This document shows, in pieces, positions 1-64,000 of a DNA stretch of 64,000 nt. Position 1 is the stretch's first letter. The number at the start of each line of letters is the position of its first letter. The stretch spans positions 98,342 to 162,341 of the IMG/VR virus record IMGVR_UViG_3300028786_000006, one strand, 5' to 3'. A program made the translations under genes and the position numbers. Below the pieces are notes generated by a model. That model was not told where the DNA came from, searched no databases, and worked only from the letters and a program-made list of their open reading frames with translations. Source of the DNA: a virus.

Positions 1-984
1 ATGGGCCTCCCAACGGATCTGAGCCTTATTACGACAAACATGACCCCAGCCAAGCTGGCCCGTGTTTGTGCCGCCCTTGACCGCGAGAGCCCCCACCGGG
101 CGGACATCAAGTGGAACGAAACCACTGAGCTGGCCGGCTACCTCCATGCCAAATTCACTCTTCATGGCGAGACGTACACGCTGGACGAAGAGTTTGAAAT
201 GGTCAAGAGCATGTACCTGGAACCGTGTCGCCGCCAGCCGGCGGGACCGTTCATGTCGGTTGTGCGCGGTACGTCAGGCACCGGCAAGGGCACCCGCGTT
301 TGCCAGGTGCTGGAATACCTGAAGACCAAGTTCGAACCAACCACTCTGAACTTCGAGTTCGAAGGGAAGACCAAGCAGTACGGTATCTGCTTCGAAGACC
401 TCAAACTGATCTTCATCGGCACCACGACCAAGTCCAACAAGTCAGGTCTGTCCAGCTGGTCGTCTATGGACTACATCCATAGCACCGTGAAGAAGGCAGA
501 AAACGCCCGGCCGATCGCCAAGTCATGGATCGAAAAGGGCTACAGCCTGGTCCTGGAAGGCGAGCCAATGATGCAGTCGGACAAGTTCCGACCGTTGTTC
601 ATGCAACCTTACTTCGGCGTCGCCCGCTTCCTGATGCCTCACTATTGGTACCAGAACCGTGAACAATATGACGAGCGCATCATGGGGCGGTCGGGTAAAC
701 TTGCTGGCGATAGTGGTTGGGGCCGCAACGAGTCGTATAAGCGAGAGTATGAACGCACCCTGGAAGAGCTTCAGGAGCTGGAGCTGGATGCTACCGGTTG
801 CACACTGCTCCCTCACGACGCGCCCCTGGAGGGCTACGGTGCCTCACTGCTGGCATACCTTGGGCGTGCTGACCTCATTGACGAATTCGTCCGATGGACA
901 GCTGAGAACCCAATGCTCCGGTCGATAGGCGGCGGCAACCCGCTGGCCACGACCAACAACGTCTTCGACATCTTCGGTGCATGA
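1..984 (+). CDS. P-loop kinase, probable 5-hydroxymethyluridine DNA kinase (5-HMUDK-like); may be 5'-partial
   Basis: Walker A VRGTSGTGKGT, LVLEG Walker-B-like strand, lid-like ERIMGRSG. Overlaps the amino acid:DNA transferase gene. The ATG sits at the window edge. Confidence 0.7.
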   Translation: MGLPTDLSLITTNMTPAKLARVCAALDRESPHRADIKWNETTELAGYLHAKFTLHGETYTLDEEFEMVKSMYLEPCRRQPAGPFMSVVRGTSGTGKGTRVCQVLEYLKTKFEPTTLNFEFEGKTKQYGICFEDLKLIFIGTTTKSNKSGLSSWSSMDYIHSTVKKAENARPIAKSWIEKGYSLVLEGEPMMQSDKFRPLFMQPYFGVARFLMPHYWYQNREQYDERIMGRSGKLAGDSGWGRNESYKREYERTLEELQELELDATGCTLLPHDAPLEGYGASLLAYLGRADLIDEFVRWTAENPMLRSIGGGNPLATTNNVFDIFGA

Positions 985-2209
985 CATGATAGTTGAAAAG
1001 CAGTACAAACACCCGGCCCTGTCGGAGTTCATCTACCCCATCGAAAAGGGCGTGGACTACCGGCTGAAAGAAAACCGGGCGCACCTCGCCTTTGCCTGGC
1101 AAGAAACCCTCTGCTACACCGAGGAGCACAACCAGCAGCTTCGGTTGATGCTTTGGGCCATCGACAACCAGGACATCAGCGCCGTGCGCGCCCTGGAACA
1201 GAAGCTGTGGTGTGCGTTCCTGTGGGGTTGCTGCTACAACCTGATCGGCCCGTGGGCCATCATGCAAGAGTACCCTGAGCCCCCACGCGGTAAGGACGGC
1301 CTGCAGCGATTCGCTGACTGGTACAACAAGAATTTCGACCGGATGCGCTTCGATACCGACTGCCGCTACCGCAAGTCGAAAATGATCGCATGCGTGACCA
1401 GCTATGTCGAATGGCTGGAGGGTAAGGACCAGTTCGCGGCCTTCGCCCCGATCATTCAGCTGGGTAACAAGAAAGAGCAGTTCCAGCAACTATGGGACGC
1501 TTGTAACAGCTGGAAGTTCTTCGGTCGACTGAGCAACTGGAACACCATCGAGGCGATCGAGCTCGCCACCGACCACCATTACAAGATCGACATCCCATCG
1601 TTCATGTTGACGGACGTCAGTGGTTCTGAGTCCAATCGCAACGGCGCGGCCTTCCTGGCTGGTCACGACGAGCTTGTCACTAAGCACGGCAAGCGCAAGG
1701 ACACTGGTGAGACCATCAGCCAGGCGGACTGTGAGAAGCTCGAAGTTTTGGCTGAAATGTACTTCCAGCAGGCCAAAGCCGACCTGGGCCACCTCAGCTT
1801 CATCAACCGTCTGAACGCCGAGACCAGCATCTTCTGTTGGTTCAAGAAGTTCTTCCGTCTGAAGTCCACCCGTTATGTGGGCTGGGATGGCGAGCGGACT
1901 TACGAAGAGCTGCAGTACATGCATCGGGAATGGCCTGAAGCCAACCTGGAGCCTCTGTGGGAAGCGCGGTATGCCCTGCTCCCAGACTTCCTGCTATGTG
2001 AACAGGCGCCCGAGGGCGAGCAGCGCGGCGTGAACAAAGCCAAGATGCCGCTGTTCTACGAGACCGGCTTCCCCGAGCACATCTACAAGTTCCAGCGCGG
2101 TGAACGTTGGTCGTTCCCCGAAGTAATCACCACCCCGGCCCGCAAACCAGCCCTAAACAAACCGACTGTCGCGGATACCACCCACAGCCTCAACGACTTC
2201 TTCGGATAA
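977..2209 (+). CDS. Amino acid:DNA transferase (aGPT-Pplase2/ADDT family) for thymidine hypermodification
   Basis: GVDYRL..NR, FDTDCRYRK, HhH-like FFGRLSNW and DVSGSESNRNG motifs typical of ViI/M6-type transferases. Confidence 0.8.
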   Translation: MHDMIVEKQYKHPALSEFIYPIEKGVDYRLKENRAHLAFAWQETLCYTEEHNQQLRLMLWAIDNQDISAVRALEQKLWCAFLWGCCYNLIGPWAIMQEYPEPPRGKDGLQRFADWYNKNFDRMRFDTDCRYRKSKMIACVTSYVEWLEGKDQFAAFAPIIQLGNKKEQFQQLWDACNSWKFFGRLSNWNTIEAIELATDHHYKIDIPSFMLTDVSGSESNRNGAAFLAGHDELVTKHGKRKDTGETISQADCEKLEVLAEMYFQQAKADLGHLSFINRLNAETSIFCWFKKFFRLKSTRYVGWDGERTYEELQYMHREWPEANLEPLWEARYALLPDFLLCEQAPEGEQRGVNKAKMPLFYETGFPEHIYKFQRGERWSFPEVITTPARKPALNKPTVADTTHSLNDFFG

Positions 2210-2212
2210 CCC

Positions 2213-2389
2213 ATGATCTACAAGAAAGACGACCGCCCGGATTGCCCGGCCTGCGGTGACCCCCTTGACGAGACCTGCAAAGAGCTTGCCAAGGCCGGCG
2301 GTACGCACAACCACTACTGTGGTGCTGTGTACACAGTTCGTAAACTCAACAACGGTCAATATGACGTTGCCTATGACGGGAATGCGTAA
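2213..2389 (+). CDS. Small Zn-ribbon-like protein (58 aa, below ORF-track cutoff)
   Basis: MIYKKDDRPDCPACG...HNHYCG. Fills the gap exactly and its TAA overlaps the next ATG. Confidence 0.65.
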   Translation: MIYKKDDRPDCPACGDPLDETCKELAKAGGTHNHYCGAVYTVRKLNNGQYDVAYDGNA

Positions 2390-2952
2390 TGAGCAAGAAG
2401 ATGAAGGCGCAGCACGCGCTTATCACTGAACACTTTTCGAAGCTGGACGGTGTCCACTACCTGCGTCTGACCGATGCGACCCTGGTCGCCAAAATGACCG
2501 ATGACCAGATCCTGTCGTTCTGTGGGCATCACCTGTCTAAGCAGACAGGGCTGCCGGTGCGTGGCCTGGCGGTTGCCCCCGGCTTCCACCTGACCGCCAA
2601 GAGCATGATGTACTTCAACTTCAACTTCTTCAACACCGACGACTCGATCTCGGCAGTTGAGCTGCGCGGTAAGCTGCGTTCGAAGTTGGAACCACACCAG
2701 GCCGGCCACTACCCCGAGCTGTTCCGCTTCGGCGTGGGTAAGGCTGACTTCTTCTGGGTGGTGGGTGAAGTTGACCGCAGCACCCAGATCGTGCGCTTCT
2801 CGTACGTTGGTCACGTCGACCGCCCGGCAACCTTCTTCCGACGCATCCGGGTCAGCCGCGAAATGGCTCCTGGGCAGCTGACCAACGTACGCCAGTCGAC
2901 TCACTACATCGACCCGGAATACAAGAAGCAGTATGTGTCGGAGCTGGCATAA
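2389..2952 (+). CDS. Hypothetical protein within hypermodification operon
   Basis: TAATG-coupled on both sides, with phage-like codon usage. Confidence 0.6.
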   Translation: MSKKMKAQHALITEHFSKLDGVHYLRLTDATLVAKMTDDQILSFCGHHLSKQTGLPVRGLAVAPGFHLTAKSMMYFNFNFFNTDDSISAVELRGKLRSKLEPHQAGHYPELFRFGVGKADFFWVVGEVDRSTQIVRFSYVGHVDRPATFFRRIRVSREMAPGQLTNVRQSTHYIDPEYKKQYVSELA

Positions 2953-4130
2953 TGCAAGGGCGCCCGGCTGATATTCGTTACAATGGCGTCCGCCCTGACA
3001 AGATCGACAACGCCAATCCGAAGCTTAACCAAAAGAACCTGGGCCGGTGCTTGGATTGGATCGTCGAGCGCTACAAGATCCACGTGAAGAAAGACGTCCT
3101 GGGCCTACCCTCGCCCTGGACGGAAGACCCGGTACTACGGGACCACAAGTTCACGAACGTCCGGAGAGAGCACGACAGGGAGTCCAAGCACGTCATTCGT
3201 GGCATCTGCGAGAACCCATCCCTGTCGATGGAACAGAAGGTCCAAAACCTGATCATGTTCCGAATGTTCAATGTTTGGTCCACGGTCGAATTGATCGGCG
3301 GCCCCTTCACCAACTTCGGGTCGATTGACCTGGACGCGGTGCGGGCAAAGCTGAAGGTGGTTGATGGTGAGCGAGTGTTCACCAACGCCTTCAACTGCGG
3401 TGGCCTGAAGCAATGCCTGGCCTTTCCTGATCTCGATTATGTCAACCATGCGCACCAGCGCCGGGGTGGCATGATGGTCAAGGTGATGGACCTCCCGAAC
3501 ATGGCTGAGTCGGAAATGGACTACAAGGTAGCCCGTGACCTGGCGCAAGCTGAGCCCGATCGGTACTCCATCGAAGGGTGGGAACCGAACATGGCGATGC
3601 GGGTGGTTCGTTACCTGAACACCTTCTTCAAGAACAACCCAAACTGGGTGTCTGAGTTCTTGATGTCGAGCACTCAGAAGGCGGCGTTCCTGAAGCTGAA
3701 TGAAGTGCGAGGCATCAGCGAGTTCCTGGGTTACCAGATCTTCGTCGACTGCACGTACTGCCCGGAGTACCCGTTCAGCGAGAACGAGTTCACCATCGCC
3801 GGGCCGGGTTGTAAGATGGGCCTGGACTTCATCTTCGATGATCGCGACGGAATGACGTACGAGGAGTGCATCTTCTGGCTCCGCGATCATCAGGAAGAGT
3901 TGCTCTGGGACTTGAAGAGTGTTCACCACTCCGAGTTCATGGACGACCAATACGTCGAAGAGCAAACGTTCAGTGTCATGTCGTGGGAAAACGTCATGTG
4001 CGAGACGAGCAAGTACATCCGCTGTATGGATGCCCTGGAACGCGGTGACAAGCCTCGCACCAGGGTTAAGTTCAACGGCGGCGCAAGCAAAGCACCGTCA
4101 ACCACCAAATCAGTGCTGGACCTCTTCTGA
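2952..4130 (+). CDS. aGPT-Pplase1 family (HhH-glycosylase-like, hmdU-kinase-associated helical domain) protein
   Basis: ER..I...K......PWTEDPVLRDHKFTNVRREHDR, FRMFN, FLGYQIFVD, AGPGC..GL and ENVMCE.SKY motifs. Confidence 0.85.
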   Translation: MQGRPADIRYNGVRPDKIDNANPKLNQKNLGRCLDWIVERYKIHVKKDVLGLPSPWTEDPVLRDHKFTNVRREHDRESKHVIRGICENPSLSMEQKVQNLIMFRMFNVWSTVELIGGPFTNFGSIDLDAVRAKLKVVDGERVFTNAFNCGGLKQCLAFPDLDYVNHAHQRRGGMMVKVMDLPNMAESEMDYKVARDLAQAEPDRYSIEGWEPNMAMRVVRYLNTFFKNNPNWVSEFLMSSTQKAAFLKLNEVRGISEFLGYQIFVDCTYCPEYPFSENEFTIAGPGCKMGLDFIFDDRDGMTYEECIFWLRDHQEELLWDLKSVHHSEFMDDQYVEEQTFSVMSWENVMCETSKYIRCMDALERGDKPRTRVKFNGGASKAPSTTKSVLDLF

Positions 4131-4150
4131 GACCAGCTCTAGGAGTTTGA

Positions 4151-4513
4151 ATGATCAACCGCCTGAAACGGCTATTCGGGCGCAAGCCCAACCCGTCTCT
4201 ACAGCTCCAACAGCAACAATCCCGCGCCGGTCGTATACCACCTCCCACACCGGAGTTGGTCAAATACAACGATGAATTCCCCCTGAGTGCGTTCAATACG
4301 CCCAGGCAATCCAGAATCGTTGATACCATCCGTGATGTACCGGCTGAACGCGACCCAAGCCCGCCTCATGTACCTCGGGTCGCCTACGTTGAACGTGACG
4401 TGAGTGCATATGAAGCCCCGGTTCACCACCAAAGCGATAGCCATAGCCGTTGTGGCGGCGGGGATAGCCCTACGAGTGGCGATAGCGGTTCTCCTTGCGG
4501 GGGTACTGACTAA
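4151..4513 (+). CDS. Hypothetical low-complexity protein
   Basis: AGGAG SD; Ser/Gly/Asp-rich C-terminus. Confidence 0.55.
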   Translation: MINRLKRLFGRKPNPSLQLQQQQSRAGRIPPPTPELVKYNDEFPLSAFNTPRQSRIVDTIRDVPAERDPSPPHVPRVAYVERDVSAYEAPVHHQSDSHSRCGGGDSPTSGDSGSPCGGTD

Positions 4514-5034
4514 TGGCAGCCCTTAGACCTGTCCGCTACCTGGAAATTTCGCCACGCCAAACCGGCAAAACTGAACGTTTGGTTCAGGATGCGACCTACC
4601 AGCACGTCGTGAATAACAAGAAGATCGTCCTGGTTGGCATGAGAATGTCCTGGGCTCGCGACCTCATGCCATTCGTGTACGCCGCCGGTGAATCTGAAGA
4701 TGAGGTGCTTCGCCAAATCGGCGGCCGCGCCAAACCTGAAGAGCTCATGTGGTACTACGATGAGTTCGACCATATGCGTTCGCGATTCAGTATCCGCGAA
4801 AACGGCTATTACTGCACCACGGCCAAGTACGTGCGGACCTTCAGCAAGGAGCACCCTGAAGCGATCCTCACTGACCAGCTGTTGCAGCTCGTGGATGGGA
4901 ATGGTGGCGTGTATGCCACCTCGGCCCATAACCCGCTCAAACGGTCCAGCCTGGCTAAACACGTCCGCGACATCCACCCAGATGCCATCAAAACTGAGCT
5001 TAATGGCCAGCTGATCGCGTTTGAAGCAAGCTAA
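4513..5034 (+). CDS. Small P-loop NTPase-like protein (terminase/helicase-type Walker motifs)
   Basis: SPRQTGKT Walker A and WYYDEFD Walker B. Confidence 0.55.
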   Translation: MAALRPVRYLEISPRQTGKTERLVQDATYQHVVNNKKIVLVGMRMSWARDLMPFVYAAGESEDEVLRQIGGRAKPEELMWYYDEFDHMRSRFSIRENGYYCTTAKYVRTFSKEHPEAILTDQLLQLVDGNGGVYATSAHNPLKRSSLAKHVRDIHPDAIKTELNGQLIAFEAS

Positions 5035-5128
5035 ACCCCGTTTGAAGGCGTAACGCCTTTCTATCAACCTGGAGGCCATGTACAATAAGGCCTCTTAACG
5101 AATCAACACCCACATCCGAGGCATTTGA

Positions 5129-5812
5129 ATGACCCAGCAAGTAAAACTCTCCAAGGATACTCTTGAAGTCCTCAAGATGTTCAGCACCATCAACGGTAGC
5201 CTGGCATTCAAAGCCGGCAATAAGCTGCGCACCATCTCCCCAGGCGGCGGCGCGGTCTTTGCAGAAGTTGAGATCCCGGAAGAGTTCCCGATCCCTTTCA
5301 ACATCTACGAGCTGAACCGCTTCTTGAGCGTGTTGAGCCTGGCGACCATGAAAGAAGCCGTGCTCGAATTCAGCGACGACAAAAAGGTCGTGATCAAAGG
5401 CACCGGCGGCACCAAGATCAATTACTACTTCACCAGCGACTCCTTCGTCACGGCGCCGGACCGCGAGCTGAAGCTGCCAAGTGTTGACCTCGACGTCACC
5501 CTGACCCCGGAAGTGATCGACGGTTTCATGCGTGCTGCCAGCGCCCTGGGCCACAAGATCATGGCTTTCACCGTTCGCGGCGACGAAGCGTTCCTGGTCG
5601 GCACCAGCCCTGAGCTGGGCGATGCGTCCAACGACTACGAAGTCAGCCTGGGTACGGTTGAAGGCGCTTCTGAAGGCACCTACCGCCTGAAGATCGAGAA
5701 CATCAAGCTGTTGGCCGGCGACTACCGCGTCCAAGTCTGTGCTCGCGGCATGGTGGCCTTCTCCAACGAACAGCGCAAGCTCAAGGTGTTCGTCGGTCTG
5801 GAAATGGTCTAA
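5129..5812 (+). CDS. 45: Sliding clamp (T4 gp45-like)
   Basis: KLSKDTLEVLKMFSTIN, GNKLRTIS, FNIYELNRFL, ENIKLLAGDY; synteny 45-44-62-regA. Confidence 0.95.
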   Translation: MTQQVKLSKDTLEVLKMFSTINGSLAFKAGNKLRTISPGGGAVFAEVEIPEEFPIPFNIYELNRFLSVLSLATMKEAVLEFSDDKKVVIKGTGGTKINYYFTSDSFVTAPDRELKLPSVDLDVTLTPEVIDGFMRAASALGHKIMAFTVRGDEAFLVGTSPELGDASNDYEVSLGTVEGASEGTYRLKIENIKLLAGDYRVQVCARGMVAFSNEQRKLKVFVGLEMV

Positions 5813-5882
5813 TCGGCCACCCCGCTTGAAATCAGGTTGACCAACGGTTGACCTGATACACCCCGCTAACTTGAGGTTAAAC

Positions 5883-6833
5883 ATGTCGCAGCAAGAACAC
5901 ATCTGGGCTCAAAAGTACCGTCCCACCACCATCAGCGATATCATCCTGCCGGCCGGCCTGGTTAACGAACTGGCCAACTACGTCAAGGATGGCAAAGCGC
6001 CTCACCTGCTCCTCGCCAGCCGCTTGCCGGGCACCGGTAAGACCACCCTGGCCCTGGCCCTGTGTGCTGACCTGGGTGCAAACCCTCTGGTGATCAACGC
6101 CAGCCTGAACAACAGCATCGACGACATCCGCTCCAATGTGACCCAGTACGCTACCGGCGTATCCGTCATGGGCGGCCCGAAGATCGTTGTCCTGGACGAA
6201 GCCGAGCGTCTGTCCCAGGCCGCCCAAGAAGCCCTCAAAGGCATCCTCGAGGCTGTCTCCAAGAACTGCACGTTCATCCTTACGACCAACAACCCTCAGC
6301 GTATCATTGAGCCGCTGCGCGATCGTTGCATCGTCAAGGAATTCGTCTGGTCGGCCGAAGACACCACCGCCATGCGTGCCAAGATGATGCGCCGCTGCGC
6401 TGAAATCCTGACTGCTGAAGGCGTGACCTTCAAGCCGGCGGCCCTGGCCGGTGTTGTCAAGAAGCACTTCCCGAGCAACCGCCGTATCCTGAACACCCTT
6501 CAGGAATACTCGAACCAGTTCGACAAGAACATCGACGAAGGCATCCTGGGTATGCTCAACGTGGGTGACGTTGACAACCTGCTCGAAGCCCTGGTCAAGA
6601 AGGACTTCCAGGCCGTCAAAGAGTGGTGCTCCACCAACGCAGACCAGTTGTCTGACGGCATCTACCTCAAGCTGTTCGAAACCCTCAAGGACAGGCTGCA
6701 CCCTCAATCGGTGCCGCAGTTGATCTTGACCCTGGGCGACTTCCAGCGTTTCCACGCAACGGTCCCTGATCTGTTCATCCACAGCCTTGCGCTGATGACT
6801 ACCATCATGGCCGACTGCACCTTCACCAAGTAA
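5883..6833 (+). CDS. 44: Clamp loader large subunit (gp44-like AAA+)
   Basis: WAQKYRP, PGTGKTT, VVLDEAE and LRDRC motifs. Confidence 0.95.
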   Translation: MSQQEHIWAQKYRPTTISDIILPAGLVNELANYVKDGKAPHLLLASRLPGTGKTTLALALCADLGANPLVINASLNNSIDDIRSNVTQYATGVSVMGGPKIVVLDEAERLSQAAQEALKGILEAVSKNCTFILTTNNPQRIIEPLRDRCIVKEFVWSAEDTTAMRAKMMRRCAEILTAEGVTFKPAALAGVVKKHFPSNRRILNTLQEYSNQFDKNIDEGILGMLNVGDVDNLLEALVKKDFQAVKEWCSTNADQLSDGIYLKLFETLKDRLHPQSVPQLILTLGDFQRFHATVPDLFIHSLALMTTIMADCTFTK

Positions 6834-6845
6834 GGGGCGACTGCT

Positions 6846-7262
6846 ATGGCTGACGATGGTAAAATTGGACTGTTTGATTGGCTCAACGCCTTGAACAGCT
6901 CCAAAACCGAGCTGATGGTAGACGAGGCGAGTGAGAAGTCGTTCGACCCGTTCATTATCCGCCGGGGCGTTGCCCAGAACATGGACACCGTCCTCCTCGC
7001 GCAAGAGATGAACAAACTCCACGCCCTGCCAAAGCGGATGGTGCATGACTTCTTTATGAAGGCCATCACCAGGAAGAAGCGGTACGGGAAGTGGGCAAAG
7101 AAAGAGGTGGTGGACTCGGGTATTACCGTGATCTCCGCCTACTATAAGGTCTCCATCCGGGAGGCCACCGAATACGCCAAGCTGATGACCCCAGAGCAGA
7201 TCAAAGAGCTCGAAGGTCGGATGGACCAAGGCGGCCGCAAGGGCGAAAAGAGCGGCAAGTGA
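6846..7262 (+). CDS. 62: Clamp loader small subunit (gp62-like)
   Basis: LFDWLN, PFIIRR, AQEMN, KKRYGKWAK, YYKVS; synteny. Confidence 0.93.
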   Translation: MADDGKIGLFDWLNALNSSKTELMVDEASEKSFDPFIIRRGVAQNMDTVLLAQEMNKLHALPKRMVHDFFMKAITRKKRYGKWAKKEVVDSGITVISAYYKVSIREATEYAKLMTPEQIKELEGRMDQGGRKGEKSGK

Positions 7263-7282
7263 TTTCTGGAGTAAGGCGTAAC

Positions 7283-7768
7283 ATGAGCATCAAAGCAGTT
7301 GATTTGGTTAATTCGCCGTTGAGTGGCGATGAAATTTTGCCGTACATGGTCGAGGTTAGTTTGCCGACCGCCATCCAGGATGAGCGTGATGCTTTCCTGA
7401 AGATTCGTGAAACACTGACCCGCATTGGCATTGCCTCCCGTCGCGACGTCAACACCCTGTACCAAACTTGCCACATCCTGAGCAAGCGCGGCAAGTTCTA
7501 CATCTGCCACTTCAAGAGCATGTTCGTGCTCGACGGTCGCGAGAACAATCTGAGCGTGAGCGACATTGCCCGCCAGAACCGCATTGCCCGCCTGTTACAA
7601 GAATGGGGCCTGCTGACCATCCTGGACCCATCCATCTGCGACGAACCCGTTGCGAGCATGGGTAACCTGAAGGTCATCCCACACCGCGAGCGCTCTGAGT
7701 GGATTTTATCGCCAAAATATCAGATAGGCAAGAAAGGCGGCCCTAACACGCCCGGTGCAACTTTGTAA
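7283..7768 (+). CDS. regA: Translational repressor RegA
   Basis: FLKIRETLTRIGIAS, LYQTCHIL.KRG.FYI.HFK, LLQEWGL, W.L.PKY.IG. Confidence 0.95.
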   Translation: MSIKAVDLVNSPLSGDEILPYMVEVSLPTAIQDERDAFLKIRETLTRIGIASRRDVNTLYQTCHILSKRGKFYICHFKSMFVLDGRENNLSVSDIARQNRIARLLQEWGLLTILDPSICDEPVASMGNLKVIPHRERSEWILSPKYQIGKKGGPNTPGATL

Positions 7769-8660
7769 AATTGCACACGTCGATCTCCTTTCGACAGAAC
7801 GAACAGCACACCCTGGGCCGCGAAGTAGCGGCCTGTTTCATCCGGTCTTTGGTCGCATCGCTCGCCCGCTTACCGACGAACTTCTGAATATGAGCTTCTG
7901 TCATCTTCCGGCCTTTGGCCCAACCGTCTAACCGGTATTTTTGAAGATGGCTAGCATCAATCCTCAGATGGTCGTCACCCCGGTTAACCCAGATGGTGCC
8001 CTTGACAGCATCGGAAATATCAGACTTTGATGCAGGGTTGGATTTGATCCACCCATCGGCGAGTAGGGCATCAACTTCTTCGGGGCGTACCATGCGGCGT
8101 TCGCCAGTGGGTGATAAGACCCACACGGTGCCTTTTGCATTTGTGTTACCCATGAGACCTGGTGGTGTGCCTATTACCCAACTGTCGTCCAGGTAGGGTT
8201 GGAGGTTTTCGATCTTCACCCTCTTGGTAACCCCTCCCCTGGTTATGAACTTGCGGCCCTTGGCGGCTTCTGATAAATGGGAGAAGTCGCTGTTGCGGTG
8301 TTCGATTCTGAGCTTCTCGAACATCCTGGAATTGATCTTGTACGTGCGACCATCGCGTGTACCGGTACACATGGCCCAGAACCCGAACCGAGTGTCTCGG
8401 TTACCAGGTAACGCCCTCCACAGTATGGCGTGCGCGATGTAGTGTGCACGCGGCGACAGAGGGGCTGTGTTCCAAGGGTGTTTGGCTAAGCTGGTGAACT
8501 GAGGAAACAAGCCAGGGGCTTTGGGAAGGATGTGGTGGTTCTCTACAACGGAGGCCGCCGGCTGGGACAGGACGAACTTCAGGTAACGAATAAGGTGATG
8601 CTGATTCACTGGTACGTTGAGATCGTTGAATTGCTTGATAAAGAAATTGATGGTTTTCAT
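7743..8660 (-). mobile_element. Free-standing HNH homing endonuclease (Mob-like) with repeated C-terminal DNA-binding modules
   Basis: ENHHILPK...N...LSPRAHYIAHAILW HNH core, three W/F-I/V-x-x-G...GW repeats and a terminal CxxC. Lies opposite to all neighbours and overlaps the regA 3' end. Confidence 0.85.
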
Positions 8661-8734
8661 TTCGGTTTCACTAATTGGCTATGAAGTAGTTAGCGAACCG
8701 TGTAAGAACCGAAGTATGCCATTGGCGCGACGCC

Positions 8735-9292
8735 ATGAATTTAGAGGATTTACCGTTGAACACCACTGCAAATGTAATTCCAACCAACACCGAAGCCTGC
8801 CTGGTTCAGACCACGTTCCAAAAGAACACCATCATGAACCTGGCCTTCGGTAACCCCAAGGGCGACAAGCATAACCCGGACTGGGCTGCCATCGAGCGTC
8901 AGTACAAGATCAGCCTGTCGGAAATGCTGGAAATTGGTAAGGCGATCGAGGATCGCAATTTCAAGGAAGTGATCGACGGCATCGCCGACGTGACCACCAC
9001 CAACGACGGCCTGGCGCACATTGCCGGTGTCAACGGTGACGTGGCACTGGACTGCGTGTATCGCAGCAACATGTCCAAGTTCTGCGCAGATGGTGCTGAA
9101 GTGGACGCCACCCTGGCCAAGTACGCAGCCAAGGGCGTGGAACTGACAGTTCACGGCGTTTACCCGGCCGCGTTCGTTCGCTCAGCCAAAGAGCAGCTGC
9201 TCGACGGCGAAATCATTCCTGCAGGCAAGTTCCTGAAGGGTATCAACTACAACCGCCCGGACTTCTCCGCGGTGATGGCGACGGCAGACTGA
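8735..9292 (+). CDS. MazG-like/PRA-PH nucleoside triphosphate pyrophosphohydrolase
   Basis: SE..E, EVIDGIADV, VYRSNMSK and GKFLKG..Y..PD motifs. Confidence 0.8.
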   Translation: MNLEDLPLNTTANVIPTNTEACLVQTTFQKNTIMNLAFGNPKGDKHNPDWAAIERQYKISLSEMLEIGKAIEDRNFKEVIDGIADVTTTNDGLAHIAGVNGDVALDCVYRSNMSKFCADGAEVDATLAKYAAKGVELTVHGVYPAAFVRSAKEQLLDGEIIPAGKFLKGINYNRPDFSAVMATAD

Positions 9293-9294
9293 AC

Positions 9295-9699
9295 ATGAGC
9301 CTCATTACGAAACTGAAAGCGGCCTGGGCTCTCCTGGTCGCGAAGGAAACCATCACGGCCCAGATGATCCGTGGGTTCGGGGATCCGAAAGCTGAAGCTA
9401 GCCTTCAGTGCCCAGTGGAACTGGCCCAGGGCGCGCTGAGCGTCTTCCGCACTGCACTGTCTAGCGCTGAAGACGCGCTCGATACTCTGAACAAGCAACG
9501 GTCCAGGCATTCGGCCGACGTACAGGTTCTGGTGGATTCGCTGTCGTCACACGATGCTGAAATCGCTTCCCTGGAAAACGCGGCGGACCAGATCCGTGGC
9601 CTGCTCGGTCTGAAAGTGGAGGCTATCCAGCCCCTGGCGCACGTGAACGTAGCCGGTACTCAGCAACCAATCCTCCCACCTGGTTACATCCCAGGCTGA
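9295..9699 (+). CDS. Hypothetical coiled-coil protein
   Basis: TGA-AC-ATG coupling; heptad-rich central region. Confidence 0.55.
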   Translation: MSLITKLKAAWALLVAKETITAQMIRGFGDPKAEASLQCPVELAQGALSVFRTALSSAEDALDTLNKQRSRHSADVQVLVDSLSSHDAEIASLENAADQIRGLLGLKVEAIQPLAHVNVAGTQQPILPPGYIPG

Positions 9700-9749
9700 G
9701 GAACATGATCTAGCCTTGAAATGTTGAACTATGAATAAAGGTCTTCGTG

Positions 9750-9777
9750 TTGCGCGGCCGCTCGGGTCGCGTATACT
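9750..9777 (+). promoter_or_regulatory. sigma70-type early promoter
   Basis: TTGCGC-16-TATACT followed by GAGCTCA. Confidence 0.65.
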
Positions 9778-9869
9778 GAGCTCATCGAAGGCGTTACCGA
9801 CGAGGCAAACCCCTGCGATGGTAACACCCTAAATCATGGAGACCAATAGCTCATTGAGAGGCTTAGATT

Positions 9870-10547
9870 ATGAAGATCCTTCAGCATTCCGAAAAGAAAC
9901 TGATGATTCTCATCAACGATGGAATCACCCAGTCCCAGCTGCGCGCCCAGGCCGTTGACCTTGGTGCGCCGGTAGGGAAACAGAAACTGTCCAACCTGTT
10001 GGGTGGTCGTGTTGGTGAAGCCGATGGCTGGTCCCTGGCCCTGGCCAAACTGGACGTGGCCCCACAGCCGGCCCCACCTGCCAAGACCAAGCCAAACGCG
10101 GTGAATCCGTCTGGTACAGGCCATCCGAAACCGGAAAAGCCTTTCGCCAAGACCACTCCGGCCGGCGCGAAGCAAGACCTGAAGCTGGCGAAGACTGTCG
10201 TTTTAGGTGGGCAACAAATGCCTGAATACGACAAGGACGACACTGTTAAGGTTCTCCTGGCCATTAAAGGGTATGATATCACCCCCAAGATTGCGGCGTC
10301 TGAGACGTACGTGACCTTCCGGTTGGATACTGCCCGTGTTCAGGCGACAGTTGGTATTCGCGGCGTAACGCTGATGATCTTCCCTCTCAAGGGTCTGGAC
10401 CTGAAGCACATCGACGCGGCTGAAACCGGCTGGGAAGTAAAGGCGCAATATATCAAGGTTGGTGTATTCGCCCCAGAGCAGGTTGCCTCGCAGCTTGCGT
10501 ATATCAAGACTGAAGTAGAGCGGGCATCCGCTCAGACTGCAGCCTGA
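9870..10547 (+). CDS. Two-domain protein, putative DNA-binding (paralog 1)
   Basis: HTH/NUMOD1-like LSNLLGGRV...GW; C-terminal domain nearly collinear with 10782-11501. Confidence 0.6.
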
Positions 10548-10563
10548 GAGTAACATTTACACC

Positions 10564-10598
10564 AAAAGGGCCGAACCGATGAGTTGCGGCCCTTTTTT
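10564..10598 (+). terminator. Intrinsic terminator
   Basis: AAAAGGGCCG...CGGCCCTTTTTT. Confidence 0.8.
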
Positions 10599-10683
10599 AT
10601 TGTCTCAACGTGGTTCGAAGTATCGGGTTAGAGACCTCGGTTCAAGAATAATAAAAAAGATTCAAAAAAGTTGAATAAAGGGG

Positions 10684-10711
10684 TTGCCTGCCTTGATTAA
10701 TCGGGTATAAT
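10684..10711 (+). promoter_or_regulatory. sigma70-type promoter
   Basis: GGGG-TTGCCT-16-TATAAT with an AT-rich UP region. Confidence 0.75.
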
Positions 10712-10781
10712 GGCAACCATCGAAAGGCAAACGCCAATCGAAACAAACAGCCCCACCCCTTATAGAAGCCAAGGATTTATC

Positions 10782-11501
10782 ATGACCAACTCCAAACTCG
10801 TACATGCTGACCAAAACCTCGTTATCGAATTCAACGAGACTGTTACACAGTCGGAACTGCGCGCCAAGAGCATCGAGTTGGGCGCTCCGATTGGTAAGAC
10901 CAGCCTCAGCAACCTGCTGAACGGTAAAGTGGAACAAACCGGCGGCTGGTCCCTGGTTGCCGCTGTGGCCGCTAAAGAAGGTCACGCTGACACCGCCAAA
11001 ACCACGCCAGATGCCCCTTCGGCCCCGATCAACGATGCCCCGGCGCTTACCCTGGTGGTTACCCCGACCGTCGCTCCTGTCGTCGAAGAAGCCCCGGTCG
11101 TTGTCACCGCCCCTGTAGCGGCACCTGCGCCGGCTGCAGCCGCCCCGGTGGTTCAACCAAAGCCAGCCGCAGCCGCCAAGGCCTCCGCTGTTCGCTTTGA
11201 GAAAGACGCTTCCATCAAAGCCCTCATGGAACTGAACTCCTACGAGCCGGTGTTGAAAGAAGCCCCGACCGAGACCTACGTCACCCTCAAACTGGCCAAG
11301 GCCCGCATCCAGGCAACCATCGGTGTCCGTGGTGTCACCCTGATGCTCTTCCCGCTCAAAGGTCTGGTGCTTCAAGAGATCGACGCCGTCGCTACCGGTT
11401 GGAACGTCAAATCCCAGTACGCCAAGGTCGGTGTGTTCGCCCCAGAAGCTGTGGCAGCACAACTGGTCGTCATCGAAGAAGTCATCGCCAAGTTGGTCTA
11501 A
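10782..11501 (+). CDS. Two-domain protein, putative DNA-binding (paralog 2)
   Basis: AAGGA SD before 10782; Ala/Pro linker; ETYVT...RIQATIGVRGVTLMLFPLKGL shared with paralog 1. Confidence 0.65.
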   Translation: MTNSKLVHADQNLVIEFNETVTQSELRAKSIELGAPIGKTSLSNLLNGKVEQTGGWSLVAAVAAKEGHADTAKTTPDAPSAPINDAPALTLVVTPTVAPVVEEAPVVVTAPVAAPAPAAAAPVVQPKPAAAAKASAVRFEKDASIKALMELNSYEPVLKEAPTETYVTLKLAKARIQATIGVRGVTLMLFPLKGLVLQEIDAVATGWNVKSQYAKVGVFAPEAVAAQLVVIEEVIAKLV

Positions 11502-11560
11502 GTGGTCACCGCATAGGGGCTGGGGGCAACCTCAGCCCCTTCGTGCGTTTAGGAGAATAG

Positions 11561-12607
11561 ATGTCCGTATACCTTGACAGAATGTTCATTGATCGGATGG
11601 CCTTCACCCTCCTCCGTTTCAAGTGGATCAAGCCCAACGTAGCACGCTGCCGTTGCCCGTTCTGTGGTGACAGTAGGACCAGCACCATCAAGGCCCGTGG
11701 TTACTTCTTTCTTTCCGACACGGGTGACGGATACACCTTCAGCTGCAAGAACTGCGGCGTCGGTCGTAACGTGTACAGCTTCCTGGAAGAGCAAGACCAA
11801 CTGCTCTGGAAGGAATACATCCTCGAGCGCCTACGTGAACGAGGCGGCGGCATTACACAGCCCCGCCAGCAGGTAGCGGCCAGACCCGAAAACGGGTTCA
11901 TGGCCAAGCTCGTGGAAGCCACCATGGCCTACGTGGATCCCCTGGAAGGCCTCCCTCGCTTGTCCTCTCTGCCCGACGACCACCCGGCCGTGCGGTATAT
12001 GGTAGACGAGCGCAAGTTCCATCCAGCCATGCTGGAGCGCCTCTTCTACGCCGCTGATTTCAACCTAGTGGCCAGGGTGGTCGACAAGACCCTGGAAGAG
12101 ACCCAGGTGCCTCACGACAAGCGCATCATCATCCCCTTCTACTTCCCTGATGGCAAGCTGAAATGCATCCAGGGCCGGGCGCTTGACCCCAAGGCCATGC
12201 GATACATCACTGTCAAAACTGCAGACGAGGTAGACAAGATCTTCGGCCTGGAGCGAATCGATGACACCCGCGTGAAGCTGGTGTTCGAAGGGCCGTTCGA
12301 CAGCATGTTCTTCCCCAACGCGGTAGCCACCTGTGACAGCTCACTGACCAAGTACACGGCTGACAACGTCATCTATGTCTGGGACAATCAGCCTCGCAAC
12401 AAGGAGGTGATGAACAACATCGCCAAGGCTGTGGCTGCTGGGTTCAGAGTGTGTATCTGGGCCGACAACTGCCCTTTCATCGGCAAAGACGCCAATGAGA
12501 TGATCAAAAACGGCGCAACCCCGCGTGAGATACTTGCCTGGATCGCAGGCCACACGTATAATGGCCTGAGAGCCAACCTTGAACTAAGCAAGTGGCGTAA
12601 GGTTTAA
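11561..12607 (+). CDS. 61: DNA primase (gp61-like)
   Basis: RCPFCGDS...CKNCG Zn finger, RIIIPF, QGRAL, EGPFDSMF, WDNQPRN, KDANEM TOPRIM motifs. Confidence 0.95.
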   Translation: MSVYLDRMFIDRMAFTLLRFKWIKPNVARCRCPFCGDSRTSTIKARGYFFLSDTGDGYTFSCKNCGVGRNVYSFLEEQDQLLWKEYILERLRERGGGITQPRQQVAARPENGFMAKLVEATMAYVDPLEGLPRLSSLPDDHPAVRYMVDERKFHPAMLERLFYAADFNLVARVVDKTLEETQVPHDKRIIIPFYFPDGKLKCIQGRALDPKAMRYITVKTADEVDKIFGLERIDDTRVKLVFEGPFDSMFFPNAVATCDSSLTKYTADNVIYVWDNQPRNKEVMNNIAKAVAAGFRVCIWADNCPFIGKDANEMIKNGATPREILAWIAGHTYNGLRANLELSKWRKV

Positions 12608-12623
12608 TTGATGGAACTTCGAT

Positions 12624-12875
12624 ATGAAAATGCTCAGCATTATTGACCCGACATCCAAAACCAATTTTCATGGTTTCATGATCCCTGTACTTCCGGACGA
12701 TGAGTTCCTGGCAGCGGACCCTGACGGCGTGGTGTATGCCTACATCGGCGAGCCACCACAGCAGCGGGTCCATTACTGGGACGGCGCCCGCGCCCGCCGG
12801 GTTGGCATTGTTGACCTTGATGGTTTCGACTGGCGCCAGACGCTCGTTGAAGTTGACCCTGTAATTGGAGCTTAA
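12624..12875 (+). CDS. Hypothetical phage protein
   Basis: FLAADPDG.VYAY...P...W...DWRQTL pattern common in phage small proteins. Confidence 0.6.
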   Translation: MKMLSIIDPTSKTNFHGFMIPVLPDDEFLAADPDGVVYAYIGEPPQQRVHYWDGARARRVGIVDLDGFDWRQTLVEVDPVIGA

Positions 12876-12877
12876 TC

Positions 12878-13144
12878 ATGGCCTTAGCAGCTACTGTATT
12901 CTTCATGTTGATCCAAACATCGAGCGAACCTGGCGTGGCGTTCAATAACACCAGTGCGATGCCGGCTGCTCATACCTTTCAAATCACCCGCGTTGATGGG
13001 TTTGGAAGTTTGGACGGCTGTAACATCGTAGCCCAGGAAGTTGTAAAGAATCAGATGGTTTCGACCAAGGCGGTAACCCGCTATACCAAGGCGGATTGCT
13101 ACCCATTTATTGAACTTCAGGAGCCGGCTAATGGCGAAGAGTAA
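12878..13144 (+). CDS. Hypothetical protein, possible secreted/membrane
   Basis: GGAG SD; hydrophobic N-terminus. Confidence 0.5.
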   Translation: MALAATVFFMLIQTSSEPGVAFNNTSAMPAAHTFQITRVDGFGSLDGCNIVAQEVVKNQMVSTKAVTRYTKADCYPFIELQEPANGEE

Positions 13145-13565
13145 AAGGGTTGTCATCGAAGTCGGTGACATGATCGTATACGCCAACAACCACCGCGATC
13201 TGGTCCAGGGCCTTCCAAAGATCAATGGCAGGCCGGGTTTGCTCGTCCAGCCGTTGGACTCCCAGATCATGTTGGCGTCTGACCAATTCAAAGACCTCGA
13301 GTGGGTCCAGAAGTTCGTCGAAGTTGGGGTGTTCAATATCGTCAAGGGTATGCCCGGCGTCAACCCGATCACCGGTGAGCTCAATTCTGAGCATATCAAA
13401 CTGAGCATCTTCGAAATGGCTCGTGTAGAAGCCAGCGCGCTACTCGACGCGGCCAAGGGTAAGCACGGCACCGAAGACCTGAAGATGTTCCGTGATGAAT
13501 GGGAACTCGAACGCCGTCTGGGTTCGATTGTCGGCACTTTACGACGTCAGGTTTCGGGGCTATAA
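13131..13565 (+). CDS. Hypothetical protein
   Basis: AGGAG SD upstream of the ATG at 13131. Confidence 0.6.
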   Translation: MAKSKRVVIEVGDMIVYANNHRDLVQGLPKINGRPGLLVQPLDSQIMLASDQFKDLEWVQKFVEVGVFNIVKGMPGVNPITGELNSEHIKLSIFEMARVEASALLDAAKGKHGTEDLKMFRDEWELERRLGSIVGTLRRQVSGL

Positions 13566-13567
13566 TC

Positions 13568-13768
13568 ATGTCCAGTACTGAACAGCTATTCATGTGGGGC
13601 TACTGGAAGGAGGACAAGGGGTTAACCCGCGCCCTGGTCGACTACTTCCCCGAAACCCTGGCCAATGATATCCGGCTTCAGCAAGCCCTGGCATCTATCC
13701 GCAACGCTGAGGCCGCAATCGACCAAAGAATGTCTGAGCTTGCTGAGCTGGAACCAGACGAAGAATGA
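13568..13768 (+). CDS. Hypothetical protein
   Basis: Tightly packed ORF. Confidence 0.5.
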   Translation: MSSTEQLFMWGYWKEDKGLTRALVDYFPETLANDIRLQQALASIRNAEAAIDQRMSELAELEPDEE

Positions 13769-13781
13769 AGGAACTTTCATT

Positions 13782-14207
13782 ATGAAGGCAATGGCAACGC
13801 ATCAACCCACGGGCCAGGCCCTGGCCCTACGCGAAATGATCGACCCTGAGCAGGCTATGTACGGCCGCATGCAGCCGGCGGTCAACGCGTTGTGCCGGGA
13901 ACTGGAAGCCCATCCTGAAGACTGGCACTTTGCTACCTTCGTGTTCTACCACAAGAAAGTCCCGGTAAATTACTGGTATGAGGGTAGCGAACCAGTGATC
14001 AACACGTGGGATGGTCACAGCCGCACCCAGGTGTTCAGCGTAGCCCAGGGGAACCAGATTCGCCGGTCCGTCGAGGCTGCCCTCAAGGCCCTCAATGGGA
14101 AGATCGACGCTGTGATGAACGACACGTACGACCACACAGACGAAGATGTCGACAACCGGCCCTGGTATAAGCGCTGGTGGCATGCCTTCAGGGTTGCCGT
14201 TTGGTGA
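13782..14207 (+). CDS. Hypothetical protein
   Basis: AAGGA SD; RPWYKRWW amphipathic C-terminus. Confidence 0.55.
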   Translation: MKAMATHQPTGQALALREMIDPEQAMYGRMQPAVNALCRELEAHPEDWHFATFVFYHKKVPVNYWYEGSEPVINTWDGHSRTQVFSVAQGNQIRRSVEAALKALNGKIDAVMNDTYDHTDEDVDNRPWYKRWWHAFRVAVW

Positions 14208-14263
14208 CCGAGGCGGCTCCGATTGCTATGTAGTAACACTATTATGCGATCGGAGCAGTCCCC

Positions 14264-15523
14264 GTGTCCAACGCCAAGCCAAGTCTTGTTGAACGCGATA
14301 CCTCGATGTATGCTGAATTCCTCCAGACCCAGGACATTGCGGAAGTTGCCAAACTTCACAGTGTCAGCGAGTCGACCGTCCGCCGCGCATTGAAGCGAGC
14401 CCGCGAAATACTGGAAGTCCACGCCGATGGGGAGCTCGTTGATGAGAACCTCCGCCTGGGCGCCAGCAAGCAATACCTGCAAGACCGCAACCGCATCGAG
14501 CGGAAATCCTGGCGTGAACACATTCGCATTCAGAATGCAATCGAAGGCCTGAGCCATAACCTCGAGGCCGCCCTGATCGGTTTCGAATTCCAGCGCCCGG
14601 TTGACACCCCTGTCCCAGCTGTGGGCTTGCCTACCGACCCGGTGGGCGTCATCCAGTTCAGTGACATTCACATCAATGAGATCATCCGGGGCCTGACAGG
14701 CAACTCGTATGACATCGACATCGCCTCCCGCCGCATTCACAAGCATGTCCACAAGAGCCTGAATATATTCAAAGCCCAGGGCGTGAAGAACGTGTTGGTG
14801 GCTTTCACCGGTGACATTCTGAACAGCGACCGCCGCCTGGACGAGCTCCTCAATGCCGCCGCGCCGCGTGCCAACGCTGTCCTGTTAGCCGTTGACATCT
14901 TCCAGCAGGCCATCCAGGAAGTGGCGAGAGAGCACCGAGTGACCGTTGCCAGCATCACCGGTAACGAATCGCGCCTCGGCGAGCACATCCACTACGACGA
15001 CTTCCTGGCGATGGACTCTTTCGACATTACGATCCACAACATCCTGGCCCGCCTGTTTGCCGGCTATCCAGGTGTTGAGTTCGCGAAGGTCAGCAACCCT
15101 CTCGAGCAAGTGGTGTCCATCAACGGCTTCAACCTGTTGCTGGTTCACGGTCACTGCCATAAAGGCCTGGCCCGCAACCCTGAAAACGAAGTGTCCCACA
15201 TCAAGTCGCGGTATGCTGCACACGGCATGGTGATCGACTACGTCATCTGTGGCCACATCCACTCGGCTTACGTGTCTGACATGTTCAGTCGATCGTCTGG
15301 GTTGCCTGGCTCCAACGCCTACTCCGACCGGGCGCTGAACCTCAACGGTAAGGCCAGCCAGAACTCGTACGTGATCTGGGCAGACAAGTCCATCGATGCG
15401 TACAAGATCGACCTACAGACCTGGGCTGATGTTGAACCATACGCCTACGACAAGGGCCTCGATATGACCGACCGCAACAGCAAGCTGAAGCCGACGGTCC
15501 TCATCAACTCCATCACTATCTGA
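14264..15523 (+). CDS. Calcineurin-like metallophosphoesterase with N-terminal HTH
   Basis: SDIH, TGDIL, GNE, VHGH and GHIH motifs; IAEVAKLHSVSESTVRR HTH. Confidence 0.85.
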   Translation: MSNAKPSLVERDTSMYAEFLQTQDIAEVAKLHSVSESTVRRALKRAREILEVHADGELVDENLRLGASKQYLQDRNRIERKSWREHIRIQNAIEGLSHNLEAALIGFEFQRPVDTPVPAVGLPTDPVGVIQFSDIHINEIIRGLTGNSYDIDIASRRIHKHVHKSLNIFKAQGVKNVLVAFTGDILNSDRRLDELLNAAAPRANAVLLAVDIFQQAIQEVAREHRVTVASITGNESRLGEHIHYDDFLAMDSFDITIHNILARLFAGYPGVEFAKVSNPLEQVVSINGFNLLLVHGHCHKGLARNPENEVSHIKSRYAAHGMVIDYVICGHIHSAYVSDMFSRSSGLPGSNAYSDRALNLNGKASQNSYVIWADKSIDAYKIDLQTWADVEPYAYDKGLDMTDRNSKLKPTVLINSITI

Positions 15524-15526
15524 CCC

Positions 15527-15627
15527 AAAACCCGGTTGCCGCAAGGCGCCGGGTTTTTTATTGTCTGAGGGGTTGTATTGGTTCAAAGTTAGAGTATAAT
15601 GAACACATACCAACCAGTTCACTGAGG
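15527..15627 (+). promoter_or_regulatory. Terminator + early promoter + CACTGAGG leader cassette
   Basis: Hairpin AAAACCCGG..CCGGGTTTTT, then TTTTATTGTCTGAGGGG-TTGTAT-16-TATAAT, with CACTGAGG at 15620. Confidence 0.8.
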
Positions 15628-15636
15628 AACGCAGCC

Positions 15637-15939
15637 ATGACCATGATCACCCTGATCGAATCTGCTAAAGAAGCCGCCAAGACCGTAGCCCCAGGCTACT
15701 CCGACGGCTTCAGCGAAACTCTGAAGGACGGTTCCGTGGTCACCTGCATCGGCGTCCGCAGCTCCAACGCCTTCGAAACCGTGGTCGGTCACATCAAGAC
15801 CACCTGGAAGTTGAACGGCAAGCGCGCCAGCGCCGCTGTTATCGAAACCCTGTATCTGGGCCAGGCCACCGACGAAGAAAAGGCCGAGATCACCAAGCAC
15901 AAAGAAATGCAGAAGTGGCTGGCCAAGTTCGGTCTCTGA
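15637..15939 (+). CDS. Hypothetical early protein
   Basis: Has its own promoter cassette and strong codon bias. Confidence 0.7.
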   Translation: MTMITLIESAKEAAKTVAPGYSDGFSETLKDGSVVTCIGVRSSNAFETVVGHIKTTWKLNGKRASAAVIETLYLGQATDEEKAEITKHKEMQKWLAKFGL

Positions 15940-15948
15940 GATAAAATA

Positions 15949-15992
15949 TTTTGAACCAGCCACTTGCGCTGGTTCAAAAACCTGAGTATAAT
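15949..15992 (+). promoter_or_regulatory. Early promoter with palindromic TTGAAC/GTTCAA operator over the -35
   Basis: TTTTGAACCAGC-CACTTGC-GCTGGTTCAAAA inverted repeat; TTGCGC-17-TATAAT. Confidence 0.8.
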
Positions 15993-16036
15993 GGTCTGAC
16001 TGGCCCACTAAGGGGTCAGCTAAACGGAGATACATC

Positions 16037-16300
16037 ATGCAAAACGACCTCGCTGTGTTCATTGCAGAAAACGCTGGCGACTTCAACGTTGACGTCCGCC
16101 TGTATTCCAACTACTCCGGTCGGGGTATGATGGGCGAAACTACCACCGGCCTGGTTGTCCCAAGCCCGATGGTGTTCGCCACCTTGTTGCTGCAAATGAA
16201 CGAGGCGATCCACGAAGCTGTGGAAAGTGGGGAAATCGGCCTGTATGTGATACAAACGCTGCGGTCTGACAACCTCGGCCACGACACCATCATTTACTGA
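16037..16300 (+). CDS. Hypothetical phage protein (YSGRGM family)
   Basis: YSGRGMMG motif; GGAG SD. Confidence 0.7.
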   Translation: MQNDLAVFIAENAGDFNVDVRLYSNYSGRGMMGETTTGLVVPSPMVFATLLLQMNEAIHEAVESGEIGLYVIQTLRSDNLGHDTIIY

Positions 16301-16434
16301 TGGCCCCGGCCCCGGTAAACTACCGGGGCCACCTCCCCTTCTTCCCCTGAACTTTATTTTGGTTCGGGGCTTGCGTTATGTTGAATGCTGGTCTATACTC
16401 CCTTCATGTTCACACAACAACGGAATTCTTTATC

Positions 16435-16821
16435 ATGGCAACTAAGCGTAAATTCAAGGTCACCATCACCGTTCGCAAGAAAGGGTCTAGTGATGCGTAC
16501 GTCGTCCGCATCCGCACGGTGGAAGCCCTGAATGCGCTGGAAGCCGAATATCTGGTGACCAAGGCGATGCGCCGAACGGGCTTTGACGTCGGCATCGTCC
16601 TGGAAATCAACTCCGGGCTGTTCAGGTTCAGTTGCATGCTTCGTCCGAAGGGGAACGTCGACGATAAGTTCGTTGAATTCAGCGCCCCCGTCAAAGCGGT
16701 CGACATGATGGCAGTGCCAAAGGCCGCCCGGGACATGATGGAAGGTAAAGGCTACGAAGTTGGAGCTATATTCAACATTTATGACAACGGAGATGCCAAG
16801 CGCGGCTTCTCGAAGGAGTGA
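16435..16821 (+). CDS. Hypothetical protein with two internal repeats
   Basis: Promoter TTGCGT-17-TATACT; halves VEALNALEA..GFDVG and VKAVDMMA..GYEVG are similar. Confidence 0.65.
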   Translation: MATKRKFKVTITVRKKGSSDAYVVRIRTVEALNALEAEYLVTKAMRRTGFDVGIVLEINSGLFRFSCMLRPKGNVDDKFVEFSAPVKAVDMMAVPKAARDMMEGKGYEVGAIFNIYDNGDAKRGFSKE

Positions 16822-16824
16822 TCC

Positions 16825-16956
16825 ATGAACGAGTTAGACAGCACACTATTCATATTTCTTCTGGGATGCGCCGCGTTCCTGTTCGCCATATTTGGCGTGG
16901 GTTTGTGGGCACTGAAGAAGTTCCTCAGGATGGTGGGGAGAGCATTCCGGAGCTGA
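16825..16956 (+). CDS. Small membrane protein (43 aa)
   Basis: AAGGAG SD; MNELDSTLFIFLLGCAAFLFAIFGVGLWALKK. Confidence 0.55.
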   Translation: MNELDSTLFIFLLGCAAFLFAIFGVGLWALKKFLRMVGRAFRS

Positions 16957-17011
16957 GGCTCCGGTTTTGCGTTAAGTATGGTCACATCCTCATTCACGCA
17001 TCGAGATCAGC

Positions 17012-18646
17012 ATGACAGACCTCTCCAAACGACTTGATGAGTCGTTCGACACCGAGCCATACCCGACCCACCTGGTGCGGAAGGATGGCTCCTTCAACTA
17101 CGAATTCACCGCAGACAGCGGCGAGGTCTACCGCGTTCAGTTTTACCCGTCCAATGGGTTGGGAACCAACGTACGCCGGGTGTACCTGGGGCACAAGAAG
17201 GGCTCCATCTTCAAAGATGTGATGACCAAGTTCCAAGACCCGATGCGCATCATTTCGACCATGCTGGCATCGTTCGCTGAATTCCAGGCGACGCCACTGG
17301 GCAAGGCCACCGATGGTTTCGTGATTGATGCCACCGCCAAGGCGTTCGGCCCCACCATCCGTCTGTTGAAGCGCCTGGCCGCCCGCAACCCGGCGATCAG
17401 GGCCAAATTCAACATCCTGGATACCACTTACACCTGGGATACCGCCCGTTCGCCGATCTGGATCTACCGTAAGGGCACTGACCCTATGGAAGTATTCAAT
17501 GGCAAGAATGTCGACACCCCGATGTTGGTTGATAGCAAGGCCAAGCCGACGCAACCACGCATCTCCCCTGTGGCGCCGACTGCCCCGGCCCCGGCCCCTT
17601 CTCCGACGGCGGCACCAACAAGCGCCCCGGCCAACACTCTCGGTCACGTAGAGCTCACTTCTCCGATTGGTAATCTCGTCGTCCTTCCCGAAGGGAAAGG
17701 CGTGAAGATCGTTAAGGTCAGCTCTGGCACAACCATTGCGGTGGCAGACAACGCAGGGTCCGCGGAGAAGATTATCGACGCGTTGTTCAATGTTATCGAC
17801 CTCGGTAGCGGGGTGATTTCATATGGCAACAAGGTATTATGGTCTAAGACCAAAGACAATTACTATCAGATCATTGCAGGCATCGGCACCTACCGGGTTC
17901 TTATGAACGGTAGGGTGGACATCGGCGAGCGGGAGAGCGTTGGTAGCGCCATCGCCATGATCAGGAAAATCATGGGCGTCGACTCACAGGAACAGAAAAC
18001 GCTCCGCCAGCTCAGAACCATCCTCATGAAGACGGATGACTCGTTGATTGTCACTGCGAAGGTTGGTGCCCGGACGATCGTCGGCTCCCCTGACGAGGTT
18101 AGACATACACTGTCTGACATGAACGACCAGGACGCCCTGGGGCGTATCGTTTCAACTAGACTCGCCCCCGCCCCCAAGCCAACTATCAAGGCCTCCGTTC
18201 CAAAGACCGCAGCGGTTGCTCCTAAAGCTGCCCCTCCGGTGGCGGGGCCAGTGCCCAATGTGGCCCCGAAACCTACCCCTTTGGAGTCACTCACTACCCT
18301 CCAGGCCAAGTGGAAGGAGCGCTACGACGGTGTGAATTATGGTCAGATTTACATTCAGGTGAACGGCGTCTACAATGACAACCAGTTCAGTGTAAGCTGG
18401 GATATCACCGAGCGCCGGACAACCCCTCGTGAGATCTACACCCAGAACAAGTATGACATCGGCTCAGCCAACAGTGTTATCACCCAGCTGGAAGGTATTG
18501 CCCGCACCATGGGCTTCGATACCCAAGCGGCGTACTGTACCTTCGATACTATCGTGGACGATGAGCGCCGGATCGAGTCGAACGGCGACAGCCTCTACAG
18601 TGAATATGAACAGTCGATCGGTGGCCACCTCGACGTGAAACTGTAA
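17012..18646 (+). CDS. Putative virion/internal head protein
   Basis: N-terminal RLDE|SF resembles a gp21 cleavage site; Pro/Ala linkers; late-promoter-like TTAAGTA upstream. Confidence 0.45.
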   Translation: MTDLSKRLDESFDTEPYPTHLVRKDGSFNYEFTADSGEVYRVQFYPSNGLGTNVRRVYLGHKKGSIFKDVMTKFQDPMRIISTMLASFAEFQATPLGKATDGFVIDATAKAFGPTIRLLKRLAARNPAIRAKFNILDTTYTWDTARSPIWIYRKGTDPMEVFNGKNVDTPMLVDSKAKPTQPRISPVAPTAPAPAPSPTAAPTSAPANTLGHVELTSPIGNLVVLPEGKGVKIVKVSSGTTIAVADNAGSAEKIIDALFNVIDLGSGVISYGNKVLWSKTKDNYYQIIAGIGTYRVLMNGRVDIGERESVGSAIAMIRKIMGVDSQEQKTLRQLRTILMKTDDSLIVTAKVGARTIVGSPDEVRHTLSDMNDQDALGRIVSTRLAPAPKPTIKASVPKTAAVAPKAAPPVAGPVPNVAPKPTPLESLTTLQAKWKERYDGVNYGQIYIQVNGVYNDNQFSVSWDITERRTTPREIYTQNKYDIGSANSVITQLEGIARTMGFDTQAAYCTFDTIVDDERRIESNGDSLYSEYEQSIGGHLDVKL

Positions 18647-18660
18647 CACTACGTTACACC

Positions 18661-18762
18661 AAAAGACGCACCGGGCAACCGGGGCGTCTTTTTATTGTCT
18701 GAGGGGTTTACAAGTTCAAGAAACCAAGTATACTGAGCTCACTGAAACACAAACCACTGAGG
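18661..18762 (+). promoter_or_regulatory. Terminator + early promoter + CACTGAGG leader cassette
   Basis: AAAAGACGC..GCGTCTTTT, TTATTGTCTGAGGGG-TTTACA-16-TATACT-GAGCTCA, CACTGAGG at 18755. Confidence 0.8.
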
Positions 18763-18770
18763 GTTTAACC

Positions 18771-19169
18771 ATGAAACACCAACACACCATCACCGCAGAA
18801 TACCCAGCTTACGACGTCCTGACCCGCGCTGAAGTCGATGGCGTCCTCTGGATCTCGGTTGACGACAAGCTTTGCTTGGTCGGTGACCACATGCGTCACT
18901 ACCAGGCTGGCAGCGTGGTGCGCTACGCCCAGCAGTACGACGAGTGCCCAATCAAGGCCGTCAAGCGTGCCACCGATAACGGCCACGACCTGCACTGGAT
19001 CAACCAGCTGTCCGCTTCGATCACCAGCCACCAGCGCCCTCGTGAAACCTACATCTGCGTCGCCATCGGCCAGACCGTCCGCTTCGAGGGCCTCTACTTC
19101 CTGGTCACCCTCGAGGGCAACAATAACCTGGGCCTGAAGCCTCACAGCCTCCTGAAAGAACACAACTAA
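18771..19169 (+). CDS. Hypothetical early protein
   Basis: Cassette-driven, with phage codon usage. Confidence 0.7.
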   Translation: MKHQHTITAEYPAYDVLTRAEVDGVLWISVDDKLCLVGDHMRHYQAGSVVRYAQQYDECPIKAVKRATDNGHDLHWINQLSASITSHQRPRETYICVAIGQTVRFEGLYFLVTLEGNNNLGLKPHSLLKEHN

Positions 19170-19212
19170 ACTGAACCAGGCCCCTCCGGGGGCCGCCCCT
19201 TGGAGATACATC

Positions 19213-19497
19213 ATGCTGAAGTTTTTGCTTGGGTTGTTCGCTGGCCTCATTATCGCCCTGAATTTCCCCCAGGCCCCGGCCGCAGCCAACGCGATGGCCC
19301 GTGCCGGTGGGGCCGCCCTCTGTCGCTTTGCCGAGTCTGAGAAGTGCTCCACCATGGTTCTGCGTATGTTCTCGCCGGCTGACGAGATGGTTGGCCTGTC
19401 CCCAGAAGAGATGGTAGCGGCCCCAACAGGAACCCTCAGTCGCATCGTGAGCAACGCAATGCGCCCGGCGCCGGTACGTGGCACCCCGGTGGAATAA
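19213..19497 (+). CDS. Hypothetical secreted/membrane protein
   Basis: GGAG SD; signal-peptide-like N-terminus. Confidence 0.6.
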   Translation: MLKFLLGLFAGLIIALNFPQAPAAANAMARAGGAALCRFAESEKCSTMVLRMFSPADEMVGLSPEEMVAAPTGTLSRIVSNAMRPAPVRGTPVE

Positions 19498-19570
19498 CCG
19501 GTTGAACCCCAAACGCATACCCTGGGCCTTGAGCTTGGGGTATGATGGGCACCTACCAATGGAGGCTGCC

Positions 19571-19813
19571 ATGAAAACTCTGTACAGCATCACCGGCCGG
19601 GAACAGGATGTGCGCATTCTGACTAGCTTAACTGAAGTCCGGGAAGAGGTCGTCGCTTTCAGCGGCACCGGCCCAGAAGCTTGCTGGATCAGTGCTGACC
19701 CGCTGAGTAACCTGAACCAGCGCGACGGCAAACTGAAAATTCGACAGCTGGACGGTTGCGGTGTGTTCGAACACAACATCGTTGTTATCCAGCGCCACGA
19801 CGTCAACATCTAA
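19571..19813 (+). CDS. Hypothetical protein
   Basis: GGAGG SD before the ATG at 19571. Confidence 0.6.
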   Translation: MKTLYSITGREQDVRILTSLTEVREEVVAFSGTGPEACWISADPLSNLNQRDGKLKIRQLDGCGVFEHNIVVIQRHDVNI

Positions 19814-19838
19814 ACAAGCTCTCACTGAGGAGAACACC

Positions 19839-20996
19839 ATGCAACCTGCGATCAATAGTACCATCTTCGACACCCTGTCCATCAACCGTGCCAAGTCCCG
19901 TTGGGACGAGCACCTGTTCGACATGGTGCCTGTGCAAGAACTGGCCAACCCGGTAACCGGTCAAACCATGAAGTTCAAGCGTGGCGACTACTTCGCCCCC
20001 CTGGGCTACGGTGGCATCAACGGCGACAAGCTACGAGTGGCTATCCACATCCTGAGCGAGCACGCCAAGCGCGGCGGTGCCAAGTTGCTGGCCCACGGTA
20101 CAGTCATGGGCTCCCCACAGTCCCCGATGGCCGCTGCAGTTGCCCGCCACTTCGACTACAAGACCATCACCGTCCTGGGCGGCACCAAGCCTGAGACCTG
20201 CATCAAGAAAGACACCATTCAGATGGCCGCCTGGTTCGGCAGCGAGTTCGCCTTCGTGGGCAACGGCTACAACAACGTCATCCAGCCTCGTGTTCAGAAG
20301 ATCCTGGCTGAGCGAGCGCCGACCGGCTTGTACCTCGAGTACGGCATCACCCTGGACCACAACAAACACCCGGCGGCCGACATCGCAGCCTTCCATGGCA
20401 TCGGTGCTGAGCAAGTACAGAACATCCCTGACGACGTCGACACCCTGGTCATCCCGTTCGGCTCGGCGAACTCCGGCACCTCCATCCTGCTGGGCCTGTG
20501 CAAGTATCCCAAGCCCAACATCAAGGAAGTGGTCCTGGTAGGCATCGGCCCCAACCGCGTACGCTTCATGCAAGAGCGCCTGGCGGTTATCGGTAAGCAT
20601 CTGGGCATCGACACCGACATGTTCGACCTGACCGAGACTGACAAGGTCGAAGTGAACAAGACGGCAGACATCGCCAACTTCTTCGACGGCGGGCCGACCA
20701 CGCGGGCCAAGTATTACCGCATGACCCACTATGACCTGCACTCCACCAAGTACGTTGAGTACAATGACCTGATGGAATACAACTGGAACGGCCTGGAGCT
20801 GCACCCTCGATACGAAGGCAAGGTGATGACCTACCTCCAGGAAAAGCATCCTGAACTGATCCGCCCAACCGCGCTGTTCTGGATCGTCGGCAGCAAGCCG
20901 CGCATCGAGCCGATGCTGGCCAGTATGGGCCACGAGATCAGCGAGGAAGCCCCGACTGCAGTCGACCTGCTGACTCCGGTACAAGCGGCGGCGTAA
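19839..20996 (+). CDS. PLP-dependent (fold type II, cysteine-desulfhydrase-like) enzyme; probable amino acid:DNA decarboxylase of the hypermodification pathway
   Basis: FKRGDYFAPLGYGGINGDKLR (PLP lysine), SPQ, PFGSANS, HPRYEGK, LFWIVGS; start chosen by CACTGAGGAG SD. Confidence 0.85.
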   Translation: MQPAINSTIFDTLSINRAKSRWDEHLFDMVPVQELANPVTGQTMKFKRGDYFAPLGYGGINGDKLRVAIHILSEHAKRGGAKLLAHGTVMGSPQSPMAAAVARHFDYKTITVLGGTKPETCIKKDTIQMAAWFGSEFAFVGNGYNNVIQPRVQKILAERAPTGLYLEYGITLDHNKHPAADIAAFHGIGAEQVQNIPDDVDTLVIPFGSANSGTSILLGLCKYPKPNIKEVVLVGIGPNRVRFMQERLAVIGKHLGIDTDMFDLTETDKVEVNKTADIANFFDGGPTTRAKYYRMTHYDLHSTKYVEYNDLMEYNWNGLELHPRYEGKVMTYLQEKHPELIRPTALFWIVGSKPRIEPMLASMGHEISEEAPTAVDLLTPVQAAA

Positions 20997-21034
20997 AGTC
21001 GTAACGGCACAGAGACGGCACTCGAGGAGGCCTG

Positions 21035-21268
21035 ATGTTCAGTAACAAGCGAATTCGCTGCCATATCCTAGACCGGACAGACCAGGTCGCTATGGGTAAG
21101 GAGCACCTGGCGTATATGGTGAAGCGTACCCCTGGCTTGGAGAAGGCCATCACGGATGCTCAGAAAGCTCTAGACGACCACCGTGCGGCCATTGCCGATC
21201 AGGAAAAGTTCATCAAGGACGTCGAGGCCACTCTGGGCATCCACTGGCTGGAAAACCCACCATACTGA
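21035..21268 (+). CDS. Hypothetical protein
   Basis: GAGGAGG SD. Confidence 0.6.
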   Translation: MFSNKRIRCHILDRTDQVAMGKEHLAYMVKRTPGLEKAITDAQKALDDHRAAIADQEKFIKDVEATLGIHWLENPPY

Positions 21269-21276
21269 GGACACAT

Positions 21277-22002
21277 ATGAGCACGTTATTCCGTAAGGAT
21301 GCTGTACACCACCACATGTTCGACGAGCCGGACTACAGCCAGGTGGAAGCATTCATGAACCGGGCCGGGGCTCACAAGGCCCCAATCTTGTTGTACCTGA
21401 AAGGCACCAATGGTTCAGGGAAGTCGACAATTCCGACCCTGCTCCGCGACTATGATCCTGATGCTTTTTTCGCGGTGGTGAATAACCGCAAGCTGCTGAC
21501 CGTGTTCCCGTCCTTTCGCATCGTTGCCTGTGGCAAGTATGACGACAGCAACAGCAAGGGGTGCGATGCCCTGAAGGATACGGAGGAGATGATTGAGGCC
21601 CTGAAACTGGCGGCTGAACACTTCCCTGCGTACGACCTGATATTCGAGGGTATCATCCCTGCGACGATTGAAGGTCCATGGGTGCCCCGGTTACTGGAAC
21701 ATGCAGGGCCGTACCGGACACTGGTGCTGGGGTACATCAACATCCCAGTGGAAACCTGCATCGAGCGTATCAAAGGCCGCAACGCGCCGGGTAAAGAGTT
21801 CAAAGAAGACCTGGTGCGCGGCAAGTACGAAGGCATGATGAAGTCGATGGAGCGCCATCATGAGGTGTTCCCGGACATCTTGATGTACCACATCGACACC
21901 GACAAACCCAAGAACGATATGCTCTGGGACTTCTTGAACCGTTCATGGTTTGTCGGCCACCAACCAGGCGAGGCATTGAGCCTTGCGGAGCTTGCCTCGT
22001 AA
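21277..22002 (+). CDS. Second P-loop kinase, probable 5-hmdU DNA kinase
   Basis: LKGTNGSGKST, GKYD....GCDAL, LIFEG and PVETCIERIKGRN. Confidence 0.8.
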   Translation: MSTLFRKDAVHHHMFDEPDYSQVEAFMNRAGAHKAPILLYLKGTNGSGKSTIPTLLRDYDPDAFFAVVNNRKLLTVFPSFRIVACGKYDDSNSKGCDALKDTEEMIEALKLAAEHFPAYDLIFEGIIPATIEGPWVPRLLEHAGPYRTLVLGYINIPVETCIERIKGRNAPGKEFKEDLVRGKYEGMMKSMERHHEVFPDILMYHIDTDKPKNDMLWDFLNRSWFVGHQPGEALSLAELAS

Positions 22003-22026
22003 CACTGTTCGCACTACTATACACCC

Positions 22027-22091
22027 AGCTACACATCTCTGGCGTTTCCCTTTGAGCCCCGGCGTCTAACCCCGCGCCGGGGCTCCTTTTT
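22027..22091 (+). ncRNA. Candidate ~65-nt small RNA or attenuated leader
   Basis: TTGCCT(21992)-17-TACTAT(22015) promoter, followed within ~35 nt by an 11-bp hairpin GAGCCCCGGCG/CGCCGGGGCTC and a T-tract. Confidence 0.5.
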
Positions 22092-22103
22092 GATGGAGCA
22101 TGT

Positions 22104-22433
22104 ATGACCCGCCACGACCCTTTGATTATGGAAGACCAACAGAAGCACGACAACAGACGCGGTAAGATCGCTCTGTCTCTCGCAGCTGCTCTAGCCATGG
22201 TAGGCGGCCCAACATCAGGGATCCCCTTCTTTGGCCCGGCACCCCGGTCCTTCCGCCCACGCCCCCAAGCCACGCCAGAACAGATCGCGGCTGGTTTGAA
22301 GGCAAGCGCTGAAGCCAAGCTCAAGCGAGAAAAACGTCGTCTTCGTAATGTTCGCCATTCCGGAGCCTCCCCAACGCATGTCAATCCACCAATCCCTCGA
22401 CTTCAATGTGATTCAGGGCAAGTCGACCTCTGA
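22104..22433 (+). CDS. Hypothetical basic protein
   Basis: GGAG SD; AEAKLKREKRRLRN. Confidence 0.5.
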   Translation: MTRHDPLIMEDQQKHDNRRGKIALSLAAALAMVGGPTSGIPFFGPAPRSFRPRPQATPEQIAAGLKASAEAKLKREKRRLRNVRHSGASPTHVNPPIPRLQCDSGQVDL

Positions 22434-23532
22434 TACCATCTACCAGGCGTATGACGCCATCTTGACCCGAGGCGTTGATGTTCAGACCCGCAATGGGGCC
22501 GCTCGAACAATCTTCAACGCTTTGATGTTCACCGAAAACCCACGCCACCGCCACCTGGCCCTTGAAGGCCGCAGCTCCAACATCTTCCAAATGATGGCGG
22601 AAACCCTCTGGGTGCTGTCTGGTAGCGGCCGCGTCACCGGGTTCCTTGAGTACTTCTTGCCTCGCGCTTTGAACTATTCCGACGACGGCGTAAGCTGGCG
22701 CGGCGCCTACGGCCCACGTCTGCTGCGTAACAACCAGCTCGACGCAGCGGTTGAAGCCTTCGTACAGGATGGTCTGCAAACCCGCCGGGCAATCGTGTCG
22801 ATCTTCGACCCTTCCCTGGACACCCAGGACGCCCTGAAAGAAGTCTATGGTCTGGACAACACCAAGGACTTGCCGTGCAACCTTCTGCTGAACTTCTACA
22901 CCGACGCCCTGGGCCGCTTCTGTGTGAAGCTGGTTCAACGTTCTGGTGACGTGTTGTTCGGCGCCGGTAGCATCAACCCGTTTGAGTTCACGCTCATTCA
23001 AGAGCTGGTCTATCAGAAGGTTCGCCAACACTACCCAGGCCTCCAGCTCGGCCCGTTCGTTCATGACGTGACCAACCTCCACGTCTACGAGCAGTTCAAA
23101 CCCCAGGCCCAAAAGGCTTGCGGTACGCCCCAGGTCGCATTGGGCCACAACACCGATCTGGCCTGCCAGGAAGCCTGGAACGTCTGCTCATTTGAAGAGC
23201 TGGCCTATACCCTGGAAGCGTTCGTTGATGCCGCCGAGGACTTCATTCGGTCCCCGAGCCGCGATACCAGCGACGCCTTTGAACGCCAGTTCGCCCTGAC
23301 TGCTCAAAAGATCAACCACTCGATGGATAGCGCTGACAATCTTCTGATTGACTACGCCTTCATCACCATGCGTTACCTGCAGGCTAAATTGTTGCCTAGC
23401 GTCCTTGAACATAAGCGCATCGGCCTCTGCAAGCATGCGCCGGAAGACTTGATTTTGGCTATCAAACAATCCAAATTCAACCCTTTCGACCGAGTTATCA
23501 TCTATGACGGCAGCTTCGCCTCTCTGCAGTAA
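22378..23532 (+). CDS. Thymidylate synthase-fold enzyme, probable dUMP hydroxymethylase
   Basis: TRNG, AETLWVLSG, YSDDG..WRGAYGPR, TRRA, KDLPCN, QRSGD, NPFEF and NLHVYE; hmdU-phage context. Confidence 0.85.
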   Translation: MSIHQSLDFNVIQGKSTSDTIYQAYDAILTRGVDVQTRNGAARTIFNALMFTENPRHRHLALEGRSSNIFQMMAETLWVLSGSGRVTGFLEYFLPRALNYSDDGVSWRGAYGPRLLRNNQLDAAVEAFVQDGLQTRRAIVSIFDPSLDTQDALKEVYGLDNTKDLPCNLLLNFYTDALGRFCVKLVQRSGDVLFGAGSINPFEFTLIQELVYQKVRQHYPGLQLGPFVHDVTNLHVYEQFKPQAQKACGTPQVALGHNTDLACQEAWNVCSFEELAYTLEAFVDAAEDFIRSPSRDTSDAFERQFALTAQKINHSMDSADNLLIDYAFITMRYLQAKLLPSVLEHKRIGLCKHAPEDLILAIKQSKFNPFDRVIIYDGSFASLQ

Positions 23533-24145
23533 CATCGTAGCTCTCGTGGCGCGCAAGCGCTGCGGGAAGGACACCCTGGCCGATGTACTGGGCCACGAGT
23601 ACGGGGCTCACAAGCTGAGCTTCAGCGACGGGGTACGGGCCATCACCAGCGACCTGTTCCCCTGGGTCCCTTCTGAGGTTCCCGACTCCATCAAGGACAA
23701 CGTGGTAGACCACCCGGCAAACGTCCGGGGTCTGACCTACCGCGAAGTCTGGCGCACTGTAGACCACCTGCGAGCCAACGTCGACCCCCACCTGTTCATC
23801 AACTGGTTCCGTGACAACCAGCTGGATATGGCCGTCAAGAACCCAACCCTGTGCTTCGTTATTGCGCGGGTCAGTACTGCGGAAGAGTTCGCTCTCCTCA
23901 AGGCCCTGGGTATCAAGACCGTCCGCATCATCCGCAAGGACATGACGGGGGTCGACCTTGACCCGTTTGAAGACTATCTCAGCCAGGCTGAGGTTGATCA
24001 TGAATATCTGTTCGACATTAATGACGGCACCGCGCCGTTTCTTGACTTTTTTCGCGAGGAAGTGCTTTGGAAATCCAATCAAGTGTGGCAACAACGGTCA
24101 GCCCTGACGTCGTCCTTGGGTATATGCGACGGTCGGACTACCTGA
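23504..24145 (+). CDS. Deoxynucleoside monophosphate kinase (gp1-like)
   Basis: ARKRCGKDTLAD, LSFSD, TYREV. Confidence 0.8.
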   Translation: MTAASPLCSNIVALVARKRCGKDTLADVLGHEYGAHKLSFSDGVRAITSDLFPWVPSEVPDSIKDNVVDHPANVRGLTYREVWRTVDHLRANVDPHLFINWFRDNQLDMAVKNPTLCFVIARVSTAEEFALLKALGIKTVRIIRKDMTGVDLDPFEDYLSQAEVDHEYLFDINDGTAPFLDFFREEVLWKSNQVWQQRSALTSSLGICDGRTT

Positions 24146-24693
24146 ACACCCGCTACACCGGGCCGGACTGGATCGATATCGGCTGGGACAAGTTCACGGC
24201 CGCCGCCGAGACCGAATTCGTTGAGTTTCTCTCCGAAATGACCGGTGAATGGAAGTGGTACAGCAACAACCCACGCATTCAGCGGAACAAGGCGCTGTTC
24301 GAGCTGGTTGACTGGTTCCTGTTCACCGCTTCAGCGATCCACTGCGCAAACCGCTATATCGGCCTCGACGGCGTTGAGGATGCCCTGGTCAGCTACCAGG
24401 CGTTCGGTACTGACCCGTCTTGGTGGCCACCGAAGGACATCGGCGTCGGTAAGGTGATGGTTTGGAAGTCTGAACTGGTCGTACTGTCGGAATACGCCTC
24501 GATCTCGGTCAGCATCCAAAAGCTGGCTGTTACCCTCGACATCATGCTGGGTTACATCGGTGCCACCCCGGCCGACTTTGACCAGGCGTACGAGGAGAAA
24601 TATGCGATGTGCTTGAAGCGGGTTGAGGCCGGCATCATGCGCGGCGTACCGTACGACAAGACCAAAGAAGTGTACTCGGAGATCTTGGTATGA
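24067..24693 (+). CDS. Dimeric dUTPase/dTTPase-like all-alpha NTP pyrophosphatase
   Basis: E..E, WKWY, FELVDWFLF and Y..K.....KR motifs. Confidence 0.7.
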   Translation: MEIQSSVATTVSPDVVLGYMRRSDYLNTRYTGPDWIDIGWDKFTAAAETEFVEFLSEMTGEWKWYSNNPRIQRNKALFELVDWFLFTASAIHCANRYIGLDGVEDALVSYQAFGTDPSWWPPKDIGVGKVMVWKSELVVLSEYASISVSIQKLAVTLDIMLGYIGATPADFDQAYEEKYAMCLKRVEAGIMRGVPYDKTKEVYSEILV

Positions 24694-25604
24694 CCTTTAC
24701 CGTGAAAGAAGGCGTGAGCATCGCCACGCTCACTTCGAACACCACCCACCGGGCTGCTGTCAATATCAACCCGATGGACCCCCAGGGCGGCCTGGGTATG
24801 GAGTTCTTCCTGACCGGTCACCTGGCCCACCGCTTCCCGTTTGCTGAGCTCATTGAATGTGCGAAGGACGTGCGCGCTGAAATCGTAGCCGAGGGTGAAA
24901 AGCTGAAGGCTTGGGTTGCCGGCCTGACCAAGATGGGACGTAAAGACGACCCTCAACTGGTGCCTTCTGTACTGACCTCGATCCGAGAGGCAAACAGCGA
25001 AGCCTTCAAGCAGATCAACCGGCGCGTCGTCCGTATGGACAGCATGATCAAGGTGGTCACTGCCGCATGCAGCCACGGATGCCTGTTCCCACTGGACAAC
25101 CCGGCCAGCGCCCGCGACCTCCTGACTTGTCCGTGCTGTAAGGCTCAGGTTTTGTCTGGCGAGGTTGTTCGCCTGAACTCCATGACCACCGCCAAGCAAC
25201 TCAAAGAAGCCTGGGTGAACATGGTTCAGTCGCCAGCCAACGAAAGCCGGGCCATTATGGACCGGTTGAACTCTCTTACACAGATGTTCCCTGGTAACGG
25301 TTGGAGCGAATACGACGGGATCGACCCAGCACTCACCCCAGCCCTTCGGGTGGTGGTAGATGAGTCCAAGGCCCGCCTGGAAGCCCAGCTGAAGAAAGCC
25401 CGTGAGGTCAACGAGGCCTTCTACGTCGACAGCGACTCGTTCCTGGGGATGGTCTTCCTGTCCCAAACGCTCCACATGACCAACATCACCGGCGGTAATG
25501 GGTTGGACAACTTGCGGGCCATGGTCGGGGCGTACGCTGACCAATCTTCCAACCTGCGCAAGTGGGCTCGCCAACAAACGGTTGCATGCCAGTTCGGGGG
25601 TTGA
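24690..25604 (+). CDS. Hypothetical protein
   Basis: ATGA coupling; CSHGC and CPCC clusters. Confidence 0.6.
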   Translation: MTFTVKEGVSIATLTSNTTHRAAVNINPMDPQGGLGMEFFLTGHLAHRFPFAELIECAKDVRAEIVAEGEKLKAWVAGLTKMGRKDDPQLVPSVLTSIREANSEAFKQINRRVVRMDSMIKVVTAACSHGCLFPLDNPASARDLLTCPCCKAQVLSGEVVRLNSMTTAKQLKEAWVNMVQSPANESRAIMDRLNSLTQMFPGNGWSEYDGIDPALTPALRVVVDESKARLEAQLKKAREVNEAFYVDSDSFLGMVFLSQTLHMTNITGGNGLDNLRAMVGAYADQSSNLRKWARQQTVACQFGG

Positions 25605-25605
25605 T

Positions 25606-26166
25606 ATGCCCAATGAAGTCCTGTTACAGTTCCGATGCGAAACCCAGGCGGCCTTCGACGAAGTAGTCGCCAACATCAGCGAAGCGCGGGCCGGTAATCT
25701 GCGGGTCAACGTCACCTTCGAACAACAGGAAGGCGACCGCTGCGAGGTGTATGTTCCAGTGCTCGCCGAGCCGTTCCTGGCTGAACAACTTGTGACGCTC
25801 GAAAACCACGCTTTGAGTGCCGAAGGTGTTGTGCCAGAGCTTGTTCGGGCTATACTTGCCGCTCCTCCCGAAAACCCGATACTCATCGGGGAATACGTGG
25901 ATTTCCTTGAGCGCAAGATAGACCACTTGATGGTCAGGTCTCTCAATCAACACACAGAGATTCAGGACGCGCTCAACTCCACCGCTCTGTCCCTCGCCGA
26001 AATGCAAGAAGCCAACAAGCGATGCGAGGGCCTGTATGCCCACCTTGAACAACTCGGGGTCATTTGCCACTTCGATATGATCTCCAAGCTGGGCGAAGCC
26101 ATGCGCCTTCACTCCGGGGAAAACCCCCTTGAAGGCTACGAAGGCCTGAATTTCAAACTCCACTGA
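25606..26166 (+). CDS. Hypothetical protein
   Basis: Packed between neighbours; GGGGG SD. Confidence 0.55.
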   Translation: MPNEVLLQFRCETQAAFDEVVANISEARAGNLRVNVTFEQQEGDRCEVYVPVLAEPFLAEQLVTLENHALSAEGVVPELVRAILAAPPENPILIGEYVDFLERKIDHLMVRSLNQHTEIQDALNSTALSLAEMQEANKRCEGLYAHLEQLGVICHFDMISKLGEAMRLHSGENPLEGYEGLNFKLH

Positions 26167-26186
26167 TACAGCACCAGGAATCCTGA

Positions 26187-27296
26187 ATGTCTGACCTGAT
26201 GAAACGAATGCTGGCCGTCACCAAAAAGGACGGCCGCGTCACCACCCTGGATGAGTCGCAGTATGCTGACAAATCCGTCGTGGCGTCAACCGATGTACCG
26301 ATGTTGAACGTCGCCATGAGCTCCAAGGTTGACGGCGGTCTGATCCCCGGCCTCACTATGGTGGTAGGTGAAAGCCGTACCTTCAAAAGTAACTTCTGCG
26401 TCAAGGCCATGGCGGCCTACCTGCGCAAGTTCCAGGACGCGATCGCCATCTTCGCTGACTGTGAGTTCGGCGCCGCCAAGAAGCTGTTCACCAAGTACGG
26501 CATCGATCCGAAGCGCGTCATCCACATGCCTTTCGAGGACGTGGAAGAGATGAAGATCAAGCTGACCAAATCGATCAATGCGATCGAAGAAGGCGACCAC
26601 GTCTTCATTATGGTCGACTCGGTCAGCCAGGTGGCATCCCGCAAGGAGTCGGAAGACGCCGAGAACGAGAAAGTCACCCAGGACATGACCCGCGCCCGCG
26701 CCCTGAACAGTTTCTGGCGTATCATTACGCCGAAGCTGACCCTGCGCGGCATCCCGATGTTCGCGATCAACAGCTTCTACGAGGACATCGGCAACAAGTA
26801 CGCCGACCCGATCATCAAGGGCGGTAAGCAGGGCTTCCTGAGCTGCGACCAGGTGTGGTTCATTAGCCGTCGCCAGATCAAGGACGAAGCGAGCAAGGCC
26901 CTCCAGGGCTGGGACTTCGTGATCAACATCATGAAAGGCCGGTTTGTCAAGGAAAAGGCCAAGATCGTTATCACCGTGCTGTTCGACGGCGGTATCTCGC
27001 GCTGCTCCGGTCTGCTGGAAATCGCCCGCCTGGGTGGGTTCGTTGAGATGTACGCTGGGTCGCGCTACCGCCGCACGGCGTTGTGTGGGTTCAAGTCGGA
27101 CCCTGGCCTCTTCAAGAAAGAGATCGCCGACAACTGGGAGTGGTGGGAGCCTGTGGTTGAGAACCCGGCGTTTGCTGCGTACGTTGAGCGCTTCTATGGC
27201 ATCAACGAAAGCATGGTGATGCTGGACGAGATCGATTTCGACGAAGAAACCGGCCTGGTCAAGTCTGTCGCTGGTGTTGCTACGGCAGCTGAGTAA
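26187..27296 (+). CDS. uvsX: RecA-like recombinase UvsX
   Basis: PMLNVAMS...GGL.PGLT..VGESRTFKS, DCEFG, VDSVSQ.AS.KE, DMTRAR, KGRFVKEK. Confidence 0.95.
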   Translation: MSDLMKRMLAVTKKDGRVTTLDESQYADKSVVASTDVPMLNVAMSSKVDGGLIPGLTMVVGESRTFKSNFCVKAMAAYLRKFQDAIAIFADCEFGAAKKLFTKYGIDPKRVIHMPFEDVEEMKIKLTKSINAIEEGDHVFIMVDSVSQVASRKESEDAENEKVTQDMTRARALNSFWRIITPKLTLRGIPMFAINSFYEDIGNKYADPIIKGGKQGFLSCDQVWFISRRQIKDEASKALQGWDFVINIMKGRFVKEKAKIVITVLFDGGISRCSGLLEIARLGGFVEMYAGSRYRRTALCGFKSDPGLFKKEIADNWEWWEPVVENPAFAAYVERFYGINESMVMLDEIDFDEETGLVKSVAGVATAAE

Positions 27297-27342
27297 CACG
27301 AACCGGGGGTTGGTTGCCGGCCCCCGGCCTCTGGAGTAGCGT

Positions 27343-27663
27343 ATGTCCTCGCCTCAAGCCCTCCACAAGTTCTTCGTTGACCCAGACGAAGTTGATTGTC
27401 CGACGTTGGTTGTCACGCGTGGCCCGCTTGCCGGGCGAACGATCAAGGTGACCAACATCGACGGAGCCCAGGAAGCTGCTGGGCAACACATCGAATTAAC
27501 GTTCTACTACGATCTGCTCAGCAATGACAGCTCGGAGAGCATCCGTGAGTTCAGGAAAGGTGATACCCCGACCCTTGACGACACCCATAAGGCTGTCAAC
27601 GAGGTCATCGTGGCTTACATCCTGAGCATCACCGGGGACGACGATGGCGATCCGCCATCTTAG
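27343..27663 (+). CDS. Hypothetical protein in the gp40 position
   Basis: Synteny uvsX-40-41; GGAG SD. Confidence 0.45.
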   Translation: MSSPQALHKFFVDPDEVDCPTLVVTRGPLAGRTIKVTNIDGAQEAAGQHIELTFYYDLLSNDSSESIREFRKGDTPTLDDTHKAVNEVIVAYILSITGDDDGDPPS

Positions 27664-27694
27664 GTAGTACCCCGACCCCCTGTTGGAGAATTGA

Positions 27695-29143
27695 GTGTTT
27701 ATCGAGAAGACCTGCATTTCAAGTCTGCTGTTTGACAAAGATTACAGCCGGAAGGTTCTACCCTACCTGAAGGACGAATACTTCTCGGATGAATCCAACC
27801 GGGTGCTCTTTGGGCACATTCGTTCATTTAACGCCCGGTACAACTGCGCCCCCACGAAGGAGGCTCTCGTCCTGCTCCTGGAGGATTCAACCCTCAACGA
27901 GAAGCTATATGAGGGGTGCATTGAGACGGTCGCCGAGGTAGAGGCAAGCGCCACCCCCACGGAATTTATGGTGGATAGCACCGAGAAGTGGGTGAAAGAC
28001 CGGGCCGTGTTCTTGGCCCTGACGGAATGTGTGCAGATCGCCGAGGGTATGTCAAAGGGCATGACCAAGGAGTGTATCCCTGATATCCTCCAGCAAGCGC
28101 TCGCGGTTCACTTTGACACCTACCTCGGCCACGATTACTTCGAACATGCGTCCCAGCACTATGACGCAATGCACGAGGACGTGATCAAGTTCAAGTTTGC
28201 CCAGGACATCCTCAACAAAGCAACCCGTGGGGGTATCCCCAACAAGACTCTGAACATCGTCCAGGCCGGCATCAACGTCGGCAAGACGACCTTCATGATC
28301 GACCAAGCGGCGCATTGGGTTAGCCAGGGCAAGAACGTGATCTACTTCTCGGCCGAGGTTGCTGAGAACGTTATCCGCCACCGGGCGGACGTAAACTTCT
28401 TCGACATCTCGTTCGACGAGCTTGAAAAGCTGGACAAGCAGACGTACCTGAACCGGGTCACGTCGCTCAAGCAGAAGACGAGCGGTAAGCTGATTATCAA
28501 GGAGTATCCATCGGGTTCGGCCAGCGCGGCGAACTTCATGCACGACATCCAAGAAATCAAGATGAAGACGGGTATTGAGTTTGACATGGTTTGCGTCGAC
28601 TACCTCGGCGAGATCATTTCTAGTACCCTACCCATGTCCGCGATGAGCAACACCAACACGTACTACACACAGATTGCGCGTGAGCTACGGGCCATGGCCT
28701 TCCGCTTAGACTTGCCTGTGTGGACCGCAGCACAGTTTGGTCGGTTGGGCCAGGCCAGCAAAGACGTTGACATGACGGACATCGCCGATGCAATCGGTAT
28801 TGCCCGCGTGGCCGACTTCATGATCGCTCTGTTACAACCAGACGAGCTTGCTGAGCTGAACCAGGTGATCGGGAAGATCCTCAAGAACCGGTATGCCAAC
28901 AAGGCCAAGCTGCGTCGCTTCCTTATGGGGGTTGACAACGACCGCCAGAAGTTCTACGATGTTGACCAAGCGAACGTCAAGGAAGAGTTCAAGAAGCTGC
29001 CACCTGAAGCCCAGGCCGTACTGGAAGGACTTGAGGTCGGGTTGAAGACCCAGGCTGACGATGATGCTGAATTACCGCGCCTGACCCCTGTGGGTAACCG
29101 CTCCGGTAAGCCAGCTCGCACCTTTGAAGGGTTCAAGGTATAG
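27695..29143 (+). CDS. 41: Replicative DNA helicase (gp41-like)
   Basis: RKVLPYLKDEYF, GHDYF, AGINVGKT, KLIIKEYP, VDYL, ARELRA, LKNRY. Confidence 0.95.
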   Translation: MFIEKTCISSLLFDKDYSRKVLPYLKDEYFSDESNRVLFGHIRSFNARYNCAPTKEALVLLLEDSTLNEKLYEGCIETVAEVEASATPTEFMVDSTEKWVKDRAVFLALTECVQIAEGMSKGMTKECIPDILQQALAVHFDTYLGHDYFEHASQHYDAMHEDVIKFKFAQDILNKATRGGIPNKTLNIVQAGINVGKTTFMIDQAAHWVSQGKNVIYFSAEVAENVIRHRADVNFFDISFDELEKLDKQTYLNRVTSLKQKTSGKLIIKEYPSGSASAANFMHDIQEIKMKTGIEFDMVCVDYLGEIISSTLPMSAMSNTNTYYTQIARELRAMAFRLDLPVWTAAQFGRLGQASKDVDMTDIADAIGIARVADFMIALLQPDELAELNQVIGKILKNRYANKAKLRRFLMGVDNDRQKFYDVDQANVKEEFKKLPPEAQAVLEGLEVGLKTQADDDAELPRLTPVGNRSGKPARTFEGFKV

Positions 29144-29169
29144 TTTGAACTCTTTGAACAATCTAATGG

Positions 29170-29197
29170 TTGCCTGGTACGACGAAAGCTGTATAAT
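29170..29197 (+). promoter_or_regulatory. sigma70-type promoter for structured RNA/dsbA leader
   Basis: TTGCCT-16-TATAAT. Confidence 0.75.
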
Positions 29198-29200
29198 GGC

Positions 29201-29578
29201 AACCAGGACGACAAGCCGAACCGGGTTTACCGGGTTGACTCGAGTCCTTGTTAGGGGTTAGACAAGAGGGGCCATTGATACACTACCCCTTGAGTCGCAG
29301 GAAACGTGATTGTTTGGGCCGGTTCCTGTAGGGTGATGTACCTCGGCCAACGCTAGGTGCTATCAACACCCCGAGAACACCAGTAGACCCTGGGATACCC
29401 CGCCCTGGACTACACCACTTCGTTGGTGTTGCTGGTACACATTAGACGGTCGGAGACCCAACCCCGGTCGTTTTAGTCCCCTGGTTACCCCAGGGGGTTT
29501 TTGAAAGGGTCAACAGGATTACACCCTGGACCGCTTGGTTCGGCTGCAGTAGCCTGATGACCCTTTCAAAACACCCCT
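29201..29578 (+). ncRNA. Candidate structured non-coding RNA or long regulatory leader
   Basis: 460-bp gap without a plausible ORF in a dense genome; many nested helices; terminator-like hairpin at 29478-29502; long stem at 29492-29578. Confidence 0.6.
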
Positions 29579-29602
29579 CATTAACGCAACAGGAGCATTG
29601 AC

Positions 29603-29902
29603 TTGAGCAACGTTGAAATCGCGATCCCAAGTGGTACGGCCGATCGTTTGAAGTTGAAGGCAGCCTTCAAAGAGTTCTCTGACTCGAAGGTTCGTCAGCG
29701 TGCCGAAGGCGACAAGCAAACCGCTATCGCTAACGCCATGAAGGAGCAGCTGGGTGTTCGCCCAGAAGACTTCCGCACCCTGGCCAACATCTACCACAAC
29801 GGCAACCGCGACACCGTTGAAGCCAAGGCTGACAACATGCTGGCCGCGTATGACAACATCGTCAACGCCAAGCCTGAACACCTGGCTGACCAGCCCGAGT
29901 AA
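29603..29902 (+). CDS. dsbA: Double-stranded DNA-binding protein DsbA (T4-like)
   Basis: KEFSDSK...KEQLGV...FRTLANIYH..NRD..EA......YD aligns with T4 DsbA; AGGAG SD and TTG start. Confidence 0.8.
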   Translation: MSNVEIAIPSGTADRLKLKAAFKEFSDSKVRQRAEGDKQTAIANAMKEQLGVRPEDFRTLANIYHNGNRDTVEAKADNMLAAYDNIVNAKPEHLADQPE

Positions 29903-29963
29903 TACACCGCCGGCCATAAGGCCAGCGTCATGAGTTTCATCTCCATTGATAAGAGGATTCACC

Positions 29964-30395
29964 ATGTTCGGTTTGAAAAAGATGTTCGGTAACGGTAAAG
30001 TCGCTGCCAAGAAAATGGAAAATCGCGACCTGATGCAAGCGGTTGTTGGCGGTTGCCTGTTGGTTGCTGCTGCCGATGGTAGCATCAGCAACGACGAGTC
30101 GAATCAAATCGACAAACAGCTGCGTGCCAACAAGAACCTGGAGCATTTCGGCTCGGAAATCACCGAGACCGTTAACCGCTTCACTGAACAGTTGCAGGCG
30201 GGCTTCCTGCTGGGCAAGACGTTCATCTTGCGCGAAATCCGCGACGTCAAGAACAACCAGGCTGATGCCGAGGAAGTGTTCGTCAACATGATCGTGGTTG
30301 CGCAGTCCGACGGCGACGTCAGCCCGAAAGAGCTGGAAGTCCTGACCCAAATCGGTAACGAACTGGGCCTGCGCCTGAAAGACTACGGTCTGTAA
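29964..30395 (+). CDS. TerB-like tellurite-resistance family protein
   Basis: LMQAVVGGCLLVAAADGSIS..E and VAQSDGDVSPKELEVL..I...LGL. Confidence 0.85.
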   Translation: MFGLKKMFGNGKVAAKKMENRDLMQAVVGGCLLVAAADGSISNDESNQIDKQLRANKNLEHFGSEITETVNRFTEQLQAGFLLGKTFILREIRDVKNNQADAEEVFVNMIVVAQSDGDVSPKELEVLTQIGNELGLRLKDYGL

Positions 30396-30405
30396 GGGGC
30401 AAGCC

Positions 30406-30873
30406 ATGCGCAAGACCCAACGCCTGCACCGGGTACAGCATGCCATGTTGATGATGGAGCTGACCCTGAACGCCCACCTGGTTCGAAACCCGTTGAAGGG
30501 GACGTTCACTTCGCACGGCGTTAGTACCACCGTCATGAGCTCTTTTGCTCTTGGCGAGGGTAGCAAGGGGCCGGTGCTGTACATTGACGGTAAGCGTGGG
30601 AGAAGCTTCCCTTGCCAACGGCAAAACAGCGCTGGCTGGAATGGGTTCGTTGGCGGTACACCTTGGCGGAGCTTCATTGAGGCCATCGCCGAGTACATCA
30701 CCACCGGACTTCAGATGCTGGACCCGCGCTTCTTCGGGACGAACCAGCATGTTCGTGCCCCGCTTACGGGTTGCGACGCTGAATGCCGTAACGAACTGAA
30801 GGCCATCTTTCGGTTCGTCATGGCCAAACCCTCTCCTGGCCTAGAAACTCCTGCAGGGCGCGCTGAGCGCTAA
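30406..30873 (+). CDS. Hypothetical protein
   Basis: GGGG SD; followed by a terminator. Confidence 0.55.
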   Translation: MRKTQRLHRVQHAMLMMELTLNAHLVRNPLKGTFTSHGVSTTVMSSFALGEGSKGPVLYIDGKRGRSFPCQRQNSAGWNGFVGGTPWRSFIEAIAEYITTGLQMLDPRFFGTNQHVRAPLTGCDAECRNELKAIFRFVMAKPSPGLETPAGRAER

Positions 30874-30920
30874 CAGGCCAGCAGAGGATACCGCCCGGCT
30901 GACGGGCGGACCCAAACCAG

Positions 30921-30959
30921 AAAGACCCCCTCGGCTTGCGCCCTGGGGGTCTTTCTTTT
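30921..30959 (+). terminator. Intrinsic terminator
   Basis: AAAGACCCCC...GGGGGTCTTTCTTTT. Confidence 0.75.
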
Positions 30960-31007
30960 GGTGAACGATAAGTACTGCTGAACCTCAAACCATCAAAAGG
31001 TCAGCAT

Positions 31008-32312
31008 ATGTCTACCAGTTTCAGCGGCGCCCTCGGCTACGTCACCGCAACCTCAGTATCGACGCCAGCAGTGGTAACGATGCCCACCAACGACCGCGTC
31101 GCCATCTTCGGTGATAGCCGGACAGCACAGTGCTCTACCGCTAACGGTGGTAGCGAAAACTATGGTTACCTCTTCTGGTCTCTGTTCTTCGCTCGACAGC
31201 GTTGCCGGTATGACCTGATCGACAACTATGGCGTTGGTGGTGACACCACTACCATGATGCTTGCGCGTATCGGTCAGGTAATCGCGAGCGCGGCCAGCGT
31301 AGTCATCGTACTCGGTAGCACCAACGATCGCGGTGCCGCCAACATGACCGCCCAGGCTACCATCACCAACCTGACCGCCATCCGGGACAAGTTGCGAGCG
31401 GCCGGCAAGATCGTGGTGTTCGTTGCAGAGACCCCACGCGGCGATACCACCTTCACGACCAACCGACTCAGCGGTCAGCAGTTGGCCTACCACGTCAAGG
31501 TTCGTCAGTGGATCCTGAGCCAAGTAGCCCAACCGGGCGTCTTCGTTGCCGACCCTTGGTCCTACATGGGCGACCCGGCCAGCACCACCGGCGATGCGCG
31601 GGTTGGCTATACCCACGACGGCCTGCACATGAACACCACCGGCGCCTTCTACTTGGGCACTGCCATCGCCAAAGTGTTGAACTTCCTCTTCCCTGAACCG
31701 AACATCCTCCCGGTATCGAACGTTGACCAATACTCCGTGGACAACCCACAGGGCTGCGTTAACCTCAACCCGATGATGACTGGTACAGCCGGTACTGCTG
31801 CCACCGGTGGTTCGGGTCAATTGGCGGACAGTTGGTCCGGTACGAACGCGGCCGGGGCATCTGGCGCAACGCGGACCTACACCAAGGTCACCAAGAACGG
31901 TCAGGAATGGCAACAGTGCGTCCTGGGCGGCACCGCCTCGGGTACTGCAGCGGCCCTTGACATCGCCCGCCAGATCGGTTTGCAGGCCAAGGTCATCCCT
32001 GGGCAGTACCTGGAAGCCATCGCCGATATCGAGTTCGACGCCGGCTTGGTCAACGTCATGTCCATCCAGCTGGGTATCACAATCACCGACCCGGTAAACG
32101 GGACTGTGTCCATCTGGGACGGCGACCGATACACAGGCCTCAGTGTTATCCCAGGCGTGGCCGGTGCAGGCATCCTCAGGGTTCCACGCATGTTGGTCCC
32201 GGCCGGCGCGACTGATGTCCGCTTGCGTCTCACAGCTTACGCGGTCGATGCTTCGGCTGTATCTGGCACCATCCGTTGCCGGGCATTGGCACTGCGTCAC
32301 CTGGCCAGCTGA
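31008..32312 (+). CDS. SGNH/GDSL hydrolase (esterase) with C-terminal beta-sandwich, likely virion-associated
   Basis: Blocks FGDS, GVGGDTT, GSTND and DGLH. Confidence 0.85.
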   Translation: MSTSFSGALGYVTATSVSTPAVVTMPTNDRVAIFGDSRTAQCSTANGGSENYGYLFWSLFFARQRCRYDLIDNYGVGGDTTTMMLARIGQVIASAASVVIVLGSTNDRGAANMTAQATITNLTAIRDKLRAAGKIVVFVAETPRGDTTFTTNRLSGQQLAYHVKVRQWILSQVAQPGVFVADPWSYMGDPASTTGDARVGYTHDGLHMNTTGAFYLGTAIAKVLNFLFPEPNILPVSNVDQYSVDNPQGCVNLNPMMTGTAGTAATGGSGQLADSWSGTNAAGASGATRTYTKVTKNGQEWQQCVLGGTASGTAAALDIARQIGLQAKVIPGQYLEAIADIEFDAGLVNVMSIQLGITITDPVNGTVSIWDGDRYTGLSVIPGVAGAGILRVPRMLVPAGATDVRLRLTAYAVDASAVSGTIRCRALALRHLAS

Positions 32313-32351
32313 TGTAAATAGAACACCACCAGCCACTACCCCAGGTGTTCT

Positions 32352-32753
32352 ATGAGTACGTTCACCCAATTCAGCGCGGAACTCGATCTGCGCTTCGATG
32401 TTCAGTCTGCCAACTGGCAAGTGCTGACACCCTTCACCTACGCCGTCGGAAGCCTTGATTCAGGGATCATTGTCGTTGTCGAGAAAGGCTTCATGACTGA
32501 CGGCGCAAGCGTACCACGACCGTTCTGGAACATCATCCCGCCTTGGGGCCAGTACGGCCAGGCGGCTGTTGTCCATGACCGCATGTACACCGACCTGTAT
32601 GTCGTCCACAACGGCGTGCGGGAAACCATTACCCACAAACGGGCAGACGAGATCTTCCTGGAAGCCATGGGAGTGCTCGGTGTCCCGGCCTGGAAGCGCT
32701 ACAGCATGTTCTACGCGCTGCGCCTCTTCGGTACACTTATCGGGAGAAAGTGA
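32352..32753 (+). CDS. DUF1353 family protein
   Basis: GFMTDGASVPR.FW, AAVVHD..Y, RADEIFLEAM..LGV. Confidence 0.9.
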   Translation: MSTFTQFSAELDLRFDVQSANWQVLTPFTYAVGSLDSGIIVVVEKGFMTDGASVPRPFWNIIPPWGQYGQAAVVHDRMYTDLYVVHNGVRETITHKRADEIFLEAMGVLGVPAWKRYSMFYALRLFGTLIGRK

Positions 32754-33175
32754 TGTCTTACACCAAAGACGATGTTGATGTTTTGACCAGGACCATCTGG
32801 GGCGAAGCCCGTGGGGAGACAGAGGTCGGCCGCATCGCGGTAGGCTGTACCATCCGCAATCGAGTCAATGATGGTAAGACCCGCTCATGGTGGGGCGAAG
32901 GCTTCCGTGGTGTTTGTACCGCCAAGTGGCAGTACAGCTGCTGGAACTCTGAAGACCCAAACAGCGCCTACCTTCGCGGTGACAAGCCGATCCCATCGAA
33001 GGAGTACGCCATGTGCGAACAGGCCGCGCTGTTGGTGCTGGGTGGTATGGTTGACCCAACCCTGGGCGCCACGCACTACTACAGCGCAAGCATGAAGACC
33101 CCGCCGAAGTGGGCCAAGGGCGCCAAGCAGACCGCAGTCATCGGTGCTCACACTTTCTTCAAGGACGTACCTTGA
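32753..33175 (+). CDS. Cell wall hydrolase (SleB/Hydrolase_2 family)
   Basis: LTRTIWGEARGE...G..AV...I.NR, QYSCWN, DPT.GATHYY, IGAHTFF. Confidence 0.9.
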   Translation: MSYTKDDVDVLTRTIWGEARGETEVGRIAVGCTIRNRVNDGKTRSWWGEGFRGVCTAKWQYSCWNSEDPNSAYLRGDKPIPSKEYAMCEQAALLVLGGMVDPTLGATHYYSASMKTPPKWAKGAKQTAVIGAHTFFKDVP

Positions 33176-33284
33176 ACAAAGAACACTGAGTTAGAGCGGT
33201 TTTTGAACCTTGAAGTGGTTGTCAAGAATCTATTGAAGTTTATACTCATATTCATATTGATTAACCACTCAGGTAAGCTAAATC

Positions 33285-33491
33285 ATGGAACAGATCCACG
33301 CTCTTAACCCGAATGAAATCCGCGCAATCGTAATCCAGTTCATGAACCGCAAGCTGGGCAAACTGCCGACTGGTCTCACCGACCTCGACACCGCCCACGG
33401 GATTATCACCCACGACATGTACTGTGATATGGACCGGAAGATGAAGGACTGGGCCTGGACTACCATCCAAGGTGACCTCGAAGCCGCCTGA
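33285..33491 (+). CDS. Hypothetical early protein
   Basis: Promoter TTGTCA-16-TATACT and CACTCAGG leader; terminator at 33512-33546. Confidence 0.7.
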   Translation: MEQIHALNPNEIRAIVIQFMNRKLGKLPTGLTDLDTAHGIITHDMYCDMDRKMKDWAWTTIQGDLEAA

Positions 33492-33615
33492 GTTGTTGAT
33501 ACACCAAACCTAATCCCCTGGCCATTTAGAGCACAGGGGATTTTTTATGCTCGAACGGTTTTACTGAGAGCGGTTACCGGCTATACTCGCTCAAAGCCAT
33601 TTCCTACCACTGAGG

Positions 33616-34338
33616 GTGTCTGCGTTGAATAAGCTAAAGTTGCACAAGGCATTGTCGTTCAAATCAACCCGCCGACCAGGGCAGTTCCACACGTTCCCGG
33701 CCGGGTTTACCGTCAACGTGCAGCGTAAAACCAAGAAGTCCAAGGAAACCTATTGGGCGCTGTTCGAAGGCGTTCGCTACGTGTTAGACGCCGATGAGGT
33801 ACAAGTTCAACTCTACCAAAAGGACTGGTTGATGCCCAGACGGGGGTTCTTCCGCGACGAGTTCCGCCAAATCGCACCATCGATTTGGGAAGCGGTGCGC
33901 GACTTCCGGTATGCCATGGAAGGGTGTTTGGTTGTACCCAGAGACAAACCAAAACCGGTTGTCAACGTCGGCACCGTTGGCCATTGTGATCACGGACGTC
34001 AGCCCGGTGTCCAGCCGTTCAACTCATACGACCCCGACTTTTTTAAGTCCGACCGCCTGGGTCGGTCGGGCCCAGTCTGGCCAAGCCTGGGTCAAGCCAA
34101 CCTTGAATGTGGTGGGCTCAGGCACGGGGAGCTCAGCATGTTGACTTCCCGGTTGGTGCGTCAATCGCGTCGGGTTGAACCGCTTGAGGATTTACCTCTG
34201 GGCCACGCACGGCATATGGTATTGATCGTTGACACCGAAGGCCACACCCCAGAAGACGATTCCCGCATGGAAGTGCTGGCCAAGAGCATGGCATCCATTG
34301 CTGACGTCTACATTCTCGATCGTTCAAAGGTAAACTGA
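33616..34338 (+). CDS. Hypothetical protein carrying an EF-Tu-like G1 peptide (start possibly TTG 33625)
   Basis: KPVVNVGTVGHCDHG; CACTGAGG leader at 33608. Confidence 0.55.
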   Translation: MSALNKLKLHKALSFKSTRRPGQFHTFPAGFTVNVQRKTKKSKETYWALFEGVRYVLDADEVQVQLYQKDWLMPRRGFFRDEFRQIAPSIWEAVRDFRYAMEGCLVVPRDKPKPVVNVGTVGHCDHGRQPGVQPFNSYDPDFFKSDRLGRSGPVWPSLGQANLECGGLRHGELSMLTSRLVRQSRRVEPLEDLPLGHARHMVLIVDTEGHTPEDDSRMEVLAKSMASIADVYILDRSKVN

Positions 34339-34874
34339 TGGGCCGTACAAGACAAGGCGTTGCGCCGCCCGGCGTGGTAGTCGGACCAAAGACCAAGAAG
34401 CGGGTGCCCAAGGTGGAAGACCCAATCAAGAAGTTCCTGTTCTTGAACCCGCGACCAAAGGGCCTGGGTACGCCCAAGGCACCATACACCCGGAACCAGA
34501 ACCGTGGCCACAAGAAGCCGGCGCCAAAGCCACCCAAGGGCCTGGTGTTGCACAAGATCAAGGTGACGGTACGCGTTGACCTGGGGCCTGAGCTGCTCGC
34601 CAAGCGTGAGCCCGGTAACACCCAGACGTTCAAAGCGTTCAATATCCACACCACGGCGGTCACCCGTCGCGGGAAGTTTTACCTGTGTGTGGCCGATCCC
34701 CGGGTGATACAGCAGCTGCGCGACAAGGGATACAAGGTGCCCAACACCGACCTCTTGCGCATCGTACAGCTGGACAACCCGTTGGTGTGGCTACCGACGC
34801 TTGAGAAGTACACCTGGTGGTATCCGCAACCGCGTACCAACCCTACTGACCCAACTCCCTCCCCCGAGGTTTGA
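34338..34874 (+). CDS. Highly basic Lys/Arg/Pro-rich protein
   Basis: Composition; TGATG coupling. Confidence 0.55.
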   Translation: MGRTRQGVAPPGVVVGPKTKKRVPKVEDPIKKFLFLNPRPKGLGTPKAPYTRNQNRGHKKPAPKPPKGLVLHKIKVTVRVDLGPELLAKREPGNTQTFKAFNIHTTAVTRRGKFYLCVADPRVIQQLRDKGYKVPNTDLLRIVQLDNPLVWLPTLEKYTWWYPQPRTNPTDPTPSPEV

Positions 34875-34876
34875 TA

Positions 34877-35938
34877 ATGAGCATCGTCTTCTACACCCCG
34901 CCATACGGTAACCTGATCATTGACGCCGCCACCAAGCAGCTGCGAAAGATCCCCATGTCGCTCAAGGGGCTGCAATGGTTGATCCGTACCAACGCTCCCC
35001 TGGGCAAAGCCTACCTCAGCATGCACCTCCCGTCCGGTAGTCGGCTGGACCCAGAGACGCTCGCCAAGGAATTGCTCAGTGTTCAACCTATGGCTACCCA
35101 GTCGCGCCCTATCAGCCCGGAAGAAGCGTGGAAGCGCGCCCAACCAGTCCTCAGACAAATGGGCGCGACAGGGTACTGTACCAACAAGCTGTGGGGGAAG
35201 GCTATGACAACCGAAAAGGTCTGTGAATTGATACTCGATGACGTTAAACGCTGGGTGGGTGCTGAACTTGACGATCGCGCTTACAATGGCGAGTGGCCAG
35301 CAGTCAAGGAACAGCGGGAGGCGTTCGGCATCCACAAACGTATCCAGGCCCACACCGCTTTTGAACGTCGACGGATCGGCTTGGACGTTGAACCCATTAA
35401 GCTCAATGCTGAGCAGATGGCGGTAGCACTGCAACACTGCAGCATCAATACCCCAGAGCAAGGGGAGATGGCCCGCGTACGCCAGGCAACCATTATGGCT
35501 TACGGCCAGGCCCCGGTAGAAGCCAAGGAACCGATCGTCAGCCCAGACAAGCGTATCCGCATAGGCCGCAACGCCACCACGGCCGGTCGCTTCCTGCGCC
35601 GCTGCCTACACACCCAACCGCGCATGTGTACCATTGAGACCGACCCAAAGACCGGGGTAGGGCGCCTCCTGTACCGTACGACCGACACTCCTGACGCCAT
35701 CTTGCGTAAGATCAAAGTCGCGGCTGGTCACCTGGTAATGCGCCACGGGCGTATGCCGACGTTCAAAGAGCTTGACCAGCTAATGTTGAACGATTATCAG
35801 ATTTGTATCAACGTTCGCGAGGTTCCTCAGGTTGTGATGTACTGTAGCCCAGGCGAGCCTAACGCCTTCTACGCCACTGACCGCGTTGAATACTTCCAGA
35901 CCAACGGCGTGTGGCCAAAGGAAGAGGTGGATGTATGA
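34877..35938 (+). CDS. Hypothetical protein, possible nucleic-acid binding
   Basis: Long ORF; HGRMPTFKEL resembles a sigma region 3/HTH start. Confidence 0.55.
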   Translation: MSIVFYTPPYGNLIIDAATKQLRKIPMSLKGLQWLIRTNAPLGKAYLSMHLPSGSRLDPETLAKELLSVQPMATQSRPISPEEAWKRAQPVLRQMGATGYCTNKLWGKAMTTEKVCELILDDVKRWVGAELDDRAYNGEWPAVKEQREAFGIHKRIQAHTAFERRRIGLDVEPIKLNAEQMAVALQHCSINTPEQGEMARVRQATIMAYGQAPVEAKEPIVSPDKRIRIGRNATTAGRFLRRCLHTQPRMCTIETDPKTGVGRLLYRTTDTPDAILRKIKVAAGHLVMRHGRMPTFKELDQLMLNDYQICINVREVPQVVMYCSPGEPNAFYATDRVEYFQTNGVWPKEEVDV

Positions 35939-36942
35939 TCAACCGTCCACGCATGCGTAACTACCCCCAACTCAATCTATGGTTCTGTTCCTGTGGTTGG
36001 GCCGGCGGCGTAGGCAAGTCAATGGAGGCCGCGTTCAATAGCTGGGTGTCCGATTGTCAGCTGTCGGGTATGGGTAAGGCCGTCCAGGTGTTCCTCGACT
36101 TCCATCGCAAGCCCAAGCCCAAGGTCATCCCGGCTCCAAGACGCGCCGCTGCCGATAGTTTGAACCCTTACGACATTGAGGAGTCCAAGCGGGATCGCCT
36201 GGGTGTATGGCTATTGTCTGAACCAGCCACCGACCAGGTAAGCGCGAATGGCACCAAGCCGTGGGTAGCCACCTACCAAACAGACCCTGGCATGTTTGCC
36301 CGGTTGATAGGCAACGACCGCTTCATACAGTCACCAGAAGAGCTCACGTACTACCCTCGCGACCAGTGGTATGAAGCGGCCCTCAATGCAGTCCGGGGTC
36401 GCGAAGAACAGATCTTCAAGGCAAACCGGGGCCGGGGCACAGATGTTCAGATTCTTCCCGATGGCAACGTAGACCTCACTCACATCGTAGACCTGTTCAA
36501 ACTTCCCAAGGGTTACAACGAGCCCCCACCGGCAGGACACTTCATACGCCGGCCAATGTCTTGTGAAGACTACGGTATGGACACCAAAAGCTGCTTCGAC
36601 CAAGAGGTAGAAGACGCATTCCTGGACGAACTCAATAGCATCGCCAAGCCTCAGCAACCAGAGCCACCCATAGGCCCATTAGGCAACACCGGAACCTGGG
36701 GGAGCCGCCTGTATACACGTGAAGTCATACAAGAGGACATCGCTCACCGTAACGCTCAAGAGGAACGGGTACGCCTCCAAGACGGCCTGCAGTGCTTCCT
36801 GAGCCTGGACCGCTCTCCTAAAGGGGATATTCACCGTTTCTTCCGTGGGCGCGTAGCCCGTCCCGGTGACGTGGTGGAGTTTGTCTGTAGCTTCGTAGCA
36901 GATAACCAATTGGGCCTCTCTATGCGCGTTAGAGAGCACTAG
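35935..36942 (+). CDS. Hypothetical protein
   Basis: ATGA coupling; GAGG SD. Confidence 0.55.
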   Translation: MINRPRMRNYPQLNLWFCSCGWAGGVGKSMEAAFNSWVSDCQLSGMGKAVQVFLDFHRKPKPKVIPAPRRAAADSLNPYDIEESKRDRLGVWLLSEPATDQVSANGTKPWVATYQTDPGMFARLIGNDRFIQSPEELTYYPRDQWYEAALNAVRGREEQIFKANRGRGTDVQILPDGNVDLTHIVDLFKLPKGYNEPPPAGHFIRRPMSCEDYGMDTKSCFDQEVEDAFLDELNSIAKPQQPEPPIGPLGNTGTWGSRLYTREVIQEDIAHRNAQEERVRLQDGLQCFLSLDRSPKGDIHRFFRGRVARPGDVVEFVCSFVADNQLGLSMRVREH

Positions 36943-37250
36943 AACGCCACTCTCGTCGCCCAGGCCTCACGCTCCTCCCTGGATACGCCAGACGGGGTGG
37001 CTCTATAGGTTTATAGGCCCTAGCGCTGACTCTGAGGAAAGGTTCAAGATTCACAAAGATTCACCAAAATTACGACTTTTTCCTCAGAAAGTAGCCCCAG
37101 AAGATCGAAAGGTTTATAATTTACGCCATAAACGCTCACAAAACGCCTCAAACGCTCCGAACCTCGCTCTAGAAGTTCGAATGTCTGAGCATCCAGCACA
37201 CTGAGCATCTTGAACATTGAACCACAGGAGTTCGAACATTGAACATTGAA
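36943..37250. other. AT-rich non-coding region with short direct and inverted repeats (candidate origin/packaging region)
   Basis: TCTGAGGAAA/TTTCCTCAGA inverted repeat; AAGATTCAC x2; AAACGC x3; CTGAGCATC x2; GAAC(A/C) tandem boxes. Confidence 0.4.
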
Positions 37251-37592
37251 CCACAACAGACGGCGAGGACCGTGGTGATCCAGGACGAGGTCGGTCAGCC
37301 CCGTACCCCTAACATTGAACCACAACAGACGGCGAGGATCGCAGTGATCGGGGCCGACGGCTTCCCCTCCGAGGCGTTCATGGAGGCGCTCAAGGCCAGG
37401 CACCCAGGGTATGAGGTGGTCTGTATTGATAGTCTGAGCGACCTGGGACCCGAGGTAATAGTCCACGATGGCCTCCACCCTTGCCCCATGCCAGTCAAGG
37501 AACAGTTCTATGGCCGTGAGCGCATCGGTAAGGGCGAACGTAAGGCCGGGCGCCGCGATCGCTGGAACGGTAACGGGAGGCCTGGACGATGA
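37239..37592 (+). CDS. Hypothetical protein with duplicated N-terminus
   Basis: AGGAG SD and TTG start; NIEPQQTAR x2. Confidence 0.55.
   Translation: MNIEPQQTARTVVIQDEVGQPRTPNIEPQQTARIAVIGADGFPSEAFMEALKARHPGYEVVCIDSLSDLGPEVIVHDGLHPCPMPVKEQFYGRERIGKGERKAGRRDRWNGNGRPGR
37242..37338 (+). repeat. 28-bp direct repeat, 69-bp period
   Basis: AACATTGAACCACAACAGACGGCGAGGA at 37242 and 37311. Confidence 0.9.
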
Positions 37593-37720
37593 TCTGGATT
37601 ACTGCTCACCCCGTCGCGACCACCTTCATTGTTCTGGGCGTCGTGGCCTTGATTGTCGTAATTTGCCGTAAGGGTGGCGCTGGGGCTATCCTTGAGGCCA
37701 TTGTCGATGCACTCACATAA
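37589..37720 (+). CDS. Small membrane protein (43 aa)
   Basis: GGAGG SD and ATGA overlap; TTFIVLGVVALIVVIC. Confidence 0.55.
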   Translation: MIWITAHPVATTFIVLGVVALIVVICRKGGAGAILEAIVDALT

Positions 37721-37730
37721 GGTTTGAACC

Positions 37731-38285
37731 ATGACCACGCCCACTCAAGCGGTACTCAACGCCCTGCTCCACATTGAACTCCTGGCTTCAACCCCCGAAG
37801 GCCTCGTGGAACTGAATCGACCATCCCTGGGCCTCTGCTCAACCATGATCGATGTTCTGCATCTACAGCTCGACAACCAGGACACCGTACTCCCTGAGTT
37901 TGAAGCTGCCATCGCCCTGTGGGATAACACTCAGAAGCATCTGTTCATGTGTTGGCCCGAGTTCAGCGGGAATGAGACCTACCCTATCAAGGTTGAACCA
38001 TTCACCACACCGATGAGCGAGGACATGTTGATCGACCCGGTTGATCAGTTCAACATGTCAGTGACCATGTACGGCCACAACGCCTATGGGGAAGCCCGGT
38101 TGCGCCTGGTGTCCTACATGGTCAAGAACTTCAGGATGGCACTGACCGAATACCAGGTCATCTGTGACAGGTCGAACAACCCAGAAGTCACCGTGTCCCC
38201 TACTCTGGTCGAGTGTGATTCTTGCCCTACCTCATCGGGTTGTGTGAACACTTGCATGAAGGCCCCGACAGGAGGTGCTGCATGA
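37731..38285 (+). CDS. Hypothetical protein (W.EFSG...P family, paralog of 45688)
   Basis: GLC...WPEFSG..TYPI...AYGEARLRL. Confidence 0.6.
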   Translation: MTTPTQAVLNALLHIELLASTPEGLVELNRPSLGLCSTMIDVLHLQLDNQDTVLPEFEAAIALWDNTQKHLFMCWPEFSGNETYPIKVEPFTTPMSEDMLIDPVDQFNMSVTMYGHNAYGEARLRLVSYMVKNFRMALTEYQVICDRSNNPEVTVSPTLVECDSCPTSSGCVNTCMKAPTGGAA

Positions 38286-38722
38286 TCACCTGGGCCTACT
38301 CCAAGACCGCCAACGGGGGTTATCAGGTATCCACCAAGGGCGACACCCGCTTCAGTGCCCTGCTCGCCAAGATGCCAGATGGTCGAACTATCGAGGAATG
38401 GTATCAGTGTGACATCAAGGGTTACGATGTAGGTGGCACTGACTGGAAGCTGGGCAAGGGCAAACCACCCCTCCACGGCATCCCTCGGGAGCACCTCTGG
38501 GAGATGTACCTGGGCCTGTGGCGTATATGGGCGGTACACAACCACCTCCATATGCAGGACCTCCTGCTCCGTGCACGCCAGCATAACAACGTGTTGGTGG
38601 ACAGCTTTGCCTCAGGGAACATCAACCAGGCCCGCGCCCTGGCTCAGATACTGAACGACTGGTTCATCAGTGCCCCTGAGCGTACGCCCTCACTGTCCAT
38701 GTTCGAACTTTGCCACGAATAA
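38282..38722 (+). CDS. Conserved phage protein (Y.VS.KGD.RFSAL...DGRTIE family)
   Basis: Recognisable phage motif; GGAGG SD. Confidence 0.65.
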   Translation: MITWAYSKTANGGYQVSTKGDTRFSALLAKMPDGRTIEEWYQCDIKGYDVGGTDWKLGKGKPPLHGIPREHLWEMYLGLWRIWAVHNHLHMQDLLLRARQHNNVLVDSFASGNINQARALAQILNDWFISAPERTPSLSMFELCHE

Positions 38723-38800
38723 AAATAGTTTGAACTTGGGGGTTGCGTTGACCAATAGTCTGAAGTATACTGACCTCATTGAACAGCACATCCACTGAGG
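38721..38800 (+). promoter_or_regulatory. Early promoter cassette
   Basis: AAAATAGTTTGAACTTGGGGG-TTGCGT-17-TATACT; CACTGAGG at 38793. Confidence 0.8.
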
Positions 38801-38808
38801 GATAGATC

Positions 38809-40255
38809 ATGACTCGCATCACCACCAACAGCCCAGCTGAGACCATCCACTCGTCCATGCGCCACACCGCCAGCATCGCCTGTGTCAGCACCCACCACTT
38901 CGACAAGGCAACCGCTGGCCTGATCCTCGCCGAAGAGATCGAAGCGCTGATGTCGTACGACCACCTGTCCGCCGAAGAGCTTCGTGAGGAGCTGGGGAAG
39001 AAGATCGAACAGTACCACGCCACCAAGGCCGAAGCCAAGAAGCGCTTCCTGACCCGTGGCGCCAAGATCGATGCCACCATCTACACCGATGCATCGTAAG
39101 GGAGTCTGAACATGAAAGCTCGCAAGATGATCGCGGTACTGGTGTTCGGTGAATGGGTCATCGTTGACCGTGAGTGCTTCCGTGAACACGGCCCACTGAA
39201 CGTATGCGCCCGCTGCGTCGCCTAACCCGGAGGATCTGAACATGAACATCAAATTGACGGGCGGCCTGGGTAACACCGGGTTCACCCATGGGCACCATCA
39301 GGCGACCCACCGCATCTGGCTCGAAGCCAACCAAGGGGCGACCGTGGCCGCCACCCGCCATAACATGAACTACTACGCCATCGCTGAAGGTGAGGCCAAG
39401 GGCGAACTGGTTCATGTCTACGAAGCACGGGTGGTCTGAACATGTCTGACCAACTGAAGGCCAAGCTCCTCAGCGAGAACGCTGGCAACAAGAACGTGTA
39501 TGTGGTGGCTATCCAGCTCCGAGATCCCCGAGGCGCCCCGATCTGGTGCGATGTGTACCGTAACGCCAACCGTGAGGCTGCGGAGCGCTTCGTAGGCCAG
39601 AACGGCTTCATGCTGGTATCCCGGGAGTGTCGCTGATGACCACTGTGACGTTCGAAAGGGTCAAACGCGAAGAGGCCGGCCGCGCCTGGGCTGTAATGAA
39701 GGATGGCGTCATGACCAACCTTCAGGTGACCTCCCACCAGCGCGTCTACTGGGTTCGTGAGTATAGCGGCGACAGCTGGAAGACCCTGACCGCCCATGAC
39801 TCGCTCGATAAGGCCAAGGCCGCTGCCAAGCGCAAGGTGTCCCAGTGAGCCAGGCCCTCCCTGTGGAGAACACCGTCCGGGGTTGGCACTTGGTGTTCGC
39901 TCATACCCGGTCACACTACTACGTGGACAGCCATAGCCTGTGTGGTCGCCTCACCGTGACCCTGGGCACCAAGCTGTTCAATGAATTACACCAGTCTGGA
40001 TTCAACTGTGCCATCTGCGCGAAGAAGCGTGAGCGCCTGTTTCCCAACGAAGTCTGAACACAAGGAGTACATCATATGACCATCATCACCGCTGAAGAGT
40101 TCGAGAAGCGCACTGGCCGCCCGCCGATCGAGGACGACCTGGAGCGCTCCAACTGCCCCAAGGCCGGGCAACCGGGCCACTCGAGCTGCGGATGGAACGC
40201 CGAGCGTGACCTGCCAATGTTCATGGGTCGTGGCGCGACCAACCCACAGTCCTGA
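38809..40255 (+). other. Operon of seven small early ORFs: 38809-39099, 39112-39225, 39242-39439, 39442-39636, 39636-39848, 39845-40057 (Zn-finger), 40076-40255
   Basis: Tightly coupled ORFs with SD/TGAAC-ATG junctions; ends at a terminator at 40267-40299. Confidence 0.65.
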
Positions 40256-40300
40256 ACACATCCACCCCGCGCCCTGGCCTAACGGTCGGGGCGTTTTTAT

Positions 40301-40341
40301 TTGAACCAGGGGTTGTATGTTCAGAGTCTTGGTTGTATCAT
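40301..40341 (+). promoter_or_regulatory. Early promoter
   Basis: TTGAACCAGGGG-TTGTAT-17-TATCAT with GTTCAG in the spacer. Confidence 0.7.
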
Positions 40342-40375
40342 GGGCTCATTGAACACCTACCCCGGAGTACACGAC

Positions 40376-40606
40376 ATGACCTACGCAGAAGAACTTTCCA
40401 AGCTCAGCCGTGACGACTTCTTCACACGTATCGATCGCGATATGCGCGACGCCGACCTGGAGTTTGCAGAGGTCTGCACTAAGCGCTCCGATGAGGAATT
40501 GGTTGACACCCTCAACTATTGGAAAGATCGCGAAGGTCGTTTCGCCGCTAGCCGCGCAGCCATTGTGAAGGCCGAGATCAACGACCGGATACATGGTAAG
40601 ATCTAA
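40376..40606 (+). CDS. Hypothetical early protein
   Basis: GGAG SD; has its own promoter. Confidence 0.65.
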   Translation: MTYAEELSKLSRDDFFTRIDRDMRDADLEFAEVCTKRSDEELVDTLNYWKDREGRFAASRAAIVKAEINDRIHGKI

Positions 40607-40677
40607 CCATCCACCAAACCCCGAGCCCCTTCACTGGGGCTTTGTGCTACCTGACGATCCACTATGAGGAACTCTGA

Positions 40678-43600
40678 ATGTCTGTAACACTCGCTCAACT
40701 GCGTGAACTGAAGCCCATGACCCGAGCCGAAGAGTTTGAATTGCGTGAGGCTGAGTCCAGGCGCCGCTTCCCCCTCAAGTGGGAGCTCCAGGTTGGTGAC
40801 CAGATCATCGCCACTGAAGACGCCCGCTACGAGAAGCACATCAGCGCTGAGCAGCATTACTCCCAGCGCGTGGGCCACATCATCCGTGTGAACAACCCCA
40901 AGATGAATGGGATCACTGGTGGTCACGGGATCTACGGCATGTCCCACACCGGGCGATCCATCCTGGGCTATGGCTCAAGCCTGAATGATGGCACCTACCG
41001 CCGGGCAACCCATGATGACGTAGGCTACATGGACACTCGTGAGGGCTGGATCAAGGTGCTCGGTGATGAAGCCAAGTCTGAGCGAATCCAGAGCTTCTGT
41101 TACGGCGTGGTTGCCTTGCTGGCTCTGGGTGCGTTAGCCTTGTCTCACCTCCAACACATCGGACTTTGAACCAACATGAATGCACTTGCGCTGTTCAAGA
41201 ATCAACAGGAGGCGACCATGACCCGCCTTCGCCAAGCCACGCACCTCTTCAATGAGCTGGCCCCGGCTACCCGTGAGCGCTTGATGCCGTTGATCCTGGC
41301 CGGTAGTAAGGGCGTCCCATTGAGCACCCTGACCAGCTATGAAGGTGAGTCCTTCGCCCGCTGGAAGGATGAACATGGCCTGATGCTTGAGGGGATGGGC
41401 TACCACCTACACCTGTCGGGGTTCACCAACGTCCGCCCGGCCCAGGTCTTCTGTACCATCGATGTCGGCTTCGTCCAGGACTTGGCCCTCTTTCAACAGC
41501 TGGTGGTGGAAGGCCGCCGTGACCGAGACCCACTATGGTGCTGATCAAACTGTGGAACCGATTGACCGGGCGCGACAAGCTGCTCGCACGAATCGATGAA
41601 CTGGAATCCCAGGTGTATGCCATGGAAGACCAGATCATCGGCCTTCAAGAGATTATGGAAGAACACGGAGAACCCGTATGACGCATTCGAATATGCCCAA
41701 GCAGTGGAAGCGCTGGTTCAAGAAAGCCGGCCTGAAGTCTGAATACAGCTCCAAGCTGGCCCGCAACTATGGTATCACGTACCTCAAGGGTCATGGACGC
41801 TACTGGCGCCTGGATGACGGCGGTTACCTTGACATGAGCGAGCGCTTCGAACAGTTTGATCGCTGGGCCAACAGCCTTGAGGCCAGTGTGCCAATGGATG
41901 CCAAGAACGAAGCTGGGTTCAGTAAGCTGGTCGAGCGCTTGCTCCCACCCTATGAGCGCCTGATGTTCCAGTACCGACACCGTGTCCTACGCATCAACGC
42001 GAAGGCCCTCGTGAAACAGTTGAAGAAGGTCAACTTGAACCAGGCTTTCGGGCGGATGGGGCGAGGTGCCGACGTCCTGTTGTACCTGGACTCCATCCCA
42101 GCCGAGCGCGCCGCTTCCCCTGCACAGATCGGCACCATCTGTTACGACGACTCTGATCTGTTCCACCCGCTGAGCGATGAAGCTGAGCAAGCCAGCCGCG
42201 CCAACATGCGTGTTCTGAAGCCCCGCCCCAAGGGTGAGATCGAACTGATCACCTGCGGTGTTGACAAAGGCCGCTCCATCTTCTTCGGCAACCCCCTCCC
42301 TCAGCACCTGAAGGGCCTGGTGGCGTTGCCTCCAATGTACCGTGGTGAACCCGGTCCGTCCGTCCAGGAGCAGATGGAAGAGCTGAAGCTGTGCATGGCC
42401 ACGACCCCTACCATCCAGCAGATCGCCGACGCCTGTAATGCTGGTATCATTCCTGAGGACCATGAACTGATGTTCACTGGGTCAGCCCCAGGTGTATCTG
42501 GTCGATGCGAACGCGACCGCCCACTGAGCGACCCAGTGCCAGACTCTGAACGTTTCAACCTTCGCCGTGAGTACCGCGACGCCCCGCTGGATGTCACGAC
42601 CCTGGGTTCCCGTGTCCGTGAGTACTTCCGCCCATGAGCCGTCAGATCTGGGTATGGGATGAGGGGCATTGCGGTGCCCTGGTATGTGTTGCCTCTGACC
42701 GCCAGGAAGCCGTGGACAAGTTCACTGAACAGAAGCCTGACTGGGACTTCAGCCTACCGAAGCAACGTGGCCAGCGCATGAAGTCCTATGAGCTCGATGA
42801 AGTCGCCGTGACCCGAGGGTATGAACCATGAACCATCCACCGATCGTCCTCCCTGACCCCGACTGGGTAGAGCTGGCCCGTATCGCCTCAGCTGACCCTA
42901 CGCATGCCTCTGCTGCCCCTGGAGCTGGCTTCGCGTCGTCGGCATTGTATATCAGCTGCCATCGTGGGCACCACATCTACGCGGCAACCGGCTCCGGCCC
43001 GTTCGTGTTTGGTGCTCACACTGTCAAGGCCCCCAACGACCTGGCCATCCATCTGAGCTCAGCCCTGTACTACTGTGATGGGCGCTGGTTCAACACTGCC
43101 TGGTCTGCCACCTGCTACATTGATGAGAAACTGTCGCCATGAACCCAACCAATCGCCAACTCGCTGAACGCATCGACTCCCTGCTGGCCCTGGATGAACG
43201 GGGTGCGCTTGTGCCCCACGGCTTGGGCGGCCTTGCCCGCTCGCTGCTGATCCAGTCCTCGTGTGCTCTGAAGGGCCTCCGCAAGATTAGTGCTGACATC
43301 CCAGCCGACCTGTTCATGCTGATCCAGGCCGAAGCAGATCAGCGAGGCGCCACCACTGACCAGACCTGTCGTGAGCTGTACTGTGAAGGCACCCTGATGT
43401 ACCAGCGGAAGTCTGAGCATTATGACCCCAACGAGTTCATGGAGCACTGGTACACCCGCTTCGCCCAGTACACCGGGGCTCCAGGCACCATCTACCTGGA
43501 GGTCAACGCCAAGCGCGCTCAGGCCGTCCATGGCATCGCCAACGCGATGTGCCGTGTGACCCCATCCATGAACACCATGATGATCGCTGCTGGCCTGTGG

Positions 43601-46056
43601 GCATCCAACGGAGTACGGCTATGATCTCCGTCGACTTTCTGTGTAATCGCATTCACATTGGTGAAATGTTCGACATCTATCTCATGGACCAGGTCATGAA
43701 GGCGCAACCTGTGCCCCAGGCGGGCTATGGGTACTTCGTGGCCAACATCACTGAAGGGTTCGCCCGGATGGCAGGCATGAAGCATCAGGAACTGAAGTCT
43801 TGGTACTTCTCGGCTCCTGATGGTGATGTAGCCGACGCCCTGCGTGAGCGGCTCCTGGGCGTTGACGGCGTGAGCGGAGTGGGGGTTATCGATGATCAAG
43901 TTCGATGAACACCTGGGCGTCCGCTACATGATTGACGATCAACACGATGGCCTGGGGCTGGTGCAGTGTCGCCACCTGCCACCGTTCAAGTTCGATAGCA
44001 TCGAGGAGTGCCACGCCGCCATTGAGGCCCGCGCTGCCCTGCCCACCCTTGAGCACACTGTTCATCTGGGTCAATGCGAACAGTTCGTGTACACCCGCTG
44101 GGCCAAGGACATGTTCGAACTTCAATGTCAGCTGGCCTCGCAGTTCAGCTCGTTCAAGGGGGAATGGACTGAGGTGGATGTTGAGCCCGGCTACCCTACT
44201 GGCTCAAGGAAGTTTCAGGTACGATGGCCCAACGAACGTTATGCACCGAGCCCAGTGCTCGTGATCACCAGAGGAGTTTGAAGATGTCCCACATATTGAT
44301 CCCTACCCACACGGCGACGGCGATGTCCCACCTATGGCCTGACGACATGGGCGACGACGGCTCTGGTCGCATGGGCTTCCTTCCCACGGTGCGGAACACT
44401 GTCAATGCCTTCAGGGAGTTCCTGGGCCGCCCCTTTACATGCGATGCCCCAGTCATCGCCTACGCTGACAAGGACGCCGCTCTGTGTGCCCCTGAGTTCG
44501 TCGAAGGCCAATGCGCGGAGCGCTTCAACCGGCCCCTGGTAGAGCTCGTTCACGTGGCCCGTTATAAGGCGATGTATGAGCGGTGTTCCAAGGAGAGCAT
44601 TGAGGAGGCTCGGAAGTATTACACGGCGTATCTTCGAGTCAGAGCCCTTGAGGACGCAGTGGCCAGTATTCTTGAAGACTCTGAACTGTGCGACAAGATG
44701 AACCCTATCCGTAGGGAAGCCCTGGAACTATTGATGACCAAGGAAGTCTGAACCATGAGCACTATCATAAAGGCGAAACAGCTGCACCAGCTGTCCATTG
44801 AATATGCCCGGAACACTGGGGTCGACCCGGTACGCCACGCCACCTTCCTGTTTGATGAGAAGCCTAGCCCTGAACAGATCACGGCCTTCCTTGAACAGAA
44901 CCTGAACACCTCGTACGTGGTTATGGACACCGCCAAGTGGGACACCGTGGATGTCTATGGGATACAGGCCCCTCCCCAATCCCGTTGCTGCTGTCCTCCC
45001 CAGGGCTTCACTGGTGCTTGGGGCGCTGGCCCTTGCCCTGTCCACCACGGTCTCCGCGCACGGGGGAATCTATAATGCCGAGCATCAATGGCGGTTCACA
45101 GTTTGATGACGACTACGCCCCGGCTTCGTGGGGTGATGAACCCAAGGCCCCGGTCACCCCGCCCGCCCCAGAAGTCGACCCAGATGAACTGGCCGGCTTC
45201 ATCAAGGTCGCCCAGGAACAGGGCCATGACTGCGAGCGCCGCTCCAATGGGGAGTTCGCGAACATCTACCTGAATGGTGCATGGCTGGGCTGGCAACAGC
45301 GCGCTCAGTACGACAACCCGGCTCTAGAGGTTTGGGTTGGTGCCATGCCTGAGTCCAACGGGAAGACCAACCACACGGCCATCCTGAAGCGCAAGGGTTC
45401 CCAGCTGTGGGACGAAGACGTCGCCATCACCATTGATCGTTCAGAGTATCCGGGGCGTGTTCAGTATGAAGCTGACCGCATGCGCTACCTGATTGGTGAG
45501 ATCGACAAAGAACCGTGCATCATGGACTACGACCCTGATGAACACAGTGGGTACGTGAAGCCCCCTGCCCAGCCGACCCAGGCTGAGGTGTTGCTGAAGT
45601 CGCTGTGGGATGACACCGGGTTGCGCTGTCTCATGCGCCCTGACCAGGCGCGTCGCGTCGCCCAACTGTTGGGTGTGGGGTGCGAATATGACAACTGAAT
45701 CGAAAGCCAAGATCCTGAGCATCCTTCAGAACCTGAAGGTCGTTGGCGAGGAGACTGACTTCCTGGATCGCGTTGGCCAGGGCATCTGCTACTACGTGAA
45801 GGAGAAGTTGGGCGGGAATAGCCGCATTGCCTCTGCCGATGTCAAGTATTGGGAACAAAGTCGGGAAGAGGCATTCATCGCCTGGGGGGAGTTCAGTGGC
45901 GACATCACCTTCCCTGTGGGCACCGCGCAAGACATCGGGTTGGGTCCGTTCGACCAATGGGTACGCCCGAAGGATTACCCTCGCTGGTCTGGTGGGGCCT
46001 ATGCTGAGGCGCGCTGGCGTCTTCTCGACTACCTCATTGAGTGGTATTCGAAATGA
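40678..46056 (+). other. Run of coupled hypothetical ORFs: 40678-41169, 41176-41544, 41535-41681, 41678-42637, 42634-42831, 42828-43142, 43139-43624, 43621-43908, 43892-44281, 44284-44751, 44755-45075, 45075-45698, 45688-46056
   Basis: ATGA/TAATG overlaps and SDs; no recognisable enzyme motifs. Confidence 0.6.
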
Positions 46057-46769
46057 TCACACCCGAGATGCGTGCAGAGTTCGAACGCACCAACGGCCGA
46101 GACCACCGACGCGTCCCTCCAAAGGGCAACAACTACACCGACCCTATGGCACAGGCAGACTGGGAATCGTTCCAGAGGGGATGGGAGGGAGCACTGAGGC
46201 TACACCCCCGCCAGGTGGAGACACCTGGGGCGAGAGAAGTATCTGGGGAATGGCCTGGACAACGAGTGTCGCCCAGGCTGAGGATGTTACTCGATGCGGA
46301 CGGTGATGTAGGACGACTCGTACCCGCGATCCATACGGCGGCCTGGGGTGTAGGATGGGAAGCGCTTGAGCATCAGACCAACTTCGAACTCTTTCTTGGT
46401 GCCTACGTTGAACTTCACCAGGGTGAAGCCTGCGTCCCGGTCGACCAGTTCAGCACCCGGCATGTTGAGGACAACAGCGGCGACTTCGCGGTACTTCTCA
46501 TATGCCTTGTTGGTGCCGATGTTGGTGACGTCCACCGGGCTGTGGCTCCAGGCGTAGATGGCAGGGAAGAACTGGTTCCCTGTGGTGCGCATCGGCTTGC
46601 CCCTGCCGGTGATGCTGATGTCTCTGTCCTGGCGCACCTTGTCGAAATCGAACTTGGTCTTCAACATCGCTTTCAGTTCAGTCTTGGTCATGCTGGTATC
46701 CCTCAGTGGATTTGTGTAACGTGGGCTCAGTATAGTCTGAACGTTGGGATCACGCAACCCCTTTCTTGA
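46053..46769 (+). CDS. Hypothetical protein; only the first ~70 codons look genuine, and the rest is the antisense of 46287-46691
   Basis: ATGA coupling; FE..Y....Q.DW motif; reads through a convergent gene. Confidence 0.4.
   Translation: MITPEMRAEFERTNGRDHRRVPPKGNNYTDPMAQADWESFQRGWEGALRLHPRQVETPGAREVSGEWPGQRVSPRLRMLLDADGDVGRLVPAIHTAAWGVGWEALEHQTNFELFLGAYVELHQGEACVPVDQFSTRHVEDNSGDFAVLLICLVGADVGDVHRAVAPGVDGREELVPCGAHRLAPAGDADVSVLAHLVEIELGLQHRFQFSLGHAGIPQWICVTWAQYSLNVGITQPLS
46287..46691 (-). CDS. Hypothetical early protein on an inverted cassette
   Basis: Minus-strand GGGG-TTGCGT-17-TATACT-GAGCCCA...CACTGAGG leader; strong codon bias. Confidence 0.75.
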   Translation of the reverse strand: MTKTELKAMLKTKFDFDKVRQDRDISITGRGKPMRTTGNQFFPAIYAWSHSPVDVTNIGTNKAYEKYREVAAVVLNMPGAELVDRDAGFTLVKFNVGTKKEFEVGLMLKRFPSYTPGRRMDRGYESSYITVRIE

Positions 46770-46923
46770 ACTTTCCGGTGGCTTGAAGTATGTCGCCAGT
46801 ACTGACCCAAGGTCAAGGGCCTATATTGGATACCCACCCACGGTTGACCCAGGCCGAGACCATTGTCCATTTGATCATACAATTCCTGTATGGCGAAACC
46901 CAGCAATCGAAGGAAGCTGCCTA

Positions 46924-47088
46924 ATGTACTATCAAGTTATCCCAATGCCTCTTGATCGCACTGACACCACTCACATGGTTGTTGATGTTCACTTCAAGCT
47001 GAGCGAGCCGTATGCAAATCAAGCCCTGGCGCAAGTGCGTGCCGATGAACTCAACGCGGAATACGATCGCGTTCTCGCTGTCCTGTAA
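46924..47088 (+). CDS. Hypothetical protein
   Basis: AAGGA SD. Confidence 0.5.
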   Translation: MYYQVIPMPLDRTDTTHMVVDVHFKLSEPYANQALAQVRADELNAEYDRVLAVL

Positions 47089-47095
47089 GGAAGTA

Positions 47096-47530
47096 ATGAT
47101 GAGCAAGTGTACCTGTTGTTTTCCTTGTGGTGGTACAGAGTCATGTTGCCCTAGCTCGCATATGAATCGGGTGTCGGTGCTCCGTGATGATCACACCTCT
47201 AAGACCATCGTACTCCAAGCCCAACGCCGCAACCGGGTCTATATCGCCGGCCCAATGACCGGCCTCCCCGACTACAACTTCCCAGTGTTCAACGAAGCCG
47301 CCCAGACTTTCCGTCGTGAAGGCTGGGTTGTTGAGAACCCAGCTGAGCATGGCGTGGTTGATGGTGCTACCTGGGCTGACTACATGGCCTATGACCTGAC
47401 CCGCTTGGGGACTTGCGGGGCGATCTATATGCTCCCAGGCTGGAAGAACTCCAAGGGTGCGGTCATTGAGCACGTCCTGGCCGAGCAGCTGGGCTTCGTT
47501 ATCATGTACGCACCGGGGCAACACGAATGA
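47096..47530 (+). CDS. DUF4406 (nucleoside 2-deoxyribosyltransferase-like) protein
   Basis: RVYIAGPMTGLPDYNFP.F, NPAE, IYMLPGW..SKGA..E. Confidence 0.85.
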   Translation: MMSKCTCCFPCGGTESCCPSSHMNRVSVLRDDHTSKTIVLQAQRRNRVYIAGPMTGLPDYNFPVFNEAAQTFRREGWVVENPAEHGVVDGATWADYMAYDLTRLGTCGAIYMLPGWKNSKGAVIEHVLAEQLGFVIMYAPGQHE

Positions 47531-47781
47531 GCGCTGTAGTCACCGAAGCCCAGCTCAAGCTCATGAAGCACGCCCTGGGGTATGCCGAGGATCGCCGTAC
47601 CATTCACCGCAACCGATACATCTCAGGCCCTGGACACTACGCCCTGGAAGACCTCCGTGAACTTGAGCGCCTGGGCTATATGGAAGAGCGGCGGCTCCCC
47701 CTGTTCGCTCACCCCGGGGACATCATGTTCGTCGTGACCCCGGCGGGTATCGAGTACCTGGAAGGGTTGATTCAAAAATAG
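47527..47781 (+). CDS. Small winged-helix-like phage protein
   Basis: HALG..RNRY..L..LGYM...F.VT.AG pattern. Confidence 0.55.
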   Translation: MSAVVTEAQLKLMKHALGYAEDRRTIHRNRYISGPGHYALEDLRELERLGYMEERRLPLFAHPGDIMFVVTPAGIEYLEGLIQK

Positions 47782-47782
47782 T

Positions 47783-47851
47783 TTGAACCTGGTGGTTGCG
47801 CGTTCAGAGTCTTTGGTTTACTATAAGCCTCATTGAACCAGCTCACTGAGG
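47783..47851 (+). promoter_or_regulatory. Early promoter cassette
   Basis: TTGAAC..TTGCGC-17-TACTAT; CACTGAGG at 47844. Confidence 0.75.
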
Positions 47852-48843
47852 AGCAGCACCATGGCACAGAAGACTGTCACCTTCGAAACTTGCCGTAAGG
47901 ACAACCACTGGGACAAACAGCGGTATCGTGTCGTCGTAACCGAAGTGCGGCCCAGCCATACCGGTAAGGGCGAATGGCCTCATATCGTGGACCTGGTCGA
48001 AGCATACGACCTCGACACTCTGGTAGAGTGGGCATCGAACCAGGACTTCCCCGAGGACACCATCATCAAGCACGTTCCTCTGAGCGACGAGGACAGCTAT
48101 GATACCGTGGAAGCCCGCCGCGCCTGGTACATCCTGAACTTCGGTTCCGTGCGCAGCTGGGCTATGTGGTCGGTGGCAACCAACTGGCGCATCCGTCGTC
48201 GCCTGCCCCGCATCACCAAGGCCGCCAAAGCCGCTGATTTGATGTTCACTCAGGAGGGCGTGTAACATGGCCACAACCGTGTATTATGAATGGGGCCTGG
48301 AGGAGCGCTACAAGACCGCCAGTGATGATCACGAAGAAGACGAGATCATCGACACCCACCACCGTGACACCTACAAGGCGCTCATGGGCGACCTGGCCCG
48401 CTTTGGTGCTGACCCAGAAGGCGACACCTACCAGGTCGTGGTGCTCATCCGTAACAGTGACCGCCAGGGCCGCTCCTGGGCCTACATGGAGGACGGTAAG
48501 CTCCCCAGCCACTTCCTGGACGCCTACGATGTTGAAGTGTGCCCTGTCCCGCAGCGCTACGTCATTGACGTTGCCGTATACACCCCAAACACCCCGTACC
48601 AGAAGAAGGAATATTGATCATGAAGCTGACCCTCCACCTGCAACACGTCGACGGCACCATCTCCACCGTTGAGATCGACCGCGACCGCCTGGACTTCGTC
48701 TCCATCATCAAGTATGAGGACAAGCTCTACATGTACCGTGGCCTGTCTGGTCCTCACTACAGCGTGGCCTGCTTCAGCCAGGTGCCCGCCCCCGTCGAAC
48801 TGTCAGCCATCACCTCAACTGAACCAACAAGGATCCGGCCTAC

Positions 48844-49170
48844 ATGAAACTCGCAACCCTGGGCCTGCTCATGACCCTTACGCTCCTTGCTGGTTGTGAG
48901 GAGCGTAAGCTACACTCTGAACAACGCATCACGATGGAAGTGGTGAAGATCAACCCTTCATCCAAGACCAACAGCACGGTCGACCTTCGTGAAGTGGCCA
49001 CCGGCTATGTGTACAAGCGCCAGCGCCTGGCATGCAGTAGCCAGAAGGCCAAGAACATCAAGATTGGCGGTCGCTGGGATATCACCGAGCAGACCTACCA
49101 TTACCCAGAGAGCAATCGGTTCACTTCTGAACTGGTCGGCACCCGCGCTATCTGCGATAAGAGCAACTGA
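48844..49170 (+). CDS. Putative lipoprotein
   Basis: MKLATLGLLMTLTLLAG-C lipobox. Confidence 0.7.
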   Translation: MKLATLGLLMTLTLLAGCEERKLHSEQRITMEVVKINPSSKTNSTVDLREVATGYVYKRQRLACSSQKAKNIKIGGRWDITEQTYHYPESNRFTSELVGTRAICDKSN

Positions 49171-50343
49171 GGCACCCCATGACACACTGGTCCTGCTCCG
49201 TCTGTAATCAACCCATGGTCGAGGGCCAGGCCTTCAATGGTCTGAAGCGCTCCCATTGGGATTGCTCCCCGCACCCGGTATATGCTGAGCCGGCCAGGCG
49301 CCCGCTTCGCGAAGAACCTGAGCATGTAGATGTTGAATCATCAGCGCCCTCGGTGAACGATCGCCCGCCTGCCCGATTGTCAGAACCAGGCCCGACCTCG
49401 GCTGACGTTCGCAAGGCGGCCATGGACCCTGAAGCTCGTCAGATTGAGACGCGTCGTTGGGTAGAGGTATCTCGCAACGCTATCAATGGTCGGACCTCAA
49501 TAGGCCTGGAGTGCCCGTTCTGTTATGCTGTCGTGAAGGCGTACGTTTGGTCGCTCCCCAACGGTAAGCGTTGCCCCTGCGGCGCTTACCACGGTCGCCT
49601 CCTATCCACGCATTGGTCCCAAGGAACTCCTACATCATGATCCGTTTCCTGTTGAGCCTGTTCGGCGTGTTCAGCGCCCCCGCCCGTAGCAGCTCCCAGC
49701 TGTTCAGGGCGGCCATCGCCAAGGTTGACATCAACGACCACCCAGAGACCAAGGACGCTGCTGTTGAAGCCCTGGTCAATCACATCAAGGGTGGCACCTT
49801 CAAGATGAAACAGGTGTGCTCGTTCACCAGCGTCAGCACATGTGGCTGTGTGGCTGTTGAGCGTGATGTCTACGGCCCTGAGATCAAGCTCATGGGCGGT
49901 TGGAAGATGCTGGACTGTGCCCCGGCATACTACAATCTGACCGCAGAACAGGCCTCATTGATATACGACGCCATCTGCGATCACATCTACAAACGAACCA
50001 TTGACGACGATTGAGCTTGCGCCGCCCGGCCCTACCGAGTACCCTGGCCCTACATTGAAGGAGAACATTATGATCTTTGAACTGGACACCGATGAAACCG
50101 ACCGCGTACTGGGCGCCAAACGCCAGGACGAGTTTGAGAGCAGACGGGACATCATCGGCTCGTCCCTGTTACCCTATATCCCAGGTAACCTGCGTCGCAT
50201 GATGTACACCATTGCCCGCGAGCGCCGGGTCGACGTGGATGACCCAAGCTTCGTGCCCGCCCTCGTGATGCATGCCCGACCAGAGGGTCGCCAGCGGCCT
50301 ATCATATACCTGACTACCGAACTTTCCGATGTTTCGCGTGTTG

Positions 50344-50383
50344 GCGTTGAGCCGCCAAGCGTTGAGCCGCCAAGCGTTGAGCC
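50344..50383 (+). repeat. 15-bp in-frame tandem repeat (VEPPS x2.7)
   Basis: GCGTTGAGCCGCCAA x2 plus a partial copy. Confidence 0.9.
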
Positions 50384-51897
50384 TACCATCAAGGCGGTAA
50401 GCCGCGCAGAGCTACAGCATCGGTTTGAACAGAAAGCCCCGATCCCATCCACCAAGATAGAGCGCTTCGCAGGCACATACCGCTTCAAGCCCACATTATC
50501 CAGTTCGAATATTGGCTCCATTGAGATGTGGGAGCTGAAGACCTACGTTGGTATGTGGGAAGGCTTCCGGCTGGCGATGGACATCGTTACCCCGACCATC
50601 TTCTATCAATATGGGCTCCTGAACGAATGCCGCAAGGCTATCAAGGTAAACGCCCCGAGCGAAAAGGGCCTATTGGAGCGCCTGAAGATTGCAGTGAACA
50701 CCACCTACATGACCGCAGGAGCCGTGTAATGATTCACGAAAATGAACTGGAAGACCTGGCCCACAGCGCCCTTCAGGAAGCATTGATGGGTGGCGTGGGC
50801 CTGGATGTGTTCACCCGCTTCGGCAGCGCCATCGTCAACAAGATGGCAGACCCGAAGGCCAAGGTGCGATTCGAACGTGACGCCATCCGCCTGGACTGGT
50901 TCGAAGATGTACACCGGGAAGAGTTCACCGTCCCGCCCTATTTCGACGACGCCGACGGTAAGTGGCACGTCTACCAGGGCGAAGATGAACCCGTGCTGGA
51001 ATTCGTCGAGCTGCGCGACGCCATCGACGCGGCCCAGGGCGCCAGCAACGGTATCGAACCGGTGCCATCAGTAGAGCGCGATGAGCTGCTGGAGATCATT
51101 CGCGGCTACCGCCACGGCATCCCTCAGGAAGAGGCTGCTGGTTGGCTGGACAGAGTGGACGCGATTCTGAAATGAAGATCGCGGTCGATTACAACATTGA
51201 AGAGAGCGAGAGATTATCATGACCGAAGTGAAACAACTGGTCGCGGTCGACGCCGGGGCAATGCATGCCATCCTGGCATCACTGTATGGGCCAGCACACC
51301 ACATCCGCGAGCTTCAGGCTTGCGCGGGGTTGCCTGGTAGCCCCGTGGCGCTGGTGTTGGATCAGTACAACGCACAGGCCCAGGATGCTGGTGCCCTGGA
51401 ACTTCAGACCCAGCTGCTGACCTTCTACTCAACGGACAACCTGAACTCCCTAATCAAGATGCTGTCTGACGATATCACCATGCTTCAGAAGCGCCTGGCC
51501 CCTTACCTGGATCTGCCCGCCAGCCTTCGCCCGCCACGGGAGGGTTGAGCATGATCAAACCATCGCATGTAGTGCTGCGCGAGAAGATCGCAACCAAGCT
51601 CCAGGCCCAAACCAGGGTTCAGGAAGAGATCGATAACGCCAGCCCGGAGACCCGTGAACTGTTGGTCAAGGTCGTCAAGCACACCCCAGGGGAATGTCTC
51701 ATGGAGAAAGACCTGGGCCTTACCCCCGCTGATAAATCCCGGCGCCTGAACCAGATCTATGGTTGGCTTGAGACCATGGGGTATAAGGTCGACTGGAGCC
51801 ACTCTTCGAACTTCTGTAATGAACGCCTGTACATCAAGATCGACAAGGACTGGGTGAAGGACATGGCGACATACAACGCCCTGGCCCCGGTGTAACC

Positions 51898-52013
51898 AAA
51901 ACCCCCGTGGAGAAATCCACGGGGGTTTTTATTTTGAACTATTTTTAATCATGGGGTTGCAATGCTCAGGAAGTTGGGTATAATGGCCCTCATTGAAACG
52001 CAAACCACTGAGG
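51898..52013 (+). promoter_or_regulatory. Terminator + early promoter cassette
   Basis: AAAACCCCCGTGGA..TCCACGGGGGTTTT; TTGAAC; GGGG-TTGCAA-16-TATAAT; CACTGAGG at 52006. Confidence 0.85.
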
Positions 52014-52021
52014 GTTTAAAA

Positions 52022-52492
52022 ATGTTGACTATCTCGAACGTGAAACGCATCCCCGGTATGGAAAACACCGGCTGGGCATGCGCCCTGCTCTTGGACGGTA
52101 AGAAGGTCGGCACCGCCACCGAACGCGGTATGGGCGCTGGTGTCGATCTTGACATCCCGAAGCCTGCCGACCACAAGCGCATCCATGAACATTGCCTGGC
52201 TCTGTATAAGGCCGCCGGGGAACATCTGGAGCTGCTGGATACCGTTCCTCCCTTCGACGGTTACGCCTCGGACTTCCTGGTAGAATGCGCGGTGGCCCCG
52301 CTGCTGCGCCAGCACGACATCGATAAGATGATGAAGGGCTGGTGCAAGACCAAGATCATGTTCCAGGTGCCGGGCGAAAACCCGGACCAATGGCGCTCCA
52401 TCACCAAGAAGTACGTGCCTGAAACTGACCGCGCTGAAATGGTCAAGCGCTTCGGTAAAGACGTCGTCATCCTGAACGACCGCTTCCTGTAA
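52022..52492 (+). CDS. Hypothetical early protein
   Basis: Monocistronic cassette. Confidence 0.7.
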   Translation: MLTISNVKRIPGMENTGWACALLLDGKKVGTATERGMGAGVDLDIPKPADHKRIHEHCLALYKAAGEHLELLDTVPPFDGYASDFLVECAVAPLLRQHDIDKMMKGWCKTKIMFQVPGENPDQWRSITKKYVPETDRAEMVKRFGKDVVILNDRFL

Positions 52493-52497
52493 TACCG

Positions 52498-52609
52498 GCG
52501 CCCTGGGGAGGAATCCTCGGGGCGTTTTATTTTGAACTATTTTGTTCTGAGGGGTTGCGTTGGTTCAAGAACAGAGTATACTGAGCTCACACCAACCCTC
52601 TCACTGAGG
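52498..52609 (+). promoter_or_regulatory. Terminator + early promoter cassette
   Basis: GC hairpin + TTTTATTTT; GAGGGG-TTGCGT-16-TATACT-GAGCTCA; CACTGAGG at 52602. Confidence 0.85.
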
Positions 52610-52618
52610 AGCAGCAAC

Positions 52619-52897
52619 ATGACAACATTAACCGAAACCGCAGTGGCCCGCGCATTCGCCCAGGCCGTATCGTCCCACGCCGTAACCGTCACTACCATGC
52701 AAGCCAGCATCTGGTTGTTCGGTGGCTGCGCATTGGAACCGGAAATCGATGCGTACCTGAACAGCATCGCGGGTGTTCACGGGTACATCCTCGGGGAAAG
52801 CGACTTCAATCGCGAGAAGTTTGTCGACTTCATGACCCCTCTCGTTGGCGACGAAGTTGCCGCCCGCGCCGCCGACATCGTCGAAGATCAATTCTAA
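52619..52897 (+). CDS. Hypothetical early protein
   Basis: Cassette-driven. Confidence 0.7.
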   Translation: MTTLTETAVARAFAQAVSSHAVTVTTMQASIWLFGGCALEPEIDAYLNSIAGVHGYILGESDFNREKFVDFMTPLVGDEVAARAADIVEDQF

Positions 52898-52942
52898 TCT
52901 GCTGGCGCCCTGGGTAACCGGGGCGCACCTTGGAGCGTCATC

Positions 52943-53377
52943 ATGGTCAAGAACAACCGCTGGATCCCAACTCAGGCAGAATGTAACCTGATCAAAGAGG
53001 CCGCCTCGAAAGAATCGGAGCCGGGTCTGCCCGTTTCTGGCCTGAGCCTGGAGCCGGGTCAACGCGTATGTGTCACCAACCAGGATCGCCCGGTTCACAT
53101 CAACGTCTGTCTGGTGTCGGAGAAGACTGATCCGAAGGAGATGTCCTCGGATACCGACCTACACGACACGATCAGCTGGACCTACTTCCGCAAAGGGGTG
53201 GAGCTGGACGCCAATGGCCGGGCCATCGTGGACTTCTACATTCGCGCCCGCTCCCCCTTGGCCGAGGAGGCTCATGGGTGCTCCATCTTCGGTAACGTGG
53301 TGGTGCACTTCCACGAAGGCAAGATCGCTGGCATCCACGGTGTTGGGTTCGGACACCACCCTTACCCTATCGTCTGA
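52943..53377 (+). CDS. Hypothetical protein
   Basis: GGAG SD. Confidence 0.6.
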   Translation: MVKNNRWIPTQAECNLIKEAASKESEPGLPVSGLSLEPGQRVCVTNQDRPVHINVCLVSEKTDPKEMSSDTDLHDTISWTYFRKGVELDANGRAIVDFYIRARSPLAEEAHGCSIFGNVVVHFHEGKIAGIHGVGFGHHPYPIV

Positions 53378-53384
53378 TGGGCGC

Positions 53385-53490
53385 AACCCCCTGGTTCAAA
53401 ATAATTTAAATTATTTTGAACCAGGGGGTTGCTTCGTTCAAAATATTGAGTATAATGACCCTCACACCAAGCGAATAACGCTCACTGAGG
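53385..53490 (+). promoter_or_regulatory. Early promoter preceded by a long perfect palindrome
   Basis: AACCCCCTGGTTCAAAATAATTT-AAATTATTTTGAACCAGGGGGTT; TTGCTT-16-TATAAT; CACTGAGG at 53483. Confidence 0.85.
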
Positions 53491-53501
53491 AGCTTCATAT
53501 C

Positions 53502-53939
53502 ATGGCTAAAGAAATCAAACTCTCCGCGACCCTGCCAGACGGCACCATCGCAACCCGCACCACCGCCCGCGCCTACACCCACATCGTGGTTGGCCAATGG
53601 GATGTCGCCATGGCTCGCTCGCAAGCTCTGTCCCGCCTGGAAGACCTTGACGCCAGCAACCACAAGTTCTACCGCGACCAGATTGCCAAGGGCGAACGCG
53701 ACGTCAACACCTCGGAAGAAACCTGGGCACGCTACGCCGCGAATGCTGCCATGACCGTCGGCGAATACCGCGCTTACGAGATCGGGCGCCGCCTGGCCAA
53801 GATCGAAGCAGAGTATGGCACCGTCGACCTGAGCGGCTTCGCTTGCCTGCAGTGGTCCGGCTCCGAGAAGAACGCCCTCGCCTCGGTGGGTTCGTTCCGG
53901 AAGAACGGCTGGGTCAACGTGCAAGTCCTCGCCATCTAA
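53502..53939 (+). CDS. Hypothetical early protein
   Basis: Start at the ATG after CACTGAGGAG. Confidence 0.7.
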   Translation: MAKEIKLSATLPDGTIATRTTARAYTHIVVGQWDVAMARSQALSRLEDLDASNHKFYRDQIAKGERDVNTSEETWARYAANAAMTVGEYRAYEIGRRLAKIEAEYGTVDLSGFACLQWSGSEKNALASVGSFRKNGWVNVQVLAI

Positions 53940-53984
53940 ACCGCCCCGCCCCTGGGTAACCGGGGGCATACCAGGAGACCCGTC

Positions 53985-54260
53985 ATGGCCAAGGCTACCA
54001 ACACCGCCCAGATTATCAAGAAGATCGGCTGCCCGCACCTGAACCTGTATCGCGGCCAGGGGTATTACTACTTCAGCTTCGACGACGAGTCTCGTGGTCT
54101 CTACGACACCAAGTCCATCGCCGCCTGCTACCTGACCCAGCTGGAGCTGGACATGTGGGTGGAGGACGGCAAGGCGTTCGTCGAACAAATGGAAGCTGAG
54201 TACATCGAGCGCCAGGAGCTGGCCAAAGAACCGCAGTCTCGCTTCGCACCCAAATCCTGA
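53985..54260 (+). CDS. Hypothetical protein
   Basis: AGGAG SD. Confidence 0.65.
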   Translation: MAKATNTAQIIKKIGCPHLNLYRGQGYYYFSFDDESRGLYDTKSIAACYLTQLELDMWVEDGKAFVEQMEAEYIERQELAKEPQSRFAPKS

Positions 54261-54271
54261 GGAGTAACATC

Positions 54272-54790
54272 ATGCCAAAAGTCCACTATGTCAAGGCCGC
54301 CCGCAAGGACAACCCGGCCGTCAAGAAAGGTCAGCCGTATTACCACTGGGCATTCTTCCGTGGCCCGACCCATTACAGCGCAACCTACCCGCGCCAGAGC
54401 CAGCTGACCGAGAACGAACACCTCTCCGCAGCCCACCTGGCAGCCGAAACGCTCCAGGACAACACCCCGGTCTTCCGCGTCTGCACCAACAAGGAGGAGC
54501 TGGAGGCCTTCATCGACGATATCAAGGGCCTACTGGATGATGCCGATGCTAGCGTCCAGGAGTGCTCACAGGGCTTCCAGGAGAAGGCCGACAACATCCG
54601 TGAGCACTTCAGCGAGTCTGAAATCGCCGACACGGCGGAAGAACAAGCTGGTGAGATGGACACCTGGTCCTCTGAGATTCAGGATGCCATCACAACGATC
54701 GAGGGTATCGACCTGGACACCGATGATTACGATAGCGCCGTGAACGAGGCTATCGATGCGTACAGCGGGGTGAGCAGCTGCCCGCTTTAA
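54272..54790 (+). CDS. Hypothetical protein with basic N-terminus and acidic helical C-terminus
   Basis: VKAARKD...KKGQPYY.W; D/E-rich tail. Confidence 0.65.
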   Translation: MPKVHYVKAARKDNPAVKKGQPYYHWAFFRGPTHYSATYPRQSQLTENEHLSAAHLAAETLQDNTPVFRVCTNKEELEAFIDDIKGLLDDADASVQECSQGFQEKADNIREHFSESEIADTAEEQAGEMDTWSSEIQDAITTIEGIDLDTDDYDSAVNEAIDAYSGVSSCPL

Positions 54791-54865
54791 AATAGTTTGA
54801 ACTTGGGGGTTGCTATGCTCAGGAACTCGAGTATAATGGCCCTCACACCAACCGAGCCACTGAGG
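54790..54865 (+). promoter_or_regulatory. Early promoter cassette
   Basis: AAATAGTTTGAACTTGGGGG-TTGCTA-16-TATAAT; CACTGAGG at 54858. Confidence 0.85.
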
Positions 54866-54874
54866 GTTTACATC

Positions 54875-55198
54875 ATGCAACCGTCCCAACAGCGTATCCT
54901 GGCCCAGAAAGCGTACGAGCAACACAAAACCGCTATCACCAGCGCCATCATGGCCCTGGCTGAAGAAGCCCTGGTGAACCCAACCGTGTTCGAGTTCATC
55001 GTTGAAGGCGACCACATCTTCCAACCGTTCGATGTAAGCCAGGAGCTGTCCGACTACGACGCGGAAAACGGTAACGAAGACGACGAGTCCGAGTACATGG
55101 CCGCCGTCTGGATCAACGTCCTGCTGAACTCCGATGAGCCTGCGCTGTACCTGGAACTGATGCAGGGTATCTCCAACGTACAGATTAACGGCCTGTAA
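54875..55198 (+). CDS. Small very acidic early protein
   Basis: D/E-rich (SDYDAENGNEDDESEY). Confidence 0.7.
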   Translation: MQPSQQRILAQKAYEQHKTAITSAIMALAEEALVNPTVFEFIVEGDHIFQPFDVSQELSDYDAENGNEDDESEYMAAVWINVLLNSDEPALYLELMQGISNVQINGL

Positions 55199-55199
55199 C

Positions 55200-55270
55200 C
55201 ACCACAACCCCTCATTCAAATTATTTTTGGGTGAGGGGTTGTTTCGTTTAAAAGTTCAAGTATACTGAGC
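55200..55270 (+). repeat. ~70-bp promoter cassette, near-identical inverted copy at 60901-60971
   Basis: CACCACAACCCCTCATTCAAATTATTTTTG..TGAGGGGTTGTTTCGTTTAAAAGTTCA.GTATACTGAGC with 3 mismatches. Confidence 0.85.
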
Positions 55271-55301
55271 TCACACCAACCAGCTCACTGAGGAGCGAAT
55301 C

Positions 55302-55619
55302 ATGTCGATGCACAAACCCACCCCTGCCCTGCTGGAAGCGGAAAACAAGATGGTCGAGATCTGCACCGCTCTGACCATGGAAGGCTCCGCTGCAACCTAT
55401 CTGGAAACTGAAGCTATGGTCCTGATCGCTTGCGCCGCTGCCGGCGTCAAAGCTGCTCCGGCCCGTACCGAGTGTGGTGTGGTGGTGTACGTCCCTGTCG
55501 CCAATCAAGACGAGCCGTCCGAAGTCTGCTTCTTGATCCAAGAGCGTGACGGCGAGTTTCTTCCGGGCTACCCTGACGGTGCTGCCCTGAACATCTTCTC
55601 CCAGGCCCTCTCCGCGTAA
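55302..55619 (+). CDS. Hypothetical early protein
   Basis: CACTGAGGAG leader. Confidence 0.7.
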   Translation: MSMHKPTPALLEAENKMVEICTALTMEGSAATYLETEAMVLIACAAAGVKAAPARTECGVVVYVPVANQDEPSEVCFLIQERDGEFLPGYPDGAALNIFSQALSA

Positions 55620-55689
55620 TCCCCAGGGGTTGCCCGCAAGGGTGACCCCGCGTATCCTTGTGTGTACATTGACCCAGGACGCCTACATC

Positions 55690-56106
55690 ATGACCCTGTA
55701 CTACCACAACACCGACAAGGTGTTCGAATCCTTCTTGCCGCGCCCGTGCTTCTTCAACACGGACCTTGAGGAAAACCTCGGGTACATGCGCAGCCACCCC
55801 GGCTCTGTAACGATGGTGGCCGCCCCTATCGACCCGGACTGTATGGTGATCTCCCCGGTCAAGGTGACCGAAACCCTGGCCTGGGAGTTCTTCAACCGCC
55901 CGTTCATGTATTCGATGTTCGACTCTTCGGTTGGTGAGTTCCCCAAGGACCAGATCGCCCGTTTCGTTACCTGGATGGGCGTCAAGGGGTATCACGGATC
56001 CTTGTTGGTCGACTACGCCCCTGAACACCACAAGGATACCATCTCCCTGGTCGTGTTCCGCCCCGACCTTACCCTCAAGCTGACCCACATGGTCAAGGGG
56101 CTCTGA
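55690..56106 (+). CDS. ADP-ribosyltransferase-like protein (ART-PolyVal-like)
   Basis: YYHNT...F..F...FF, GY.G and VVF.P pattern. Confidence 0.5.
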   Translation: MTLYYHNTDKVFESFLPRPCFFNTDLEENLGYMRSHPGSVTMVAAPIDPDCMVISPVKVTETLAWEFFNRPFMYSMFDSSVGEFPKDQIARFVTWMGVKGYHGSLLVDYAPEHHKDTISLVVFRPDLTLKLTHMVKGL

Positions 56107-57405
56107 TGGCCATTCCTGAACACGCTGACCCCCGCGCCCACCAATTCTTCGAACGCGGGTTCGTCGGTAAGTCCCACGGTGACGATGGTAGTGGATGGCG
56201 ATATAGCTGGCACAGCACCACGGAGGGCCTCCACCCTACCGCCATCCATACCTGTGCTCGCCTACGCCCCATCTGTGCCTACTGTGGCGAACATGCCCTG
56301 CCGATACAGAAAGACCTGGGTTACCAGTCTGAATTCAACAACCACCGCGACCGCTACATTCATAAGGGCTTTACCTGCTGCTGTTCTGGCGCGATGGATG
56401 AGCGCGACTACGTTGTCCTGAGGGAGACCATGTTGGAGCGACACGCCCAGGAGCTCGAACAGCTGGAGAGTGCCGCTCCTGTCCCACCCCTCCATATTGC
56501 CCAGGCGTATGGTCGGAAAGCGGCGGAGAAGGCACTAGAGGGGATCGACCGCTGGGGATGTCGAGACCTGAACGAAATTAACCTGAAGATGGGCGGGCCG
56601 CCCAAAGGGAACGTCTTCGAATGAAGCCATACCGCCGCTACAACCCGGCCGGCGATACCCGTGATGAGCGCTTGGCGAACCGCGTCGAAGCCGAGCATGG
56701 CATCTTCATCTTCCACAGCGACCACATCGAAATGATGCGCGAGCAGACCACCAAGATGATGGACGTGGTCCGTAAGAACGAGAAGCTGAAGCCTCTGGAG
56801 GGGTTGCTCAAGGAAGCATGCGAGCACCTCCAGGATGCCGTCCCGCTGGGTGACCATGTATACAACCGTTTCTGTGCCAAGGTCGAAGACTACTTGAGGG
56901 GCCTGAATCAATGAATAATCCATACCAACCCGGCTGCTCTGTACTGGGCCACAAGAACGTCCCACCCTTTGTCGAGTTCGGGGCGAAGTATACAGTATCT
57001 GAAGTCGAAGGTAACCTCTTGCGGTTGCGCTACTGTGACCATTGGTTCCACTTCGACAACTTCATGCCAGAGGATGCGCTCGCTGAACCTGCGCCGCCAC
57101 CGTTTGGCCCCCACTTGCTCAACGCCTTGTGCTGGGTAGTTCAGACCACTTTCCCGCTGGACCTGTTCAATGGGCTCCATATGATGGGATGCCCTGACGG
57201 TCTGGCGCGAGAGATCCACATCGCGTACAGCATGATGTCCAACCGTAACATCCTCGAGTTCTACGAGGATTACGCCTACGCCAACGACAACCTTGAATGG
57301 CAGAAGTGGCTGGCGATGTACTTGGAATACCGGTGCTCAGAGTATGTCACCCCAGACCCACATAACCCGGCCGTGTCGCCGATCGTAAAGGATACCCAAC
57401 TATGA
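56106..57405 (+). other. Hypothetical ORFs 56106-56624 (Cys-rich), 56621-56914, 56911-57405
   Basis: TGATG/ATGA coupling. Confidence 0.55.
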
Positions 57406-57827
57406 GAAGCCAGGGCTACCGCACAGCGCTGATCCGTATCGCCATTAGCGAGAACGCCACCGAGGAAGCTATCCAGGGGAGCCTCAAGGACCTCGGGTAT
57501 ACCGTGGTCCGTTGCTCCATCGACGAACCCCTCCGCGGGATGGACAGGGTCAATGCAATTCTGTGTGGTTTGACCTTCCCGACCCCGATGTCCTTGGACA
57601 GCGCGCAAGAGATTGTCGCACAGGTCTTCGCTGAAGATGTCGACCACTTCAGGAATCAACCCTACTCTGTGATTATTGAGACCATGGCTGGTCTGATCGA
57701 ACACGGTAAGCTGGTACCATCCATCAAGCTTCACCGCCTGATCGAAGGAACTGGGCTGATGGAAACCAAACGCCTGATGGACCACATCAAGGCGTACATT
57801 GGGTCGCGGCCACCGATGTTCTCTTGA
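57402..57827 (+). CDS. Protein with a ribosomal bL12 C-terminal-like domain
   Basis: GKLVPSIKLHRLIEGTGLMETKRLMD resembles K..AIK..RE.TG.GL.EAK..V. Confidence 0.5.
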   Translation: MRSQGYRTALIRIAISENATEEAIQGSLKDLGYTVVRCSIDEPLRGMDRVNAILCGLTFPTPMSLDSAQEIVAQVFAEDVDHFRNQPYSVIIETMAGLIEHGKLVPSIKLHRLIEGTGLMETKRLMDHIKAYIGSRPPMFS

Positions 57828-57902
57828 TACTATTGCCCGGTTACGGCCGGGCTGTAACCAAGGTATGATCGGCAACCTTCCCCAACACCAAACTGGACTC
57901 AA

Positions 57903-58616
57903 ATGATTAATCTTGACCTGCTGAACCTCACAACACCAGAACCGAAATCGCCGGGTAGTAACATTTGCATCATCTACCCACCTGGCTCGTTCCCACAGAA
58001 TGAATTCTTTTCGGTGCTCCCGACTGGCGACCTGGGTTTGTGGGCGCCCACAAAAGGTGTGTCGTCTAAATCGACCAGCCGCACACGCACTGAATTGCGT
58101 GAATGCCTCCCGTCTGGCACCGTCTACAATTGGCAGTTCCCGAGCCAACCCCACCACTGGCTGCGCGTAGCGATGACCATGGTGGAAATACCGAAGAAAG
58201 GCGAGACGGTCGTCGGCCAAATCCACGTGAGCGGGAACACGCGCCCGCCCGTAAAACTTTCGTTCGATAAAGCGACCGACGGCATCGGGCAACTCACTGT
58301 CGGTTTCCGCCAATCGTTCAATCAAGAAGACCCGGTCGATTCCGTGTTGCTGGATGGGATCCCAGTCGGTACGCGATTCACGTTCAACATTCACGTGACA
58401 GCATCAGGCGCGGTCCTGTTTTCTGCCAGCTTCATGGATAGCCTCGGTACGAAACGCTCTGGTAACCTCACGTTACAGCTCGATGAAAGTTGGGCTGAAC
58501 AGGGGCTGTATTTCAAAGCGGGCGTTTACAACCAAGAAGACCCGACACCGGAAACCCTCGATTATGAAGGTAGCTCCGCCCGGTTCCACAAGCTGGAAAT
58601 CACCCACGGCGTTTAA
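57903..58616 (+). CDS. Polysaccharide lyase family 7 (alginate lyase)
   Basis: All three PL7 signatures: RTELRE, QIH, YFKAGVYNQ. Confidence 0.92.
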   Translation: MINLDLLNLTTPEPKSPGSNICIIYPPGSFPQNEFFSVLPTGDLGLWAPTKGVSSKSTSRTRTELRECLPSGTVYNWQFPSQPHHWLRVAMTMVEIPKKGETVVGQIHVSGNTRPPVKLSFDKATDGIGQLTVGFRQSFNQEDPVDSVLLDGIPVGTRFTFNIHVTASGAVLFSASFMDSLGTKRSGNLTLQLDESWAEQGLYFKAGVYNQEDPTPETLDYEGSSARFHKLEITHGV

Positions 58617-58631
58617 CTGGAGGGGCGAAGC

Positions 58632-60455
58632 ATGACACAAATGTACAGCGTCGCCAAGTCTCTAATTGAGCGCCTGGTCAGCTACGACGACAAGGTCCGC
58701 CTGGCCGCCGAACGGGAAGCCAGGGCTCTGATTGCCGCCCCGCCCCGCTCAACCTTGTTGGAAGAGCGCAACCAGCTGGACCAGGAATGGTCTGCCCTTC
58801 AGGATATGAAGCGATCAGAGAGTGTCGGGTGGACCAAAGTACCGACATCCTATCTCCAGGCGCTGTCCGATGAATGGGCGGCATGCCGGCAAATTGGCAT
58901 GGCTCGCGACGGGGACGACCTGGGCAAGAAGCTGATGCCAGTATTGGATTACCTGAAGCCAGGGTCAGCCGGCCAAGTGGTTCTGGTTCGTGAAGTTGTC
59001 CAGGACGCGGTTGCATGTATTCTCGGTAACGCCGAAAGCCCAGACCTCGTCCGCAATACTCTGATCAACCTGGAAGCCGCCCTCGGTAACGTTGACACGT
59101 CCAAGTGTAAGGTTGACGGGGGCGCATGTGGAGCGGGCGGGTACTGTTCCGATTGCCACTGGGCGGAAAAGAACGATTCTACCCTGGGAGGTTGGCCGGC
59201 GTACCGGGACCAGGAATCGACCAAGGTGATGATGGAGAACTACGGCGTCACTGAGGAACCGAACTACTGGTCCAACATCATCACCGGGGTAGACCTCTTG
59301 GTGTACGTTGGGAAGATCACGTACCTCCAGCTATTGGTTCATCACGGCGATACCAGGGCGTACACCAAGCGTATATCAGACTCAGCCGAGTTCGATATCT
59401 CCTTCATGGAGCTGAGAGGGTTGGCCAAAGGGCTTGGTGACCCATACCGACAACAGGCTGAGCTCTTCACATATGAGCGCCTGGCTAACATGGGTTGGCG
59501 CCGGAGTCTGCCGTGATGTGGTGGCGGTGTGACAAATTCGCCGCTCTCGTGTTGGCGTCCTGCGTAAATTCCCCAACCCTGGGCGAACTTGATCCATACC
59601 AGCGCCGCGTGCGCTCGAAGGGCCAGAAGGCCCGCAACCGCAAACACAGGAATCAGAAATGACTGTTTCACTCAAGCTTGAATTGAAGATCATCCCAGGC
59701 GCAAACCCTGGGCCGTCCATCTACTTGAGCGCGCCCGGCGGCGAGCCCCAGTTCGTGATTGACAAAGATGTTCTGACTGCCGTGCGCATCGGCGCCATCC
59801 CCGGTATGACCAAGGCGGACATCCCTGATTTCTGTGAGGTCGCTTTGATGCCGGCCTTGATCAAGGCCCTGGGGCTCGAAAGTGTTCTGAAAGCTCTTGC
59901 GGACGAACTCACCAAAGACTCGGTGAACGCCAACAACTCCATCATGGTCGAGTCGGAGCCTTACCTGGCCAAGCAAGAGCCGATCTGGTTGAGCCGGCCG
60001 TACCCTGAAGACAAGCCGTGGATGTACATCCAGGACGGCGATCGCGTGCCCTCCCCTTGCGCCCAGGCGTATGTCCGTGTTGAGGTAGAACGCCCAGTAT
60101 GAATATCGAACAGCGGGTGCTGACGTCACCCAACGCATTGATCATCGACTATGCGCTGATCAAAACGAACCGTCGCCTGACCCTCGACATCATCAGCCAG
60201 TTTGAACCCACCCGGTGGCGCGGCGATGACGATGGCGACTTCCCAACCTTCAAGGCCAGCAACGGCTATGAGGTAATCTCGCGCAGCCGCATGGACATCC
60301 AAACGGAACGTCTGTGGTTGTTGGGTGCGTCCGAGAACGAGCGCTCGGGTACGATGGTGTTCTCTTCTAACGAGAAACGCGACAAAGCCTGCGAACAATT
60401 TCAGCTGGCTCTATCTGAATGGATCGACCACCAGGTAGCAACTGGTCTGGCCTGA
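58632..60455 (+). other. Hypothetical ORFs 58632-59516, 59516-59662, 59659-60102, 60099-60455
   Basis: Coupled ORFs with SDs. Confidence 0.55.
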
Positions 60456-60467
60456 AGTGATCGGCAA

Positions 60468-60506
60468 TAAAAAACCCCCTGACTTTGCGGTCAGGGGGTT
60501 TTTTAT
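60468..60506. terminator. Bidirectional intrinsic terminator
   Basis: AAAAAACCCCCTGAC..GTCAGGGGGTTTTTT between convergent genes. Confidence 0.85.
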
Positions 60507-60871
60507 TATTCGCCCTTTGCTTTGGCGGTGTAGGTTGCTGGGACGCCGTGGGCGCCCTCGGATTCGCGGCGATCATCAGCAGCCGCTTTGATCGCCAGGT
60601 TGTAGGTGCGGGCGTCCACTTCAACGTCGTATGCTCCGAAGGTGCAACCCGATGCGTAAGTGGTGATCTTCGGGGTGATGGTAACCACCCAGGTGCGAAT
60701 CGCCGGGCGGGCCTTGGCTTGTTCCTTGAGGGCCACAACTTCATCGCGCAGGCCGAGGGCGTATTCGATTTCTTCCAGCGTACCGGTAACTTCTGGTTTG
60801 TCATACCCGTTCACGAAAGCGTAGAACACGATGCGACCTTCTTTCATGAGTTGACCGATGCGCGGATCCAT
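60506..60871 (-). CDS. Hypothetical early protein
   Basis: Minus-strand cassette 60880-60971 with CACTGAGG. Confidence 0.75.
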   Translation of the reverse strand: MDPRIGQLMKEGRIVFYAFVNGYDKPEVTGTLEEIEYALGLRDEVVALKEQAKARPAIRTWVVTITPKITTYASGCTFGAYDVEVDARTYNLAIKAAADDRRESEGAHGVPATYTAKAKGE

Positions 60872-60981
60872 TTCGAAGCCCTCAGTGGCTGTAGTGATGG
60901 GCTCAGTATACCTGAACTTTTAAACGAAACAACCCCTCATTCAAAAATAATTTGAATGAGGGGTTGTGGTGCCATCAACCG

Positions 60982-61368
60982 TTAGAACTTCAGGCCTTTC
61001 TTCTCAAGGCGTGTCAGCATGTTCTGGTCGCCCCGGACGTTCCTGGTTATGTCCATATCGTTGGACGTCAGGTACATCCCGATGATGCGCCCACCCTTAT
61101 TGTGGGTGGCGTAGATGTTGTTCCCGGCCATCTTCATCTTGGTTACGATCGGCTGAGCCTTCGGAACCCGCGTACCTTTCTTGAATATCTTGGTGTGCCG
61201 GGCGCCGTCCAGCACCAGCACCATGCATACGTCAAAGTTGTGGGAGAGGGTGTTGGCCTCTACTACCAGACAGGCGGTCAACGTACCGAACCCCATGTCT
61301 ACCATGATTTCGTCACCACAAACAACCCGAGACACAAGCTCGGCATCCCACACAATCACTTTACCCAT
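60982..61368 (-). CDS. Hypothetical early protein
   Basis: Minus-strand TTGCAA-17-TATACT and CACTGAGG leader. Confidence 0.7.
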   Translation of the reverse strand: MGKVIVWDAELVSRVVCGDEIMVDMGFGTLTACLVVEANTLSHNFDVCMVLVLDGARHTKIFKKGTRVPKAQPIVTKMKMAGNNIYATHNKGGRIIGMYLTSNDMDITRNVRGDQNMLTRLEKKGLKF

Positions 61369-61543
61369 TTCTTGCCCCTCAGTGAGCATCTGTCGAGGGC
61401 GCCAGTATACCGGCCAACACAGAACGTTGCAACCAGTCTTTGAAGTTGCGCACTGGCCCGCTTTGACCTTATACTGCTGGCTCTGGATACCTCGGACGTC
61501 GGCTGATATACGACCGCGAATTCATAATGTTAGGAGGGCTCAA

Positions 61544-62974
61544 ATGAAGCTCATGAAACTGATTTACCGAATCAACCGTCACATCCCCGTCGGCGGTTTG
61601 ACCATCGCCAAGCTCACCGAGGGTAATAACACGGTGACGCTGACCAACAACGGCTGGGTGATTACCTCTGACGGTAAGAGCAAAGACATGTTACCGGTTA
61701 CCCTGGTCAGCCAAGGGTTGGTCAATAAGTTCCAAAAGGAGCTCGGTATTCCTCACACAGAAGAGGGTCGCCGTACCCTGTTCGAAGCCTGGTGCCAACA
61801 CCCCGACCGCGCCCGCAGCTTCCCGGTTGATCCTCTGAAAGATGGTCTGTACCCGGACCGCCGTACCCAGTGTGCATGGGAAGGTTATAAAGAGGGCTGT
61901 GAGAATGGCGCATAAACCGAAAGGCTGGGGTATGCCTCAGCTCAGCAAGAAGGCGCACTACTTCGTCAACGGCCAGTCTTTGTGTAATCGCTGGATGTAC
62001 CTCGGTGAACTTGAAGACGCCCGCCATACTCATCCTCAGAACTGCGCGAGCTGCCAAGCTAAGCGCGAGAAATTGAACCCACCCAAAGGGGCTACGGTAT
62101 GACTCTCACTCTCCATTCGATCTTTGATGATCACCAGCAATACATCCTGGCAACCGATTTCCAGAAGTTCAACACGTACGTTGAAAGCGAGCAGCGCGCC
62201 CTTTATGAATCGATTGCGGTTGGCGAATTCGGTGACCACGATTACGCCCCGACCCTCGACCGCGACATGCACGGCAAGTACACCAACATCCTCCTAGAAG
62301 CCGGCTGGATGGCTTGGAGGCGCTGCTGTAAAATGCGCCAGGCCCTGGCCGGGGGCGATAAGCTCGTCAGTCACTGGACGGTGGACGGTAAGGGCGGCGA
62401 CTATGTGGACCTGGGCGTTGCTATCGGGGCCGGTACGTCCAAAGGTGATCTGGTCCAGGTCTATCGAGATACCACCAACGGCCAGATGTACTTCCGGGAA
62501 CCTGAAGACTTCATCGGTCGCCTGAAGCCGCTGGTTGCTGAAGCCTACATCCCTCTACCGTGCGGTGAGTGAATGTTCAGATCATTGGAAGAAGAGAACA
62601 AGCGCTCCTGGCCTGAAGACCTCAACAAGCTCGACGGTCATTGGGGCCTCGTATGTAAGTGCTGCGAACGCACCTTCACTGGCCAGAAACACCGGAAGAA
62701 GTGTCGGGATTGCGATGGCGCGTGGGATGGCCTACCTGACCCACAGACACACAGCCTCCTACCACCGGTGGGTGCACGCGTCAAGATCGAACTGGCCCGC
62801 CCGCTGTGTTTGGTCGAGGTGAAAGTTACCGGGTACACCGTGTGGGCTGACCTCGGGGGTGACCCTCATTTGAACCGCGTGTTCGTAAACGTCTTGGACA
62901 ATGAGGGCTACCCTAACAGCCGTCTACTCAAAGACATCCACCCAATCATTATCACCAAGGCGTCTAAATCATGA
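61544..62974 (+). other. Hypothetical ORFs 61544-61915, 61905-62102 (Zn-finger, paralog of 39845), 62099-62572 (DUF1653-like C-terminus), 62573-62974
   Basis: Divergent promoter TTGCGC-18-TATACT; AGGAGG SD; coupling. Confidence 0.6.
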
Positions 62975-62983
62975 ACGATATCA

Positions 62984-63376
62984 ATGCCTGATCAACGCCT
63001 TCTGAAGTTCATCTCGGCCATCCGGGATAGCCACCCGGACATGGTCGAACTCTATACACAGGGCCAGTGCTACAACTTCTTCCTGATTATCCGGAGCTTG
63101 TGGCCGGCCGCTGTGGCGTACTATGATCACATCCAGGGGCATGTTTACACCGCCCTGGGTGGCCGGCTGTATGATATCAGGGGCGTACTGCCCCTCCCAC
63201 TGAAACGGTACGGCTACGATAAGCTGTCTCACGTTGATGGCCACCGACCTCATCGTTGGGCGAACGGAGAAACCCGCAGGCTCAAAGAGCAAGCGCGGAT
63301 CGTCTCCTCCAGTGGCCCTACGTCAGTTGATCCTGGCCGGGCTCACGGCGTTACCGAGCCCCTGCCCAGAACGTAG
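62984..63376 (+). CDS. Small protein with a possible Cys-His-Asp (papain/transglutaminase-like) triad
   Basis: G.CY.F...HV......YDI.G pattern. Confidence 0.45.
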   Translation: MPDQRLLKFISAIRDSHPDMVELYTQGQCYNFFLIIRSLWPAAVAYYDHIQGHVYTALGGRLYDIRGVLPLPLKRYGYDKLSHVDGHRPHRWANGETRRLKEQARIVSSSGPTSVDPGRAHGVTEPLPRT

Positions 63377-63388
63377 CCCCCAGGCACG

Positions 63389-63424
63389 AAAAAGCCCCCA
63401 TGGTTTGCGCCATGGGGGCTTTTT
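63389..63424. terminator. Bidirectional intrinsic terminator
   Basis: AAAAAGCCCCCATGG..CCATGGGGGCTTTTT. Confidence 0.85.
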
Positions 63425-63431
63425 GTTGTGG

Positions 63432-63737
63432 TTAGAATTTGGGGGTGTAGAACTCAGTCTTCAATACGGCGGTCGGTGCCACTTGCAGATGGCCAAACCC
63501 GGTTGCCAGGCTCGGAGACCAAACCCAACGTTCCAGATCGATCTCACCTTTAGCCTTGATCGCCTTGACCAAACGTTCAGCTTCTTCGTGGCGCAGCAAA
63601 CCTTCGTGAAACAGTGAGTCCATGGCGTCGTCCAGCATCGGTTGGACGTACAACACCACGCGGTAACCTTTGTGTCCACCACCTGCGCCGGCGATGGTGT
63701 ACTGGACGTGGATGTGTTTCAGTTTCATCGTTGCCAT
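63432..63737 (-). CDS. Hypothetical early protein
   Basis: Minus-strand GGG-TTGCCT-17-TATACT-GAGCCCA and CACTCAGG leader. Confidence 0.7.
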   Translation of the reverse strand: MATMKLKHIHVQYTIAGAGGGHKGYRVVLYVQPMLDDAMDSLFHEGLLRHEEAERLVKAIKAKGEIDLERWVWSPSLATGFGHLQVAPTAVLKTEFYTPKF

Positions 63738-63887
63738 GTTGTGCCCCTGAGTGAGCTGTGTATGTGGGCTCAGTATATCTGATATGAACATCAAAGGCAA
63801 CCCTTTTTGAACTTTTTATTCTTACCAGAGCTTTACTGTACTTGAGCCGCCCGGTATAGTTGGCGAACCACATACAGAGATAGATTT

Positions 63888-63995
63888 GTGAAAGAGTATT
63901 TCCAGAAACGCCCGGCCCTTGTTGATGACTTGATAATGGTCGGGATGGTCGCCATTCTGGTCTTTGCGTATTGTTTCCGACACCGGCTTGCGTAA
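63888..63995 (+). CDS. Small membrane peptide (35 aa)
   Basis: GTG start after TTTACT..TATAGT; LIMVGMVAILVFAYC. Confidence 0.4.
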   Translation: MKEYFQKRPALVDDLIMVGMVAILVFAYCFRHRLA

Positions 63996-64000
63996 TCATA

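Follow-up and report, generated by a model that had tools for sequence, protein, structure and literature searches.

Three thymidine hypermodification enzymes of a clamp-encoding phage end in the same short peptide as its DNA polymerase, a putative docking tail for the sliding clamp

Three enzymes of a DNA hypermodification locus in virus record IMGVR_UViG_3300028786_000006, namely a 5-hmdU DNA kinase, an amino-acid:DNA transferase (AADT) and an aGPT-Pplase of clade 1 (aGPT-Pplase1 or aGPT1), end in a peptide that they share with the DNA polymerase of the same phage, and modification of the DNA is thus probably physically tied to its replication, although binding has not been measured. Without binding data, we consider it likely that these three tails let the enzymes dock on the gp45-type sliding clamp that the phage itself encodes. 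This interpretation is based on identity of the motif with those of gp43 and gp33, homology to a peptide from RB69, predicted disorder of the linkers, co-variation by lineage and loss of the tails in clamp-less relatives. A sequence-only reading of the 64,000-nucleotide stretch analyzed here (positions 98,342 to 162,341 of the record; "the window") had proposed such docking and is supported by the findings below; that the enzymes bind gp45 and form a processive "toolbelt" behind the fork, as it envisaged, remains inference.

The genes and tail features are collected in Table 1. The family-profile matches of the kinase, the AADT and aGPT-Pplase1 all exceed the curated cut-offs; the 5' end of the kinase gene is cut by the window, its start lying 72 nt before it at genome position 98270. 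An AF2 model of the AADT has as its top PDB match PaMx11 gp46, the 5-PmdU glycinyltransferase (8z2n; probability 1.0, E 2.6e-3), and its cysteines C129 and C287 are invariant across 20 homologues; neither has been mapped onto the published catalytic Cys. The two small genes between the enzymes have no Pfam or PHROG match, and orthologues of them were found only in Cygsa01, a cultured relative that grows on Pseudomonas syringae. The locus had been described as lying about 1 kb from the gp45/44/62 genes, and indeed the clamp gene begins 1 kb downstream, with gp44 and gp62 next in line; the clamp profile matches RB69 gp45 (1b77/1b8h) at 1.8e-41 and T4 gp45 (1czd) at 1.9e-39. The window also supplies the pathway context, a dUMP hydroxymethylase as the 5-hmdU source and, for downstream tailoring, a PLP-dependent enzyme whose PF00291 score is slightly below the Pfam gathering cut-off of 35 bits.

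Table 1. Features of the modification loci and the clamp genes (positions within the window)
Feature	Position	Strand	Evidence and remarks
5-hmdU DNA kinase (P-loop, HMUD2 family)	1..984	+	PF18747 E 3.5e-83, 279.7 bits; phrog_4409
Kinase tail motif N-V-F-D-I-F	958..975	+	then G-A and stop (stop codon 982-984); protein ends ...TTNNVFDIFGA
Amino-acid:DNA transferase (AADT / aGPT-Pplase clade 2)	977..2209	+	PF18724 E 3.2e-44, 151.8 bits
Transferase linker, predicted disordered (residues 384-403)	2126..2185	+	AF2 pLDDT
Transferase tail motif S-L-N-D-F-F	2186..2203	+	then G and stop; protein ends ...TTHSLNDFFG
Two small genes (58 aa, 187 aa)	2213..2952	+	no assigned function; between enzymes; without tail
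aGPT-Pplase clade 1 (HMUDK_hel family; ViI gp160 type)	2952..4130	+	PF18723 E 1.1e-58, 199.3 bits; biochemical role unresolved
aGPT-Pplase1 linker, predicted disordered (residues 373-386)	4068..4109	+	AF2 pLDDT
aGPT-Pplase1 tail motif S-V-L-D-L-F	4110..4127	+	stop codon directly after; protein ends ...TTKSVLDLF
gp45-type sliding clamp, proposed docking partner	5129..5812	+	phrog_223 E 2.5e-57
Clamp loader subunits gp44 (5871-6833) and gp62 (6846-7262)	5871..7262	+	profile matches
PLP-dependent enzyme, second modification locus	19761..20996	+	PF00291 E 2.7e-8, 33.9 bits
Thymidylate-synthase-like dUMP hydroxymethylase	22348..23532	+	PF00303 E 1.6e-11

The kinase, transferase and aGPT-Pplase1 each have S/N-[LV]-x-D-[FIL]-F, preceded by a disordered linker, as their C-terminal end, with only 0-2 residues between motif and stop; all three tails are present exactly where the sequence-only reading had placed them. 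AF2 models predict the enzyme bodies with confidence but give pLDDT <50 at residues 384-410 of the transferase (whole-protein mean 89) and at residues 373-392 of aGPT-Pplase1 (mean 83.6). Linker sequence and length vary across homologues, and among close homologues of aGPT-Pplase1 the linker drifts while T384, T385, K386, S387 and D390 are invariant; the kinase tail is kept in Cygsa01 and metagenomic relatives. The dUMP hydroxymethylase, which acts on nucleotides, has no tail and so provides a negative control from within the same pathway. In the PLP-dependent enzyme a canonical tail is missing from the terminus, and all that it carries is a subterminal T-A-V-D-L-L, which Cygsa01 keeps; as its ViI counterpart nonetheless acts on DNA, this observation counts against clamp docking.

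Such ends are rare in the genome. In a six-frame scan of the entire 162,341 bp, [STN][LVIM].D[FILM]F has 10 matches, with six of these separated from a stop by just 0-2 residues (binomial P 5e-7), and S[LVIM].D[LIMF]F, a pattern fixed in advance from the RB69 polymerase tail, occurs seven times with five terminal (P 1.5e-6). The terminal motif is found only in six genes, those for the three enzymes, gp43, gp33 (PF16805 E 6.9e-16) and a small phrog_4789 protein, and the six tails differ in their codons, so that their likeness is one of peptide and not of a repeated DNA element. Motifs this short, behind compositionally simple linkers, could in principle be functionless, that is, low-complexity ends or recombination remnants that are alike by chance. 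The terminal enrichment, the differing codons, the invariance of the motif while the linker drifts and the way in which independent motif types follow the polymerase in five or more lineages (below) already make this very unlikely.

The phage's own clamp users, with which comparison of the enzyme tails had been suggested, agree well. gp43 and gp33, both encoded outside the window, carry the same motif terminally, and in gp55 (phrog_234, E 1.5e-50) a variant, S-I-F-D-E-F-F, lies subterminally, 14 residues before the end. The last nine residues of gp43, R-K-A-S-V-M-D-F-F, align column for column with residues 893-901 of the RB69 polymerase, K-K-A-S-L-F-D-M-F, and the C-terminal 11-mer of that polymerase has been co-crystallized with the RB69 clamp (PMC2988020; structure 1B8H). 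The clamp epitopes of gp43, gp33 and gp55 are interchangeable (PMC2988020). Like these T4/RB69 epitopes, the tails described here are short, hydrophobic-acidic-aromatic and placed at the very C-terminus after a flexible linker that varies; they differ in that their carriers are DNA-base-modifying enzymes rather than replication or transcription factors, and no binding has been shown for the enzymes.

Other phages have other tails, and in sequence comparisons the tail of the modification enzymes tracks that of the polymerase of the same phage, which together with the clamp-less comparison (below) we regard as the decisive evidence. In PhiW-14 the polymerase, gp33, the validated kinase gp37 (YP_003358891) and the AADT and aGPT1 homologues share the ending L-[GA]-x-F-[FA]; in CBA120 (ViI-type) the polymerase, kinase, AADT and aGPT1 share [VI]-[NS]-L-[LM]-x-x-[LM] plus Lys/Arg; and in Vibrio phage K469 the polymerase, gp33, kinase, AADT and aGPT1 share [KR][KR]-L-[WF]. 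The uncultured "E-W" phages (G043, G045, G021, G031) have [DE]-[DE]-W on the polymerase, aGPT1 and AADT, where the enzymes counted are those found in each phage and the kinase is included in G043 only. Polymerase and aGPT1 tails are paired within genomes better than in shuffled pairs (P 3e-5 for 15 records, 3e-4 for nine lineage representatives) in a permutation test that keeps the mismatches in. Against the pattern stand G008 and G007, whose polymerase tail is of the V-N-V-[LF]-x-F type as opposed to the K-K-L-W tails of their enzymes; in CBA120 the gp33 tail differs in type, giving two tail types within one phage.

Tails conserved in phages with gp45 and absent from clamp-less ones had also been foreseen, and this is what the homologues show, with some exceptions. 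In IMG/VR records with a completeness of 90% or more, an aGPT1 extension of at least 20 residues past a conserved [KR]-P-[KR] anchor is present in nine of the 10 records with a clamp system and one of the 15 without (Fisher P 4.6e-5), the median extension being 26 and 8 residues, respectively. Complete clamp-less relatives of about 50 kb encode the enzymes without tails, clamp-less AADTs end about 45 residues sooner, and enzyme tails are absent from PAKlein3 (M6-like) and RP13, both clamp-less. The Fisher test overstates independence, because the clamp-less group is essentially one clade. The exceptions are G013, which has a clamp yet carries a tailless aGPT1 fused to a kinase-like domain, and the clamp-less contigs G027 and G032/G034/G035, which show tail-like ends. 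Might the tails instead bind some other common partner, such as the single-strand-binding protein, a replication-factory scaffold or host RNA polymerase? There are no binding data for the enzyme tails, and the two tail types per phage in G008/G007 and with CBA120 gp33 could mean more than one receptor. However, no partner other than the clamp is established as common to the C-termini of gp43 and gp33, the peptide crystallized on RB69 gp45 is a homologue of the polymerase tail, and tails are lost exactly where clamp and loader are absent, so we think this improbable.

Each enzyme consists of a folded catalytic body, a flexible linker of roughly 15-25 residues and a six-residue hydrophobic-acidic-aromatic peptide of the type seen on the polymerase and gp33. 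If the tails do dock on gp45, clamps loaded by gp44/gp62 at primer-template junctions and remaining on fresh duplex would present as many as three pockets in each trimer, which the kinase (5-hmdU to 5-phosphomethyl-dU), the AADT (an amine or amino acid displacing the phosphate) and aGPT-Pplase1 might occupy by their tails while sliding with the ring; binding, stoichiometry and processivity are all inferred here. Riding the clamp would concentrate the enzymes on new DNA and hold sequential steps close together, again an inferred effect on modification. The tail is not needed for catalysis, as recombinant ViI, PhiW-14 and M6 kinases and transferases act on 5-hmdU DNA in vitro without a clamp (PMC8989533). 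That activity would also suit tails that bind the clamp for a purpose other than processive, replication-coupled modification: to raise local concentration in replication zones, to keep the enzymes inactive until clamps load, or to compete with the polymerase, gp33 or gp55 and so set when replication gives way to late transcription. gp33, with the same tail, and gp55, with its variant, use the clamp for transcription and not replication (PMC2988020), and according to PMC8989533 modification is only partial in these phages. No data separate such purposes from substrate targeting, but the tail is on three successive enzymes that act at the DNA level and not on the nucleotide-level enzyme, for which targeting is a simpler fit than regulation, and we hold another purpose to be unlikely. 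A more extended proposal, which we offer only tentatively and rather doubt as a whole, is that the entire pathway is assembled on the trimeric clamp, one enzyme per pocket. Its parts, which are not excluded, are that the labile phosphorylated intermediate is passed on directly behind the fork and that the tail is a lineage-specific "address code" co-evolving with each phage's clamp. It would also make about half of the recognizable clamp clients in these phages DNA-modification enzymes, with the phrog_4789 protein and, in PhiW-14, a PD-(D/E)XK exonuclease and a DUF4326 protein as further candidate clients.

Eukaryotic DNMT1 is a maintenance DNA methyltransferase tethered to PCNA by a PIP-box. 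There, as proposed here, a short clamp-binding motif recruits a DNA-modifying enzyme to newly replicated DNA, but clamp family, motif (Qxx[IL]xxFF) and chemistry are different, and a single enzyme is recruited rather than a multi-step pathway. To our knowledge no polymerase-like tail is present on T4 alpha-glucosyltransferase, which embodies the same idea of a phage DNA-modifying enzyme riding the clamp and modifying DNA during replication; in the present case the evidence lies in a tail that is explicit, co-varies and occurs on three enzymes. Short clamp-binding motifs are general among clamp "tool-belt" clients (PMC9690074). The T4 precedent, which the sequence-only reading had invoked, exists as a 2004 report of gp45 binding, for which we rely on its citation in bioRxiv 10.64898/2025.12.06.692756, and it is now contested, since in that 2025 preprint, which used C-terminally His-tagged enzymes, co-purification was seen neither in vitro nor in vivo. 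It is the only phage precedent, and its non-reproduction counts against clamp docking. The ViI, PhiW-14, M6 and PaMx11 pathways use the same families (5-HMUDK, AADT/aGPT-Pplase2, aGPT-Pplase1, PLP enzyme and dUMP hydroxymethylase); unlike the present phage, M6-like PAKlein3, the one compared in place of M6 and PaMx11 themselves, has no clamp and its enzyme no tail. Clamp, replisome and C-terminal tails are not mentioned in the papers on hypermodification in these four phages (PMC5889632, PMC8989533, PMC11472151), and in the literature searched we found no publication describing clamp tails for hmdU hypermodification, in accord with the suspicion that they were undescribed.

Should clamp binding by the tails hold true, large clamp-encoding phages would couple thymidine hypermodification to replication; among them are PhiW-14, marine Vibrio phages and the ViI-type phages that are employed against Salmonella, Klebsiella and E. 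coli. Such coupling would explain quick protection of new DNA from host nucleases, and may explain why purified enzymes convert their substrates only partially in vitro. The finding bears on the disputed question of T4 glucosyltransferase and gp45, and "same tail as the polymerase" is a simple sequence rule by which DNA-acting enzymes and unknown clamp clients may be found in phage genomes.

The 5-hmdU DNA kinase, the amino-acid:DNA transferase (AADT) and the aGPT-Pplase1 protein (aGPT1) each end in a disordered linker followed by a short hydrophobic-acidic-aromatic motif (...TTNNVFDIFGA, ...TTHSLNDFFG and ...TTKSVLDLF, respectively), and both these ends and their coordinates proved to be exactly those reported by the sequence-only reading. 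The window covers the terminal 64 kb of a phage record 162,341 bp long; among named phages, Pseudomonas syringae phage Cygsa01 is its closest relative (~80% nucleotide identity across 77% of the first 8 kb), and the profile of the neighboring clamp matches RB69 and T4 gp45 at about 1e-40. AlphaFold2 predicts confident bodies for aGPT1 and the transferase (mean pLDDT 83.6 and 89.0), with pLDDT below 50 over the last 20 and 27 residues, respectively, except for a one-turn helix at the motif. The top PDB match of the transferase model is the PaMx11 5-PmdU glycinyltransferase gp46 (8z2n; Foldseek E 2.6e-3, probability 1.0), and a Foldseek search with the aGPT1 model gave no significant PDB match. 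Between the aGPT1 and clamp genes lies a 120-aa ORF whose end is low-complexity and rich in Ser, Gly and Cys; a Cygsa01 gene in the same position also has a Ser/Gly run at its end, and phmmer (E 1e-4) found no homologue of the ORF in Cygsa01, CBA120 or K469, nor does it match any family.

To what extent is this motif peculiar to protein ends? A six-frame translation of the whole genome (181,646 residues) contains ten occurrences of the relaxed motif [STN][LVIM].D[FILM]F; in six of them, 0-2 residues separate the motif from the following stop codon (binomial P 5e-7). A pattern based solely on the RB69 polymerase tail has seven matches, of which five are terminal (P 1.5e-6). The six genes with terminal motifs encode the three enzymes, the family-B DNA polymerase (gp43), the 84-aa late-transcription coactivator gp33 (PF16805 at 6.9e-16) and a PHROG 4789 protein. 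The tails differ in codon usage and are therefore not a repeated DNA element. The final 150 residues of the phage's polymerase align with RB69 polymerase to the very end, with R-K-A-S-V-M-D-F-F lying over K-K-A-S-L-F-D-M-F. The RB69 clamp has been co-crystallized with the 11 C-terminal residues of RB69 polymerase, and the C-terminal motifs of gp43, gp33 and the late sigma factor gp55 are highly similar, interchangeable and joined through divergent, probably unstructured linkers (PMC2988020). The proposal that the enzyme tails are of this clamp-binding type is supported by the phage's own proteins: gp43 and gp33 carry the same motif terminally, and gp55 carries S-I-F-D-E-F-F subterminally, followed by a 14-residue acidic extension that is shorter in Cygsa01 gp55. 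Since these tails match, the hypermodification enzymes and the established clamp clients share a peptide. A 188-aa protein ending in M-I-D-L-L-D-N was ruled out as gp55, as it is a phosphohydrolase.

Coordinates of the features discussed, in the window, in the whole record (own genome) or in related phages
Feature	Location	Strand	Basis or remark
5-hmdU DNA kinase, P-loop	within first 4.1 kb of window		PF18747
Amino-acid:DNA transferase (aGPT-Pplase clade 2 in the literature)	within first 4.1 kb of window		PF18724
aGPT-Pplase clade 1 protein	within first 4.1 kb of window		PF18723
120-aa ORF	window 4151-4513		
gp45-type clamp, gp44, gp62	1 kb downstream of the three enzymes		
PLP-dependent enzyme	window 19761-20996		second modification locus
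PHROG 4789 protein	own genome 18635-18892	-	outside window; 85 aa, Cys-rich, function unknown
gp55, late sigma factor	own genome 52551-53243	-	outside window; phrog_234, 1.5e-50
Terminase large subunit	own genome 72168-73877	+	outside window; acidic-aromatic end S-L-D-E-F-F-Q-N
PHROG 4789 homologues	CBA120 28731-28973; K469 58202-58528; Cygsa01 109399-109710		
gp33 of CBA120	CBA120 42859-43212		
Exonuclease gp32 and DUF4326 protein of PhiW-14	NC_013697 26496-27356 and 81170-81487		

Co-variation of the tails between lineages is the strongest line of evidence. Homologues of aGPT1 (120 proteins), the transferase (57) and the kinase (145 representatives) have several distinct classes of tail or none. 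Ends of the [KR][KR]-L-[WF] type are common to the polymerase, gp33, kinase, transferase and aGPT1 of Vibrio phage K469; in ViI-type phage CBA120 the ends of the polymerase, the three enzymes and the PHROG 4789 protein have the motif [VI]-[NS]-L-[LM]-x-x-[LM] followed by Lys/Arg; and in PhiW-14 L-[GA]-x-F-[FA] ends are found on the polymerase, gp33, kinase gp37 and the AADT and aGPT1 homologues. PhiW-14 gp37 (YP_003358891) is an experimentally validated kinase (2021 paper, PMC8989533); it is not found by PF18747, and we recognized it through the record's protein accession and a table in that paper. PhiW-14 is absent among the 45 records listed by tblastn with our phage's AADT, and the PhiW-14 AADT was found when that record was searched with a profile. 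Four uncultured IMG/VR phages (G043, G045, G021 and G031) each have an acidic-Trp peptide at the ends of the polymerase and of the enzymes identified in them, namely aGPT1 and the transferase and in G043 also the kinase. Judged by best ungapped BLOSUM62 scores, the polymerase and aGPT1 tails resembled each other more when paired within a genome than when the pairs were shuffled (permutation P 3e-5, 15 records), and this was also true of a set of nine lineage representatives that included the mismatching ones (P 3e-4).

If the tails dock on a clamp, they should be kept in phages that encode one and absent from those that do not, and this expectation held. Among 50 IMG/VR records encoding aGPT1 homologues are 25 with a completeness of 90% or more; 10 of these have a clamp system and 15 have none. 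PF09116 is too insensitive to find clamps, giving no match even in G043, where phrog_223 finds one; the clamp system of G021 was called from its gp44-type loader (2e-72). We measured the aGPT1 extension past a conserved [KR]-P-[KR] anchor, which replaced a crude rule (hydrophobic last 7 residues) that misclassified K-K-L-W and D-E-W tails. The extension is at least 20 residues long in 9/10 records with a clamp system versus 1/15 without (Fisher P 4.6e-5), with medians of 26 and 8 residues; this P value overstates independence because the records without a clamp belong largely to a single clade. Most of these records are complete ~50 kb genomes in which aGPT1 ends a few residues past the anchor, and their transferases end about 45 residues before the tailed ones. 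Phages PAKlein3 (M6-like) and Ralstonia phage RP13 have neither clamp nor tail. A few clamp-less contigs are exceptions with tail-like ends: in G027 (locus L089) and G032, G034 and G035 (L094, L096 and L097) aGPT1 ends in S-M-E-E-M-F or Y-N-L-F-E-G, and no phage clamp or loader was found. Either a clamp was missed because contigs are incomplete, or the tails dock on the host clamp.

Other proteins bear on the clamp-docking reading in both directions. As an internal control, the thymidylate-synthase-like dUMP hydroxymethylase, the pathway's nucleotide-level enzyme, has no tail. The PLP-dependent enzyme is also tailless, having only a subterminal T-A-V-D-L-L that is kept in Cygsa01 and missing from the CBA120 and K469 orthologues, and this counts against clamp docking because its ViI counterpart acts on DNA. 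In clamp-encoding record G013 (L074, 4677 onward) the aGPT1 domain forms a fusion with a C-terminal kinase-like domain (615 aa counted from the match start) and has no tail, and the transferase has the polymerase-type tail. In G008 (L069, L136) and G007 (L067, L140) the polymerase end is of the V-N-V-[LF]-x-F type and the kinase, transferase and aGPT1 end in K-K-L-W, and in CBA120 gp33 ends in K-K-L-I and the polymerase in V-N-L-L-x-M-M. Thus, one phage can have two tail types, which may reflect two binding modes or two sites on the clamp.

In each of the four phages compared (our phage, CBA120, K469 and Cygsa01), the PHROG 4789 protein ends in the polymerase-type tail of that lineage; it is a conserved, hitherto unrecognized putative clamp client, for which there are no binding data. 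In PhiW-14, a PD-(D/E)XK exonuclease (gp32) and a DUF4326 protein have the polymerase-type G-L-G-x-F-F tail. The terminase large subunit was rejected as a seventh client; its end has similar counterparts in Cygsa01, CBA120 and K469 irrespective of the type of polymerase tail and is therefore a separate conserved C-terminal feature whose partner is unknown.

The main hypermodification papers (2018, 2021, 2024 and 2026) mention neither clamp, replisome nor such tails, and nothing relevant came up in literature searches that paired clamp terms with aGPT-Pplase or hypermodification. Kinases and transferases are active on DNA in vitro in the absence of a clamp (PMC8989533), and a 2025 preprint (10.64898/2025.12.06.692756), in which the enzymes were C-terminally tagged, did not reproduce the interaction of T4 alpha-glucosyltransferase with gp45. 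In the absence of binding data, our preferred reading of the enzyme tails, which we consider quite probable, is that they are clamp-docking peptides. It is a reasonable, if untested, inference that the clamp makes DNA modification in these phages replication-coupled and processive.
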